Shown here one piece after another: positions 1 through 64,000 of a DNA stretch of 64,000 nucleotides (positions are counted from its first letter, which is position 1; each line of letters opens with the position of its first letter). The translations under genes and the position numbers were made by a program. The stretch is from contig OZ241456.1 of assembly GCA_965200875.1 (NCBI GenBank), positions 1,408,001-1,472,000 of the forward strand, in the 5' to 3' direction. The stretch comes from Bdellovibrionales bacterium. GTDB lineage: Bacteria; Bdellovibrionota; Bdellovibrionia; Bdellovibrionales; UBA1609. A model generated the notes under the pieces. It ran no database searches, was not told where the DNA came from, and was given only the letters and a program-made list of their open reading frames with translations.

Positions 1-123
1 TCTGAGTGGAAGGAGGCTATGATGTATTTGCGTAAGTTTTTGTTGGAGGAGCAACAGCAGGTTGTGGCAGATGCCAAGGAAAAAAACCGCCGTGATCGAG
101 TGGCGCGTGAAGCTTATGTTTAG
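1..123 (+). CDS. 3' end of an unidentified CDS running in from the window edge
   Basis: Frame 1 is open from base 1 (SEWKEAMMYL...REAYV) to TAG at 121-123, just upstream of the purF RBS. Confidence 0.55.
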   Translation, partial: SEWKEAMMYLRKFLLEEQQQVVADAKEKNRRDRVAREAYV

Positions 124-160
124 GAAGACAAAAGAACATCTGCTTTTCTGAGGAGGTTTT

Positions 161-2226
<2,066 letters not shown>

Positions 2227-2322
2227 AGTATCATAAATCAACAAAACAATGGTAATGAACAATGATTACAACACTCTCATACACATAAACATAATAGGTA
2301 CATATTTGTTTTTCTCCAGCTT

Positions 2323-3016
2323 TTAATTTTTTGGTTCTTGAATTATTTTAATTTGTTTAATAATTTCGTTTTCTACACAGTTTTTATTTGATTTCTTATC
2401 CAAGAAATACAGAAAAATTTTGTAGTTAAATTTCCCGATAGATGCAACATTTTTTAGATAAAAAAGTCTTTTAACTTTTTTTGACAAATTAAGATAGTTT
2501 GTATGATAATTAATTTCTCCATCTTTTTTATGGCCGGAAAATATCAAGTCAATATCGAAGCTGTGTACTCCATTGGAATAAACATCATACGAGGTAGGAA
2601 TGCCAACATGAAGGTTGCCGTTTTCCAGAAATACAATAAGAGAGGTTTTATTTAATGTTTTTTCTATCATGTTCCGTGTTTCATTGACAGGTTCTATTTG
2701 ATGAAATAAATCAAAAATTTTAAGAACCTTAACAGGTTTTATAAACTGCAAAAACTTCCTATAAGATATGCTGTTACACAAACTAAAAGTAATCCCCTGA
2801 AGGACATCTGGCTGATGCACTCTGCAATTTGTTTGATATTGAAATAATCACATTTTAAATCAAAAAATAAACTACGACCGATATACAAGAGTATATAAAG
2901 AGAATAGGCAGGAATACCCATTGAGAGAAAATATTAATTTGTTTTCTACGCTGACTATGAATATAACCAAGATATGTAAAAAAGGAAGGGATGATAAAAA
3001 AAGCCAGTTCAAACAT
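2323..3016 (-). pseudogene. Frameshifted membrane-anchored hypothetical protein
   Basis: Three overlapping minus-strand frames join up: hydrophobic N-terminus from ATG 3016 (MFELAFFIIPSFF...), a second TM segment (2739-2860) and a soluble domain (2323-2750). Confidence 0.5.
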
Positions 3017-3052
3017 AAAAATATTACTAGAAATGAAGTTTAAATTATAAGA

Positions 3053-3256
3053 TTATTTTTGTTCGTCTTGAATCTCTTTGTATACTTCAGCCATTCTTTT
3101 TATTATTCTTTTTCTATTTTCTCGAAGGCTCTCTTCGTCCCCCTTAACTATCCCGCTAACTATACTACCTTCATAGGTGATTATGGGTTTGATCAATTTA
3201 ACTCCATCAACCACAATCTCTTCTCTATTTTCAAGTGAGGTTGGTTTTTTTTTCAT
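3053..3256 (-). CDS. Small hypothetical protein (67 aa)
   Basis: GGGGAG RBS before ATG 3256 (MKKKPTSLEN...); charged, protein-like composition. Confidence 0.6.
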   Translation of the reverse strand: MKKKPTSLENREEIVVDGVKLIKPIITYEGSIVSGIVKGDEESLRENRKRIIKRMAEVYKEIQDEQK

Positions 3257-3550
3257 TATTGATTCTCCCCTGACACAAAATTTTATTATAGCAGTAACTC
3301 TTGACTCGCTTTGATTTTTGCCATATTTGACATAATTAATTTTATTGTGCCAATTTTGACTTTGAAAATCAAGCCTTAAACCGGAAAAATAGAGACTAAA
3401 GCACCACAAAACCAAACTTTTCACTGTGATCTCACACTTTATTTGATTCAGCTTTTAATCTATCTCTTCTTTAATAGGCAAAAAAATTACCTAAACTTAA
3501 TGTGTGAAACCCGGCTGAAGCCATAGCAGATGAGATTACATATTGAATAA

Positions 3551-5971
3551 TCATGATATATTCTTTTTTACTAAAGATAAAACAAGCAAAGCATGAATAA
3601 CACAAACAGCTATCATCCTATTAAAATTTTCGGCAGGAAAGTGCCCGTGGCAAATCATGTTTCTTATGTTCAGCCCTCTTTTGTCGACAAATAAAACCTG
3701 AAAGTAATCCGGTACACTTATGTTGTTTTTAAAAAAATTAGTAAATATAGGGTCTCTGATAAGAGCACCAAAGGGTCTTAACTCAAAGCCTTTTTCTTTA
3801 GGAGAGCAGTCAGTCTGATAGATTTGACCTCCATTAACAGCTATTAAATGTCTGATGGCTGACTCAATTTGAGGCAAAAGTATAGAACAACTTGCAATAT
3901 AGTTTTCATCAAAAAAAAGCTTTAAGCCTTCTTTAATGATCTGATGATGTGCTTCTGGAAATACAGGTGACTTAAGCAAATGTTCTGAAAGAGTATGAGC
4001 ATTAAGAGATTTTGTTTTTTGTAGATGACTTAAACCCATATCAATAAAAATACAATTATAGCTAATTTCTTGAGATATATGCTGAACAATATGTCCTTCC
4101 AAGTCATCTTTTATAGGTCCTACTTCAGCTGTTGTTCTTCCTGTATGATCCATAATCTGATGAGAGAACATAAATCTGATAGGATGTTCTTTTGCGAGTG
4201 TACAAACTGTCTCTTGAGCTTTTTTTTTATCAGGAATAAAGTTTGTGGATATGACCAATAATGCTTCAGATAGAGAGTTTTTGTCTAATTTTTTTTGAAT
4301 TTGCTCCTGTGGCAGTGGAATAGCTACCGATACAGGTTTTAGCTCTTTTAAACTTTCTTTTTGCAAGTCACGCATTCTTGGTTCCAGTTCTTTTGCCTCT
4401 TCAGATAGTCCATACTGGCGAAGTATTTGTTCCACTTTTTTTAACATAGTAGCTCCGATCATTATTGGCAAAGGGCCATGTAAAAAAGAATCCCGGTATA
4501 TGAGTAAAACTCTTTTCATGTTTTCCTGATCATTTTTATTTTTATAATAGGGTGCTAATTTTACAACGATAAGCTCAACAGAGTGCGAATCAAAGGTGTT
4601 TGGGTCTTTAGCAGAAAAACATTTTAATTTTCTTTCAAGCTCTTCTATAATTTGCTTTTCTTGTTTTTTTTCCAAGGGGATTTTCTGAAATAAATTTTTA
4701 TCTCCTATTAAAAGATCATAAGAATACCCCCATGTTCCGGCTTTATCATCTTCAGAGTGTTTTTTTTCATACTTGATAATAATATCTCTTAAATACAAAA
4801 CTCTCTCCTTGTCATCGAGAGAGATAGCCAACCTTAAAGCTCTTTCCAGTTGTTTTTGTAAATGAGAACTTTTTTGGTCAATCTCCGCTTGCTGTATGGC
4901 TGAATCAATAAACCTACGCGCAATAACTATATCTGGCTTTTTGTTTCTGATTTTTTTTGAGAAATCCCATACCAACCCGCCATATCGGTATTGGAGAATC
5001 GGACTTTTTACTTCATCAGACCTTTTTTCCCAATAGTTTATCATTTCAGGTGTAATATCTTTAATATTGGGGTTAGATATAAGGTTCCCGGTTTCTTTGT
5101 CTGTGAAGGTAACAGGAGGTACATAGTGCAAGCCTTCCCAACCAAGAGTGGCTTTATCCGGTTGCCATGTTTCTATAAGAGAAAAAGCTGTCTTTTCAAA
5201 AAATAAATGAGGTATGGATTGTAAACGATCCTCACCGGTTGTTTCTTTTATAAACTCACGAATTTTATCATTAATTATATGCTCAATTAAAAAGTCCGGG
5301 GTTGTAAGTTCATTTAAAACTGCGTACAGATCTTGCATTATTTTTCTTTGGAAAAATTGCTCGACAAAGATTTTTTTTTGCTCTTGAATTTTTTTGCCAG
5401 TGTGTTTTATTTTATCCAAGGTCATTTTGGGATATTGAAAATAATCAGCTATTTTTTTTAAAACATCCCTTCCGGTGGTTTTGTTGTTTTCTATCCGGTA
5501 GACAGTGGAAGAGGAAATATCAAATAAATTGGCAAATTCCCTTATGGAAAGGCCCAAGCTCTTTCTGAAAGATCGTAAATCTTCCGCAGAAAACTTTTTT
5601 TGCTCTTGAACTGGTTCAAATACAAAAGGGGTGATAGGGCTTTTTTTTCCGAAGGCACTTAGCAACATAAAAGGATCTTTTTCAAAAGGACTTAGGCCCA
5701 CATCACGACAGTATTCCTTATAAGCCGGATTTTTTTGGGAAGGGATCCTGTCTGCAAAAGAGGGGAAAAGTTTTAAAGAAACATGCCGTGCTTTTTTCAA
5801 AGGCAAATCCGGTCCTATAGCAATAGGGTTTTCACTATAAAGATAAGCCTTGTCATACTCAAAAACAAACTTCCCTTTTTGCCGGCTTAACCGGCCTACA
5901 TACGAACGGGTTTTGCGTCTTTCCAAATAAAAATCCAACGGTTTATATAATAATCTGTTTTTAGTTTTCAT
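3551..5971 (-). CDS. Fusion of HipA N-terminal (HipS-like) domain + XRE HTH + DUF4209-type HEPN domain
   Basis: aa 10-120 VGRL..FVFEYD..IGPDLPL..LFPSFADRIP; aa 127-180 HTH (LRSFRKSLGLSIREFANLFDISSSTVYRIEN); C-terminal LLPQIESAIR...GLNIRNMICHG with an RxxxxH motif. Confidence 0.85.
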   Translation of the reverse strand: MKTKNRLLYKPLDFYLERRKTRSYVGRLSRQKGKFVFEYDKAYLYSENPIAIGPDLPLKKARHVSLKLFPSFADRIPSQKNPAYKEYCRDVGLSPFEKDPFMLLSAFGKKSPITPFVFEPVQEQKKFSAEDLRSFRKSLGLSIREFANLFDISSSTVYRIENNKTTGRDVLKKIADYFQYPKMTLDKIKHTGKKIQEQKKIFVEQFFQRKIMQDLYAVLNELTTPDFLIEHIINDKIREFIKETTGEDRLQSIPHLFFEKTAFSLIETWQPDKATLGWEGLHYVPPVTFTDKETGNLISNPNIKDITPEMINYWEKRSDEVKSPILQYRYGGLVWDFSKKIRNKKPDIVIARRFIDSAIQQAEIDQKSSHLQKQLERALRLAISLDDKERVLYLRDIIIKYEKKHSEDDKAGTWGYSYDLLIGDKNLFQKIPLEKKQEKQIIEELERKLKCFSAKDPNTFDSHSVELIVVKLAPYYKNKNDQENMKRVLLIYRDSFLHGPLPIMIGATMLKKVEQILRQYGLSEEAKELEPRMRDLQKESLKELKPVSVAIPLPQEQIQKKLDKNSLSEALLVISTNFIPDKKKAQETVCTLAKEHPIRFMFSHQIMDHTGRTTAEVGPIKDDLEGHIVQHISQEISYNCIFIDMGLSHLQKTKSLNAHTLSEHLLKSPVFPEAHHQIIKEGLKLFFDENYIASCSILLPQIESAIRHLIAVNGGQIYQTDCSPKEKGFELRPFGALIRDPIFTNFFKNNISVPDYFQVLFVDKRGLNIRNMICHGHFPAENFNRMIAVCVIHALLVLSLVKKNIS

Positions 5972-6038
5972 ATTTTTAATGTTACCTTTTTGGTTCAGGC
6001 TTTTTTAATGCCACTTTTTAGTTAAAGTCTTTAACTTC

Positions 6039-7031
6039 TTAGCTGTTACCTCTTTTTTTCAGTTTTTTTAAATCTTCCAAGCGATTTTTCAAATAATTGA
6101 CAAAGGATTTTTTTCTTTTCTCTGAAATTTCAGAGAGCTTTATCTCCTCCATTAATAAGGGAAATTGACGAATAACTTTTTTAGCAAACTTCAAACAAGC
6201 TGTTTCTAAATTTAACCTTTTAAATTCTTTCAGATAATCATTGGTCTTTGGTTCTTTTGAGTTAGAGGTCCAAATATAACCACTAAAGTTAAACTGGGGG
6301 CCCAGCATTTTTTCATCTTGCACTCCAAAATTAGAGGGATTATCATACATGGGAGCAAGCTGTCTTTTTTTGCCAGTGTCTATGATGCCTAAATTTCTAC
6401 CATGCCGATCTCCATTTCCAATAAAGGAATCAAAAAGGCAGATTTCTACAAATGTTTCCACATCTCTTAATCTGCTTGTTTTCTCTTGGATAACCTTTAT
6501 TAAGGTTTCACAATTATAATGGCTTTTAGGTACATATTTATAGAGATGGTGTAAGCTTCCAACAGTACCTTGCATAAAATTTTTAGTGACAAAAGTTATC
6601 AGCTTCTCTGACTCTTGTTCTTCTTTATTCATTTTAGTAGTCGTAGCTTTATTTTTTGTATTGCTCTCATCTGAAAACAGGATTAAATAATATTCCGGCA
6701 CCTTCAAATTCAGAAGAGAGGCTATCTGATTACAAAGATATTCCATAGCTGGCAAGTCAGGAAACCCTGGTTCCTCAACTTTTAAGATGTATTGTTGGTC
6801 TCCAAGTTTGGCTGAATATTTGCGATATCGACCATGATAAAAACTGTCTTTATTTGTTGTGAATGTGGCAGAATGAGAAGAGGAGTAAGATGTTGTTTTT
6901 TTGAAATCCAGGTCATAAAATTCAGACGAATCCTGTACAGCAAACCACTTTTGAAAGCAGTCTGTATGTAGACCATAAATACTTTGATGTTCAATGGATT
7001 TATGGCATTTAAAACATTTGTGTTTTTTCAT
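6039..7031 (-). CDS. HipA C-terminal-type (HipT-like) Ser/Thr kinase
   Basis: N-terminal CxxC..HxxC; G-loop region FYHGRYRKYS; YILK; PAMEYLC; FIGNGDRHGRN; LAPMYD. Confidence 0.92.
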   Translation of the reverse strand: MKKHKCFKCHKSIEHQSIYGLHTDCFQKWFAVQDSSEFYDLDFKKTTSYSSSHSATFTTNKDSFYHGRYRKYSAKLGDQQYILKVEEPGFPDLPAMEYLCNQIASLLNLKVPEYYLILFSDESNTKNKATTTKMNKEEQESEKLITFVTKNFMQGTVGSLHHLYKYVPKSHYNCETLIKVIQEKTSRLRDVETFVEICLFDSFIGNGDRHGRNLGIIDTGKKRQLAPMYDNPSNFGVQDEKMLGPQFNFSGYIWTSNSKEPKTNDYLKEFKRLNLETACLKFAKKVIRQFPLLMEEIKLSEISEKRKKSFVNYLKNRLEDLKKLKKRGNS

Positions 7032-7033
7032 AA

Positions 7034-7078
7034 TGTAGTCAATATACTACAAAATTATTTTGTAGTCAAATGACTATA
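7034..7078 (-). promoter_or_regulatory. Sigma70 promoter overlapped by two 18-bp palindromic operators
   Basis: Minus strand TTGACT(7069-7064)-17 bp-TATATT(7046-7041); palindromes TGTAGTCAATATACTACA (7034-7051) and TGTAGTCAAATGACTATA (7061-7078). Confidence 0.8.
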
Positions 7079-7311
7079 AATTTTTAAAGTAAGGACAAAA
7101 ATCAAGAATAATGGCCTTTATTCAAAGTTTTTTTCCAAAGTTTCAGATTAGAGAAGGTTTATAGAACATTGGTATTGAGATAAATACTGTCACATTTTTA
7201 ATAAAAACTTAATAAAAATGCGGTAAAGCTTGATTTGCTATTATTGACTTGTGAACCATTTTTCTTTATTCTGGATAAGTATAAATGAACCACATCCCCG
7301 GAGGAATGTCA

Positions 7312-7752
7312 GTGTCGGATTCAAAAAAAGAACCAGTCACTCAAGCCGATTTTTCATTATTTAAACAGGAAATGAAACATGAGTTTATGTCATTTAAGAA
7401 AGATATGAAACATGAGTTTATGTCATTTCAAGACAATATGAATGGTCAGTTTAAGCTATATCTCTCACAGATAGATTCAAAAACAGCAGAAGTGATAAAT
7501 AAGCATGTGGATAAATTTAAATGGTGGGCTGTTGGTATTGGTTCGCTTTTTGTTATAGCTTTCTTTACTTATTTTGAAGTTATGCGCACAAAAGTAGACC
7601 AATTAAATAGTGAGCGTATAGCGAGAGTGGAAGAAGCTTATACCTTTATGAATCAATATGTAATGGGAGTATTACAAGACCAAAAAAAAGATAAGGAACA
7701 ATCTGACTCTCCTCTATCCATAAAAAGAAAAACAAAACGGCTAGGAAAATAA
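7312..7752 (+). CDS. Coiled-coil protein with a single TM helix
   Basis: GGAGGA RBS before GTG 7312; 11-aa repeat (MKHEFMSF twice); TM segment WWAVGIGSLFVIAFFTYF. Confidence 0.75.
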   Translation: MSDSKKEPVTQADFSLFKQEMKHEFMSFKKDMKHEFMSFQDNMNGQFKLYLSQIDSKTAEVINKHVDKFKWWAVGIGSLFVIAFFTYFEVMRTKVDQLNSERIARVEEAYTFMNQYVMGVLQDQKKDKEQSDSPLSIKRKTKRLGK

Positions 7753-7865
7753 ATTTACTGGCGGTTTTCAACATAACACCCCTTGGGCAAAACGGTTGTA
7801 GCATGAACGCGTTTTTTCATTTTTTTTAGAAATTAAGGAATCGGTTCTTAATAAGTCTGTTTATT

Positions 7866-7931
7866 GTGGAGTGCTCTTTACCATACTTCATTGCACGATC
7901 TCAAACATGCGGGTTTTCCACGCACGCGTCT
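7866..7931. repeat. Partial copy of the palindromic MITE-like element
   Basis: GTGGAGTGCTCTTTACCATACTTCA...CCACGCACGCGTCT matches the element at 10419-10560. Confidence 0.65.
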
Positions 7932-7975
7932 AATTGTAAAGCCCGGCTGATATAAGTACCAAAGTAAAAAAAAAA

Positions 7976-8878
7976 TTAATCTACAACAACAAAACCGCTT
8001 ATCTCTTGTGAGATTAAATAATTCTGTTGTAGTTCTGTGACTTTCGCATCGGTAAAATTCGCCTTGCTCAAATAACGAGCCTTTTGCAAATGCCTCACAT
8101 GACGCAGATCCGCCTCAGTCAAATTCGCATTGGTAAAATCCGCCCCATTTAAATTCGCGTAACGCATATCTGCCCCAGTCAAATTCGCATTATTCAAATT
8201 CGCTTGCTGCAAAATTGCATTGAACAAATTCGCTTGTTGCAAATTCGTATGGCTCAAATTTGCCTCGTGAAACCTTGTATTGTGCAAATCCGCTTCACGC
8301 AAAATTGCATAGCTCAAATTCGCCTCGCGCAAAAATGACCCGCTTAAATTCGCTTCGGCTAAATTCGCTCCAACCAAATTCGCATTACGCAAATCCACAC
8401 TGTATAAATACGCCTGAGATAGGTTGCAATTATGGACACCTGGTTGCTTTATATATTCTTTATAATTATCGACATTACAGACTGGAGCACCAGTGCCAGC
8501 TGGAGTACTTGCGCCCGGTTGAGTACCTGCACCTGCTGGGTTAGTCCCTGCTTCTGGGTGAGTGCCTGCTTCTGGGTGAGTGCCTGCTTCTGGGTTAGTC
8601 CCTGCTTCTGGTTGAGTGCCTGCTTCTGGGTTAGTCCCTGTTTCCGTTGAACCACCTGCACCCGTGGGAGTACTAGCATCTGGTTTAGCATTTGCGCCGG
8701 TTGAACCTGCATCTTTTTTTTCACAACCTAAAGAAAATAAGCTTAAAAATAATAAAACCAGTATAGTTTTCAGAACAAAATTATTAAAGTGTGGAATCTT
8801 TATAAGACTGTTTTTGGTTTGGATAAAAGCTTCTCTCCAAATAAAATCTGTCACTATTATAAATTTCATCAGTTTCAT
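7976..8878 (-). CDS. Pentapeptide-repeat lipoprotein with a Gly/Thr/Pro repeat stalk
   Basis: AGGAGG RBS; lipobox SLGC; many A(N/D)Lxx pentapeptides. Confidence 0.9.
   Translation of the reverse strand: MKLMKFIIVTDFIWREAFIQTKNSLIKIPHFNNFVLKTILVLLFLSLFSLGCEKKDAGSTGANAKPDASTPTGAGGSTETGTNPEAGTQPEAGTNPEAGTHPEAGTHPEAGTNPAGAGTQPGASTPAGTGAPVCNVDNYKEYIKQPGVHNCNLSQAYLYSVDLRNANLVGANLAEANLSGSFLREANLSYAILREADLHNTRFHEANLSHTNLQQANLFNAILQQANLNNANLTGADMRYANLNGADFTNANLTEADLRHVRHLQKARYLSKANFTDAKVTELQQNYLISQEISGFVVVD
8535..8640. repeat. 18-bp coding tandem repeat encoding GT(N/Q/H)PEA, about 6 copies
   Basis: CCTGCTTCTGG recurs every 18 bp. Confidence 0.9.
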
Positions 8879-9142
8879 AAAAAAACCTCCTTGTTAATTT
8901 GCAAAAAAATGTCATTTAATATGGATATTCCCAGACTAACGGGGGGTGGTAAAAAGTCAAGAAATAAAAGCCAATGTGAGTAAAAAACAGTTAGAACTGG
9001 CTTTCAGTCGCTTATCTTTGTAACACTCTAGGAATCGGAGAATAGGAAAAAGGTTGTCCAACCTGTATAATGGCAAAAGGTTCATTTAATTCTGTAAATT
9101 TTAGACTCGGCTAAAGTGCGAACGCAGAATGAAATATTGGTA

Positions 9143-9442
9143 TTAAGAATTGTTTTTCAGCTTTTTGATCTCCTCTTCAGAAAGACCTGTCATCTCAGAA
9201 ATAAAAGAAAGCTTTAATTTGCTTTTTAGCATATTAAGTACCACTTCCTGACGACCTTCCTGATGACCTTCTTGACGACCTTCCTGTCGACCTTTCTGCA
9301 TGCCTTCTTGCATACCCTCTTGTAAACCTTCCTGACGACCCTTTTGCATACCTTCTTGTATTCCTTTTTGCATACCTTCTCTTAGACCTTTCTGCATGCC
9401 TTCTTGTATGCCCACTAATTTAATCTCTTCTCTTATGTCCAT
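9143..9442 (-). CDS. Putative intragenic short form (RpnS-like antitoxin, 99 aa)
   Basis: In-frame internal AGAGGAGG-TTAT-ATG (MDIREEIK...). Confidence 0.6.
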   Translation of the reverse strand: MDIREEIKLVGIQEGMQKGLREGMQKGIQEGMQKGRQEGLQEGMQEGMQKGRQEGRQEGHQEGRQEVVLNMLKSKLKLSFISEMTGLSEEEIKKLKNNS

Positions 9443-10261
9443 ATAACCTCCTCTTTTTAATAAACTTCTTTCTATGGCCAACTGCTCAACTCTTTTCCAT
9501 AATTCAACACTCACTCCACCCGCTGACTTCAAATAATCCACTGCACTTAATATCAAATCCTCTCGCTTTCCCGAAAAAACTGAAAACGCAGACACAAACT
9601 CCAACAACTCCGGCACACTCTTCTTTAAAAACCATATCTTGCTTAACAATGCTAATGCTCCACGGCTTTGAATGTTTGGATCCTTTAAAGCTTTTTGAAC
9701 TTGTGGATCATGGGTGTCCAACAACTTTAACTTGTAATCTAACATACTTTTACGAAAGGAAACAGGAATTTTATTAAAAAACAGTCCAAAAATGGCTTCC
9801 TGAAAAGAAATAGGCCAGCTCCAAGGCTTTTTTCCATGATAAAACACAATGGGAATAACAGCTATAATGTTGTCTGACTTCCGTTCATAGAGAAGAGTCT
9901 GATAGGATAACACCTGCCGGAAGAGATTTTTATTGTAAGAGGACTTGTGTTCCAGAAGGATACAGAACTGAAACTTGGCAGAAGGGTTGTCTTTAAGAGC
10001 GACTGTAAAAACTAAGTCTGCCCTTTTATCTTTTAAACTGTCTTTTTCCACTTTTAAAGTATCCCAGTCGCAGGCTGAAAATTCTTCTGGAGATAAGACC
10101 AGTTTAAAGATCTCTTTGGCAAATGCAATTTCTGAAAAAAATCTTTTAAAGAATCTATCGTGCAAGTTATCCAAAGTTTTGCCTGTAGACACTGCTATTA
10201 TTTTTTTCGCCTTTGATTTTTTCAATAATTTTTTTTGCACTTTAACTGTTTGTTTCGTCAT
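9143..10261 (-). CDS. Rpn/YhgA-family PD-(D/E)XK nuclease
   Basis: HDRFFKRFFS, RADLVF, LLEHKS, IPIVFYHG; C-terminal G(M/R/L)Q(E/K) repeats and ISEMTGLSEEEI. Confidence 0.93.
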   Translation of the reverse strand: MTKQTVKVQKKLLKKSKAKKIIAVSTGKTLDNLHDRFFKRFFSEIAFAKEIFKLVLSPEEFSACDWDTLKVEKDSLKDKRADLVFTVALKDNPSAKFQFCILLEHKSSYNKNLFRQVLSYQTLLYERKSDNIIAVIPIVFYHGKKPWSWPISFQEAIFGLFFNKIPVSFRKSMLDYKLKLLDTHDPQVQKALKDPNIQSRGALALLSKIWFLKKSVPELLEFVSAFSVFSGKREDLILSAVDYLKSAGGVSVELWKRVEQLAIERSLLKRGGYMDIREEIKLVGIQEGMQKGLREGMQKGIQEGMQKGRQEGLQEGMQEGMQKGRQEGRQEGHQEGRQEVVLNMLKSKLKLSFISEMTGLSEEEIKKLKNNS

Positions 10262-10418
10262 GGCAGTCTCCTTGTTTAAAAGTTATTGATTTTTCTTTAT
10301 GCAAAATCGGGAGCGTTTAAAACAAGCTATTTAAAGGGTTTTGAGGGAGTAAAGATTCGAGATTCGAATTTTGCCGAATATAATGCTTTATTATTTATTC
10401 AGTCTTGAATAAGTCCAG

Positions 10419-10560
10419 TTAGTGAGAGTATGCTCTTTACCTATACTTCACCGCTCAGGTTCAAAAAAGCTATATTTGCAGACACAACTAAAAGACGCGT
10501 GCGTGGCACAAAACGCATGCCCCCCGATCGGTGAAGTATCGGTAAGAGTATGTCCACTAA
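10419..10560. mobile_element. About 142-bp palindromic MITE-like element
   Basis: Imperfect terminal inverted repeats of about 32 bp (10419-10453 and 10529-10560), an internal hairpin, and related copies at 7866 and 37409. Confidence 0.65.
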
Positions 10561-10596
10561 AAGGAGTGCTCAAAATCGCCAAATTTCAGTGCTTGA

Positions 10597-11112
10597 TTAA
10601 CGACAAAGTTTAAATTTTAACTGCATCTTTGTAATGAGCTGTATTGCCATTTTTTCGTGAATTTTACACATTTTCAACTCATCTTTACGATGAGTTCTTT
10701 GGCTTGCAGTCAAAGAACCTGTTTCCAGTTCCATTTCATAGTCCAATTTATTGGATCTGATAACTTCCAACTCTTTGGATTGTTGTTTAAAAAGTTTATT
10801 CACCTTATACAAAGGAGCTACATCCAACCAGTCTTTTTTTGCTTTGTACCATACCAACTTCTTTTTAAACCGAGACTTGTTTTTAGCCAAGACGAAAGAG
10901 GGGTACTGCGACTCATCTACATCTAATATATTTTTGATTTTATCCAAATGGGCAATTTCCTCATCTTCCATAATGGAAGAAAAAGTACCGACCGATGATG
11001 AGGTTACCTTATCCACAGATGGGGTTACCTTATTACCTACAGATGGGGTTACTTTACTTGCCTGAGACGATTGATTTGACTGTGACGATACAGGGTTGAC
11101 AGAAACGCTCAC
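10597..11112 (-). CDS. Hypothetical protein with a Ser-rich, repetitive N-terminus
   Basis: AAGGAGG RBS; upstream TTGACA-17-TAAACT (11222-11194); KVTPSV repeats. Confidence 0.8.
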   Translation of the reverse strand: MSVSVNPVSSQSNQSSQASKVTPSVGNKVTPSVDKVTSSSVGTFSSIMEDEEIAHLDKIKNILDVDESQYPSFVLAKNKSRFKKKLVWYKAKKDWLDVAPLYKVNKLFKQQSKELEVIRSNKLDYEMELETGSLTASQRTHRKDELKMCKIHEKMAIQLITKMQLKFKLCR

Positions 11113-11442
11113 TTTTCTCCTCCTTTTATTATTATTTATTTTTTATATTGATTTTATAATAAGAAATGCCTTCCAAATTTGTTTATAAGGTTGAGTTTAA
11201 CAAATATTTATTTTTTTGTCAAATTTGGTACAATTTTGGAAGATTACCCACTAGTTCATCCAGAAAACGCTCTGTTATCCGCGATACACTTCCTTAAAAC
11301 TCGGTAATATTCAGATTCGTTAATGACGCTAAGCGTAAGTTAAGGAATCCCCCGAAAAAGTATGTTATTTTTTGAAGGTTTTATAAAAAAGTCAAGTGAT
11401 AACAGTATGTTAATAGCTGTTTTCGGGCGAGCAGACATAAGT

Positions 11443-11516
11443 GGCCACGTAGCTCAGCTGGATAGAGCAAGAGTTTCCTAAACTCTAGGTCACAGGTTCA
11501 AATCCTGTCGTGGTCA
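11443..11516 (+). tRNA. tRNA-Arg(CCT)
   Basis: Cloverleaf; anticodon arm AGAGT-TTCCTAA-ACTCT; GGTTCAAATCC; CCA not encoded. Confidence 0.95.
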
Positions 11517-11540
11517 TAGATCAAACAAACACAGCGGTTT

Positions 11541-11963
11541 TTATTCTTTTGTCTCTTGTTGACTGGCCGGCATTCTTTGATCCTGCGAAACATGATTCAT
11601 TATACTTTCTATACTTTGCTGATTTTTATCACACTGAACCAGTATATGAGAAACATCTTTTTCCATCTGAATAAGCTTTGAGAGTGGCATTGCCTTTTTA
11701 TCTTTCACAAGCTGTTTTACTTCTCTTTCCAGTCGTTTTGCCTCTGCCCATAAAAGCTGATTCTCTTTCAGGATACGTTCTTGCTCCAATGGTGTCAGTC
11801 TGCCTTTTGCTTTTAACTGCTTTCGTTCTTCTGTCAAACGGTTAATATGTTCTGCCAAACTTTCCAATTGTGACATTAACAGTTTCACCTTCATGCTTTT
11901 ACTGGAAGTGGCACTGGAAATCTTGGAAACACCACTCACACCACTAGGAAAACCACCAGCCAT
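11541..11963 (-). CDS. Coiled-coil hypothetical protein
   Basis: Likely start MAGGFPS after GGTGG; Ser-rich N-terminus followed by helical heptads. Confidence 0.7.
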   Translation of the reverse strand: MAGGFPSGVSGVSKISSATSSKSMKVKLLMSQLESLAEHINRLTEERKQLKAKGRLTPLEQERILKENQLLWAEAKRLEREVKQLVKDKKAMPLSKLIQMEKDVSHILVQCDKNQQSIESIMNHVSQDQRMPASQQETKE

Positions 11964-12235
11964 AAAAATACCACCAAAGATAAATGTATAACTCGCAAAG
12001 CCCATACAAAAAGTCAGAAAAACCAAATTGATAATCTTCATAATACCCACTGATCGGCCAATTATTGATAAAAATTAAATTTAATCGAACTTGTCTCTAA
12101 AATAAAGCCTTTAAGGTTGAAAAGAAGAACCTCCAAGGCTTCTATACCTGTCACAAACAGTCAAAAAAAGTAAATTTGAAGTTTCCTGAAAAACAGTATA
12201 TAATCAGTCAAGCGTGGAAAAGTATGTTTTTTTGA

Positions 12236-12266
12236 CTGGATTCCCCCGTTTTCACGGGACTGAAAA
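12236..12266. repeat. Degenerate REP-like palindrome
   Basis: CTGGATTCCCCCGTTTTCACGGGACTG resembles the widespread GGATTCCCGC..GCGGGAATGAC class; a related remnant lies at about 30295-30316. Confidence 0.45.
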
Positions 12267-12373
12267 GCCAACAACTTGGCTTTCAGTTTCAAAGAGGAAA
12301 CCCATAAACCGGCAAGCATTGGTGTATGGAACAAAACAAGTGCTGGAAAATTCAATCTTGTGGAGTATAAAAT

Positions 12374-12808
12374 ATGAATCCATTTATTCTGATAAAAGAA
12401 AGCGAAACAGGAATCGAGCGATTGCTTTTAAATACTGCAACAATTGGAGAATATGATAATGAAGGATTTAAATTATCACGTGACAATGTGTGTTCAGCAC
12501 TTTGGCCGGTTCATAAGAAAGGATGTCCTATAGAACTCATAAAGCAGATCGCAAAGGATCTGCCTGACATCGTAAACACAATACTTACTATGGAAAATTC
12601 CCATAGATGTATTGTGGAATTAGGTCGAGCTTATTCTATATGGATTGAAACCAAAGAAAAAAGCAAAACCATACAGCTTTCTGTTTTGAAAGAACTTTCC
12701 CCGGGTGAATCTCAAACATTAAAAGATAAAGCGCAGTATTTTAGTCAAACTGGAGAAGGCGATACCATAGCTGGGGCTTTTGAAGCTTATAAAAACTCCC
12801 TTCATTAA
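12374..12808 (+). CDS. Hypothetical protein
   Basis: GGAG RBS; 144-aa ORF with no recognised motif. Confidence 0.7.
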   Translation: MNPFILIKESETGIERLLLNTATIGEYDNEGFKLSRDNVCSALWPVHKKGCPIELIKQIAKDLPDIVNTILTMENSHRCIVELGRAYSIWIETKEKSKTIQLSVLKELSPGESQTLKDKAQYFSQTGEGDTIAGAFEAYKNSLH

Positions 12809-12825
12809 GAAATACAGGTTGATTT

Positions 12826-13398
12826 TTATTGATTTTCTTCGATCAGGTGTGTGATTTCAGTTTTCCATTTTTCAGAGTTCCATTTTTGAGGCCCGATGAT
12901 TTTTTTATATAAATTTCCAGCTTTGTTTAAAATGTAAGTTTCAGGAAAAGCTCGAACATTGAAATGGGCTAGCATTTGATTTCTTCCCATATTGGAAGGA
13001 ATCAAATTGGAATGAAAATCAGGAAACGCCATTAAAAAATTTTTTATATCATCTGTTTTTTCATTGGATATAGCCAGAATAATCAATTCTTCTGGAAAAT
13101 ATCCCGCTAACTTGTTTAACGAGGGTAACTCTTCAATACAAGGGGCACACCAAGTAGCCCAGAAGTTGATCAGAATCACTTTATTTTTAAAAGAAGAAAG
13201 TAAAATGGGTTTTGTGTTAAGATCATACACTGTGATCTCTGAGTCTTCTTTTCCTATGTTTTGGTTTTTTTGAATATGTGCCGGCAGATCATGTTTTTTT
13301 TGATAATATTGATAAATAAAAACAGCACCAATAAGAGCAATACAGCAGATACTGGTGATTCCTATAATAAGCCGATGAAATAAGCGTGGGTTTTTCAC
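12826..13398 (-). CDS. TlpA/ResA-family thiol-disulfide oxidoreductase
   Basis: N-terminal TM; INFWATWCAPCIEELP; FPET. Confidence 0.93.
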   Translation of the reverse strand: MKNPRLFHRLIIGITSICCIALIGAVFIYQYYQKKHDLPAHIQKNQNIGKEDSEITVYDLNTKPILLSSFKNKVILINFWATWCAPCIEELPSLNKLAGYFPEELIILAISNEKTDDIKNFLMAFPDFHSNLIPSNMGRNQMLAHFNVRAFPETYILNKAGNLYKKIIGPQKWNSEKWKTEITHLIEENQ

Positions 13399-13478
13399 GA
13401 ATAACTAACCTAACCAGTCGATCCTGAAAAAGTCCATTCAGATAAGTCAATCACTTGACATATTTCCCTAAAACCCGA

Positions 13479-14864
13479 CTAATGACCTTCATGAACAACT
13501 GTTTTTACCTCTGCCACGGAAATAGCTGGCAATGTTCGAATATACAGCAGGAATAAAGTGAAAAACATTCCAAAGCTTCCAATTAGTGCTCCAAAATCAA
13601 AAAAAGTCAAATCAAACATTCCCCAGTTGGCTGGCAAAAAGTCCCTATGTAAAGAGGTAACTACAATCACATATCTTTCAAACCACATGCCAATATTAAC
13701 AAAAATGGAAACAATAAACATGGTGATAATACTTCTGCGCGCTTTTTTAAACCAGAATATCTGAGGAATAAAAACATTACAGCTCACCATAATCCAGTAA
13801 GACCACCAATAAGGTCCCATTGCCCTATTTAAAAAAACATACTGCTCAAAACTGGAACCAGAGTACCAAGCGATAAAAAACTCAGAACCATAAGCATAAC
13901 CCACCATCATTCCCGTAAGCATAATAATCTTATTCATGGCTTCCATGTGGTTGATGGTCACATAATCCTTAAAACGAGGAACAAATCGCCGTACCAGACA
14001 CATTAAAGTTACCACCATCCCAAATCCGGAAAAAATAGCTCCCGCCACAAAATAAGGCGGGAAGATAGTGGTGTGCCAGCCTGGAAGACTGGCGGTGGCA
14101 AAGTCAAAAGACACAATACTGTGAACAGACAACACTAGAGGGGTGGATAAAGCCGCGAGCAACATATAAGTCATTTCGTAGTGACTCCAGTTACGGGCCG
14201 TCCCTCTCCAACCCATAGATAAAATGCCGTAAATATGACGACGGATCCCCTTAGATCTATCCCTTAAGGTGGCCATATCAGGCACCATCCCGATATACCA
14301 AAACACAATGGAAACAGTTGCGTAAGTGGAAACTGCGAACACATCCCACACCAAGGGGGAGCGAAAGTTCACCCATAAAGGCCCTCGCTGGTTGGGATAC
14401 GGCAAAAGCCAATAGGCCAACCAAGGCCGTCCTGTATGCAATAAAGGGAAAATACCGGCTGTCATCACTGCAAAAACTGTCATAGCTTCCGCAGTGCGGG
14501 CAATGGAAGTTCGCCACTTTTGGCGAAATAAAAACAAAATTGCAGAAATTAAAGTTCCGGCATGGCCGATGCCAATCCAAAACACAAAAGTAATAATATC
14601 CGTTCCCCAACCCACCGGATGATTTACACCCATAAGCCCCATACCCACGGCCACAATAGCTCCCATTACACAGATATAAAACAGAAACAAAGACTTTGCG
14701 CTTAAAAGAGCCACAAAGTACCCTTTGCCTGGTAGTTTTTCTGTCAGGGAACAAATATCGTTTGTAATATCTTTAAAAGTTTTTTTTCCGGTTATGAGAG
14801 TGGGTCTTTGAATTTGGTTATTCCCCCCTCCACTCTTTTCTACACTTGTAATTTCTTTTTTCAT
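13479..14864 (-). CDS. actC: Alternative complex III subunit C (NrfD-type membrane subunit)
   Basis: [50 protein letters not shown]. Confidence 0.93.
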
Positions 14865-14900
14865 TTTTATGAATTTAACCCTGTAATTTATCCATTAGTT

Positions 14901-17900
14901 TTACCCATGATGATGACCATCTCCTTCCCCAGAACTGGAATCATCTTTATTTCTCACCTTTACCTGATACCGCACCGCTGGCTGAGTGTTCAGCTCCTCC
15001 AACAGAGAATAGCTATCCTCTCTTGTAAATAAACGATATACCTCGGAGCTTTTGTCTTTCAGATCGCCAAACACAATAGCCCCTGTTGGACAGGACTGTT
15101 GGCAGGCGGTTTGAACATCTCCATCTTTTAACTCGCGGTTTTCCAGCTTGGCTTGGGCTTGTGCAGAACGAATACGATGCAAACAAAAAGTGCATTTTTC
15201 CATCACCCCTCTGGATCGCACGGTTACATCAGGATTCATGGCCATGTTCAAAGGTTTTTCCACTTTCCGGGCATAGTTAAACCAGTTAAATCTCCTCACT
15301 TTATAAGGGCAATTATTGGCACAATAACGAGTGCCCACACAACGATTGTAAATCATATCGTTAGTCCCCTCATCGCTATGCACTGTGGCGGCCACAGGAC
15401 AAACTGTTTCACAAGGAGCATTGTCACAATGCATGCACACTACAGGCTGGTGTAAAGTCTCAGGTGATTTCGGGTCACCCTTGTAGTAACGATCCACCCT
15501 TATCCAGTGCATTTCTCTTCCCTGCAGAACCAAATCCTTTCCAACATTTGGAATGTTGTTTTCGGATTGACAAGCAACCACACAAGCAGAACAACCTGTG
15601 CAGGAGTTGAGATCAATTACCATTCCCCACTTATGTTTTGGATACTGATGAGAAGACCAAAGACTGAACATTTTATGACGATGAATGGCCCCACCGGGAT
15701 TTTTTAAATATTTTTTTAAAGTGGTCTCCACTATAATCTGCCGACCCTCCATAGAATGATGCCCCTGCGTGTTGGCCAGAGAAACTTTTTTTGAAGTGGA
15801 TTCAATACGAGTGGACGAAGAATGAAAAATCATTTGACCATCCACAGATATTTCCGCCAAAGGCCAAGCACTCACTCCTACTCGGTTTGCCACTTTACCC
15901 GCGCGCTCTCTTCCATACCCTAAAGCCAAAGCCAACACTCCATCGGCCTGCCCGGGCTGAATATGCACCGGCACTGATATCACTTTTTCCGCTGAATTTC
16001 CTGCCAGCTTTTCCTTTTCAGATATGTCCTTCATATCCTCCGAAGTTTGCTTAAAAGCCACACTAGCACTTTCTCGTTTTTTTAAAATCCCACGGCTCTT
16101 AATGACTTTCACTACTTGCCCTTCTTTCCAATTTCTTTTACGCGCATCTGAAGGGGAAACACATAAATAATTATCCCAGCAAATTTTTGTAACAGGATCG
16201 GGAAATTCCTGAAGCCAAGAAACATTGGCCAAAGCACCGTCCTTTAAGCCACTGGTGGAGTAAAGCAAAAGCTCGTACTCTCCTTTTTTATCGTGCTCAG
16301 CCTCAGAAGAAGGAACAATAGCGGAAAGCGCGGAAGAATTAAAAGAACGTGCCGGAAACCGGCTTTCTCTTTGTTCAGGCTTCTCAATATATACGCCGGT
16401 TTTAAGAAAGTTATTCCAGGAAAAACCAACTTTTGTATTGGTACTCATATTTTTCTTTAAATATTCATACCATGATTTTTCTTCAAATTTTTTTACTGAT
16501 TTTGTCTTCTCCGCTAACAACCCAACCCATTTGATAAGCGTGTCTTCAAAAGCCCGCGTACGATATAAAGGACGAATAGTGGGTTGTTGAACACTCAGTG
16601 TCCCTTTTTGAAACTCCCAATCAGACCATTTTTCCAAATCATGATGATCCGGTAAAATATAATGTGCCCAGCGACCTGTTTCGTCTTCCCTGTCTCCTGT
16701 GTAAATGATCAACTTGGCTTTTTGAATGGCAGACTTCAAACGCTCCTTATCAGGATAAGTATAGAGGGGGTTTGTTCTATGTATAATCAAGGTGTCTGTT
16801 TTTTCCTGTTCCAAATTTTTAATAAGCTCCTCTATGTTTCTATTTGCCCAAGACCAAGAGTTATAGCTATGTCGATAATCCACCGTATAACCATCATTTC
16901 CCAAAAGGTGGTTCAACCATGAAACAGCTATTTGCAAACTTTTGGAATCACGCCCACCTTGTTGATCTCCCGCTAGGACAAGGCTTTGCCCTTTATTCTC
17001 CCAAAGAGCCTGTATCAGCTGATCCCAACTTTTTTTGTCAATATGAAAAGCCTTATAAGGAGCTGAAGGCACTTTGAGGTGAGAAGGCCATTTTCCTTTC
17101 ACGAAACCTTTTTGTATTAAATCGTGAGTAAGAGACAATACTAAGTCCAGCTGTTCAGAAGGTTTAATCCTAAATCGCCAATCTGCGTTTGTCCCGGTTA
17201 AGGAAAGCAAAGACTCAAACACTATCAGCCGGTTCATGTCTCTGTTGGCTTTCCGGCCTTTGCTATATAAATGATTAAACTCCGTAGGGTAAAGCCATGT
17301 TCCTAAAAAGTCACAGTTGATACTCAAAATCAGCTGAGCGCGATCCAGAGCGAATCGCGGGACCAGTGCCTTGCCGTAACAAAGTTTTTGCGCTGATTCC
17401 ATAGTGGAATGATTTAAAGGATTCCACACAAAGTGTGAACAGGAAGTTTTTTTGCAAAATTCTTTCAGCAAATGCTCTGAAGAGGGAGAAGGCCACTCCC
17501 CAGTTAAAAGAGCGGTTTTTTTCTCCGATTTGTTTTTTTGTAAATGTTTAATGATTTCCGTATCTGCCGAGAGGTACTGGGCACGAATTTTTTCTCTATT
17601 GCTTTTTTTATCATTAAATAAGTTTTGTTGAGGATCTTTTAGTCTTTCCGGATCGTATAAACTCAGTATATGTGAATGCGCACGAGCAGAAAGTCCACCT
17701 TTATTCACCGGATGCTCTTTATTTCCCTCAATTTTAATGGGCCTTCCTTCACGGGTTTTAACCAAAATACCAAAACCCTCCTCCCCATCATAGTAAGAAG
17801 ATGAGTAAAGGCTGTCTTTACCGAGGCTCACATCTTCAGGGCGTTTAATGTAAGGCACAATCTTTTCCGTTGGTCGGCGCACACAACCAAAGCTTGCCAA

Positions 17901-18089
17901 GGCCATTCCAGCCGCCATTAACTGTAAAAACTCCCTTCTTTCCCAAAGATCTAACCCTTCCTTTTCTGAAGGAACAGGATGAAGAAACTCTTTATCAGAA
18001 CCTGCCAATTTTTGAAAGTTTTTGTCTTGACTCCACTGCTCCAAGCTTAGCCAGTACTGTGTATTGGATTTTTTTTGTTCTTTTTTCAT
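14901..18089 (-). CDS. actB: Alternative complex III subunit B (molybdopterin-oxidoreductase-like + Fe-S)
   Basis: YWLSLE, Tat-like ERREFL plus lipobox ASFGC, GRPIKIEGN, and C-terminal Fe-S motifs (CTGCSACVVAC, CMHCDNAPC, CVGTRYCANNCPY, CTFC). Confidence 0.95.
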   Translation of the reverse strand: MKKEQKKSNTQYWLSLEQWSQDKNFQKLAGSDKEFLHPVPSEKEGLDLWERREFLQLMAAGMALASFGCVRRPTEKIVPYIKRPEDVSLGKDSLYSSSYYDGEEGFGILVKTREGRPIKIEGNKEHPVNKGGLSARAHSHILSLYDPERLKDPQQNLFNDKKSNREKIRAQYLSADTEIIKHLQKNKSEKKTALLTGEWPSPSSEHLLKEFCKKTSCSHFVWNPLNHSTMESAQKLCYGKALVPRFALDRAQLILSINCDFLGTWLYPTEFNHLYSKGRKANRDMNRLIVFESLLSLTGTNADWRFRIKPSEQLDLVLSLTHDLIQKGFVKGKWPSHLKVPSAPYKAFHIDKKSWDQLIQALWENKGQSLVLAGDQQGGRDSKSLQIAVSWLNHLLGNDGYTVDYRHSYNSWSWANRNIEELIKNLEQEKTDTLIIHRTNPLYTYPDKERLKSAIQKAKLIIYTGDREDETGRWAHYILPDHHDLEKWSDWEFQKGTLSVQQPTIRPLYRTRAFEDTLIKWVGLLAEKTKSVKKFEEKSWYEYLKKNMSTNTKVGFSWNNFLKTGVYIEKPEQRESRFPARSFNSSALSAIVPSSEAEHDKKGEYELLLYSTSGLKDGALANVSWLQEFPDPVTKICWDNYLCVSPSDARKRNWKEGQVVKVIKSRGILKKRESASVAFKQTSEDMKDISEKEKLAGNSAEKVISVPVHIQPGQADGVLALALGYGRERAGKVANRVGVSAWPLAEISVDGQMIFHSSSTRIESTSKKVSLANTQGHHSMEGRQIIVETTLKKYLKNPGGAIHRHKMFSLWSSHQYPKHKWGMVIDLNSCTGCSACVVACQSENNIPNVGKDLVLQGREMHWIRVDRYYKGDPKSPETLHQPVVCMHCDNAPCETVCPVAATVHSDEGTNDMIYNRCVGTRYCANNCPYKVRRFNWFNYARKVEKPLNMAMNPDVTVRSRGVMEKCTFCLHRIRSAQAQAKLENRELKDGDVQTACQQSCPTGAIVFGDLKDKSSEVYRLFTREDSYSLLEELNTQPAVRYQVKVRNKDDSSSGEGDGHHHG

Positions 18090-18135
18090 GTTGTTTCCTT
18101 TTTGCTATCTTTATCACAGATAGTCGGATAATCAA

Positions 18136-18234
18136 GGACTTCTTCACAGGCCACGGCTTAAAAGGCTTGGTTAAGTAAGCCCCGAGCCAGATATGATATT
18201 GGACTTCTTCACAGGCCACGGCTTAAAAGGCTTG
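18136..18234. repeat. Two identical 34-bp direct repeats separated by 31 bp
   Basis: GGACTTCTTCACAGGCCACGGCTTAAAAGGCTTG at 18136-18169 and 18201-18234. Confidence 0.9.
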
Positions 18235-18255
18235 AAAATCATCCAAAAAATCATC

Positions 18256-19758
18256 TTAATCCAGCAAACCAATGGATTTTTTTTTCAAAGGAACATGGGC
18301 CTGCACATTAAGCTGAGCCACTTCTTCCGCAGAAAGCTCTGGCAGTCTCTGAACCAAAGAAAGAAAACGGACTTTTTCCTTTTCCTCTATGGTGGCCTTA
18401 CTGCTTAGTTCCATAAATTTTTGAATATAGTTCTCTCTTTTAAAAGGTTTGTCTCCAGCAGGGTGGGCATTTGCTCTTCTCTTCTCTGCCGTCAATTTTG
18501 ACCCATCTTTAAAAATAATTTCCACTCTGCCTCCAAAACTTTTTTTTGTTGGATCAGGGTGATGATAAAGCTCTGTCCATTTTTTATCTTCACGGGTTTT
18601 GATTTTACGCCAAAGCCGTATAGTTTCAGGCCGGGTGGCTCTTTCAAAGGTATAAGAGTGAATATGATGCCACTTTCCGTCTTCTAGAGCCACAGCAAAG
18701 ATATAGGTGATACTGTGATCCAAAGTTTCCCGGCTGGCTTTGGGATCTTGTTTTTCTGGATCTCCAGAACCAGTGCCAATCACATAATGAGTGTGATGGG
18801 AAGTATGAATAATAATCTGCTGAATGGATTCCCGATCTTTTATTTTTTTATTTATTTCAAAAGCCAGATCAATTAAAGCTTGGGACTGATATTCTGCAGA
18901 ATGTTCTTTGGTATAAGATTCCAAAATCGCTTTTTTTTCTTCTCCTTTTTCCGGAAGATTAATTTCATATTCTGCTAAAGCTCCATCTAAAAATTGCGCG
19001 ATTACAGAGTCTTCTCCTTCATAAATTGGTGAAGGGGATTTTTCTCCCCGGAGCGCGCGATCTACCGCCTCTATGGCGAGCTTACCAGCATGAGCCGGGG
19101 CGTAGGCTTTCCATGAAGAGATAGTACCCTTTCGAGATTGACGGCTGGTAAAGCTCACATGAACTGCCTGGTTAATGGCTTGGTAGAGAGTATTTGTATC
19201 CATAGACAACAACGCACCCACTCCCCCCACTTGTGCCGGGCACAAGTGCGCTATATGATCCACCTTGTGTTTATGCAGGCATATTGCTTTTACCAAGGCA
19301 ATATGAATTTCATAAGAGGAAACAATACCTTTTAGAAGTTGCTGGCCATTGAGGAACTTTTGTTGAGCCACGGCCAATACAGGAGGAATGTTGTCCGCCG
19401 GATGAGCATAGTCTTTTGCTAAAAAAGTGTCATGGAAATCCAGCTCCCGAACAGCTGTTCCGTTGGCCCAAGCACACCAATTAGCGAAAAATTTTTGTTT
19501 ATTGAAGCAACCAAAAATCAAACCCCCTTGATGATGAGGATGCACCATCGCCTGATCTCTTGCGTGTTGAACAGGTGCTCTTTCCAGACTGGCTGTGGCC
19601 ACAGCCGAGTTGTCAATCATGCGATTGATGACCATATCACATACTTCTGGTGAAACAGGTGCGGAATCAAGAGCACATTCTGCCAGTTTCCAAGCCAAAT
19701 GATCTTCTTTTTTTAAATAAGTTTTTGCCGGACAAACCCGTACAATATGTTTTTTCAC
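18256..19758 (-). CDS. prpD: 2-methylcitrate dehydratase (MmgE/PrpD)
   Basis: ANGTAVRELDFHDTFL..HPADNI, RKGTISSWK, KEHSAEYQSQ, RETLDHS. Confidence 0.93.
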   Translation of the reverse strand: MKKHIVRVCPAKTYLKKEDHLAWKLAECALDSAPVSPEVCDMVINRMIDNSAVATASLERAPVQHARDQAMVHPHHQGGLIFGCFNKQKFFANWCAWANGTAVRELDFHDTFLAKDYAHPADNIPPVLAVAQQKFLNGQQLLKGIVSSYEIHIALVKAICLHKHKVDHIAHLCPAQVGGVGALLSMDTNTLYQAINQAVHVSFTSRQSRKGTISSWKAYAPAHAGKLAIEAVDRALRGEKSPSPIYEGEDSVIAQFLDGALAEYEINLPEKGEEKKAILESYTKEHSAEYQSQALIDLAFEINKKIKDRESIQQIIIHTSHHTHYVIGTGSGDPEKQDPKASRETLDHSITYIFAVALEDGKWHHIHSYTFERATRPETIRLWRKIKTREDKKWTELYHHPDPTKKSFGGRVEIIFKDGSKLTAEKRRANAHPAGDKPFKRENYIQKFMELSSKATIEEKEKVRFLSLVQRLPELSAEEVAQLNVQAHVPLKKKSIGLLD

Positions 19759-19872
19759 ATCTGAATTATACTCACATAGTTTAAGTTTTCAAGTGTTATA
19801 TCTGAAGGAATGTTTGATTCTTTTATTGCTTGTTATTGCTTGTACGAAGAATATTGTTTTATACTTCAAGGT

Positions 19873-20652
19873 ATGAGATTTTCTGCTTTTTTTCTTTTTT
19901 GTATATTGTGTTCTTTTTCCTGTTTTGTGGAAACAAAGTCTTTAACCGGAAAGTTTTCCACAAAAAAAACTATAAAAGAAGAGCACTTCCAAAAATTGTC
20001 TGCACAAAAAGAGAGTAAAGAAAAAGTGATCAATACTCCTCCGGTGTCTGTTTATCCGGTTCATCAGCAAATAGAAGGAGAATCGGGAAAAAAGCTTCTT
20101 GACTTAAAGCCAGTGTCAGCGGATTGGTTGGAACATTATCCTTCGATAAAAAAAGAAGTTGAGAAGATTATTCAGACAAAAAAACAGGAAATCACAAAAT
20201 CTGCGGAAGAGTTATTTAATGATAACCCTCATTCAAATCTTTTGCCTTATCGCCTTTATATAAAGGAATTGAAGTTATTTCAACCAAAAAACAAAGACAT
20301 TGTCAGCGTGCGACTGAAAATCTATACCTATACGGGAGGTGCTCATGGAGGCACTTTTTACTACAGCTGGAACTGGAGTCAAAAAAAACAAAAGTTTTTA
20401 TCTCTGAATGAAGTTTTGTCTTCTGAGCAATTTATACAAATTGTCAAAAAAACAAGGAAACTTCTGTTTGAAAAAGAAAAACAGGGGAACAAATATGATA
20501 AATATCGAAAAAGAGATATTCATCTGGGAACTGATGAAAAGAAAGACTTTACAATTTGGAATCTTCATCAGGATATGATTATATTTGTATTTCCTGAATA
20601 TCAAGTAGCCTCTTATGCCGCCGGCAGTTTTGAAGTTCATGTTTCGTTATAA
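19873..20652 (+). CDS. RsiV/PdaC-like (DUF3298) exported protein
   Basis: Signal-like N-terminus; YTYTGGAHG; FPEYQVASYAAG. Confidence 0.85.
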   Translation: MRFSAFFLFCILCSFSCFVETKSLTGKFSTKKTIKEEHFQKLSAQKESKEKVINTPPVSVYPVHQQIEGESGKKLLDLKPVSADWLEHYPSIKKEVEKIIQTKKQEITKSAEELFNDNPHSNLLPYRLYIKELKLFQPKNKDIVSVRLKIYTYTGGAHGGTFYYSWNWSQKKQKFLSLNEVLSSEQFIQIVKKTRKLLFEKEKQGNKYDKYRKRDIHLGTDEKKDFTIWNLHQDMIIFVFPEYQVASYAAGSFEVHVSL

Positions 20653-20684
20653 AATCTTACAATTATTTTTTCCCGAACAGAAGT

Positions 20685-21161
20685 GTGCCATCAGAATCAT
20701 CTGAAAGTGAGGGAATGGTTCGTGTGGCTTTTTTGGATACGGCGAAGAAATGTTTTGTGTATGACAGCATGACCAAAGAGATGGTTATTTGTGATGAGGA
20801 AGATACAGTTTTGGTGAGAGATTCAGAAGAGGTTTTAGCGAGTTCTCTTTCTTCGTATGCTCCTGTTGATTCTTCTTTTCTTCCGGTGGGAGCTTTACAA
20901 ACGGCTGGCTTGGGAGGTTTTATATGTGCTTATAAAGAACCGATAGGACTGTTTGCAGCTTTTGTAGGATTAGGATCACTCTTATCAACAGGAGGCATGT
21001 TAGCGGGAGCTGGAGGAACAGCAGTAACAGCTGGAAGTATAGGAGTAATAGTCATAGGAGGAGTAATCGTAGTAGGGGCAGGAATAACATTCGTATTAGT
21101 ATGTGATAATTTCATAGAAGGTATAACGCAAAGAGGTTCGTTTAATTCTGCAAGAAAATAA
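20685..21161 (+). CDS. Hypothetical protein with a Gly-rich hydrophobic C-terminus (start uncertain)
   Basis: 158-aa ORF with GxxxG-rich hydrophobic segments. Confidence 0.55.
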   Translation: MPSESSESEGMVRVAFLDTAKKCFVYDSMTKEMVICDEEDTVLVRDSEEVLASSLSSYAPVDSSFLPVGALQTAGLGGFICAYKEPIGLFAAFVGLGSLLSTGGMLAGAGGTAVTAGSIGVIVIGGVIVVGAGITFVLVCDNFIEGITQRGSFNSARK

Positions 21162-21240
21162 CAAATTTTAAGGATTTTTCTTGCAATTATTCATAAGGCT
21201 TTTTAAAATTAAGTAACAACTTTAAATGAAGGGGGTTATA

Positions 21241-21654
21241 ATGAAACTTTTTGGAAAAGCCGGGTTTGTTTTATTTTTTGGATTTTCCTGTTTCGCACAA
21301 GAGAATCAGCAAACACAAGTAGGGTGCGACTGCCTACATAAAGCAGGAACAGTCACAGCCAGCGACCTTTCCTCTCAACAATCGCGACAGGACACAGCCA
21401 GCTTAAACTGCGCCAATAAACTTGCCAACATACCTGGAGAAGAAGACATAAGTCCGCATATTGAACCATTAAGCAACTCTGAAAACAACAATGAACCAGT
21501 ATATGCGTGTTTTGCCATTCATTATGTGTATGGATTCGGATCGGATCGCGAGGAAGCTATAAGAAACGCAAGGCAAACTTGTTCCGCACTAGTGCAAGAC
21601 CCTCAAATAGAAGAAGCGATTATTCATCCTGAAGAATGCAAAAACGAGAGATAG
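21241..21654 (+). CDS. Small secreted Cys-containing protein
   Basis: Signal peptide (MKLFGKAGFVLFFGFSCFA); GGGGG RBS. Confidence 0.75.
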   Translation: MKLFGKAGFVLFFGFSCFAQENQQTQVGCDCLHKAGTVTASDLSSQQSRQDTASLNCANKLANIPGEEDISPHIEPLSNSENNNEPVYACFAIHYVYGFGSDREEAIRNARQTCSALVQDPQIEEAIIHPEECKNER

Positions 21655-21660
21655 TATCTT

Positions 21661-21933
21661 ATGAAATGGTTATGGCTAGCCAAGTGCTTCTTTATGCTGT
21701 TTCTTTCAGCCTGTTCATCAGATCAGGTGATAAACAACTCTGGCAAAGATAAAACAAACGGAGCTGGTTCAACAAATAACAATGAGCTTCCGGGCAAGGT
21801 TATTGTAATTTGCCGGTGTGGAAAAGGACATGTAAGCTGGTCTGGAGAAAATGAATCCTCAGCCAAGGAAGTTTTGAAGAAAAATTGTGAATCCTTATCA
21901 CAATCCATCCGGGATTGTCGTGTAAAGAAATAA
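21661..21933 (+). CDS. Small Cys-rich lipoprotein
   Basis: Lipobox LSAC. Confidence 0.75.
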   Translation: MKWLWLAKCFFMLFLSACSSDQVINNSGKDKTNGAGSTNNNELPGKVIVICRCGKGHVSWSGENESSAKEVLKKNCESLSQSIRDCRVKK

Positions 21934-21964
21934 CAGCCTCAAAAACACAAAAAAATGAAGAAAA

Positions 21965-22038
<74 letters not shown>

Positions 22039-22330
22039 ATATACCATTTATCCTCTTAATAAAATCACTCAATATATTTTACTTTCACTTTTCTGAATAT
22101 TGTTTTAGTATAAAAAGCAACAATTTTAAACTAACACAGCCAAGGAGTTGTCAAACCTTCAAAAACCTCATGTCTATAAAGAGGCGACAAAGCAAAATGA
22201 AGGGAAAACTCCTTAAGAACACAGTAAATCCAAAACCGATGTGGTATAAAAAGTGCCAGCAAAACCTTTAACAAAATACAGACAAGCAATAATAAATACT
22301 AAAATCATCAAAATAACATAAAATAGTCAA

Positions 22331-24703
22331 GTGAATTTAGAAAAAATTATTTTTCTGCTGTTTTTACACTCCAGTTTGAACTTTCTGGTGGCAGATCATC
22401 TTTATTCCGAGGCTTTCGCTTTTAAAGCTCCAAAAAATTCCAAACAAAGCCATTTATCTTCTGTCAGTAACAAACCGGCAGATCTGAAAAATCACACTCA
22501 TTTTTCAACAGTAAAATTAGTTACACCTTATCAAATTTTGCCCCGAAAAATCAAAAATATCCCCATAGGGTTATGGGTCACTTTAAACAAGGGCTGGTAT
22601 AGTTATTGGAAAAACCCGGGCGAAAGCGGAAAACCTTTAAAAATAAAATGGATTTTACCAAAGGGAAATGACATTTCTGATTTTAACTGGCCGATTCCAG
22701 AGAGAACACAATTCAGAACCTTTACCAATTTTGTGTATAAAGATGATTTTCTTTTAATAAGTGAATGGTCACTTCCGAAAAAAAAAATAGGAGAGCAAAT
22801 CCATATCAAAGCTCAAGTAGAATGGCTGATCTGCAAAGAAGTATGTATCCCTCTGACACAGGAAACCCATTTAAAATTGCCAGTTGAACCTTTAAGCTCA
22901 AACAAAACTCAGAAAAACAAATACCCGGAAAACATATCCAGCCCCTCTCATTCCACACCCCACTCTTCTCAGTCTGAAGCAAGAACAAAAAACAAGGAGA
23001 AAAACACAAAACAGACAATAAATACTTATTGGCAATCTATTTTTGACAAATGGTCCAAAAAAATACCTGAAATTGTTAAAAAAAATATAATAATTCAAGA
23101 AACAAACACTTACTGGAAAGCTGACTTCACCACAGATAAAAAACTTCAGCTCCTAGATGTGTTTCCTTTATCCAACAATTTATTTTCTCTTCAAACGCCT
23201 GAAATTATCTCTGCTGAAAATTATCAGCATTCTTTTCACATCAGAAAATCTGATTTTCAAAACAGTGCGAAATCTTCCAATACAAATAAATCTTCTTCAT
23301 CACCACTGAAAAAGAAAACCAACAATGCTGACACTCATACTGCAAATAAAAAAACACAAGCCCTTGTGGTTTTCCACCAAACTCAAATGGCCATGAATGA
23401 ATATTCAAAAAACACACGCTCGAAAGAAAAAAAAACACTGCCGGAAATGGTGACCAACAGGAAAAATAAAGTGGGTATCCTATACACTTTCATGCCTAAG
23501 TCGGAAAGTATATTGTGGTTTCTGATTCTGGCTTTCTTAGGAGGAATACTCCTGAACCTGATGCCTTGTGTGTTGCCGATCGTATTTTTGAAGTTCTCAA
23601 ACACTTTGGAACAATCAAAACAAAAAACTCTTACGGTTGTGTCAGGGAATTTATGTTACAGCGCAGGTGTTATCTCCTCTTTTCTTCTTCTGGCTATTCT
23701 TCTTCTCTTGTTTAAAAAAGGAGGGGAATCCATTGGCTGGGGCTTTCAAATGCAGTCTCCTTATTTTCTTCTCAGTATAATTTTTCTATTCGTCCTTATC
23801 AGTTTTGGCTTTATGGGATGGTTGTCTGTTTCTCTACCTTCTCTTCCTTTTTTTCACAGTGGCCAAAACAATTTTAAACATTTTTTAACAGGAGTTTTAT
23901 CCACTACATCCGCTTCCCCCTGTACAGCACCTTTTATGGGTGCGTCCATTGGATATGCTTTATCCAGTGACACTTTTCAGGCCATAATGATTTTTCTCTT
24001 TTTGGGTATAGGGCTTTCTTTTCCTTATCTCTTGCTGTCTGTTTTTCCAAAATGGATAAAATATATCCCTACTCCTGGAAACTGGAGTCACAAATTAAAG
24101 CACTTTATGGCCTTTCCTATGCTGATCACCAGTGCCTGGCTGATTCACTTGTTTAACAGACAAAAGCCTTCCGCGCTCCTACCAGTATTGCTTGGTCTTT
24201 TATTTATGGCTCTTGGATTTTGGATTTTAAATAATCTCAAAAGAAGAACCTGGCTTACAGGTCTTTCCCGTGTTATCATACTTACCGGTTTAATCTATCC
24301 TTTCTTTCATTTATATGGGGAATCAAAGCTCAACTTGCCCGGTATAAACTGGCAAAAATTTTCCCTCAATAAAATGCGAAATATTAATGACAGTGGACAA
24401 GCTCTGTTTATTAATTTCACAGCTGATTGGTGCTTAACCTGTAAATTTAACGAACAAATAACCTTTAAAAATAAAAAAGTTATAAAATTCTTTTCTCAAA
24501 ATCAAATCCATAGCCTTAAAGGAGACTGGACAAATAAAAACAGAGAAATTACTGAAGTGTTGAATAACTATCATCGATCCGGCATTCCTTTTTACCTGTA
24601 TTTCCCTCCCTCAGCAGAACCTTCTTCAGGTATTTTGTTACCTGAACTGCTAACCCCCGGTTTGCTTTTAAAGTATCTGAATAAACAAGAAGTGGCTAAA
24701 TGA
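22331..24703 (+). CDS. dsbD: DsbD-family protein-disulfide reductase
   Basis: GWYSYWKNPGESG, WLICKEVCIP, LNLMPCVLP, SPCTAP, FTADWCLTC. Confidence 0.92.
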   Translation: MNLEKIIFLLFLHSSLNFLVADHLYSEAFAFKAPKNSKQSHLSSVSNKPADLKNHTHFSTVKLVTPYQILPRKIKNIPIGLWVTLNKGWYSYWKNPGESGKPLKIKWILPKGNDISDFNWPIPERTQFRTFTNFVYKDDFLLISEWSLPKKKIGEQIHIKAQVEWLICKEVCIPLTQETHLKLPVEPLSSNKTQKNKYPENISSPSHSTPHSSQSEARTKNKEKNTKQTINTYWQSIFDKWSKKIPEIVKKNIIIQETNTYWKADFTTDKKLQLLDVFPLSNNLFSLQTPEIISAENYQHSFHIRKSDFQNSAKSSNTNKSSSSPLKKKTNNADTHTANKKTQALVVFHQTQMAMNEYSKNTRSKEKKTLPEMVTNRKNKVGILYTFMPKSESILWFLILAFLGGILLNLMPCVLPIVFLKFSNTLEQSKQKTLTVVSGNLCYSAGVISSFLLLAILLLLFKKGGESIGWGFQMQSPYFLLSIIFLFVLISFGFMGWLSVSLPSLPFFHSGQNNFKHFLTGVLSTTSASPCTAPFMGASIGYALSSDTFQAIMIFLFLGIGLSFPYLLLSVFPKWIKYIPTPGNWSHKLKHFMAFPMLITSAWLIHLFNRQKPSALLPVLLGLLFMALGFWILNNLKRRTWLTGLSRVIILTGLIYPFFHLYGESKLNLPGINWQKFSLNKMRNINDSGQALFINFTADWCLTCKFNEQITFKNKKVIKFFSQNQIHSLKGDWTNKNREITEVLNNYHRSGIPFYLYFPPSAEPSSGILLPELLTPGLLLKYLNKQEVAK

Positions 24704-24751
24704 AAATGAGTGTCATTTTTATTGACATCAGTGATTTTCTGATTATATAAC
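24702..24751 (+). promoter_or_regulatory. Fur-box-like palindrome abutting the fur promoter
   Basis: GAAAATGAGTGTCATTTTT (13/19 match to GATAATGATAATCATTATC), then TTGACA-18-TATAAC. Confidence 0.55.
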
Positions 24752-24758
24752 AACTAAC

Positions 24759-25250
24759 ATGGATATACCTGAGCTTCCCAGAGGATATACAAAAGACGAG
24801 CTGATTCAACCTCGAACGAGGCTTTCGGAGAGTAATTTAAAATCCATGCTCAGGAGCATGAATCTTAAAGTCACCAGCCAAAGGCTTTCTATTTTAAAAG
24901 CCCTGAGCACAGGTCCTAAAACACATGTCACAGCTAAAGATGTGTTTGAAAAAATTCGAACTCAACACCCCAACATTGGATTTGCCACTGTTTATCGTTT
25001 TTTAAAAGACACTTCACGATATGGAATCACTTCTGAACTGCGCATTGGTCATACTCCCTCCCGGTATGAATTAAAAATCAGAGAACATCATCACCATATT
25101 GTATGCACCAGCTGTGGCAAGATTATTGAGTTTCAAAATGAAATTATAGAAAAACAAATCAAAAAAATCAGCAAAGATCACAGTTTTTCACTGGAGCATC
25201 ATATTTTTGAACTCTACGGGCGTTGTAACCGCTCTGCCTGCCAAAAATAA
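24759..25250 (+). CDS. fur: Fur-family transcriptional regulator
   Basis: TSQRLSIL, IGFATVYR, HHHHIVCTSCGKIIEF, YGRC...C. Confidence 0.9.
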   Translation: MDIPELPRGYTKDELIQPRTRLSESNLKSMLRSMNLKVTSQRLSILKALSTGPKTHVTAKDVFEKIRTQHPNIGFATVYRFLKDTSRYGITSELRIGHTPSRYELKIREHHHHIVCTSCGKIIEFQNEIIEKQIKKISKDHSFSLEHHIFELYGRCNRSACQK

Positions 25251-25267
25251 CCAGCTGGAGTCCCCAG

Positions 25268-25858
25268 ATGAGCAAAAAAAGACAAAATATGAAAAAAAAC
25301 GGCTTCTTCGTTTTATCAGGGCCAAGTGGATCTGGTAAATCCACGATAGTAAAAGAAGTCTTATCTTTATACGGCCCGGAGATAATGGGCACGACTGTCT
25401 CTTACACCACTCGCCCCTTAAGAGGTGCTGAGCAAGAAGGCAAGCATTATCATTTTGTGAGCAAGGAGGAATTTTTATCCCTTAAGGAAAAAAACTTTTT
25501 TGCAGAATGGGCTTATGTTTATAACCATTATTACGGAACAGATATCAAGCAAATTAATCAGCATTGGAGCAAAGGACGAGCCATTATCAAGGATTTTGAT
25601 TTAAAGGGTGCTTCTGCAATTAAACAGCTTTATCCTCAAGCTTTAAGAATTTTTATTTCCCCTCCGTCTGTAGAAGAATTGGCCGATCGCGTCCGCAAAA
25701 GACAGGAAAATCTCCCGGAAGAAATAAAATTCAGACTGCAAGAAGCAAAAAAGGAAATGAAGCAAAAGGTTCAATTTGATTATCATCTGAAAAATGTGAA
25801 CCTAAAAAAAACAATCGAAAAAATAAAAAAAATTATTGATAAATATCTGAAAATTTAG
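25268..25858 (+). CDS. gmk: Guanylate kinase
   Basis: GPSGSGKST, SYTTRPLR, YYGT, FISPPS. Confidence 0.95.
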   Translation: MSKKRQNMKKNGFFVLSGPSGSGKSTIVKEVLSLYGPEIMGTTVSYTTRPLRGAEQEGKHYHFVSKEEFLSLKEKNFFAEWAYVYNHYYGTDIKQINQHWSKGRAIIKDFDLKGASAIKQLYPQALRIFISPPSVEELADRVRKRQENLPEEIKFRLQEAKKEMKQKVQFDYHLKNVNLKKTIEKIKKIIDKYLKI

Positions 25859-25899
25859 CCGAACCTCAGGGGCAGGTTCTGCCTTACAGAGCGATTAAA

Positions 25900-26163
25900 C
25901 TACTCTGGGTAAAGATATTTTGGAATTTGTTTTTCCACTTTTAAATCTTTTTCCAGCTGTTCTTCCGGGAGGGTTGAACCACAATTAAAGGTGATTTTAT
26001 CGGCGGCCACTTCTCTTAAAGCATTAACCACATTGCTGTTCTTATCATTCACTAAACATTTATCTCCTTTTAAAAATTGCTTCACGCGCTTTGTAACCAG
26101 AGATACAAGAGCAAAACGATTAGATACTTTAGTCAGACAATCCTCAACTGTTACGCGAGCCAT
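25900..26163 (-). CDS. rpoZ: RNA polymerase omega subunit
   Basis: MARVTVEDCL..NRFALV..KR..ALRE; AAGGAGG RBS. Confidence 0.95.
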   Translation of the reverse strand: MARVTVEDCLTKVSNRFALVSLVTKRVKQFLKGDKCLVNDKNSNVVNALREVAADKITFNCGSTLPEEQLEKDLKVEKQIPKYLYPE

Positions 26164-26341
26164 TATAATCCTCCTTTGAAAGTGACAAACCAAGAAAATG
26201 ACATTACTTTTCCCCGGGCGACTTTTTATTAACTTTCTGGAAAAAATATCTTATTTATTTTATAAAAGCAAGATAAATTTCAGACCGGTTTTACTTATTT
26301 TCTTTGTGTATTTTGGTAAAACAGGATATAATTTATTTGCA

Positions 26342-28561
26342 ATGTCGTCTGAGCGAAAGATAAATCTGGATTATAAACATAAATCTGAACAAGGTGTCAG
26401 GGACCTTGTTGTTCGTATTCAAAAATATTACCCCTCTGCAAACTTAGATATAGTACATAAAGCTTACAATCTGGCAGAAAAAGCCCATACCGGCCAATAT
26501 AGAAGAGATGGTACGCCTTTTGTATTTCATCCTCTCCATGTAGCCACCATCTTAGCAGATCTTAAGCTGGACCTTTATACTATCGTGACGGGTCTCCTGC
26601 ATGATGTGGTGGAGGACACTTCTGTGGGTCTGGATGTTATTACAGAGCAATTTAATAAAACGGTGGCTTTTTTAGTGGATGGAGTTAGCAAAGTCTCTCA
26701 AATACATTTCAAGGACACTCAAAAAAAAGATAGTGAGAATATGAGAAAAATGATTGTGGCTATGGCCTGTGATGTGCGGGTTATTTTGGTCAAGCTGGCT
26801 GATCGTCTACACAACATGAGAACTCTTATTCACCTGCCCTTGGAAAAACGATTAAAAGTGGCTAGGGAAACATTGGATATTTACGCGCCTTTGGCGTCCC
26901 GGCTGGGTATTCACTCTATTAAGGTGGAGTTGGAGGATCTGGCTTTTTGTCATTCTGATAGAGAGGCTTATCACTCTTTGGTGGAAAAAATGGACAGTGA
27001 AAAAGAGGAAATGGAGAAATACATTTCCGAAGTGATTCGCATTCTACAAAAAGAAATGACTGAACAAATGAATTTAAAAGTGGAAATAACTGGTCGTCCC
27101 AAAAACTTATATTCCATTTATCAAAAAATGATCACGCAAAATGTGGATTACAGTCAAGTGTATGACATTTTGGCTTTTCGGGTTTGTGTGAATAAAGTTG
27201 AAGAATGTTATAAGGTATTGGGGCTTATTCATTCCCTTTGGAAACCCATTCCAGGAAGATTTAAGGATTATATTGCCATACCCAAACAAAATAACTATCA
27301 AAGTCTTCACACGACTGTATTGGGGGAAAAAGGAAAGCGAATTGAAATCCAAATCAGAACCCATGAAATGCACCTGCTGGCGGAGCGTGGAATTGCAGCT
27401 CATTGGAAATATAAAACTGAGTCTTGGAAAAACAACACTTCCGTTGATATGAGCACTTTAAAACAATTTAATTGGCTCATGGATTTGGTGAGCTTGCATC
27501 AGCAAAACACAAATTCCGGTGAATTTTTGGAGTCCGTAAAAATGGATCTGTTTGACTCCGATATATATATATTTACTCCAGAGGGTGATGTAAAAGAGTT
27601 TCCCAAAGGAGCCACTCCTATTGATTTCGCATACTGTATTCATACGGATTTAGGTCAGCGCATTACCGGAGCACGCATTAACGGACGACTGGTTCCTCTT
27701 AAACAAAAGCTTCAAAATGGAGATACAGTGGAAGTTATTACTTCCAAAAATCAAACTCCTTCTGAAGAGTGGCTTAAATATTGCGTGACTTCCAAGGCCA
27801 AATCAAAAATCAAGTCTTTTTTAAAAATGGAAAGCCGAAAGCGCGCACTGGAAATAGGCCAAAAACTTATTGAGAAGGAGTTAAGAAGCAGGGGTTTAAA
27901 AATGGAAGAAGTATTGAAAAAGCCAGTTTGCATAAAATACATGAAAGACAAAGGAATTAATACGAAAGAAGATCTTTATACTCAGCTGGGGTACGGCAAA
28001 GCACTGGTTAAAAACTTATTGGATATTATTATTCCCGAAAAATCAGATGCAGGGGACAGCACTTCCGCTGACGATATTTTTTCCCATGAAAAGCCACAAA
28101 CAGAAAAATCAGATCATTTTTGCCCAGTTGTAGTGGAAGGGTTAGGTAACATGTTAACAAACTTCGCTCGCTGTTGTCGCCCTTTGCCAGGGGACGCCAT
28201 TACTGGCTTTATCAGCAGAGGCCGGGGTATTGTGATTCATCGCCAAGCCTGTCGCTCTTTGCTGTCTATGGATTCTGAAAGATATATTGATGTGCAATGG
28301 AATCTTAATAAAAAGACAAAACAGAATAAACATGCTGTGGATATAAAGGTGGTTTCTCACGATGTTCCGGGAGTTTTAAAAAGTTTTTCAGAAGTATTTG
28401 CAGAACAAAACATTAACATTTTCAATCTTAAGGTTGCTTCCACAAAGGATAAGAAAGCAGTATCCTTGTTTAGTGTAGAGGTGCACGATCTGAAGCAACT
28501 TCAAGTTATTATTCGATCGTTAAAATCACTCAAGCATGTTCTTAATGTCATAAGAGGATAA
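26342..28561 (+). CDS. rel: Bifunctional (p)ppGpp synthetase/hydrolase
   Basis: HDVVED hydrolase, KLADRLHN, YQSLHT, EIQIRT; TGS, ZFD and ACT domains. Confidence 0.96.
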   Translation: MSSERKINLDYKHKSEQGVRDLVVRIQKYYPSANLDIVHKAYNLAEKAHTGQYRRDGTPFVFHPLHVATILADLKLDLYTIVTGLLHDVVEDTSVGLDVITEQFNKTVAFLVDGVSKVSQIHFKDTQKKDSENMRKMIVAMACDVRVILVKLADRLHNMRTLIHLPLEKRLKVARETLDIYAPLASRLGIHSIKVELEDLAFCHSDREAYHSLVEKMDSEKEEMEKYISEVIRILQKEMTEQMNLKVEITGRPKNLYSIYQKMITQNVDYSQVYDILAFRVCVNKVEECYKVLGLIHSLWKPIPGRFKDYIAIPKQNNYQSLHTTVLGEKGKRIEIQIRTHEMHLLAERGIAAHWKYKTESWKNNTSVDMSTLKQFNWLMDLVSLHQQNTNSGEFLESVKMDLFDSDIYIFTPEGDVKEFPKGATPIDFAYCIHTDLGQRITGARINGRLVPLKQKLQNGDTVEVITSKNQTPSEEWLKYCVTSKAKSKIKSFLKMESRKRALEIGQKLIEKELRSRGLKMEEVLKKPVCIKYMKDKGINTKEDLYTQLGYGKALVKNLLDIIIPEKSDAGDSTSADDIFSHEKPQTEKSDHFCPVVVEGLGNMLTNFARCCRPLPGDAITGFISRGRGIVIHRQACRSLLSMDSERYIDVQWNLNKKTKQNKHAVDIKVVSHDVPGVLKSFSEVFAEQNINIFNLKVASTKDKKAVSLFSVEVHDLKQLQVIIRSLKSLKHVLNVIRG

Positions 28562-28589
28562 ATTTTTAAATACTCGTCCGAGAAAAACC

Positions 28590-29891
28590 TTAAGCACATT
28601 TATCAGTTAGATATTCCTCTATTCGATTCACAGACAAACGTTCCTGCTTCATGGTATCTCGATCACGTACAGTCACTTGGTTATCCTGAAGAGAATCAAA
28701 ATCAACAGTGACACAAAAAGGAGTGCCTATTTCATCCTGTCGCCGATACCGTTTGCCAATACTGCCGTTTTCATCTTGTTCTATGCGCCATTTCTTTTGT
28801 AAAGACCGACCAATCCGATCAGCCAAATCCATTAATGGCTCTTTTTTACTTAAAGGCAAAACAGCTACCTGCACAGGAGATAAGCCAGGATCTAATGCCA
28901 GTACCACCCGGTTTTCTTGGTTTACTTTTTCCTCTTTATAGGCAGAACACAGAAGGGATAAAATTAAACGATCCAAACCTATAGAGGTTTCAATAATATA
29001 CGGAGTATAAGTTTCTTTTTTTTCCACATCAAAATAACTTATTTTCTTTCCGCTAAATTTTTGGTGTTGGCGTAAATCAAAGTCCCCTCTGTTGTGAACA
29101 CCCTCCAGCTCTTTCCACCCCATAGGAAAACAAAATTCCAAATCCACTGCCTTTCGCGCATAGTGAGCCAGCTCGTCTTTGCTATGCTCATGGATACGTA
29201 AAAATTTTTCAGAAAGCCCCAAATTCAGTAAAAACTTTTTTCTCTCCTCCAACCAGTAATCAAAATATTTGTCTGCGTCTTCAGAGTAGACAAAATACTG
29301 CATTTCCATTTGTCCAAATTCCCTGCAACGAAAAATAAAATTTCCTAAAGTAATCTCATTTCTAAAAGCTTTTCCAATTTGTGCCACCCCAAAAGGAATT
29401 TTCTTTCTCATGGAACCCTGAATATTCATAAAATTTACATAAATCCCTTGCGCGGTTTCAGGACGAAGATACACTAAAGAGGCATCTTCCTCCACTGAAC
29501 CTGCGTATGTTTTAAACATGAGATTAAAGTCTCTTGGTTCTGTTATGTTTTTAGAACCACAACGAGGACATGATAAACCTTTTTCTGTTGTTTTTTCCAA
29601 ACGAAATCGAAAACGACAGTCTTTGCAATCCACCAGAAGATCAGAAAATCCATCTAGATGCCCTGATGCCTTCCAAACCCTGGGATGCATTAATATGGAA
29701 GAATCCAGACCCACTACATCCTGTCTATGAGTCATTGCTCTCCACCAAAGTTGTTTGACATTCATTTTAAATTGCACACCCAACGGACCATAATCCCAGC
29801 AAGCACTAAGGCCACCATAAATTTCACTACTCGGAAAAATATATCCACGCCTTTTACACAAAGAAACAAGAGGGTTTAAGTCCTTCAACAT
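28590..29891 (-). CDS. glyQS: Glycine-tRNA ligase (alpha2 type)
   Basis: [38 protein letters not shown]. Confidence 0.96.
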
Positions 29892-30446
29892 GAAAATAAC
29901 TCCTTCAATATAGTTTATCAGGATATCAAAAAAGCCTCAAGAGCTTAAAGTTGCTTCATTAATATAACAACAATTAAAGTACAAAAGAAAAAACATTTAT
30001 TCAGGACCGGATATGTAGAACCCGGTGAAAAAAGTTAATAGACATAAAAATGTTCAGATTGTGTTAAGAAAATATTAAGAATATATGTCATTATTTATAC
30101 AAAAATGAATTTTTTTCATATTTTTAAAAAATAATTTATACAAACTTGAAAATATCTTGTTTTTTTGATATGTTACATTTATATAAAGTTATAACTGTAA
30201 TCTCATTCTTAGGAATTACAGAAATACCACAAAGTTGGTTCTGAGCAAATTTGTTCTATTCAAGGAAATGCCTGACACATCTCCTGAAGTCTGCCCTCCA
30301 CGCAGGCGGGAATGATGGCAAAAACAAAACATTTTTTCAGGATTAACTAAAGTAAAAAAACAGGTAAAAAAAATTGAGACAAATAAAATTTGTTGTTTTT
30401 AAAGTTTTAAACTTAACAAGTGTCACAAAAGGAAAAGTGTATGCGC

Positions 30447-31853
30447 GATTTTTGCAAAAAAAAGCCTTGGAGAAATGTATGGAAAACAGTCTGTTTTCCA
30501 GTTTTTCCATTTTTTCTGCTCCTCATAAGTGCTTTGCCTGTAAACACTTATGCTAGAAATCCCGTTAATAATCCCTCCAAAGTCAAAAAATCATTCAAAA
30601 TAAAAAGTTTCACAAAAGAAAACACAGAAGCTCAAACTGTCCCCAGCTTAACGGAAACCATTAATAAACAGTCCACCAATCCCAATATTATAGAAGTATT
30701 TGATTCCACCTTATTTGATGAAACTACAGAAGTTTTGGATCATCCTTCCCTTATGTGGTTGCATAACCCAGAGATTAAAGAAAAAAGAAGGAAAATTGTG
30801 GGTACTCAATCCAGCTCTTTTGAACCGTGGTGGAAAATGGAGTTGGACGCCTTTTTACAGGAAGATCGCCTTGACTACAAAGCACTTATGCGAACAAGGA
30901 TAAACGCCAAAGTGCTGACTCAATTAAACAGCTTCTTTTTTGCTCAAGCAGAATTTGAACTGATGACGGGAATTGGCTCTATTCAAACAATTGATCAAAG
31001 GCCCGGCGACACCAGTGGAATATCCCAAAGGGAACTGTTACTGTTATTAAAAACCACCAACTGGCTTACTGTTCAATTTGGCACTATCAATCAAAGATTT
31101 CTTCAGGCCCCTTTATTACTGGCGAAAATTCCTTTTCCCTCCATTGTGGAAAACATAGAACTCTTTGCCGGCAAGTATAATAATCTTTTTTTAAGCTTCC
31201 AACAGGCTGTTCCCACAACTTTTTCAGATGATCATTCCATTTATATTCAGTCCCTAGCGAAAATTCCTTTTTTAATGACAAAGTCTTTTTTCTGGAATTA
31301 TGATCCCAAAAGTTTTTATAAAATAAAATTTAACAGCACTTTTTTTCACTATAGTACTTTACCCAGTGATATAGCACAAAACAGTTGGGCCAATGGAAAT
31401 TCCATTTCTGAAAACCCTGCCAGCTTCAAATATAATTATACGGGATTTTATTTTGGACTGGAACCTTCTTTTCAGCTGTTTCCCAACTTGGGCTTGAAAT
31501 TAAAAGTACATTACATAAACAATTTAAGAGATATGGAAAAAATAGAAGAGCTTAACCAAGGCATCTTATACAGCTTGGAAGTTCCTTTTGATATAACAGA
31601 AAACATCAGGCTCACATCGATTATTGAATACTTTATCTCTCAACCCGATGCTTCTGTTGCCGCCTATAACAGTGAAAGATACGGGCACAGTAACAGAACA
31701 GGATTTGTGGGAGAGCTGATTTTGAGTTTTTACAATAGAAATATGGAAGTGGGTATCCGCCATTTAAACAGCCGAGCTGTGAGAACCGGAGGCCCAAAAG
31801 AGGACCAAAGTTACTATCTACTTTTTTTGAGGACAGGCTATGCTAAAATTTAA
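30447..31853 (+). CDS. Putative outer-membrane beta-barrel protein (start uncertain)
   Basis: Signal-like segment ending NTYA, then alternating aromatic beta-strands; overlaps the start of the next gene. Confidence 0.65.
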   Translation, partial: DFCKKKPWRNVWKTVCFPVFPFFLLLISALPVNTYARNPVNNPSKVKKSFKIKSFTKENTEAQTVPSLTETINKQSTNPNIIEVFDSTLFDETTEVLDHPSLMWLHNPEIKEKRRKIVGTQSSSFEPWWKMELDAFLQEDRLDYKALMRTRINAKVLTQLNSFFFAQAEFELMTGIGSIQTIDQRPGDTSGISQRELLLLLKTTNWLTVQFGTINQRFLQAPLLLAKIPFPSIVENIELFAGKYNNLFLSFQQAVPTTFSDDHSIYIQSLAKIPFLMTKSFFWNYDPKSFYKIKFNSTFFHYSTLPSDIAQNSWANGNSISENPASFKYNYTGFYFGLEPSFQLFPNLGLKLKVHYINNLRDMEKIEELNQGILYSLEVPFDITENIRLTSIIEYFISQPDASVAAYNSERYGHSNRTGFVGELILSFYNRNMEVGIRHLNSRAVRTGGPKEDQSYYLLFLRTGYAKI

Positions 31854-34800
31854 TGTTTTTTTACTTTTTTTATTAATCATTTCTGTGACCACGGGTTGTA
31901 TCAAAAACGAAGTGCAACAGTCCCAAAATACAGGCTGTGACGCCAACTTTATTGTGGATAAAGTGGAAGGTACCTTTTCCATTTCAAAGGAAAAAGCTCT
32001 ACCTGAACAGTTTACTTTAACTCTCACAGCCAAATTGCGCTCCAATGCAAAAATAGAAACAGTTTTGCCCAGTACCGAATGGGCCATTGGCTACAGCGAA
32101 AATGCCGTCAATAAACCAGTGGAAAAGATTGAAATCCAAGAACCACTGGACCATAGAGAGAACAATGTCATCCGGCGGAGCACAGACGGAAATGGTGTGT
32201 TACGCTGGACAGAAAATTTTGAATACGCGTATGCCAAACAGTCCAAATGGATTGTGATTAACAGATATATTAAAGGACTTTCAAACGCTTACACAGGAGT
32301 ATGTAAAATTCCCTTGGCCATAAACCCCTGGCTCCAAAAACCGGAACACGCTGACATTCAGATTGCTGATTACAGAAAAGAATATCATTTGGAAAACGAT
32401 ATCTTGGAAGGCAATGTGGAGGAGAATCCAAATACCAACGGGATTGATTTCCTTCTGCAGAAAAAGAAAGAGGAAGAAAGACATGGAGTGGATATTATCG
32501 TGGATGAGCTGACTTTACATAAAGATGGTACTGAAATCAAAGCCGGAAAAACAATTTTGAAAGGTAATACTATTGAAGCGCAGTTAAAATACAGGATTAA
32601 GGATATTCATGGCAGTATTCAACCGTCTCCCATAAGAGCCGGAGACTTCGAATTACAAACTGATTTGTTAATTATGATACCAAAACCAGACGGAAAAAAA
32701 CAATACCTAAAAATGAATGAAAACTCTTCTGGTACTTCCATTAACTTCGAAAACGATCAATTCATCAGTGAACGGTTTGACTGGACTATTCCTTTTGTCA
32801 ACTTTAACACCCTTCCTTTTGCACTCTATCTGAAAATTACACCAACCGAAACCACTGGAAACAGGATTAATTCTTTTGAAGGTATTTATCATATAGGGAA
32901 CCGGTACACAGAAGATATTATCCCAGGAAACAAGTTGGCCAAGCTGAAATTAAACTCAATTCTAGCAGAAAAATACAAAGCCAGAATACGCAACTCTAAA
33001 AACAATAGTTCGGATGATGTAACACCTGTTGCTCGTGTTAGTAACACGTATCAGAATCCTGATGAGTGTCTGACAAACATTCCACTTGGAAGAACCAGCA
33101 ACCTCGTTGCCAGTTGCATATCAACTCAACAAACATCTGCTTATTTAGACGGTTTTACCACCGCCACATGGTCTGTGGAACGAATAAATCTCAATTTTTC
33201 ACAAGTGGAACAAGAAAACTGGCTCTCCAGAAAAATCAAAACCAATGTTGAAACCACAATCAATGATTCCATAAACACCGCCGCCTCTCATTCCGATATT
33301 CAGATCAAAATAACTGATCTCAGCACAGGAAAAATAACTAAAATAGAAGACAGAAAAACTGACAGTGCTGGCCATATAACTTTTACCATATCCACAGAGC
33401 ACAATTGGTATAAACGACAAAGATATTTTTTAAAACTTATTCATTTTTCCACGAAGACAGGAGCACTGAACATTAAAAAAATAATAGCCATTAACCCTTG
33501 GGACTACGGATTTACTCATGGCTTTGAAGTCGATCACTACGATAGCATCAGAACCACCTGCCTCGACTCAAACACAGACAACCCAACATTACTGGATCTT
33601 TTTGACGACACAGATTCTCTTAGCCAATACACTAATCATCAGCAAAGGAAAACTATTAATAATCTGTTTTGTGTCAATACCACTAAAGATATGAACCAGG
33701 ATAATTCTCAAAATAAGAACTTAGATAATGCAATAATCAAGCGGTTTAATAACTTTAAAAGCACAGTTAAAAACAAATTAAAAAACTGGAAAGATCAACT
33801 CTTTCAGAAATTCACCAGTTCCAGAAATACAAAACCAGCAGAGGTGAATATTCACTTATTTCGCTCCATCACTAAATGGCCCACTTCTTTAATTGATAAC
33901 TCTTTAAACCGGGAGATATATTATAATACGCGCTTTAAGCTTTCCCCCTTTGTAGTTCGTTTTGATTCTATTCGTCGTGGACAACAAAATAAAGGTCCTA
34001 TAAGAGACGGAATTTATATCTTCCAAATGGCTATTCTCAAAAATGAGCAAGGGAGACAACATGGAAATAAAGCTATGGTTATACATAGAGCTAATTTTTC
34101 ACTTCAGAACAGAGGAAGCACCGCGGGCACAATATTGCCTTTTATTAATTGTGACATTAAGGACCCAAACTGCCTAGAAGATGATGATTTTATTATGCCT
34201 CCTACTGATATACCTGTTGTGATTCGAAATGGAATAATGAAAGTGGATGTTAACATCCTCATAAAAAGACAATATCTGCTTTTCGCCAATTCCAAAAATA
34301 TGCTGATATTCAGGATTCTCCCAGCTGATCCCGAGAGTATCGTATGCACAAACCCGGAGATAGAAGACTGCACAAAATTTAATTATAGTGAAGAATCATC
34401 TTATTTAAACCATATCAAATGGAATGAAGAAACAATAAAAAATATCCAACCAGCTACCACGGAAAGCTATGATATAAAATTCTACACCTATAAAACTCCA
34501 TTTATTCCCTCTCTTTGGAACAACTGGAATATTACACATGAGTTGGATACATCTTTTGACGACTTGGCAGAACAATATAATCGAATAAAACAACAGGAAA
34601 TTAATACTGGCTCCCATGAGACTTTTAAGCATTTTCGTGATAATACAGAACTTGAGCCTGGCGATGAATTAATTCAAAACTCACAAGATCCATCGTACAC
34701 GCCACCTAGAATACATGCAGACACACGGGAATTCATTCAACCACAAATAGATATATTACAGGAGATACGCTTTGAAAATATGTTTACTATAGATGAAAAT

Positions 34801-37383
34801 AAAAATACAACAACCACCGCAAAAGCACAAATAACGAATGCCATAAATAAAAAAAAGATAGATCTGGAAAATTATCTCAATAATACTGTAAATAATGACG
34901 ATAATCTGTCAGAAGAACAAAAAATAAAAATTCTGGAAGCAGTTGATGAGAGAATAAAAGACCTAGAAACGCTGAGAAACAGACCATCATTAACCGTAGA
35001 ACCTCAAGTAAAACAGATACCACAGATACCACCTGTATCTGAAAACAACACAGTAGAATTGGATGTTCCTGATTCTCAATCCACCTCCTCGGACACACCA
35101 CAAGAATCAGAACCAGACACCACTGCTACTGAATCATCTGCCGATACAAACAATGGCTTATTTGTGAACGCTCCTTGTGTAGATAAAAGCAATATCGTTA
35201 ATCAAAGTGAATCTACACAGATAACAGAAGAAAAAGTAATAACAGAAGAAGATCACTCTTGCCTAGCAGAAAATAAGCCAGAAGAAACAAATAAAAATAA
35301 GCCGAAAGATTTATCAAAAAGACATTTAGAGCATTTTATCTCCACAAATACGCTTTGCGCTATCAATATTGATTCACCAAGTATAACAAAATTGGATAAC
35401 AGCTGTGGAAAGTTCACGAATACTGCAACAGCTCAACAATCCTTCATTGATGATCTAAATGAGCAAATTGAAATTATAAACAAAAAAATTACAGAAATTA
35501 AAAACTACCAACAAACACACAATAGATCTTCCTCTATCGACTTTTGGGTTAACCCTCAACTGAAAACAGCTGATCAGGAAGAAAAACAAGAATCCTTTGA
35601 TCAAATACAAAATGCCTATAAGAATAATCATCTCTCTTCTGATGTCTTCAAAAATAAATTAAAAAATATGCCTCAACTACCTAAGCTGGGTAAGGAAGAC
35701 TTGGTAAAAATTATTCAATCAGAAGACATAAATATCAGTGACAAAAAAACAGGAGCGTTTCTACACGCACTCTGTGGTTTTTGGTTTGGCAAATTTTTAT
35801 CTGATAAATATATTACATCTGATCTGTTACTGAATGGCTTAAGAAACACAGTGAAAGAAACCTTTTATTATAGATTGAGAGCCCTTACAGATAACGATGA
35901 AGATAACGATGAAATAATAAAAACACTGAATGATCTGAAAAAATCTTACGAAGAAGCTCTGGGAGAACTAAAGACAGAAGGAGATATAGATAATCTCCAC
36001 AAATGGGTGGAAAACTCAGAAGACTATGGATTCGACTCTGATTTTCATAATAAACTGCACAATAAACTTAACACTCTCCTTCAAGAAAGTCCTTTAAAAA
36101 ATGAAAAACCATCTTGGTCATCAAGAAATAACACCTCGGAAAACGGTTCTGATGAAAACAAAAAATTCCACCCAGACCACTACCTCAATGAAGCCTTGAT
36201 GGCGATCGCAAGTCGTAGCCAACCCATCATATTACGCAATCAGGATTTCCATCCTTTCAGGAAATGTATCAATAACCCCTCTCATTTCTTTGGATTTGAA
36301 AAGAAAGTGATCGTTGGAAAAATTGGAGATGACCAGGGCCTGTCATACGGCCATAAAACAGAAAGAGGAAAACAAACCACTTTAACTATAAATGAGGAAT
36401 TCTTTATAAGCTCCCAAAGAGACAAAGGGGGCAGTCAAGAACTTCAAACTAAAATTGGAGGCGACTTAGCACTATTGGCCTTACCCATTTTAGGCATCGC
36501 AACGTTAGGCGCATCATTAGTCGCCGGAGGTCTGATTCCTTTTTTCCATAGGCTTTTTTTAAAAAAAACAGCCACATCTCCCAGACTTCAAAATGCCTTT
36601 AATACATCCTTTCCAGCTGTCGTGACTATTTTAGGTTTTTCAGGGCTTGTAGGTGGTACACACTATAACTACCGATCATACGAAGGAACAGGAAAAAGAA
36701 AAGCACTCAGTACAAGAGTCAGTGAAGGAGTGGATCTTATATCGGAACATACACCCATTACAATCCCTTTGGAAAAATACCATGATTGTATGGTTATTCG
36801 CCCTCGTTTCAGCGCGTTTGAACACCCTAGAGACAATGGCAAATACAATATTTGGAACAAAAACAATAAAATTTTAGTGCCCATATATGAGAAAACAGGA
36901 ATATTGCTCTGTGCGGAAAATAAAACATCTACAGAAATTTACGAAGACTACTACTACATATACCCCAACTATCCCATTAATGGAATTACAATGGATCCCA
37001 GCAGTCATCGAAATAAACCTTTTGCCATCAGCCTTAGAGGAAAAAGAGCTCATAAGCAATTTATTCAAAACCTCAACTGTCCTAAACCAGATGAGGACAC
37101 AAAAAAATTGAACTGCAGAAACACCAACGGAAACTATAACTACCTATTAAACCAAAATATTGAGTTTATTGATGATTTAAAAGAAAATTTTAACAGGACA
37201 AAAATGTTTCATCTTACAGGAGACATCCCGGGTGTTTACTCTCGTTATACGGAAGAAAACATAGAGGAGGACAAAACAGGAGGTATAAACAAGTTACTAC
37301 CGTGGATGAATTGGTGGGCAGACAGACAGTTTTTTGACATAGATCTGGTAAATCTCATTAGAGACGAACCTGAATCACAATAA
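31840..37383 (+). CDS. Giant (1847 aa) lipoprotein of unknown function
   Basis: Lipobox TTGC at residue 19; duplicated TD.xG...AINPW module; long uninterrupted ORF. Confidence 0.85.
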   Translation: MLKFNVFLLFLLIISVTTGCIKNEVQQSQNTGCDANFIVDKVEGTFSISKEKALPEQFTLTLTAKLRSNAKIETVLPSTEWAIGYSENAVNKPVEKIEIQEPLDHRENNVIRRSTDGNGVLRWTENFEYAYAKQSKWIVINRYIKGLSNAYTGVCKIPLAINPWLQKPEHADIQIADYRKEYHLENDILEGNVEENPNTNGIDFLLQKKKEEERHGVDIIVDELTLHKDGTEIKAGKTILKGNTIEAQLKYRIKDIHGSIQPSPIRAGDFELQTDLLIMIPKPDGKKQYLKMNENSSGTSINFENDQFISERFDWTIPFVNFNTLPFALYLKITPTETTGNRINSFEGIYHIGNRYTEDIIPGNKLAKLKLNSILAEKYKARIRNSKNNSSDDVTPVARVSNTYQNPDECLTNIPLGRTSNLVASCISTQQTSAYLDGFTTATWSVERINLNFSQVEQENWLSRKIKTNVETTINDSINTAASHSDIQIKITDLSTGKITKIEDRKTDSAGHITFTISTEHNWYKRQRYFLKLIHFSTKTGALNIKKIIAINPWDYGFTHGFEVDHYDSIRTTCLDSNTDNPTLLDLFDDTDSLSQYTNHQQRKTINNLFCVNTTKDMNQDNSQNKNLDNAIIKRFNNFKSTVKNKLKNWKDQLFQKFTSSRNTKPAEVNIHLFRSITKWPTSLIDNSLNREIYYNTRFKLSPFVVRFDSIRRGQQNKGPIRDGIYIFQMAILKNEQGRQHGNKAMVIHRANFSLQNRGSTAGTILPFINCDIKDPNCLEDDDFIMPPTDIPVVIRNGIMKVDVNILIKRQYLLFANSKNMLIFRILPADPESIVCTNPEIEDCTKFNYSEESSYLNHIKWNEETIKNIQPATTESYDIKFYTYKTPFIPSLWNNWNITHELDTSFDDLAEQYNRIKQQEINTGSHETFKHFRDNTELEPGDELIQNSQDPSYTPPRIHADTREFIQPQIDILQEIRFENMFTIDENKNTTTTAKAQITNAINKKKIDLENYLNNTVNNDDNLSEEQKIKILEAVDERIKDLETLRNRPSLTVEPQVKQIPQIPPVSENNTVELDVPDSQSTSSDTPQESEPDTTATESSADTNNGLFVNAPCVDKSNIVNQSESTQITEEKVITEEDHSCLAENKPEETNKNKPKDLSKRHLEHFISTNTLCAINIDSPSITKLDNSCGKFTNTATAQQSFIDDLNEQIEIINKKITEIKNYQQTHNRSSSIDFWVNPQLKTADQEEKQESFDQIQNAYKNNHLSSDVFKNKLKNMPQLPKLGKEDLVKIIQSEDINISDKKTGAFLHALCGFWFGKFLSDKYITSDLLLNGLRNTVKETFYYRLRALTDNDEDNDEIIKTLNDLKKSYEEALGELKTEGDIDNLHKWVENSEDYGFDSDFHNKLHNKLNTLLQESPLKNEKPSWSSRNNTSENGSDENKKFHPDHYLNEALMAIASRSQPIILRNQDFHPFRKCINNPSHFFGFEKKVIVGKIGDDQGLSYGHKTERGKQTTLTINEEFFISSQRDKGGSQELQTKIGGDLALLALPILGIATLGASLVAGGLIPFFHRLFLKKTATSPRLQNAFNTSFPAVVTILGFSGLVGGTHYNYRSYEGTGKRKALSTRVSEGVDLISEHTPITIPLEKYHDCMVIRPRFSAFEHPRDNGKYNIWNKNNKILVPIYEKTGILLCAENKTSTEIYEDYYYIYPNYPINGITMDPSSHRNKPFAISLRGKRAHKQFIQNLNCPKPDEDTKKLNCRNTNGNYNYLLNQNIEFIDDLKENFNRTKMFHLTGDIPGVYSRYTEENIEEDKTGGINKLLPWMNWWADRQFFDIDLVNLIRDEPESQ

Positions 37384-37408
37384 TCCTCATGTATGTTGTG
37401 CCCTCTTT

Positions 37409-37600
37409 CCACACACGCGTCTTTTCAGCCACGGTGTGCTCAAAGCCGAACTCACCTCGCGGTGAGTATCGGTAAGATCTTTTTCACTGATACTTTTTGC
37501 AAGAAAACAAAGGTTGTATTGTAAAACCTTGCAATTTTTTCCCGAAACTTTTATAAAAAAAATCAAGTGATAACAACGCTTTATTATTTATTCAGGACCG
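37409..37600. repeat. Composite repeat: partial MITE-like copy plus a second dispersed motif
   Basis: CCACACACGCGTCTTTT..CGGTGAGTATCGGTAAGA matches the 10419 element; TTTTATAAAAAA..TCAAGTGATAACA matches 11379-11404; GCTTTATTATTTATTCAG is identical to 10385-10402. Confidence 0.7.
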
Positions 37601-37623
37601 ACTCCATACTTTTTCACGGGCAA

Positions 37624-38067
37624 CTAAATAAGTTTTTCAAAAATTTTATCTTGGAGAGCATACATTTTCTTGGCGGAGTCCGAGCCACTTTCATGCTCAA
37701 ACCCCAGTAAGTGCAATATACCATGCAACACCAAATAAAACATCCAATCCTGATTTGAAAACCAATCTGGTTTTCCTCGTTCAATAACAGGCAGACAAAG
37801 AACCAACTCTCCGAAAGAATCTTCCTCCACAGGAGCAAAACTTAAAATATCTGTAACATCGTTTTTTTTTCTGAATTTTTGATTGAGATTTTTTATTGTT
37901 TGTTCATCTACAAAAGCCAAAATCAATTTTTTACCGATATCCGCGCAACTTAAAACCTCTTGTAGTTGCCTTTCTTGCTTTAACTCATTGAAAACTTTTA
38001 TGATCCACTGAGTTAAAGCCCGCTTATTTATCTTTGAAGAGTTTATGTTAATTATTTCTACTTTCAT
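37624..38067 (-). CDS. ybeY: rRNA maturation endoribonuclease YbeY
   Basis: LNQKFRKKNDVTDILSF, HGILHLLGFEH. Confidence 0.95.
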   Translation of the reverse strand: MKVEIININSSKINKRALTQWIIKVFNELKQERQLQEVLSCADIGKKLILAFVDEQTIKNLNQKFRKKNDVTDILSFAPVEEDSFGELVLCLPVIERGKPDWFSNQDWMFYLVLHGILHLLGFEHESGSDSAKKMYALQDKIFEKLI

Positions 38068-38166
38068 TTTGATTCTTTTACATTTTAATCAGTCAGGCGT
38101 GAAGAAATATTTTTTAAGGATGCAAAACACAGATCACAAAAAGGCTTTTTCACGGACCACTTATTA

Positions 38167-39912
38167 TCACCCCCCTAAAGGCACAAAGATATTGCCTGGT
38201 GAAGGTGAAGAAAACCTGCATTTTCTTGTATTGCGATCGTATCTGGTGTTGTTGGGACAACATTTATCAGTAATGGGATTAAAAAACTTCTTAAGGCAAG
38301 AACGACACTTCCCATTGTGGTAGTATGTTGTCGTGCAAGTCTGACATCCTCCATTGTGGTAAAAGGGATAGGCACGGCAAGTCTGACATCCTCCATTGTG
38401 CTCGAAATCTGGACCCCCTGGACATTGACAAACAGTTCCATCCCATACTTTACTATTCGGACAAGGCTTACATACCCCTTTGTCATCCCAGGGTTTTTCA
38501 GATGGACATACACAATACCCAGAACGAAAAATCTGATCACTTCGGCAACCACAATCACCGTTTGCAAGCCGGCTCAAATTACCAATACAACCACAAGTAT
38601 CACCACGCTTGATGACAAAACCCCTTGAATCTTGGGGACACTTACAAGCTTGATTGGCTTCACTCCAAACCAGTTCTCCCGGACAAGTTTTTTCACAAGT
38701 AGGATCTACTTCCCAATCTATCGGACATTTGTAACACATACCATTGTTGTAATACGGAGTCTCCATAGAACATTTGTTGCAAACTTGATCGTAGCTATAA
38801 GGTGTATGTCTTGGGCATTCATTGCATACACCATTATAATAGTGCTCTGTAATAGGGCAAATGTGACACATATTATTATAGTAATGTGGAGTTGCACTTG
38901 GGCACTGATTGCACACATTATTATAATAGTAAGGTGTATTTACCGGACACTCACAGCTGAAAGTGGCCTTTTTATATACCTTTCCACCGGAACATACAGA
39001 CCGGCATATAGGCTCTCCGTTTGCATCAAAACCCTGTAATACCTCCTCAGCATTCGAACACTCAAACTTACCCACTTCCGGGAGCTTCGGTAAAATTCTA
39101 CAATCTGAAGTGCCGTCTTCTTTTTTCCCAACATACACCTTACCCTTGGGGCAAGGCCATATTGGCCGACAATCCTTATTCCCTCTATCATCAAATCCAT
39201 ACAAGTATGTGCCAGGGCTGTTACAGGAAACATTCAACCCCCCTCCCACATTGTAACAATTTAACAAGGAACAACTATCGTCTGCTATTATGGATTTTGT
39301 ACTATCCGCAGGAGCTGGGATATGGCGTATTTTTAAATCACAGGATTGGTGATAACAACCTGTGTTGTCTGTGGCTGAACATTCTGCAGATTCCAAGGTC
39401 TTATAAGAACCTGATTGAGGCTTGCTGTAATATACCGCAAAAGTCCATTTTAGATTATCTGGACCGGTTCTTAAAAGCTCAAGGCTTTTTACAGATATCA
39501 ATCCACTCTTAAAATCCCCAAGAGCCAGATAGGGTGTGTCGTCTTCTGAAGTGCGTGGGTCTGAATCAACATTGTTACCACCAGTCTTTATATAACCCCT
39601 AAGCTTATTATCAGAATCAATAAGCTGGCCTTTTTTATGGGTTTTATTAGAAAGCCTAGAAGGATCCAAATTCCACCGGCAGTCCTTAGCATCGCTTAGC
39701 ATCTGCCTGATGGTGACATACAATTCCTGTTCTGCCTGCAAAGTGTTTGAAACCTGCACAGACTTTATAGCGATTTGAGAAATTTTTAAAACCCCCAAAC
39801 TTAAAACAAGCCCCGCTCCGGCAGCTACAAATGTCCCCACCAAACCAAAACCTTTATTGCTTTTACAAACGATTTTACAAATCCAAAAGCCACAGCCTAT
39901 GACGCAGTGCAT
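38167..39912 (-). CDS. Prepilin-like N-terminus with a Cys-rich repeat C-terminus (putative adhesin)
   Basis: NKGFGLV followed by a hydrophobic helix; GFD.xG.xC modules; tandem CPxxTPYYYNxVCN repeats. Confidence 0.8.
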   Translation of the reverse strand: MHCVIGCGFWICKIVCKSNKGFGLVGTFVAAGAGLVLSLGVLKISQIAIKSVQVSNTLQAEQELYVTIRQMLSDAKDCRWNLDPSRLSNKTHKKGQLIDSDNKLRGYIKTGGNNVDSDPRTSEDDTPYLALGDFKSGLISVKSLELLRTGPDNLKWTFAVYYSKPQSGSYKTLESAECSATDNTGCYHQSCDLKIRHIPAPADSTKSIIADDSCSLLNCYNVGGGLNVSCNSPGTYLYGFDDRGNKDCRPIWPCPKGKVYVGKKEDGTSDCRILPKLPEVGKFECSNAEEVLQGFDANGEPICRSVCSGGKVYKKATFSCECPVNTPYYYNNVCNQCPSATPHYYNNMCHICPITEHYYNGVCNECPRHTPYSYDQVCNKCSMETPYYNNGMCYKCPIDWEVDPTCEKTCPGELVWSEANQACKCPQDSRGFVIKRGDTCGCIGNLSRLANGDCGCRSDQIFRSGYCVCPSEKPWDDKGVCKPCPNSKVWDGTVCQCPGGPDFEHNGGCQTCRAYPFYHNGGCQTCTTTYYHNGKCRSCLKKFFNPITDKCCPNNTRYDRNTRKCRFSSPSPGNIFVPLGG

Positions 39913-40241
39913 GAGAGGGGGGGGGGTAGAAAGGGTTTTTCACCGAGTTTTTTGAAAAAGAAACTTTGTTTTTCCACATTTGATTCCTATAAGTTTTATG
40001 GTCCTTTACAGATTAATCGGTCTTTTTGGAAAAAAAGTTTAAGCTTTCAACAATTATTCCGGACCGATCATGTAGTTTTTTGGTCATAACTGCTGTGTGA
40101 GAACAAACACATTTTTTTGCGGGTGGCTAGTCAAAAACTTATACATTTGTAAATATGTAGAACCAATGATATAGGTTGGAATCAATGCTATAAATTAGCA
40201 TAATAATTGAACATTCAATTTATTATTCAAAAGGAGCAAAA

Positions 40242-41090
40242 ATGAAAAAAATCCTCTTATCAGGTATTTTGTTAATAACCCTTGCAGTAGCAGGTCTTAT
40301 TTGGTTCACCTTTCAGGATAATGCCTGTCCAGTGGATTTTTCAAACTTCAAAGAGTGCATGAAGCAATCTCTGATTGATCATTATCAGAACGAAAAACCA
40401 AAAACAAAACAGGTTTCAAAAGATTTAAAAAGAAAAATAGGTAACCACTGTGTTCAAAAAGTCAAACTAGATGAAAACATGGATAAATTAAATTTTTTTC
40501 AAGAAAAATTATGTACAATAAAAGTATTCGGCGTTTCAGCACAATTAGGAATAGAATTCGCAAAAGAAATGGATACATACCAACAATCTGAAGAAACAAA
40601 AACACAACCTTCGGCCCCTGATCATTCTTCTGCTCCCGCCGAAAAAAAACTAGGACCGGCAGAACCAATGCCTGAATCACCTGCTTCCTCTGCTCCAGCT
40701 GTAAAACCTGCTCCTGCTACTCCTGCTGTAAAACTTGCTCCTGCCATAGAGCCTGCTCCTTCTGATCCCGCCGAAAAAAAAACAGGGCCGGCAGAACCAA
40801 TATCTAAGGACTTGTCACCCAGAGACACATCCCCCACTCCAACACAACCTAACGCGCCTATAAAACCTCAAAAAAAACATCCTTTGCAACCCACGCATAT
40901 CAAAAAACAGCCTGCTCCCGCTCCAACACCAACAGATCCCGCTATTGGACCTCAACAACAAAAGCAAATGCAAAATCAAAAAAAACATCCTTTGCAACCC
41001 ACGCATATCAAAAAACAGCCTGCTCCCGCTCCAACACCTGCTCCTGCTCCAACACCAACAGATCCCGCTACTGGACGACCGACTAAATAG
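40242..41090 (+). CDS. Exported/anchored protein with a Pro/Ala-rich repetitive tail
   Basis: AAGGAG RBS; N-terminal hydrophobic helix; duplicated PAEKK.GPAEP and a 108-bp-period repeat (40868/40976). Confidence 0.85.
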   Translation: MKKILLSGILLITLAVAGLIWFTFQDNACPVDFSNFKECMKQSLIDHYQNEKPKTKQVSKDLKRKIGNHCVQKVKLDENMDKLNFFQEKLCTIKVFGVSAQLGIEFAKEMDTYQQSEETKTQPSAPDHSSAPAEKKLGPAEPMPESPASSAPAVKPAPATPAVKLAPAIEPAPSDPAEKKTGPAEPISKDLSPRDTSPTPTQPNAPIKPQKKHPLQPTHIKKQPAPAPTPTDPAIGPQQQKQMQNQKKHPLQPTHIKKQPAPAPTPAPAPTPTDPATGRPTK

Positions 41091-41121
41091 TAGAACCTGC
41101 AAAGTGATCTTACCTGCCCTT

Positions 41122-42738
41122 TTATTTTTTTCTGGTTCTTTTCCTTATAATCTGCAAACACTCCATTGCCTGTGGCAGGCGCAATAAAGCCCCACCACCA
41201 AAATACAAAACAACTGAAGACACAAGCACAAATATAAGGCATAGCACAGAAGCAAAGTCAGTCGATTCCCTCCCCAGAAAATCTTTTAAAAAATTAACCG
41301 AAACATCAAAAGAAAAACGCAAATACAAAGCCAGCACAATCAACACGGGAAGAGCACACAAAATCTTTTTAAAAGTTTGCAATAAATACAAGCTACCCAC
41401 AAGAAATGGATAACCTCCCATCAAAAGCAACACAAAAAATAAATTAGAGATCACAGTGGCTCCTGTTAAACCCTCTAAACCAAAAAAATGAACCATATAA
41501 GGCGTAAAAAACCAATGAAACAACACATATAAACAAGAGCAAAGAGCCGGATACCATGTATTTTTAACAGCGTAAAAACAAACAGCCAATGCCCTAGAAA
41601 GGGAAGAGCTTATGAGCAAAAAAGAATAAATTTTCAAAACCAAAGCAGTTTTTTCTGCTGTTAAGGTATCAAATCGACCTCTTTGAAATAAAACTTCCAC
41701 AATAGGAAATCCAATATAATAAAAAACTATCGCGCAAGGCAGGATCAAAAACAAAAGTATATCCCTTTGATCCGCCGCAGTCCTTAACATTTGATCTGTT
41801 TTCCCTGTAGCGGAAAAATGGGAAAGGCTGGGCAAAAGTGCTGTACCCAAGCTAATGGCAATTAAAGATCTGGGAAGCTCCAGCAACCGATCCCCATAAT
41901 AAATATAAGTATGAGTCCCCTCCTCCAACAAACCTGAAAAATAAAGATTTAAAAGTCCGATAATGGCAAACCCACCCACGCCCACAATTCCAGGCAGAAA
42001 ACGACTCGCCATGAGCTTGAGATCAGTAGATGAAAAGGAAAATCGTAAATGAGGAAGAAATCCCAGACGAAGCAATAAACCAGCTGTTAAAATTACCTGA
42101 ACCACACCTCCCGCTAAAACTCCCCAACACAAAAGCAAAGGGGGAAAAGCCACAATATCTTTTGGAAAAAAAGAAAACACAATCATAAATACATTTAAAA
42201 ATGCAGGTGCTAAAGCTGGCACAAAAAATCGCCCCAAAGCATTAGCCACACCCATAAAATAAGCATAGAGAATCACAAAAAATAAATATACGAACAACAA
42301 GCGAGCCATCACCACGGCCATTTGTAATTTCCCTTCCACTTCCGCAAAAGGGGTGTTGGCAAACAGAGAGTGCAGTAAAGGATCCATTAGCATAATACCC
42401 AAAGCTGTTAAAACAGACACAACAATCAATAAGATGGTATAGACACTGTTCATAAAGTTTCTGGCTCGCTTTTGAGATTCCTCCTCAGGAAAACCGGAAA
42501 GGCATTGTATAAAAATAGGGATAAAACTAATGGAGAGCGCGCCTTCCCCTAAAAACCTGCGAAAAAAATTAGGTAATCTGAAAGCAACAAAAAAAGCGTC
42601 TGTTTCCGTTCTGCTGAAAAAAGACCCTATTACCATATCTCTGATTAAACCTAACACCCTAGAAACCAAAGTGCCTGCTGACATAAGAAAAGCCAACCAC
42701 ACTACCTTTTGATTACCCTTTTTTAAATCTGTGGACAT
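41122..42738 (-). CDS. murJ: Lipid II flippase
   Basis: SRVLGLIRD, DAFFVAFRLPNFFRRFLGEGALS, RLLELP, LFQRGRF. Confidence 0.95.
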   Translation of the reverse strand: MSTDLKKGNQKVVWLAFLMSAGTLVSRVLGLIRDMVIGSFFSRTETDAFFVAFRLPNFFRRFLGEGALSISFIPIFIQCLSGFPEEESQKRARNFMNSVYTILLIVVSVLTALGIMLMDPLLHSLFANTPFAEVEGKLQMAVVMARLLFVYLFFVILYAYFMGVANALGRFFVPALAPAFLNVFMIVFSFFPKDIVAFPPLLLCWGVLAGGVVQVILTAGLLLRLGFLPHLRFSFSSTDLKLMASRFLPGIVGVGGFAIIGLLNLYFSGLLEEGTHTYIYYGDRLLELPRSLIAISLGTALLPSLSHFSATGKTDQMLRTAADQRDILLFLILPCAIVFYYIGFPIVEVLFQRGRFDTLTAEKTALVLKIYSFLLISSSLSRALAVCFYAVKNTWYPALCSCLYVLFHWFFTPYMVHFFGLEGLTGATVISNLFFVLLLMGGYPFLVGSLYLLQTFKKILCALPVLIVLALYLRFSFDVSVNFLKDFLGRESTDFASVLCLIFVLVSSVVLYFGGGALLRLPQAMECLQIIRKRTRKK

Positions 42739-42897
42739 CAAAACAACCCCAAATTTGTCTGTATATTTCATCTGTTTGTTCCCACCAACCGCAAAATACA
42801 AAGAACTAAAACTCCTGAACAGCTTGTCAGCTAAAAAAAGTTGTGATATTTTTGCTCGGCTATGGTACTTTTTCTTATATAACAGGAACATAACTAT

Positions 42898-43161
42898 ATG
42901 GCTAATCATAAATCAGCAAGGAAAAGAATCCGCCAGACAATCCGGCGCAAGCAGGTTAATAAACGTGCTCAAAGCAATCTGCGCACTTTGGAAAAAAGTC
43001 TTCGGCAAGCTATTGAACAAAAAGATAAAACCAAAGCAGAGGAACTGTTAAAAAACTTCAACAGGGAAATGGATCGCTCCGTTCATAGAATCGGCATGCA
43101 CAGAAACAAAATCAACAGAAAAAAATCCCAGGTCACTCTCTTGGTAAATAATCTCCATTAA
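42898..43161 (+). CDS. rpsT: 30S ribosomal protein S20
   Basis: MANHKSARKRIRQ...HRNKINRKKS. Confidence 0.96.
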   Translation: MANHKSARKRIRQTIRRKQVNKRAQSNLRTLEKSLRQAIEQKDKTKAEELLKNFNREMDRSVHRIGMHRNKINRKKSQVTLLVNNLH

Positions 43162-43172
43162 AAATGAACCAA

Positions 43173-44090
43173 TCAGCTTTTTATGTTCAAAGTTTCCTTT
43201 AATTGCGACAAAACATGAAGAGCTTTTTCCACACGAGAGCGTAAATCAGCAACAACTACAGGCAATTTTACTTTGTCCAACCTTCCTTCTTCTCTTTCCT
43301 CTGAAAACAATATACCCTTCATCTCTAACAGATTTTGCTCTATCTGCTGAATGAAAAGTGACATGTCCTCAGGAAGAGTGATCCCTTGCATGAGCAGGTG
43401 ATCTTTTAAATTTCTGATTTGTTTATCCCTCTTGCCTATTTCCTGCCTTTGATGATAAAGCTCTTTTTCCACCTTTTCCAAAAACTGTCTGAAATCTCTC
43501 AATAACTCCGGTTTTATATTGATCTCAGAAGGGGAAGCAAACAAAGAGGTTTGAATAGTCTCATCCTCCCAATTAATCTGTATATAATCCCGGATCCATT
43601 TCACTTCAGCTCGAGGTTTATTTGCATAAAGAGGCAGGGATTCCAAAACCGCCCGCAAATACTCTGTCACAAAAGGATATTCCTCAGATGAAAGATTACA
43701 CTTAAAACTGAAAAAACCTGGTTCACTTCTGTCATTTAACAAAGAAAAACCATCGGAAATAAAATAAGACAAAAACACTGGCAAATAAGAAAAAATCGGT
43801 TCTGGTTCCGCTCTCCGCATTTTCAGAACACTGTCCAACTCCCCCCACGCACCAAGTTCAAAGCAGGAATGCCCCACACTGATTAAAAAATCCTGATCTA
43901 CAAAATGCGCGGAATATTCATGAACCAGTTTATTTAAAAAGGATTCCACCTGACTTAAATCCATCCATTGAGACGGATCTTTTAAAAACTCCATTTCCAA
44001 AGAAGTAAGCTCAAACAAGCGGGAAACATCAAATCCCCTTGCTCGTAAAAAACAATAAAAAGAATGGGTAATTTTTCCACTGACTCGCAT
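43173..44090 (-). CDS. Hypothetical cytoplasmic sensor-like protein with a C-terminal coiled coil
   Basis: Long ORF with EFLKDPSQWM and WGELDSVLKM; no HATPase motifs. Confidence 0.75.
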   Translation of the reverse strand: MRVSGKITHSFYCFLRARGFDVSRLFELTSLEMEFLKDPSQWMDLSQVESFLNKLVHEYSAHFVDQDFLISVGHSCFELGAWGELDSVLKMRRAEPEPIFSYLPVFLSYFISDGFSLLNDRSEPGFFSFKCNLSSEEYPFVTEYLRAVLESLPLYANKPRAEVKWIRDYIQINWEDETIQTSLFASPSEINIKPELLRDFRQFLEKVEKELYHQRQEIGKRDKQIRNLKDHLLMQGITLPEDMSLFIQQIEQNLLEMKGILFSEEREEGRLDKVKLPVVVADLRSRVEKALHVLSQLKETLNIKS

Positions 44091-44277
44091 AATGACACAC
44101 TTTACAGCCAAAACCCATTTTTTTCCATATTTTTTTAAGTGGCTCTAAAGGTTTGATAATATAAGGATAAAATTTATTCATTTATAAAACCAGACCTTGG
44201 TACTATAAGCTGATATTTTATTTTGTAATTCAATACACATTACCCTCAATTATGATAAAAAATGCTAATATGGTATA

Positions 44278-46512
44278 ATGAATCTATTAAGCATTATTTT
44301 TTTCTTGTTATTGTATACACTGCCCCGCACAGCTTTATACCCAAATTTAATGTCAGCAACTCAGCCCAATCAAATCCTACCGGAATTTTTTTTCGCGGAT
44401 AGTAACAAATGGCCTGATAAAAAGCCAATCTTCCAACAAGTCAACAAGCACAAAAGCCTCAAAGCCTCAGAGCCTCAAAGCAAATACCAACAAGCTCAAA
44501 ATCAACAAACAAACAACAAAAAAATCAGTAATCAGAAAAACCAAAATACCACTTATAAAAATCCAGACTTTTATATCAGAGATTTAATAGCCACAAGGAA
44601 AAATCTTAACTATAAAAATTATTACATTACGGTGTATCAAAAAATTTGCCCTTATATGAAAGCTCTACAATCGATGAATGCAAAAAAACAGATTAGCCCA
44701 CAAAAAAGGGTGAGGTTCATAAGAGAAGTTGTAAAAATCTATGATAAAGTGTTTGATTTTTCAGGCGAGCATTATGTAATGTATTGTGTGTATAATGGTC
44801 ATAAACCCTCTGAATTAAATGAAATTCTAAGCATCAGCCGGACAATTCTTTCCCGTAAAAAACAAAAAAAAATTACGAAAATGCTACAATTATGCCACAA
44901 AGAGAAAAAAGAAGGAAACGGTGATAATCCGAAACATTTAAAACCGAAATTTTCGTGGAAAAATATCCAGCTCCTTCCTTCAAGCAACTATGGCAATCTG
45001 TCCTCTTCCGCCAGACACAATTACATTAAAAATGTAAAAAAAAGTTTTCTCCATTTTGAGTTGGCTGTCAAAGACAAATCTCCTGCTCAAAAGAAAACTG
45101 CGCTTTTATTTCCTTTTTTTTTCATCGCAAAAGCTCAAGCCAACCCTGCAAACCAATGCCTGATAGGGGGTGTGATGAGAGAGAAAACTTATAACGAATA
45201 CCTGAAGAAAGTTATTTGCCCGACCTTTGAAAGAGAGTGTGAAGGACGCCCAGAAACTTTTCAGTGTGGAGCCGTGTTCAACAACAAATGTATTTCTAGG
45301 AAACCAGCAACAAGTATATCAGACAGATGTTATAAAGCTTCAGAAAACATACCAATTAGCTCGCAAGATTACCAACAATATAAATCCTCAGTTGAAGATA
45401 TTGCCCAAGAATTTTGTAGAGGAAAACACAAATTCGGGGGGGGATGTATTAGTTTGATGAACAGATTACAATACATTAATACAACAGCTGGCCAAACCCC
45501 CGCCCCTCCTACTGAGGAAACCAGCTCTCAACCTCAACAATTATCAACGAGTGGCTCGACAACAGATGATCCAGTTCTTTCAGCAGATGCACAAACAGAA
45601 GCCAGTGCAACCTGTATGGATGATTGTCAAAACAATACCAGCTCAGTCCAAGAAGAGGTAGAGGAGTTAAAAGAACTCATACCAACACCAACTGCTGAGT
45701 CTGAACACGAAAGGATGATACAATATTTTACAGATACTGTTTTTGAACACGCTGACTGTGAATGCGAGGGAAATGATGGTTGCAAAAGAGGTTGCAAGCG
45801 TGAAATAAACCAGCCAGATGAATCTCCCCCTGTGCTTACATGTACTGGTTCAAGAAATAAATACACTAGTACTTCAAGTTGTATGCAACATGTAAGAAAT
45901 GCTATTATGAATACAGCTAATAAGTTTTTAACAAGATACTGCGATAAGAAGAACACACCTTCAAATACAAATTCAACGGAGCACGAGCAATGTTACAACG
46001 AGTTGAATGGAGGAGGACCTCCAGAAGGGTATAGTCTGTGCAAACATGGACTTATTTTACACCACGCTTTATGTGCGTTGAATTTAGATGATCCGCAAAA
46101 CACGAGCATTTTTAATGAAAAAATTCAAGACAATCAAACTAAAAGTGACTGTAGGGGATGGAAGAATAATGTAAATAAACAATTACTCTCCATTCCTGTT
46201 GTAAAAAATGACGGTAGCGTCGAGAATATCCCTCTTTTCAAAAAAATACCAAAGGAGCAAAATGAAGTTTTTCAAAATGATCCCAGTCAAATCCCAGAAG
46301 GGGCTATTGTTGTCATGCAAGTTACAGGAAGTCGTTCTGGTCATATAGAAATAAAAACCGGTAAAAACAAATGCGCGGAAAAAGGACCTATCTCTGGAAA
46401 CAAACCTTGTTTTTGTAGTGACTACTGTACAGCAAGAGGGGAAAACTATTCAGGTCATACATTGGAGGCTGTATTTCAATGGAATCCAGAACTGATGGAA
46501 CATATACGATAG
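44278..46512 (+). CDS. Secreted Cys-rich protein with a putative C-terminal CHAP/NlpC-like amidase domain
   Basis: N-terminal hydrophobic signal; CMQHVRNAI ... PEGAIVV...GHIEIK...FCSDY. Confidence 0.7.
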   Translation: MNLLSIIFFLLLYTLPRTALYPNLMSATQPNQILPEFFFADSNKWPDKKPIFQQVNKHKSLKASEPQSKYQQAQNQQTNNKKISNQKNQNTTYKNPDFYIRDLIATRKNLNYKNYYITVYQKICPYMKALQSMNAKKQISPQKRVRFIREVVKIYDKVFDFSGEHYVMYCVYNGHKPSELNEILSISRTILSRKKQKKITKMLQLCHKEKKEGNGDNPKHLKPKFSWKNIQLLPSSNYGNLSSSARHNYIKNVKKSFLHFELAVKDKSPAQKKTALLFPFFFIAKAQANPANQCLIGGVMREKTYNEYLKKVICPTFERECEGRPETFQCGAVFNNKCISRKPATSISDRCYKASENIPISSQDYQQYKSSVEDIAQEFCRGKHKFGGGCISLMNRLQYINTTAGQTPAPPTEETSSQPQQLSTSGSTTDDPVLSADAQTEASATCMDDCQNNTSSVQEEVEELKELIPTPTAESEHERMIQYFTDTVFEHADCECEGNDGCKRGCKREINQPDESPPVLTCTGSRNKYTSTSSCMQHVRNAIMNTANKFLTRYCDKKNTPSNTNSTEHEQCYNELNGGGPPEGYSLCKHGLILHHALCALNLDDPQNTSIFNEKIQDNQTKSDCRGWKNNVNKQLLSIPVVKNDGSVENIPLFKKIPKEQNEVFQNDPSQIPEGAIVVMQVTGSRSGHIEIKTGKNKCAEKGPISGNKPCFCSDYCTARGENYSGHTLEAVFQWNPELMEHIR

Positions 46513-46586
46513 AAACTTTATCAAAAAAAATCAGGACCCCGATATTTGACTCTTCAAAAAAAACATCAATATAAAGAGAATAACTT

Positions 46587-47321
46587 ATGGATAAAAAAAA
46601 TAGAAAATCACAACAACATAGTAATCATTTGGATTTAGATCTGTTGAATTTTGTCAGCCATGAGTTAAAAACCCCTCTTTCCACTCTTAAATTAAATGTG
46701 GAAGTATTAAAGTCCTCTGTGTCGCATAAGGAAAAAAGACTTATAGAAATCATGGACGAAGAAGTGGAATGGATGATCCAGTTTATCTCTGACACTTTAG
46801 AACTGAGAAAAATCAGCAGTAATAAAGCTGTTTTAAAAGTAAACCGGCACAAATGGGGCGTGTGGTTTCAGACGATTCAAAACAGTATGGAAAAAAAAGC
46901 AACACTTTTTGGAAGAACATTAAAAATTAAGCCAGCAAAGCTGGAAACAGAAGTGTATATGGATACTTTTTATATAAAACAAGCTTTGTCAAACTTGATA
47001 ATGAACGCCGTAAATTATTCTCCTAAGGGAGGCACAATAGAAGTTTCTTGGGAGCAACAAGAGGCAGAGCACTTGCAGGTACGAGTGGAGGATGAGGGAC
47101 CAGGTATTAATCTAAAAGATAAAGAAAAAATATTTGAAGCTTTTTATAAAGACAGAGAATATTTAAATCAAACCATCAAAGCCAGTGGTTTGGGGTTGGC
47201 TATTGTAAAAAAAATTATTCAAGCTCATGGAGGGGAAGTTTCTGCCGATAATCGTCCAAATCAAAAAGGAGCTGTTTTTGTGTTCACTCTTCCTCGAATC
47301 AAAACAGAACCCGAAAACTAG
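46587..47321 (+). CDS. Sensorless histidine kinase (HisKA + HATPase only)
   Basis: SHELKTPL at residue 24; NLIMNAVNY, DEGPGI, SGLGLAI. Confidence 0.92.
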   Translation: MDKKNRKSQQHSNHLDLDLLNFVSHELKTPLSTLKLNVEVLKSSVSHKEKRLIEIMDEEVEWMIQFISDTLELRKISSNKAVLKVNRHKWGVWFQTIQNSMEKKATLFGRTLKIKPAKLETEVYMDTFYIKQALSNLIMNAVNYSPKGGTIEVSWEQQEAEHLQVRVEDEGPGINLKDKEKIFEAFYKDREYLNQTIKASGLGLAIVKKIIQAHGGEVSADNRPNQKGAVFVFTLPRIKTEPEN

Positions 47322-47332
47322 GAGGGGTAATT

Positions 47333-48703
47333 ATGAAAACAACTTATTTGAAAAACATTCTTAAAGAAGATCAAATCAGCACAAAGCCGGATATGTTACA
47401 AAAATACGGAAAGGACTGGCTGGATCTTTACACACCCTCGCCCTCTATGGTGCTTTTCCCTGAATCCCATAAAAATGTGCAAGACATTGTCAAGTGGGCT
47501 GTAAAGTCTCATATTTCCTTGGTGGCCTCTGGAGGACGCACAGGGCTTAGTGGATCAGCTGTAGCTCAAAACCAAGAAGTGATATTGTCGTTTGAGCGTA
47601 TGAACCAAATTTTGGCATTTAATGAAATAGAACAAACTTTAACAGTACAACCGGGAGTTATCACCAAAACTGTTCAAGAACAAGCTGAAAAAAAGTCGCT
47701 TTATTTTCCTCTTTCTTTTGCTTCTGAAGGCTCAAGTCAAATCGGAGGCAATGTAGCCACCAATGCGGGAGGTGTCCATGTTATACGCTATGGTTCTCTT
47801 GGAAAATGGATTACAGGCGCGAAAGTTATTACAGGAGAAGGAAAAGCCCTGGCCTTAGGGCGCGGACTGATTAAAAACACAGCTGGCTACAACCTTCTTA
47901 ACCTTTTCATCGGTTCGGAAGGCACTTTGGGTTTGATAACGGAAATCACCTTGCAACTTACAAAAAAACCGGAACCGCCGTGTGTATTTTTATTTTCTAT
48001 TGCAGAACTAAATTCGTTAATGAAACTCTATTACTTGTTTAAATCCCAAATCTCTTTAAGAGCTTTTGAAATGTTTACCAATTTGGCTGTGGAGTACACG
48101 CAAAAAAATTCCTCGTATCCTTTCCCTTTACAAGAAAAGAGCATGTACTATGCGTTGATTGAATGTGACCAAAGTGACCAAGAAAAAGCACTTTCTCTCT
48201 TTGAATCTGCTTTAAAAAGTGGCTATGTTATGGATGGAGTTGTCAGTGAAAATTCCCGCCAGGTCAAGGAGCTTTGGGCCATCCGAGAAAATATCAGTGA
48301 ATCTCTTTCACCCCACTTTCCTTATAAAAATGATATATCAGTTCGTATTTCTAGCCTGCCGGATTTTTTATCTGAAATGAACAAAACCTTAAATGAGGAA
48401 TATCCTGATTTCAAAGTGGTGTGGTTTGGTCATATAGGAGATGGAAATCTGCATATTAATATTTTAAAACCGCAAAAAATGAAAAAAGATTTATTTATAA
48501 AAAAATGCGAAAAAGTAAATGATATTTTATTCTCCCTTATAAAAAAATACAGAGGATCCATTTCCGCTGAACATGGGGTGGGACTTTTAAAAAAGCCATA
48601 TCTGTTTTACTCCTGTTCCGAGGATGAATTGATGTACATGAAAGCCCTAAAAAAGATTTTTGATCCAAAGGGAATCTTGAATCCAGGGAAAATATTTGAT
48701 TAA
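47333..48703 (+). CDS. FAD-linked D-2-hydroxyacid dehydrogenase (GlcD/D2HGDH family)
   Basis: GGRTGLSG, IGGNVATNAGG, GSEGTLG, GHIGDGNLH, SAEHGVG, ILNPGK. Confidence 0.93.
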   Translation: MKTTYLKNILKEDQISTKPDMLQKYGKDWLDLYTPSPSMVLFPESHKNVQDIVKWAVKSHISLVASGGRTGLSGSAVAQNQEVILSFERMNQILAFNEIEQTLTVQPGVITKTVQEQAEKKSLYFPLSFASEGSSQIGGNVATNAGGVHVIRYGSLGKWITGAKVITGEGKALALGRGLIKNTAGYNLLNLFIGSEGTLGLITEITLQLTKKPEPPCVFLFSIAELNSLMKLYYLFKSQISLRAFEMFTNLAVEYTQKNSSYPFPLQEKSMYYALIECDQSDQEKALSLFESALKSGYVMDGVVSENSRQVKELWAIRENISESLSPHFPYKNDISVRISSLPDFLSEMNKTLNEEYPDFKVVWFGHIGDGNLHINILKPQKMKKDLFIKKCEKVNDILFSLIKKYRGSISAEHGVGLLKKPYLFYSCSEDELMYMKALKKIFDPKGILNPGKIFD

Positions 48704-48741
48704 ACAGTTATTCTTATCAGTCAGGAAGATTATCTTGTGGG

Positions 48742-50109
48742 TTAAGGAACTTTTTTGATAATAAAACTTTCCCATTCTTTTAACTGAGTTTTCTTCATAC
48801 GAGCGTGGCATAAGATTCCAAATGAGCTAACTTCTTTTTTGTAAATAAAAGCTTTTCGATCCAAAGAATAAATTTTATCTTCTTCGTTCTTGGAGAAATA
48901 AAGTTGCACTTCTTCCGTTTGCATTTTGGAAAGCATTTCTGATATGTTTTTTTTTAATTTATCCAAGCCAGTTCTTTTTAAAGCACTAATGAAAACTTTT
49001 GGGTAGGCATTAGTTTGAAAAATTTTTTCTTTTGGTGCTATATCCATTTTGTTATACACATGGATAAGGGGTTTTTGCTCCCAGCCAAACTCAAGTATGA
49101 GCTTATTAACAGTATCCAGTTGTACTTTCATTAAAGGGCTGGACAGATCAATAATATGAAGCAACATATCCGCAGTAGCGGATTCTTCCAATGTGGCTTT
49201 AAAAGCCTCTATCAGATGAGGTGAAAGATTTTGAATAAATCCCACTGTGTCAGTGATGAGTGCGTTTTGTGAATGATTAATGTGCACCTTTCTGGTGGTG
49301 GGATCCAAAGTCATAAATGGAAGATTTTTTACCATAACAGAAGAGCTGTTGGTTAGGGCGTTAAGAAGGGCACTTTTTCCTGAATTGGTATATCCTATAA
49401 GAGCAATTACAGGAATTTTGTTTTTTTTTCTAAGAATGCGATGTTCTTTTCTGACTTTGCAAATTTTTTCAAGCTTCTTCTGAATTTTTCTGGTGCGGAT
49501 CTGGACTTGTCGCCGATCTTTTTCAATAGCTTTTTCTCCTGGTCCTTTTGTGCCAATTCCTCCACCTTGTCTGGAAAGGGAAGACATCCAGGCTCCCACC
49601 ATTCTGGGTAGTTCATCCAGCGTGCGAGCAAGCTCCACTTGCAGTTTCCCTTCATAGGTACGTGCCCTTTGTGCAAAGATTTCTAGGATCAGCTGATTGC
49701 GATCTATCACCATAACTCTCAACTCTTTTTCTAGGTTGCGAATCTGCACACCAGAAAGAGAACAATTAAAAACAATCAGCTGATAGTCAACGGGTTTTAC
49801 CTTCTTTTGATTTGTAATATCCTCTTTTGATTCTAAGTGAGTATCTTCCAGCTGGGTGAGTTTTGGAAAGTCACCGAACCAACCAGTTTGGTTTAATTTT
49901 TTTAATTCCTGCACTTTACCAGACCCGATTAAAGTTGCCGGGTGTGATTTTTTAAGAACCTGATATGCTAGGCCCTTATATTGCAAGCCTGCCGCTCGTC
50001 CCAGCTCTTTAAATTCTTCCACTTGAGCTATGGCCAAAGGATTGGCATAGGGATGGTGAATTACAAAGAACAGAGCTTTTTTATTTCGTATTAAAGATTT
50101 ATCTGACAT
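48742..50109 (-). CDS. hflX: GTPase HflX
   Basis: ILEIFAQRA, EGKLQVELA, GGGIGTKGPGE, GYTNSGKS, DTVGF, NKMD. Confidence 0.95.
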   Translation of the reverse strand: MSDKSLIRNKKALFFVIHHPYANPLAIAQVEEFKELGRAAGLQYKGLAYQVLKKSHPATLIGSGKVQELKKLNQTGWFGDFPKLTQLEDTHLESKEDITNQKKVKPVDYQLIVFNCSLSGVQIRNLEKELRVMVIDRNQLILEIFAQRARTYEGKLQVELARTLDELPRMVGAWMSSLSRQGGGIGTKGPGEKAIEKDRRQVQIRTRKIQKKLEKICKVRKEHRILRKKNKIPVIALIGYTNSGKSALLNALTNSSSVMVKNLPFMTLDPTTRKVHINHSQNALITDTVGFIQNLSPHLIEAFKATLEESATADMLLHIIDLSSPLMKVQLDTVNKLILEFGWEQKPLIHVYNKMDIAPKEKIFQTNAYPKVFISALKRTGLDKLKKNISEMLSKMQTEEVQLYFSKNEEDKIYSLDRKAFIYKKEVSSFGILCHARMKKTQLKEWESFIIKKVP

Positions 50110-50161
50110 TTTTTGAAAAAAAGTATAAACGATAACAGTTTATATTGAAACAAAAAGTTTA

Positions 50162-50638
50162 TTAAATAAACTGGCTTCTTCTTTCAAGTCGCCATTTTCG
50201 GCGTAGTTTGGCTTGTTCAAAGTGTTTCTTTTCCTCTTCTGTTTGCAGAAACAGAGGAGGTACAGGAGTGGGTTTGTGTCTCTCATTCAAGGCCACAAAA
50301 GTCAGGTAAGCAGTGGCGGTATGACGAATATCGCCTGTGACTATATTTTCTGCCGTTACTTTTACTCCCACTTCCATAGAGGTTTTGTGGGTATAATTCA
50401 CTTGGGCCGTCAAGGTAACTACATCCCCTTTATGAACGGGAGCCAGAAAATGCACATCATCAATACTGGCCGTGACCACATTCTTGGAACAATATCTGCT
50501 GGCGGATATAGAGGCTGATATGTCAATCCAAGACATAATAACACCTCCAAATGCAGTACCCAGAGCGTTCATGTGGTTGGGTAAAATCAACTCTGTCATT
50601 TGTACAAAAGAGCGGGAAGGAGAAACAGATTTTTCCAT
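50162..50638 (-). CDS. Acyl-CoA thioesterase (hotdog fold, YciA-like)
   Basis: NALGTAFGG..MSWID, VTAS.D, TSMEVGV. Confidence 0.92.
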   Translation of the reverse strand: MEKSVSPSRSFVQMTELILPNHMNALGTAFGGVIMSWIDISASISASRYCSKNVVTASIDDVHFLAPVHKGDVVTLTAQVNYTHKTSMEVGVKVTAENIVTGDIRHTATAYLTFVALNERHKPTPVPPLFLQTEEEKKHFEQAKLRRKWRLERRSQFI

Positions 50639-50755
50639 AATGTTATTTTACAGTTTGTTGTTTTTTTTACAATAAAAGAAAAATGGTTGTCATACTAGGA
50701 AAACAGATTCACTGGTATAAAGTTTATCTTCACTTAGTTCGATAAAAACCAAACT

Positions 50756-51139
50756 TTACAGATTGTCTGTTACCGTGGAATTTCCAACAGGTATGGAATG
50801 TTCTTCCCCCTGTGTGGAAGGTCCTTCTGAATCACTTTGTGAATTGTGATTTATATCTATATCTTTTGCGTGTTCTATAAATTGCGCCATAGGAAGAGTC
50901 CAGATAATCTGCGAACGGCGAGAGATTTTCATTCGCTTATATACATTGGTCAGGTGAAATTTGACTGTCTTCTCAGCGACACATAGCTGATCAGCTACCT
51001 GTTTGTTGGTAAGACCCTGAACAACCAGAATGACGACCTCGGATTCTCGCTTTGAGAGGCCACGATCCTGTAAATAAGTTTTCATGTGTTTTACTACTGT
51101 TGGTGAGGAAAATAAAAAATCCCTTTCATTGTTGAGCAT
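50756..51139 (-). CDS. Stand-alone LuxR-type HTH regulator
   Basis: LSKRESEV..GLTNKQVA..TVKFHLTNVYKRM; AAGGAGG RBS. Confidence 0.92.
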   Translation of the reverse strand: MLNNERDFLFSSPTVVKHMKTYLQDRGLSKRESEVVILVVQGLTNKQVADQLCVAEKTVKFHLTNVYKRMKISRRSQIIWTLPMAQFIEHAKDIDINHNSQSDSEGPSTQGEEHSIPVGNSTVTDNL

Positions 51140-51288
51140 CCTTGCCCCTCCTTCGTAAAGATTATCACTAAAAATAGTTTATACAGTCTTGTTCTGATAC
51201 GGCAAGAATTAAAAACAGAAACTGGACTTAAAGGAAATATTTTATGTAATTTCAATATCTTACATTATTTAACGCGGTGCTTATATTT

Positions 51289-51366
51289 TCAGTAGATACT
51301 AAAAAAATGGCAATTATCTGTATTTAAAAATACTCCAAACAGATTATATTGGATATTATTTCTCAT
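51289..51366 (-). CDS. Putative 25-aa small ORF upstream of luxR
   Basis: AAGGAGG-CGATA-ATG; MRNNIQYNLFGVFLNTDNCHFFSIY*. Confidence 0.4.
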   Translation of the reverse strand: MRNNIQYNLFGVFLNTDNCHFFSIY

Positions 51367-51476
51367 TATCGCCTCCTTTCTTTGGCTTGATGAACCTCTC
51401 AGCTAAGCGGTAAAAAAAGCTACTAACGCACTCTGATTACTTGATTTTTTTATAAACAGTTCGGAAAATAAGAGAC

Positions 51477-52154
51477 ATGTCTGCTTATAATTTAATTCTT
51501 GTTCGACATGGACAAAGTCTTTGGAACCAGCAAAATCGCTTTACGGGATGGAAAGATATTGACCTGAGTGAGCAGGGCAAAAAAGAAGCACGAAAAGTCG
51601 CAGATTTACTAAAAGAAAAAAACCTGAAATTTGATCTGGCTTGTACTTCTCTTTTAAAAAGAGCTATTCACACCTTATGGATTATTTTGGAGGAAATGGA
51701 TCAAATGTGGATCCCCGTCATAAAAACCTGGAGATTAAATGAAAGACACTACGGAAAATTAACAGGACTTAATAAGAAGGAAATCGCAAAAACTTATGGA
51801 GAAGAGCAGATTCAAATCTGGAGAAGAAATTACAGTGCCATCCCTCCTCCCAGTGCCCTGATCCCAAACACAGATAGACGCTATGCAGACATACAAACCC
51901 TCCCTCAGGGGGAATCCCTTCAGCAAACAAAAAAAAGAGTACTCCCTTTCTGGGAAAAAACAATTATCCCTGATTTGCAAGCCGGCAAAACAATATTAAT
52001 GGTGGCTCATGGAAACAGCTTAAGAGCTTTAATTAAACACATAGAAAGCCTAAACGATGAGGAAATTACAAAAGTGGAAGTGCCTACTGGAACGCCTATC
52101 GCATACACTTTATCCAAAAACACTCTGCAATTAATAAATAAAAAAAAACTTTGA
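51477..52154 (+). CDS. gpmA: 2,3-BPG-dependent phosphoglycerate mutase
   Basis: LVRHGQS.WN..NRFTGW, LNERHYG, AHGNSLRAL. Confidence 0.96.
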   Translation: MSAYNLILVRHGQSLWNQQNRFTGWKDIDLSEQGKKEARKVADLLKEKNLKFDLACTSLLKRAIHTLWIILEEMDQMWIPVIKTWRLNERHYGKLTGLNKKEIAKTYGEEQIQIWRRNYSAIPPPSALIPNTDRRYADIQTLPQGESLQQTKKRVLPFWEKTIIPDLQAGKTILMVAHGNSLRALIKHIESLNDEEITKVEVPTGTPIAYTLSKNTLQLINKKKL

Positions 52155-52218
52155 ATATACGATTCCTTATCTGTTACCCTGTAACCTATAATAGGAAAAT
52201 CAAACTTTAGGTATAAAG

Positions 52219-53466
52219 ATGCCTTATATTGAAAAAATAGCGGTGGAAAAAGCCAGAAAAATTAACAGCACTCCCTCTATTTATGGAACCTTTGCTGAAA
52301 TTGGTGCTGGACAAGAAGTGGTAAATCATTTTTTTAAAGCCGGCAAAGCTTCCCAAACCGTTGCTAAAAGCATGTCCGCCTATGATATGACCTTCAGTGA
52401 TCAAATATACGGAAGAGCGGGACGATATGTGTCGGAACGCAGGCTTTTTAAAATGTTGGATCATGAATATAAACTGCTCCAAAAAAGACTGGCAAAAATA
52501 AGAGGGCATAAAACAAAATTTTTTGCTTTTGCAGATACAGTGGCTGTCAGCACAGCTGGTCGGCAATCCAGCACAGATGACCAGCAATCCGACACATCCC
52601 ACCATCATGGGTGGATGGGGATACGTTTTCAAAATGAATATAAAAAACCTTTTAATGAAATTATTTTGCATGTAAATCTCCTAGACAAAACCCGTTTGCA
52701 ACAATATGAAACCCTAGGGGTTTTGGGGGTTAATCTTATTTACTCTGCTTTCTATGGAAAAAAAGACCACAAAAATATTATCAAATCTCTTTTGGACAAC
52801 TTTGAATCCAATCGGGTGGATATTAATGTGCTGAATTGTTCCGGGAGAATTTTCAAAACACTTAATCATCATCAATTAAATATGGAGTTAATTCGACAAA
52901 AATCAACAGAAGCTCTGCTCTTTCAAAATGACGGTTCTCACATCCTAGCTTCAGACGCCTTATACGAAAAACACATTCTGATCCAACAGTATTACCCAAA
53001 GAGTCAAATAACACCTTCTCATATAAAACAAGTTCTTCATTACATTAAAACCACGAAAAAAATAAAGCATAACCCGATTTCCTTGATGAATATTCCTATA
53101 CAAAATCTAAAAAAAAACAATGTTCCTTATTATCTGAAAAAATACACTTCCCCGGTTCCAGATATAAACAAGCAGGAATATATTTTAATATCTGATTTCC
53201 ATAAACTGCATGAACTGAAAAATTTTATTCGAAAAGCGACCGATCAACATATTTTTATGCTGATAAACACCAACACTTTTATAAACATCCTGAAAAACTA
53301 TTCTCTAAAATCATCGGGCAATGACATATTGGAATTTTTTAGCCGACTTTGTGATTCAAAAACCTCTTTAATGATCCCGGACTATAACCCCCTCCCTCCC
53401 TCCTCCCCTTTTTATCACTTGGAAAAGCACCTTGTAAAAACCAAACAAATTATCCATCTTAAGTAA
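52219..53466 (+). CDS. Conserved protein of the family often annotated nicotinate-nucleotide adenylyltransferase-like; C-terminal half divergent
   Basis: IYGTFAEIGAGQEV..FF.AG.ASQTVAKSMSAYDM.FSD.IYG, HGWMGIRFQ. Confidence 0.7.
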   Translation: MPYIEKIAVEKARKINSTPSIYGTFAEIGAGQEVVNHFFKAGKASQTVAKSMSAYDMTFSDQIYGRAGRYVSERRLFKMLDHEYKLLQKRLAKIRGHKTKFFAFADTVAVSTAGRQSSTDDQQSDTSHHHGWMGIRFQNEYKKPFNEIILHVNLLDKTRLQQYETLGVLGVNLIYSAFYGKKDHKNIIKSLLDNFESNRVDINVLNCSGRIFKTLNHHQLNMELIRQKSTEALLFQNDGSHILASDALYEKHILIQQYYPKSQITPSHIKQVLHYIKTTKKIKHNPISLMNIPIQNLKKNNVPYYLKKYTSPVPDINKQEYILISDFHKLHELKNFIRKATDQHIFMLINTNTFINILKNYSLKSSGNDILEFFSRLCDSKTSLMIPDYNPLPPSSPFYHLEKHLVKTKQIIHLK

Positions 53467-53590
53467 TTTTAGACTTTTGTCTTAATATAGTTTTCTTTTA
53501 TTAATAAATATTCCTTTTCAAGTTGTTCAATCTAAATAAAAAAAATCCGATATTAAGAAAGTAGTAATCTTTGAAAAAGGCAGAAACGAA

Positions 53591-54667
53591 ATGGCTCGTT
53601 TTTTAAAAACCCGGTCAAAAGTATTGGGACTTCATCCCGGTTCCCTAGTTTATATTGGGGAAAAAGGGGATAAAGAAAAAATAAATATCAATCTCATCAG
53701 TTATACAAAGGATTCCTTTTTTGAATCTCATTCTGCCACTCTGGAAAAATGTATCGAGAATGTGAAGAATGAAAGTCAAATCACCTGGATTGAGTTTCAA
53801 GGGCTTTCTGATAAAAAGGTCATTGAAGAAATTGGAAATCAGTTTGGCATCCATCGGCTTTGGCTGGAGGATGTACTGAACACGGACCATCGACCAAAAG
53901 TAGAGGAATTGGATAATATGCTGTTTTCCATCATCAAGTATGTGTCCGCAGAACAAAAGGAAAACAGAATGTGTATTAAAGTTTCCCAAACCAGTATATT
54001 TTTCGGCAAAAGTTTTGTGCTCTCTTTCCATGACACAAAAGATGATATTTTTGAACCGGTTAAGGAAAGGCTTAGAAAATCTATATGGAAAATACGATCT
54101 CTAAAAGCAGACTATCTATTTTATGCCCTTATAGATCTGTTGATTGATCAATATTACATAACCCTCGAAAAAATGGGAGACGCTTTTGAAGAGCTGGAAA
54201 CACGAGTAACCTCAAATATTAATAAATTAAATCCTGTGGATATTCTGTCCTTAAAAGGTGAATTTCTGTATTTGAGGAAAACAGCCTTTCCTGTAAAAGA
54301 AGCCTTAAATAAAATTATTATCAGCAATCATCCCTGGATCGAAAAAAAAAATCTGCGGTACTTCAAGGATATTCAGGATCACACTATTCAGATTATTGAA
54401 GTTATTGAATACTATAATGAATTAACCACTTCCCTTATGGATTTTTATCAAAACACTATTAATAGAAAAATGAATGAAGTTATGAAAGTGTTAACTATTT
54501 TTGCGGCTATTTTTATTCCTCTTACTTTTATTGTGGGTATATATGGTATGAATTTTAAATTCATGCCTGAACTAAACTGGAAATATGGTTATCTGCTGGT
54601 ATGGATGCTGATTTTTCTTATCAGCGGAGGAATGATTTGGCTCTTTAAAAAAAGAAAGTGGCTTTAA
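53591..54667 (+). CDS. corA: Mg/Co transporter CorA
   Basis: EDVLNTDHRPKVE, MNEVMKVLT, YGMNFKFMPEL. Confidence 0.96.
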   Translation: MARFLKTRSKVLGLHPGSLVYIGEKGDKEKININLISYTKDSFFESHSATLEKCIENVKNESQITWIEFQGLSDKKVIEEIGNQFGIHRLWLEDVLNTDHRPKVEELDNMLFSIIKYVSAEQKENRMCIKVSQTSIFFGKSFVLSFHDTKDDIFEPVKERLRKSIWKIRSLKADYLFYALIDLLIDQYYITLEKMGDAFEELETRVTSNINKLNPVDILSLKGEFLYLRKTAFPVKEALNKIIISNHPWIEKKNLRYFKDIQDHTIQIIEVIEYYNELTTSLMDFYQNTINRKMNEVMKVLTIFAAIFIPLTFIVGIYGMNFKFMPELNWKYGYLLVWMLIFLISGGMIWLFKKRKWL

Positions 54668-54758
54668 ACCATGATTAACCATTCGTAAACTCTAAAGAAA
54701 ATTTCGAAAAAAAAACTCCAAAAACTCTTTTTTTCAAAAAGAATTTGAAATATCAAAA

Positions 54759-55524
54759 TCAAGAATTGTTTTTCAGCTTTTTGATCTCCTCTTCAGAAAG
54801 CCCTGTCATCTCAGAAATAACGGAAAACTTAAATTTGCTTTTTAGCATATTAAGTACCACTTCCTGACGACCTTCCTGACGACCCTTTTGCATACCCGCT
54901 TGTAAACCTTCCTGACGACCCTTTTGCATGCCTTTTTGTATGCCTTCTCTTAGACCTTTCTGCATGCCTTCTTGTATGCCTACTAATTTAATCTCTTCTC
55001 TTATGTCCATATAACCTCCTCTTTTTAATAAACTTCTTTCTATTGCCAAATGCTCAACTCTTTTCCATAACTCAACACTCACTCCACCCGCTGACTTCAA
55101 ATAATCCACTGCACTTAATATCAAATCCTCTCGCTTTCCCGAAAAACTTGAAAACGCAGACACAAACTCCAATAACTCCGGCACACTCTTCTTTAAAAAC
55201 CATATTTTGCTTAACAATGCTAATGCTCCACGGCTTTGAATGTTTGGATCCTTTAAAGCTTTTTGAACTTGTGGATCATGGGTGTCCAGCAACTTTAACT
55301 TGTAATCTAACATACTTTTACGAAAGGAAACAGGAATTTTATTAAAAAACGGTCCAAAAATGGCTTCCTGAAAAGAAATAGGCCAGCTCCAAGGCTTTTT
55401 TCCATGATAAAACACAATGGGAATAACAGCTATAATGTTGTCTGACTTCCGTTCATAGAGAAGAGTCTGATAGGATAAAACCTGCCGGAAGAGATTTTTA
55501 TTGTAAGAGGACTTGTGTTCCAGA
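54759..55524 (-). pseudogene. 5'-truncated second copy of the Rpn nuclease gene
   Basis: Near-identical to 9143-9956; homology stops abruptly at the LEHK codons; HD and PD motifs absent; internal RBS and ATG 55010 retained. Confidence 0.9.
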
Positions 55525-55676
55525 CGGAGGATTACTTACATGTTTTAATCCCGCTCAAAAGGGCGAACTCAGGATAAAAAAGTCAGCTGTGTAAAAATTA
55601 CATCCTTTAATTTTAAAGCTGGATTTTTTTTAGTATGTCGTGTATAAAATAAGATAATCAATTAAAGGAGTATTTT

Positions 55677-56372
55677 ATGAAAACTGTAATTGCTTTACTG
55701 TTTTTAAGCTTGGGGGCTTTGAGCTATGGAAATCAAACCCAGTGTAATATTGATAATTATCAAGACTATCTAAGTAGTAACCCAGAAAATTATCAGTGCG
55801 ATTTGCGAGGGAGTGAATTAACTGGGGTGGGTTTTAGTGGTATGAATATGAGTGGGTGGCTTTTCTCTGGTGCTAATTTAGAAAATTCTATAATTAGTGA
55901 TTCTATTATGTCAGGAGTAGAGATGTCCGGTGCGAATTTACACCACATGCTTATATCCGGGGTTGATTTCACAACAGCCTCGTTTTACGGAGCAGAGATA
56001 GAACACTCAGATTTTATCGATGTGAATTTTACAAATGTAGATTTCCAAAATATGAGCCTTCAGTTTAATACTTTTGAAGATGTGAATTTTACCGATGCGA
56101 ATTTAAAAGGAACAGATTTCAGTTGGTCGTCTTTTATCAATGTGAATCTTTCTAATAAGATTTTAGAGCTTACGGATTTTTGGGAAGTAAAATTTTATAA
56201 TACGAATTTTCAAAATTCAGACCTTACTGAAGTGATTTATTTGGAACATGCTATTATTGTAAAATCTAATTTTACCGGAGCGAAAGTCACAAGAGAGCAA
56301 GCGGATTATTTAACCTCAAAAGGTATAAGTGGGTTTGTTGTTGTTGATTCATTGTTATCAGAACCAGAATAA
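55677..56372 (+). CDS. Secreted pentapeptide-repeat protein
   Basis: AAGGAG RBS; signal peptide; (A/V)(N/D)(F/L)xx repeats; caps shared with 7976-8878. Confidence 0.9.
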   Translation: MKTVIALLFLSLGALSYGNQTQCNIDNYQDYLSSNPENYQCDLRGSELTGVGFSGMNMSGWLFSGANLENSIISDSIMSGVEMSGANLHHMLISGVDFTTASFYGAEIEHSDFIDVNFTNVDFQNMSLQFNTFEDVNFTDANLKGTDFSWSSFINVNLSNKILELTDFWEVKFYNTNFQNSDLTEVIYLEHAIIVKSNFTGAKVTREQADYLTSKGISGFVVVDSLLSEPE

Positions 56373-56451
56373 AACACAGAATTTATCTCAAAACAATGTC
56401 ATTTGTGGTTGTAATAAATTCATTGAAAAAACAGATCTGCACCCAGATGTT

Positions 56452-56880
56452 TTAATCACTGGTTAAAATATCACCTCTAAGCACTTCCACAAGAGCGTTT
56501 AAAGCATCCGTGGAAGTAAAAATACCTAGGTCACCATCGGGGTTCATAACCAACGCACTTCCATATTTGTTTTTGGACATATAAAAAGCCACTTCTGAAA
56601 GTTTTGTGTCTGAATTTACCAGATAAGGCTCTTTTTGCATAATATCTTTCGCCAGTAATTGCGCTCTATTGTTTAATTTGTATGCGGAAAAAAGATCTCG
56701 TTCGCTGATAATGCCAACCAACTTATCTTTTTCGTGAACAGGTATATGCCTGATACCTTCTTTTTTAATCATCTGTTCTAATTCACTTAATTCCGTATCA
56801 GATGATACGCTTTTCAGGCAAGGTGTAGTGAATTCCTCTACAGTCAGATTTTTTATTTTGTCCCAATTTTTTATTTCCAT
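56452..56880 (-). CDS. CBS-pair protein
   Basis: IRHIPV..LVGIISERDL, GIFTSTD. Confidence 0.9.
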   Translation of the reverse strand: MEIKNWDKIKNLTVEEFTTPCLKSVSSDTELSELEQMIKKEGIRHIPVHEKDKLVGIISERDLFSAYKLNNRAQLLAKDIMQKEPYLVNSDTKLSEVAFYMSKNKYGSALVMNPDGDLGIFTSTDALNALVEVLRGDILTSD

Positions 56881-57038
56881 AAAATCACCTCTTTCAAATA
56901 TATCCAGAATACTTTACACTAATTCAAGAGCATTTTCAATAGACAGAATTACAGTTGTTTCACTTTTAAGGAGATAGTCAGTATAAACGCTTGACTTTTT
57001 TAATGATATGTAATTTATCAAAAACAGGAGAAAAAATA

Positions 57039-57356
57039 ATGGAAGTTAAGGAAAAGATACAAAAACTTTTAGAGCAACACCCGGTCCTGCTTTTTATGAA
57101 AGGCAGTCCTGAAAAGCCTCAATGTGGTTTTTCAGCCAGAGTAACTCAAATCTTACAGTATCTGCAAGTTTCGTTTCACCATTACGATGTTCTCAACAAC
57201 GAAGAAATAAGAGCTGGAATTAAAGATTACACTAAATGGCCCACTATCCCTCAGCTGTATGTTAATGGGAAGTTTATAGGGGGTTGTGATATCGTACAAG
57301 AGCAATTTGAAAGCGGGGAATTAGACAAACTATTATCCAATTTTAAAATAAGTTAG
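57039..57356 (+). CDS. grxD: Monothiol glutaredoxin
   Basis: FMKG...PQCGFS, WPTIPQLY, GGCDI; AGGAG RBS. Confidence 0.96.
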   Translation: MEVKEKIQKLLEQHPVLLFMKGSPEKPQCGFSARVTQILQYLQVSFHHYDVLNNEEIRAGIKDYTKWPTIPQLYVNGKFIGGCDIVQEQFESGELDKLLSNFKIS

Positions 57357-57396
57357 TCATATAAAAATTAATCAACTTGACAAAAGCACACACAAA

Positions 57397-58584
57397 TTAA
57401 AGAGGTTTCAATTTAAGAATTTTTCCGGCATCCACAGAAACATAAATATAACCAGCCGGGCCTTCAATAACATTACGAACTTTAAATTCCAAATCTGATA
57501 ACAACCGTTCTTCTTTTTGAGCTTTTTGATTCTCTATTTCCACCCGATTCAAATGCGTTAAAACAAGAGCACCTGAGAAAAAACTGTGTTTCCAGTTTTT
57601 AAATATTTTGCCGGAATAAATCATCAGCCCGGACGGAGCGATAGAGGGCACATAATACTTTATGGGTTGCTCCATTCCCTGCTTCTTAACACCTTCTCCT
57701 ATTGCAGGCCCCCAATACTCTCTGCCATAAGTAATCACCGGCCAACCATAATTTTTACCTCTTTGTATTAAATTAATTTCATCTCCTCCCCTAGGACCAT
57801 GTTCCTGTGACCAAATCCTCCCTGTTTCAGGGTGAATAAAAAGCCCCTGAGGATTGCGGTGGCCAAAACTCCATATCTCCGGTTTTGCCCCTTCAACAGA
57901 AACAAAAGGATTATCTGTTGGAGCTTTTCCATCTGGTTTTAAACGCAAAATTTTTCCAAAATGATTATCCAGCTTTTGAGCAAAATGTCGTTCAGTGCGA
58001 TCCCCCACTGTAACATATAAAAAACCTTTTTGATCAAATACCAAACGAGAACCAAAGTGGCGGCTGGCGGAAACCGCCGGCAGGACCGTAAAAATGTCCT
58101 TTAACTGTGTTAGTTTATCCTCTTTTAACAAAGCTTCTGCCACTGCCGTTGTTTGCTTGTCATTCACTTCCTTGGAATAAGATATATATATCTTTTTGTT
58201 TTCCGAAAAATGAGGATGAAGAGTTACATCCAACAGACCACCCTGCCCCCTAGCATACACCTCAGGTGCTCCTGACACAGAAACAACTTTACCTGTTTGT
58301 ATATTCAGTTTTTTGACATTCCCCTCCCGTTCGGTAAAAAGCATTTCCGTATCACTGATAAAAACCATACCCCACACAACACCTAAGTCCTCCGCCAATA
58401 TTTCCACACTGAACGGCACACTGCCTGAAGGATATGTTTTCAGAATTTTTCCAACTTGAGAATTTATACCACCAGAAGAAGGTCTCTTATCAGAACCACA
58501 AGCCGACATTGTCATAAAACTGTTAATAATAAAAAAAATGAATATATTTTTAAAAAATAAATAAAACACAGCACCTCCTAACAA
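57397..58584 (-). CDS. PQQ-dependent soluble sugar dehydrogenase (YliI/GSDH family; start uncertain)
   Basis: GQGGLLDV..HP.F, HFGSRL, GHRNPQG, EHGPRGGDEIN, NYGWP. Confidence 0.93.
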   Translation of the reverse strand: MLGGAVFYLFFKNIFIFFIINSFMTMSACGSDKRPSSGGINSQVGKILKTYPSGSVPFSVEILAEDLGVVWGMVFISDTEMLFTEREGNVKKLNIQTGKVVSVSGAPEVYARGQGGLLDVTLHPHFSENKKIYISYSKEVNDKQTTAVAEALLKEDKLTQLKDIFTVLPAVSASRHFGSRLVFDQKGFLYVTVGDRTERHFAQKLDNHFGKILRLKPDGKAPTDNPFVSVEGAKPEIWSFGHRNPQGLFIHPETGRIWSQEHGPRGGDEINLIQRGKNYGWPVITYGREYWGPAIGEGVKKQGMEQPIKYYVPSIAPSGLMIYSGKIFKNWKHSFFSGALVLTHLNRVEIENQKAQKEERLLSDLEFKVRNVIEGPAGYIYVSVDAGKILKLKPL

Positions 58585-58588
58585 CCTT

Positions 58589-59974
58589 CTAATGAAATTG
58601 ATTTACCAAATTGGTAAATAGATTACCCCTTTCTTCAAAAGAATTAAAAATATCAAAGCTCGGGCAACCTGGTGATAATAATACGGTATCCCCAATACGA
58701 GATTTCTGGTAAGCAATCAGCACAGCCTCTTCAAAAGTCCCAATCAAAAAAGTTTCAGAATAATCTCCTATTTGACGATTGAGTCTTTCCTTTGCTTCCC
58801 CTACCAAAATCAAGTTTTTCACCTTCTTTCGAATAAGTTCCGCCAAAGGTTTATAGTTTAAGTCCGTATCTTTTCCACCCATAATCAAAATCACATTATC
58901 CTCAAAAACATCCAATGCCTTCATTACAGCATGTACATTGGTGGCTTTGGAGTCATTGTAAAATTTCACACCCCCCACTTTTCTCACATAATTTAACCGA
59001 TGAGGCCGACCGGCATAAGAGGAAATCACTTTTTGAGCACTTTCCCAATTCGCGCCATTAATACGAGCTATGAGAATAGCCGCCATGATGTTTTCATAAG
59101 AATGTCCACCTTTTAACAAGCTGTTTTCTATGCTGTAATATTCAATTTCTTGGCTGATACGAACCCGTATCTGATTTCCTATTAAAATAGCTCCTCCAAT
59201 TTTCATAATAATTTGAGATTCCAGTGATTTTTTTCTGGAAAAATACCTCAAACATCCTTTCTGAACGCAAGGATCCCTTGCCAACTCCAAAATGGCTTTG
59301 TCATCCGCATTCAAAATAACGACTGTCTGATCGGATACATTCTGAAATATCTTCCTCTTGGCGTTAACATACTCCTCCATACTACGATAACGATCCAAAT
59401 GATCTTCTGCTAAATTAGTAAACACGATATTTCTGGGTGTCATCTCTTTCACATGTTCCAACATAAAGCTGGATGCTTCCACGACTAAAAAATCTGATTT
59501 TTCATTTTTATAAAGATATTCACTAAGTGGTTTACCGAAATTCCCTCCTGCCCAAACATGTTTTCCAGATTCCTTCAGCACTTTGTAAATCAGATCTGCG
59601 GTGGTGGTTTTTCCATTGGTTCCAGTAACCACTAAAAGAGGAGATTTTACAAACCGGGAACAAAACTCAAATTCTCCTGTTACTTCCACACCTTGTGCTT
59701 TAACATATTCAAATAACTTTAAATGAGAAGGCACACCTGGACTTAAAATAACATAATTCTTATTCAAAAAGCTTTTAGGGTTATGGCCTTCCAATTCCAA
59801 TTTAAGAGGCAAATCCTCCACTTGCTCTAAATAGCGAGCCAACTCCGCCGATGATTTATGATCACTAATAGTGACTTGCGCCCCGTATTTAACCAAAAAA
59901 CGAGCCAAAGAGACCCCGGTTTTTGCCAAACCCACAATTAAAATTTGTTTACCTTTTAATTCACTTAATTCCAC
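58589..59974 (-). CDS. murD: UDP-MurNAc-L-Ala:D-Glu ligase
   Basis: SPGVP, TGTNGKTTT, EASSF, DHLDRY, NDSKATN, LLSPGC.SFD. Confidence 0.96.
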   Translation of the reverse strand: MELSELKGKQILIVGLAKTGVSLARFLVKYGAQVTISDHKSSAELARYLEQVEDLPLKLELEGHNPKSFLNKNYVILSPGVPSHLKLFEYVKAQGVEVTGEFEFCSRFVKSPLLVVTGTNGKTTTADLIYKVLKESGKHVWAGGNFGKPLSEYLYKNEKSDFLVVEASSFMLEHVKEMTPRNIVFTNLAEDHLDRYRSMEEYVNAKRKIFQNVSDQTVVILNADDKAILELARDPCVQKGCLRYFSRKKSLESQIIMKIGGAILIGNQIRVRISQEIEYYSIENSLLKGGHSYENIMAAILIARINGANWESAQKVISSYAGRPHRLNYVRKVGGVKFYNDSKATNVHAVMKALDVFEDNVILIMGGKDTDLNYKPLAELIRKKVKNLILVGEAKERLNRQIGDYSETFLIGTFEEAVLIAYQKSRIGDTVLLSPGCPSFDIFNSFEERGNLFTNLVNQFH

Positions 59975-60023
59975 TGGTATCTCCTTTTTCCGGCTTTATT
60001 GCGACAATATTTTTCAAAGACTA

Positions 60024-61100
60024 CTATCTTAGCTTTAAAGTAGCCAGACTGACAACAGCCAACAAACAAGCTACAATCCAAAATCGCACGATAATCTTGG
60101 ATTCCTCCATACCTTTTAACTCAAAATGATGATGTAAAGGGGCCATAGCAAAAATTCTTTTTCCCGTCATCTTAAAACTGATCACCTGTAAGATAACCGA
60201 TAAAGCTTCCACAACAAATACCCCACCTAAAATAGCCAAAAGAATTTCGTTCTTGGTAAAAACAGCCAAAACACCTAAAAACGCGCCTAAACTCAAACTT
60301 CCTGTATCACCCATAAAAATCTGAGCGGGATAGGAGTTATACCACAGAAAACCCAATCCCCCCGCTAAAACCGCCACTGCCAGAGGAGTGATTTCCCCTG
60401 CACCGGCTATAAAAGGAATGCCCAAATAGGAAGCCATATTAAAATGCCCGGCCAAATAAGCAAATACAGCCAAAGTGCCAGCACAAACCATGACCGGCAC
60501 AATAGCCAAGCCATCCAAACCATCTGTCAAGTTAACCGCGTTCGCGCAGGCTGTAATAACAAAACTTCCAAACAACACATAAAACCAAGATAAGTCAAAC
60601 GCCATATCCTTAAAAAATGGAATATATAAAATAGGTTCAATCTGATTTGTATAAAGTAGTACAGTCAATATTATACTGGAAATGCCAAACTCATATAACA
60701 ACCGATATATCGGCGGGATGCCTTTAAAATTTTTCCAACGGCTTTTAATAAAATCATCCCAAAAACCAATGGCACCAAAACCCATCAATATAGCTAAAAC
60801 TCCCCATATTAAAGGTTCCGATAAATCCACCCAAAGTAAAGAACTTAATAAAAGTGCGAGTAAAACCAACCCGCCACCCATAGTGGGAGTGCCACTTTTT
60901 TTCTTATGAGAGTCGGGACCGTCAGAATTAATTTCCTCACCCATGTCTTTTTTATTGAGTGTTCTTATAAAATAAGGAGCGAATAACCAACATACAAAGA
61001 AGGCAGTAAAAAATGCCAAAAAAGATCGGAAAGTAATGTAGCGAAAAACATTAAAAACAGAGAAGGAATCCGATAGTTCAAACAACCATTTGTAAATCAT
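60024..61100 (-). CDS. mraY: Phospho-MurNAc-pentapeptide transferase
   Basis: [39 protein letters not shown]. Confidence 0.97.
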
Positions 61101-61257
61101 ATAGTGCTTTTAACAAAAGGTCTTATTAAGCGCAAGCCCCTCACAAAGCATGTACTTTTTTCCCCGGCTGTTGCACATAACGCAAAGCAATAAATAAGTG
61201 CTTATTAATATTGAGTCAAGTGTGAAAAATTATTATTTCCCAGAGGGTTACTTTAAT

Positions 61258-61806
61258 TTAAGAGGAAAACTCAATAAATTTGAATTTTTTTCTAAAATCA
61301 TTTGTATAATCCATAGCAGTGATCCAGCTGAGTGCTACGCAAATCCATAAGAGGCTATAACCCGCCTTCTCTATGTAGAAAGATGTTTGAAAGCCTATCA
61401 ACATGAGCAACACACCCGCAATTTGCAAAGTGGTCTTCCACTTTGCCAGTGACTTTGCATATAAGATCAAGCCTTTTTCCGCGGCAATGGAACGAAGTCC
61501 GGTTATGTAAATGTCTCTGGATACTAATAGAATAATCAAAAATGGATCAATTTTATGCAAATAACAAAGCAAAATCAAAATAGATAGAGTGAGAATTTTA
61601 TCTGCTACCGGATCCAATAAAGCACCTGCTGTTGTTTGAGCGAACCATTTTCGGGATAAATAGCCATCCAAGGCATCAGTGAGACCCGCGATCAGCCAAA
61701 GAATAGCGGCGAACCAGTAAAGTTTGTATATAATAAGCAACACTACAGGCAAAACCAAAGCGATGCGAAAGAAGGTTAAATACATAGGTATTAGTTTTTT
61801 ATTCAT
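61258..61806 (-). CDS. pgsA: CDP-diacylglycerol-glycerol-3-phosphate phosphatidyltransferase
   Basis: TDALDGYLSR...GALLDPVADK, KWKT. Confidence 0.9.
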   Translation of the reverse strand: MNKKLIPMYLTFFRIALVLPVVLLIIYKLYWFAAILWLIAGLTDALDGYLSRKWFAQTTAGALLDPVADKILTLSILILLCYLHKIDPFLIILLVSRDIYITGLRSIAAEKGLILYAKSLAKWKTTLQIAGVLLMLIGFQTSFYIEKAGYSLLWICVALSWITAMDYTNDFRKKFKFIEFSS

Positions 61807-61830
61807 AGTGTTTTTTTTCCTTAGTAAATT

Positions 61831-61907
61831 TGGTCGGACCGACTGGATTTGAACCAGCGACCTCCACCACCCCAAGGTGACGCGCTACCGGGCTGCGCTA
61901 CGGTCCG
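61831..61907 (-). tRNA. tRNA-Pro(GGG)
   Basis: CGGACCGTAGCGCAG...anticodon loop TTGGGGT...CGGTCCGACCA; CCA encoded. Confidence 0.95.
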
Positions 61908-61981
61908 GGTTTAAAAAAAATTATACTCGAAGAATAAATAAGAATCAGTAAAAAAAAGAATCTGTCTTGAAAAATGGACTG

Positions 61982-62626
61982 TTACATCCATCGGGTAATA
62001 ATTCCAATAACAAAATAGGATGCAGTGGCTTTAGTGATATCCGTGCTAAATTCAAGATTAAGTTCAAACTTGTGAAAATGGATAAAAAAAAGTTCTCCTC
62101 TAATTCCAACAGTAAATCTAAAGGGAAATTGCACTTTGGAAAAGTTTTTTATTCTGATACTACTAGGAAAAGCCAGATAAGGGATAAATGTTCCAACAGC
62201 TGTTCCAAATTCTTTACTGATGAGGGGACGTAAATGAAGGCTAATATAGTGAGTGGTTTTGTTGAAGTAGTTATATGACATTCCTGCAGAAGTTCCCAAG
62301 GCCGGTTGATATTTATAGTCAGGGAATGGCACCCATTTTAAGTGAGCACCCATTATGCCTCCTGAGCTTCCTCCCCCAAGAAGATACCTGATATTTATGT
62401 CTTTTCGGTGCGAGAATCCTTCATCAAGTTGAGCTATGACATTAATATCCAAACCTTTCTCTGCAGAAATCAGCTGAGTGTGCAGTGATATTTCATTCTT
62501 TCCTTTACGAAGAAGTTTACCACTATCCACAAAAGGAACAAGTGCAAAAGCGTGCCCGCTTAAGAACACACAAAGCAAAACTCCCACCCACTTGTAAAGT
62601 TGACTAAAATATAACTTATTCTTCAT
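61982..62626 (-). CDS. Exported beta-rich hypothetical protein (possible outer-membrane barrel)
   Basis: Signal peptide ending HAFA; amphipathic strands. Confidence 0.7.
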   Translation of the reverse strand: MKNKLYFSQLYKWVGVLLCVFLSGHAFALVPFVDSGKLLRKGKNEISLHTQLISAEKGLDINVIAQLDEGFSHRKDINIRYLLGGGSSGGIMGAHLKWVPFPDYKYQPALGTSAGMSYNYFNKTTHYISLHLRPLISKEFGTAVGTFIPYLAFPSSIRIKNFSKVQFPFRFTVGIRGELFFIHFHKFELNLEFSTDITKATASYFVIGIITRWM

Positions 62627-62804
62627 GTTCTTCCTGCTGGTTTAATCATTTTTTCCAAGGGAACAAAAATAACGATTACTTTTAACTCATATCCATCTTG
62701 GCCTTAAAAAGCTGATATTGCAAATCATTTGCCAAGGAAATCTATATTTTTTTAAAGGAAGTTGTGATTTTTTAATGCCTAGTGTATAAATTTATATTAT
62801 ATAT

Positions 62805-62881
62805 GGCGGTCGTAGCTCAGTCGGTAGAGCTCCAGATTGTGGATCTGGCTGTCGCGGGTTCAAGTCCCGTCGATCGCCCCA
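62805..62881 (+). tRNA. tRNA-His(GTG)
   Basis: G-1, anticodon arm CCAGA-TTGTGGA-TCTGG, C73, CCA encoded. Confidence 0.96.
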
Positions 62882-62915
62882 TATATTTTATTTGAAATCA
62901 GTGGGGGATTCAGGC

Positions 62916-64000
62916 TTACATTTTTCTGTAATTAGGACCTGCTCCACCTTCTTTAGGTGTCCAGCGTGGACCTAAAATATCTGTAGCTTTGCAATCCACA
63001 CAATTAGGAGCATTGATGAGCAAATTGCCTTGTTTTCTGTCATAAACCCCAGCAGGACAAAGGCGCGTGTAAAACTCCTGTACTTCTGCCGGCAAATCCA
63101 CTTTGGCTTTTAGATGGGGTGGGATATCGTCTCTGGTTTTGTTGCCTGATAAATAAACTCCCTCTGTTTTGCTTAATGTGTTTTGTGTCTGGCCTGAAGA
63201 AGTACCTCTTTCGGGAGATTTACTTCCTGTTGAAGCTTTTATGGCCAAAGGGGGTTTTCCCTCCGGTGCTTTGCGGGTTTTGAATTTTTCCTCGTCTAGA
63301 TGTAGTTTGTGTTTGTAATCTCCTGGAAAAGCTCCTTTGGTTAAAAACATTATGCCGGATTTTATTAATCCAAAAAAAATATTTTTTTCAAAAGCCTGTC
63401 GAACATTCCTGACAGGATACAGCTCTTTGCCGATACAACTTTTTTGTTTTACCTGTTCATCATAAATTTTTAAAGTGTTGCTTGAAAAATCATCTGCCTT
63501 AAGAGCAGAAAATGCGGTCTTCGCGCTTAAAAGTCCAGCTGTCATGGCGTAGTGGATTCCTTTAAGAGCTGGTACATTCACCATACTGCCAGCATCCCCC
63601 GCAATCAACAAACCATGATCATGCAGATGTTTCGGCATACTGTGATAACCTCCTTCAGGAATGGTTTTGGCACCCCACTCTATACATTTCCCTTTCTTAA
63701 GGATCTGTTTGAAAACAGGATGACTTTTCAGTTCTTGTAATTTGCTGTGCACATCCAGATTTTGCAAAGGAGAGTCCAGCCCCGCCACCAACCCAAGCGA
63801 TATAAGGTTTTCTCCAAGGGGATACATCCAAGTTCCACCAAAACAATCTAGTGGTAAAGGCCACCCCATTGTGTGCCATATTTCATGTTCCCGGTTTGCC
63901 GTTGCTGAAGGAGGCACTTCCCATATTTCCTTTACTCCCAAGGCGTAAGTTTGTGGGTACTTGGAAGAAATTTTTTTCCATTTCATCCAAGCTTGCGAAA
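62916..64000 (-). CDS. Electron transfer flavoprotein-ubiquinone oxidoreductase (5' part outside the window)
   Basis: GVKEIW, HTMGWPL, AKTIPEGG, KGIHYAM, CPAGVY, NCVDCKA, EGGAGPNY. Confidence 0.93.
   Translation of the reverse strand, partial: SQAWMKWKKISSKYPQTYALGVKEIWEVPPSATANREHEIWHTMGWPLPLDCFGGTWMYPLGENLISLGLVAGLDSPLQNLDVHSKLQELKSHPVFKQILKKGKCIEWGAKTIPEGGYHSMPKHLHDHGLLIAGDAGSMVNVPALKGIHYAMTAGLLSAKTAFSALKADDFSSNTLKIYDEQVKQKSCIGKELYPVRNVRQAFEKNIFFGLIKSGIMFLTKGAFPGDYKHKLHLDEEKFKTRKAPEGKPPLAIKASTGSKSPERGTSSGQTQNTLSKTEGVYLSGNKTRDDIPPHLKAKVDLPAEVQEFYTRLCPAGVYDRKQGNLLINAPNCVDCKATDILGPRWTPKEGGAGPNYRKM

Follow-up and report, generated by a model that had tools for sequence, protein, structure and literature searches.

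This locus encodes a HipT-like kinase and, directly after it, a single 806-aa protein in which a HipS-like domain and an XRE helix-turn-helix (HTH) are joined to a 595-aa helical-repeat/HEPN protein. The two genes form a minus-strand unit in the window, by which we mean the whole 64,000-nucleotide stretch of Bdellovibrionales DNA that was analysed; the 330-aa kinase ORF (6039-7031) comes first and is followed by the uninterrupted 806-aa ORF (3551-5971). Because the antidote is fused here to HEPN and in relatives to another sensor, the pair looks like a carrier for swappable defences. On balance we favour the reading that it is a self-repressing type II toxin-antitoxin chassis whose antitoxin bears, at its C-terminus, a phage-defence protein that is autonomous and interchangeable. 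All of the parts are from known families. The arrangement was not found in the literature searched, in line with the initial annotation of this DNA, which knew of no such system; Table S1 of PMC8262856 and the supplements of 10.64898/2026.01.04.697583 may list it. Pfam searches with the 806-aa protein identified Couple_hipA (aa 23-110, 37.8 bits, cut-off 22.5), HTH_3 (aa 132-181, 38.2 bits, cut-off 23) and DUF4209 (aa 702-796, 42.3 bits, cut-off 22.3), bearing out the HipS-like, HTH and DUF4209 HEPN domains that had been called initially. The features are collected in Table 1.

Table 1. Features of the kinase and fusion genes, in window coordinates
Feature	Coordinates	Strand	Basis
Putative operator, two 18-bp palindromes 27 bp apart	7034..7078		Direct and inverted repeats
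Putative sigma-70 promoter, 10/12 consensus matches, 17-bp spacer	7041..7069	-	Position, conservation
HipT-like kinase, 330 aa, without N-subdomain 1	6039..7031	-	Pfam HipA_C, PADLOC, profile, alignment
HipS-like putative antitoxin domain, aa 1-122 of the 806-aa protein	5606..5971	-	Couple_hipA, PDC-M03B, profile matches
XRE helix-turn-helix and helical tail, aa 123-210	5342..5605	-	HTH_3 aa 132-181
Cargo N-terminal half, aa 212-539, helical-repeat (TPR-like) solenoid	4355..5338	-	Model, pLDDT 96
Cargo C-terminal half, aa 540-806, HEPN at about aa 667-805	3551..4354	-	DUF4209, PDC-S39, model

The HipS-HTH/HEPN fusion is real. As the initial annotation stated, the ORF has no in-frame stop at the junction; a TAA there is in another frame, where it overlaps the ATG of Met212 (position 5338) 13 codons past a run of 9 A. 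Given this run and the out-of-frame stop, a one-base assembly error needed to be ruled out. A homopolymer error, a recent frameshift or a slippage site giving mostly free antitoxin would accord with the fact that a one-base shift ends HipS-HTH at its normal length. However, a single contig from run X1 spans 2800-6750 with 0 differences and 0 gaps relative to the window, and a single contig from run X2 spans 4997-5550 with 0 differences. These two runs are from one sample, possibly the window's own source, so the contigs are not independent support; none of the contigs from X3 and X4 bridged the junction. Independent support comes from three other, diverged proteins, P0003 (809 aa), P0004 (801 aa) and P0007 (494 aa), which share the in-frame fusion at 65-67% identity. 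The stop or frameshift that had been named as a concern was thus not found, and the fusion recurs. P0007, from genome G003, has an in-frame internal deletion that removes most of the cargo N-terminal half, and at its junction there is no A run, ATG or overlapping stop, so neither a slippage site nor an internal start is kept in that fusion. Runs of at least 9 A/T are also common (395 in the genome), with a second one in the same ORF. Assembly error as the source of the fusion is largely refuted, and we regard artefact or recent read-through as very improbable. Only three full-length HEPN fusions are known, and an adjoining kinase gene was verified for HEPN fusions at two loci, the window and that of the deleted form in G003 (L023). 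When metagenomes were searched with a junction-spanning query, 1 unrelated HTH match was obtained among 434 candidate stretches.

The kinase had been described as the HipA C-terminal domain only, with intact catalytic motifs. This description held: Pfam HipA_C matched aa 74-249 (69.4 bits), the HipA N-terminal domain was absent, and K84, E97, D208, H210, N213 and D230 were invariant in an alignment of 14. The kinase matched PADLOC PDC-M03A (1e-18) and its best solved relative in a profile search was HipT(Lp) 8ezr (E 6.6e-17). C6, C9, H22 and C25 near the N-terminus were likewise invariant in an alignment of 14 and could form a metal site. Comparisons with three relatives gave omega values of 0.07-0.24.

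The HipS part of the 806-aa protein alone was matched by PADLOC PDC-M03B (2e-12). A single-sequence query with this part found nothing among solved structures; its profile matched solved HipS (7czo, E 0.001; 7ab3_B, E 0.004). The domain is divergent and its profile alignment to 7czo stops at the residue pair just before the inhibitory segment that carries the Trp65-type wedge. The family consensus has no Trp at this segment, where that alignment has already ended. HipS(Lp) likewise lacks a Trp65-type wedge residue and still neutralises, according to the available text of 10.1101/2022.11.26.518041. The order HipS then HTH was found in the window and in 37 aligned relatives. The cargo junction is directly past the helical tail of the HTH, and this is where stand-alone HipS-HTH relatives (about 201-228 aa) end. 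In 71 of 79 GTDB loci the kinase gene lay upstream of HipS-HTH at a distance of at most 1.5 kb, and it was also upstream in 11/11 genus cassettes. The two-gene module of kinase and HipS-HTH is widespread and usually cargo-free.

We also examined the DNA ahead of the kinase. One palindrome of the putative operator is exact (7034-7051) and the other has one mismatch (7061-7078). The exact form occurs once in the 1.87-Mb genome; allowing at most 1 mismatch, there are 3 genome sites, of which 2 are at this operator. The operator aligned and was conserved in all 11 genus cassettes, and at four outgroup loci it was weaker in two and not evident in two. At least two palindrome sites (up to 3 mismatches) were present in 16 of the 18 loci checked. 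The HTH probably binds this double palindrome. A putative sigma-70 promoter sits under the operator, a few bases ahead of the kinase start codon, and the kinase transcript is predicted to be near-leaderless. This promoter was top-ranked (tied, 10/12) among 14 promoter-like sites in 3300-7300. This number of sites is no higher than in shuffles (13.0), so the case for the promoter rests on its position and conservation. The initial annotation ended at 7078, which is the end of the operator, a feature that it left unmentioned.

The cargo itself is made of two halves. The repeat half had generic repeat-protein structural matches only (Z 7-10), with no specific relative, and is a candidate sensor. 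The C-terminal half (model pLDDT 96.6) matched PADLOC PDC-S39 (8e-37), and its top structural matches were all HEPN domains, namely 2hsb (Z 8.7, rmsd 3.4, 114 aligned), AbiA 8oz7 (Z 8.6), sacsin HEPN (8.2) and Csm6 (7.9). Foldseek searches with models of the two halves found nothing at E up to 0.001, and a sequence search of solved structures with the cargo profile gave nothing meaningful. The RxxxxH motif was where it had been placed initially, at 3664-3647 (RNMICH, aa 770-775). It was intact in 46 of 46 sequences, and E703, N768, R770 and H775 were invariant in 149 aligned sequences. A query with the whole 806-aa protein returned 2778 relatives at E up to 0.001. In the tree there were 35 close stand-alone HEPN proteins versus four that are fused; the fused halves formed one clade (SH-aLRT 100, quick tree). 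In a pairwise comparison, fused HEPN halves were 66% identical, with omega of 0.18 at dS 1.1. All four full-length stand-alone HEPN loci inspected had defence genes as neighbours, and a Hip kinase ORF was recognised at none of them. The HEPN protein is mostly stand-alone in defence islands, which makes specific gating by the kinase unlikely.

Most longer relatives of the HipS-HTH protein carry something else. Of 51, 45 had an Avs8/PD-lambda-4A-like nuclease-STAND, four had HEPN and two had a domain that we did not recognise. The STAND cargo matched PD-Lambda-4_A (1e-19 to 1e-73). Among STAND proteins of at least 1400 aa, Walker A was present in 36/36 and the nuclease pattern in 33/36. Two STAND proteins that are only 37% identical overall were both fused. 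Across 15 genomes of the genus, STAND matches with an assembled N-terminus were all at HipS-HTH loci (six genomes) and none was unfused; two others were contig-edge fragments. The window's genome had no match to the STAND cargo. Nor was there one in 151 genomes from the order, a sample without a known positive that therefore shows little.

At the level of sequence, trees and synonymous distances show that cargo was swapped between cassettes. The window's HipS-HTH grouped with STAND fusions (100/100), and a topology uniting the four HEPN fusions was rejected (AU p 0.003; 39 of 92 rows). The window's dS was 0.58-0.65 against STAND cassettes, compared to 1.87 against the other HEPN cassette. Long fusions were present at nine of the 13 closest GTDB loci versus one of the remaining 66, and antitoxins with defence cargo are almost confined to one Bdellovibrionales clade. 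The plasmid collection contained no match to HipS-HTH. We rejected tRNA-linked integration of the cassette; there was no tRNA within 4 kb of the window's cassette, and in a scan of 10 loci tRNAs were present at two, with only L024 having one close to the cassette.

Cargo is easily lost, as seen from solo and short-tailed forms, a broken STAND cassette (G005), the deletion in G003 and P0244, in which HEPN is reduced to a 27-aa stub. Among 92 HipS-HTH proteins, 31 were solo and 13 were short- or odd-tailed, and the solo forms were nested among fusions in the tree. Since the antitoxin is N-terminal, truncation of the cargo leaves it intact; the solo forms show that it survives such truncation, and addiction to the cargo was rejected by this reasoning. 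Some tails were BrnA/CopG-like and look like deletion products, which fits a tolerated fusion. A less likely reading than the chassis is that the cargo is a tolerated hitch-hiker: deletions would join a permissive HipS-HTH C-terminus to downstream island genes, with each half still functional and no benefit from the join itself beyond a borrowed promoter. The many unrelated tails, stubs and solo forms agree with this, as do the location of both cassettes and stand-alone HEPN genes in defence islands and the nearly always solo state of the module outside the one clade (tails of <30 aa in 64/66 loci); moreover, purifying selection on the halves is no proof of selection on the join. By contrast, the STAND fusion was kept across 45 clusters, down to 37% identity and with no unfused copy having an assembled N-terminus in 15 genomes of the genus, the HEPN fusion survived a dS above 1, and the identifiable long cargoes are defence proteins. 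The tails of P0223 and L116 had no mutual similarity, no Pfam or PADLOC family and only unnamed Atlas neighbours; by motif they may resemble PD-(D/E)xK nucleases. Tails behind HipS-HTH (P0223/P0230, P0253/P0255, L116) are candidate new defence effectors, and the tag could be used as bait.

The exchange of cargo also bears on the initial proposal of a dedicated two-toxin system, in which the kinase would gate the RNase by phosphorylating or binding it, by analogy to Ire1/RNase L and modified HEPN toxins. The antitoxin domain would keep the kinase beside the cargo, and all catalytic motifs are intact. However, unrelated cargoes alternate behind the same kinase, most loci outside the clade are cargo-free, 35 close relatives of the HEPN protein are unfused, and HipS-bound HipT is inactive in the solved complexes described in the available text of PMC10627512. 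We thus consider this proposal unlikely. The related suggestion that disruption of the complex releases two toxins at once is possible.

In the chassis reading, the HipS-like domain would bind and inhibit the upstream kinase, as in HipBST, and the fused HTH would repress the shared promoter via the two palindromes, so that the 806-aa protein limits its own level. The cargo, a putative helical-repeat sensor and HEPN RNase, would act like its stand-alone relatives with no need for the kinase. With antitoxin, repressor and defence protein in one chain, the arrangement would provide dose control of a dangerous nuclease. If the chain were destroyed, sequestered or not made, repression would be lifted and the freed kinase would provide a second means of arrest. 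The cargo would be swapped by recombination where the HTH ends, giving Avs8-like STAND in most lineages and HEPN here. A more speculative extension, which we offer as no better than possible, is a covalent guard. HipS-HTH would then be a transferable tag of 200 aa. Whatever phage sensor-effector it was joined to, be it a repeat-HEPN RNase or an Avs8 protein of NLR-like type, would both repress its own expression and keep the kinase toxin in check. Once phage triggered oligomerisation of the cargo, or a phage counter-defence protein bound or destroyed it, the kinase would be released and the operon derepressed, and disabling the first defence would set off the second.

These data add a widespread kinase-first HipS-HTH module to the organisations of Hip kinases and show it fused to phage-defence proteins that can be exchanged, one of them an NLR-like STAND protein. 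Solo, HEPN-fused and STAND-fused cassettes provide a natural comparison for asking how Hip kinases come to be released from HipS when a cell is infected, and whether other defence proteins are guarded by toxin-antitoxin pairs.

As a comparison, HipBST of E. coli O127 and Legionella pneumophila also has a short kinase without N-subdomain 1, a HipS-like partner and an XRE regulator. The cassette agrees with it in the core motifs of the kinase (K84, E97, D208, D230) and in having a HipS-like protein encoded beside the kinase (Couple_hipA above cut-off; adjacent in 71/79 loci). In HipBST, HipS neutralises, HipB binds the promoter and the HipS-bound HipT of solved complexes represents the inactive state (PMC10627512 and 10.1101/2022.11.26.518041, available text; the complexes from the former). 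However, HipBST has three separate genes, hipB-hipS-hipT, and no large C-terminal cargo, whereas here there are two genes with the kinase first, the order S-HTH in one chain, and a cargo. The hipIN/hipJS group (PADLOC PDC-M03) resembles the cassette in having a short kinase and then a HipS-like putative antitoxin. PDC-M03, given as HipA plus HIRAN in the available part of PMC13245101, carries HIRAN C-terminal to HipS where the HTH is found here; the 806-aa protein had no HIRAN match at E up to 0.1, and its PDC-M03B match spans about the first half of the profile. The hipJS antitoxin is the HipS domain alone, and neither hipIN nor hipJS has a complete sensor-effector behind the antitoxin. Gerdes et al. 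(2021; PMC8262856, available text) proposed that HIRAN senses phage DNA and so frees the kinase, a design that likewise couples a sensor to HipS by fusion; the ten organisations described in that text do not include HipS-HTH. DUF4209/C6orf70 HEPN proteins (PDC-S39) are also about 600 aa with an RxxxxH HEPN domain and, according to the available text of PMC3710099, occur in R-M related operons and as TPR fusions, but they are normally stand-alone single genes, whereas here the protein is fused past aa 210 to an antitoxin-repressor. Avs8 (PD-lambda-4), which is triggered by the major capsid protein (10.1101/2025.07.02.662641 and 10.64898/2026.01.04.697583, available text), resembles the sister cassettes only, with an Mrr-like nuclease and STAND NTPase over most of the PD-Lambda-4_A profile; the cassettes differ by adding an N-terminal HipS-HTH and an upstream kinase. 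Downstream of the fusions no Avs8B-like gene was recognised: at L045, L048, L055 and L057 there was no same-strand ORF of at least 100 aa within 400 bp, and a 107-aa ORF past the L052 fusion had no PD-Lambda-4_B match. In guard-type or fused defence toxin-antitoxin systems such as the retron-RecBCD guard, PrrC and CapRel, toxin release depends on the state of another defence component or on a sensor that forms part of the antitoxin. By contrast, what the antitoxin described here is covalently joined to is another defence protein, complete in itself and exchangeable.

The kinase gene and the fusion gene behind it are separated by 67 bp, and each is single-copy in the 1.87-Mb, two-contig genome. 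The domain order proposed in the initial annotation, a kinase with the HipA C-terminal domain alone and a HipS-like, XRE HTH and DUF4209 fusion, was found. PADLOC assigned the kinase to PDC-M03A, the HipS part to PDC-M03B and aa 284–788 to PDC-S39. The kinase motifs are intact, with K84, E97, D208, H210, N213 and D230 invariant in 14 aligned sequences, and its best solved relative is Legionella HipT. Close relatives with names are Bdellovibrionales or Oligoflexia. One run, labeled as sponge metagenome, contains fragments of a close relative (e.g. 20 differences in 704 bases), and this habitat label belongs to that relative.

Coordinates of the cassette and neighboring features (window positions unless given as aa)
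Feature	Position	Strand	Remark
Kinase ORF, 330 aa	6039–7031	minus	HipA C-terminal domain alone
Fusion ORF, 806 aa	3551–5971	minus	HipS-like + HTH + DUF4209
HipA-N/HipS-like domain	aa 23–110 of the 806-aa protein		
XRE HTH	aa 132–181 of the 806-aa protein		
DUF4209	aa 702–796 of the 806-aa protein		
Two 18-bp palindromes, 27 bp apart	7034–7051 and 7061–7078		upstream of the kinase gene
DNA methylase ORF	1606–2226	plus	truncated-looking; covers the second half of N6/N4 MTase profiles alone; directly 3' of a purF-like gene
Pentapeptide-repeat protein	7976–8878	minus	low-complexity linker; upstream of cassette
YhgA/Rpn-like protein	9143–10261	minus	upstream of cassette

The HTH/cargo junction was suspicious because a run of nine A sits 13 codons upstream of Met212 and the Met212 ATG is overlapped by a stop codon in another frame. 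The single uninterrupted 806-aa ORF reported earlier nevertheless held: contigs from two sequencing runs, X1 across 2800–6750 and X2 across 4997–5550, had no differences from the window and no stop or frameshift at the junction, the two runs being one sample that may be the source of the window itself. Recurrence in relatives is the stronger support. A search with the 806-aa protein returned 48 proteins, of which P0003 (809 aa) and P0004 (801 aa) matched at 65–66% over 99% of its length, and P0007 (494 aa) is joined at the same point and lacks about 310 aa through an in-frame deletion. Another protein, P0244, is HipS-HTH ending in a short HEPN-protein stub. The fusion in G003, a genome of the same genus, has a kinase gene directly upstream and a junction without the A run, the ATG or the overlapping stop. 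In this G003 fusion (L023:8040–9524) an in-frame deletion at a short shared sequence has removed most of the repeat half, and the HEPN motif is retained.

The palindromes overlie a sigma-70-like sequence (10/12 matches), with a few bases between its end and the kinase start codon. The genome has a single copy of the exact palindrome, the pair is kept in 11 of 11 cassettes of the genus, and at least two sites were present in 16 of the 18 loci checked (≤3 mismatches allowed). Kinase, HipS-HTH and putative operator together have the layout of an autoregulated type II toxin–antitoxin module. The stretch 6039–7100 is a mosaic, with 83–91% identity to two STAND cassettes in the promoter and first third of the kinase gene and 58–78% in the remainder of that gene. 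When GTDB genomes were scanned with a HipS-HTH alignment, 180 stretches matched, and the best 79 loci came from Bdellovibrionota, Chlamydiae, Legionella and other Gammaproteobacteria, Omnitrophota, Verrucomicrobia and more. In 71 of these 79, the 1.5 kb upstream of HipS-HTH contained a kinase match on the same strand; of the other eight, two are at contig edges and three have kinase fragments by profile. Within the genus, both genes occur in 10 of 15 genomes, adjacent every time; these genomes were drawn from the scanned collection and are not independent of the scan. Locus L021 (11738–12838) has a 40-aa insertion in the kinase variable loop, and at L031:6820–8111, 1.8 kb downstream of a cassette, a small gene and a 319-aa gene resemble a HipS/HipT pair by eye.

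The cargo model was confident (pLDDT 96). Its N-terminal half is predicted to be a helical-repeat solenoid with generic structural matches only, and the top-ranked structural matches of its last 140 aa are HEPN domains, at modest Z (8.7 at best). All 149 aligned sequences share E703, N768, R770 and H775. DUF4209 has been described as the C6orf70 HEPN family, predicted to be active and tied to R-M operons (PMC3710099, in the sections available). All four full-length stand-alone HEPN copies inspected in the genus adjoin defense genes (Fic and PD-T7-4; a C5 methylase and R.HinP1I; an Eco57I-type enzyme; CBASS and TIR). Cassettes likewise tend toward defense islands, for example with AbiP2 and ShosTA in G003, type III R-M and ApeA in G004, and type I R-M in G010; no defense neighbors were seen among the genes scanned in G002 and G014. 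The window's own cassette has the truncated-looking DNA methylase ORF at 1606–2226 as its neighbor.

Other cargoes occupy the same position. The 51 matches of aa 1–210 to longer proteins comprised 45 STAND proteins, four HEPN proteins and two with a 235-aa domain of no known family. The STAND cargo matches PD-Lambda-4_A, now Avs8A, described in the available text as an Mrr-nuclease STAND NTPase triggered by the major capsid protein (10.1101/2025.07.02.662641; 10.64898/2026.01.04.697583). In STAND proteins of at least 1400 aa, Walker A was present in 36/36, the nuclease pattern in 33/36 and the Walker B pattern in 32/36. A near-length search gave 46 matches, and the 92 proteins kept from both searches, after removal of five with short coverage, were 44 STAND, four HEPN, 31 solo HipS-HTH and 13 with other tails (PDC-S32 in P0246, BrnA/CopG-like pieces under Pfam cut-offs in four, the rest without a family name).

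Cargo has been exchanged between cassettes. The HipS-HTH tree places the window's protein in a clade with STAND fusions (100/100), away from the other three HEPN fusions, and forcing the four together was rejected (AU p 0.003; 39 of 92 rows, quick model). A quick cargo tree groups the four fused HEPN proteins as one clade within 35 stand-alone relatives (SH-aLRT 100). By rough pairwise counts, HipS-HTH of the window is at a synonymous distance of 0.58–0.65 from two STAND cassettes, against 1.87 from the other HEPN cassette. By these data the HEPN fusion had a single origin and cargo was exchanged at least one further time, either by HEPN moving onto a STAND cassette or by STAND taking the place of HEPN in the sister clade. 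Purifying selection acts on the HEPN C-terminal half (dN 0.20, dS 1.1 against the other HEPN cassette, by the same rough counts). A 49-bp segment at the fusion gene end (3514–3562), with an 86% copy elsewhere in the genome (C1:1063258–1063306), could be a recombination end.

Because unrelated cargoes alternate behind the kinase and HipS-HTH, and the HEPN protein is mostly without an adjoining kinase, the earlier suggestion that the kinase specifically gates the RNase is unlikely. A serious rival, though we give it well under an even chance, is that cargo is tolerated as a hitch-hiker on HipS-HTH. HipS-HTH often stands solo or ends in a stub or odd tail, and long fusions hardly occur outside one clade: among the 79 best loci from the 180 GTDB stretches they are present in nine of the 13 closest (one further is broken), and the remaining 66 include just one, a Caedimonas record whose tail is 289 aa long. 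However, both fusions are old, two STAND fusions sharing 37% identity, and no unfused STAND copy with an assembled N-terminus was found in the 15 genomes of the genus. The Caedimonas fusion (L116:6133–7623) is apparently independent, and its domain belongs to an unnamed family.

In HipBST, HipT is neutralized by HipS and the promoter is bound by HipB (PMC10627512; 10.1101/2022.11.26.518041, available sections). By analogy, the HipS-like domain would inhibit the kinase and the fused HTH would repress the shared promoter. The cargo would sense phage and cut RNA on its own. We somewhat favor the idea that, once joined to HipS-HTH, the defense protein represses its own gene and keeps hold of the kinase. 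Contained in this reading is a more tentative one, a covalent guard, where the kinase would be freed once the cargo is activated or destroyed; retron, PrrC and CapRel are the guard systems used for comparison. Simple addiction to the cargo is at odds with the fact that cargo truncation leaves the antitoxin whole.

No described system of this kind was known to the initial annotation, and a full-text literature search that covered few subscription journals, with supplements of Hip-kinase and STAND surveys outside it, likewise found no HipS-HTH antitoxin, HipS-HEPN fusion or HipS-Avs fusion. The available parts of PMC11706625 and PMC13245101 mention HipA-HIRAN pairs alone, and HipS-HTH is absent from the modules in the main text searched of Gerdes et al. 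(PMC8262856). The kinase-first modules described there have HipS alone or HipS-HIRAN, whereas that of the window has HipS-HTH.
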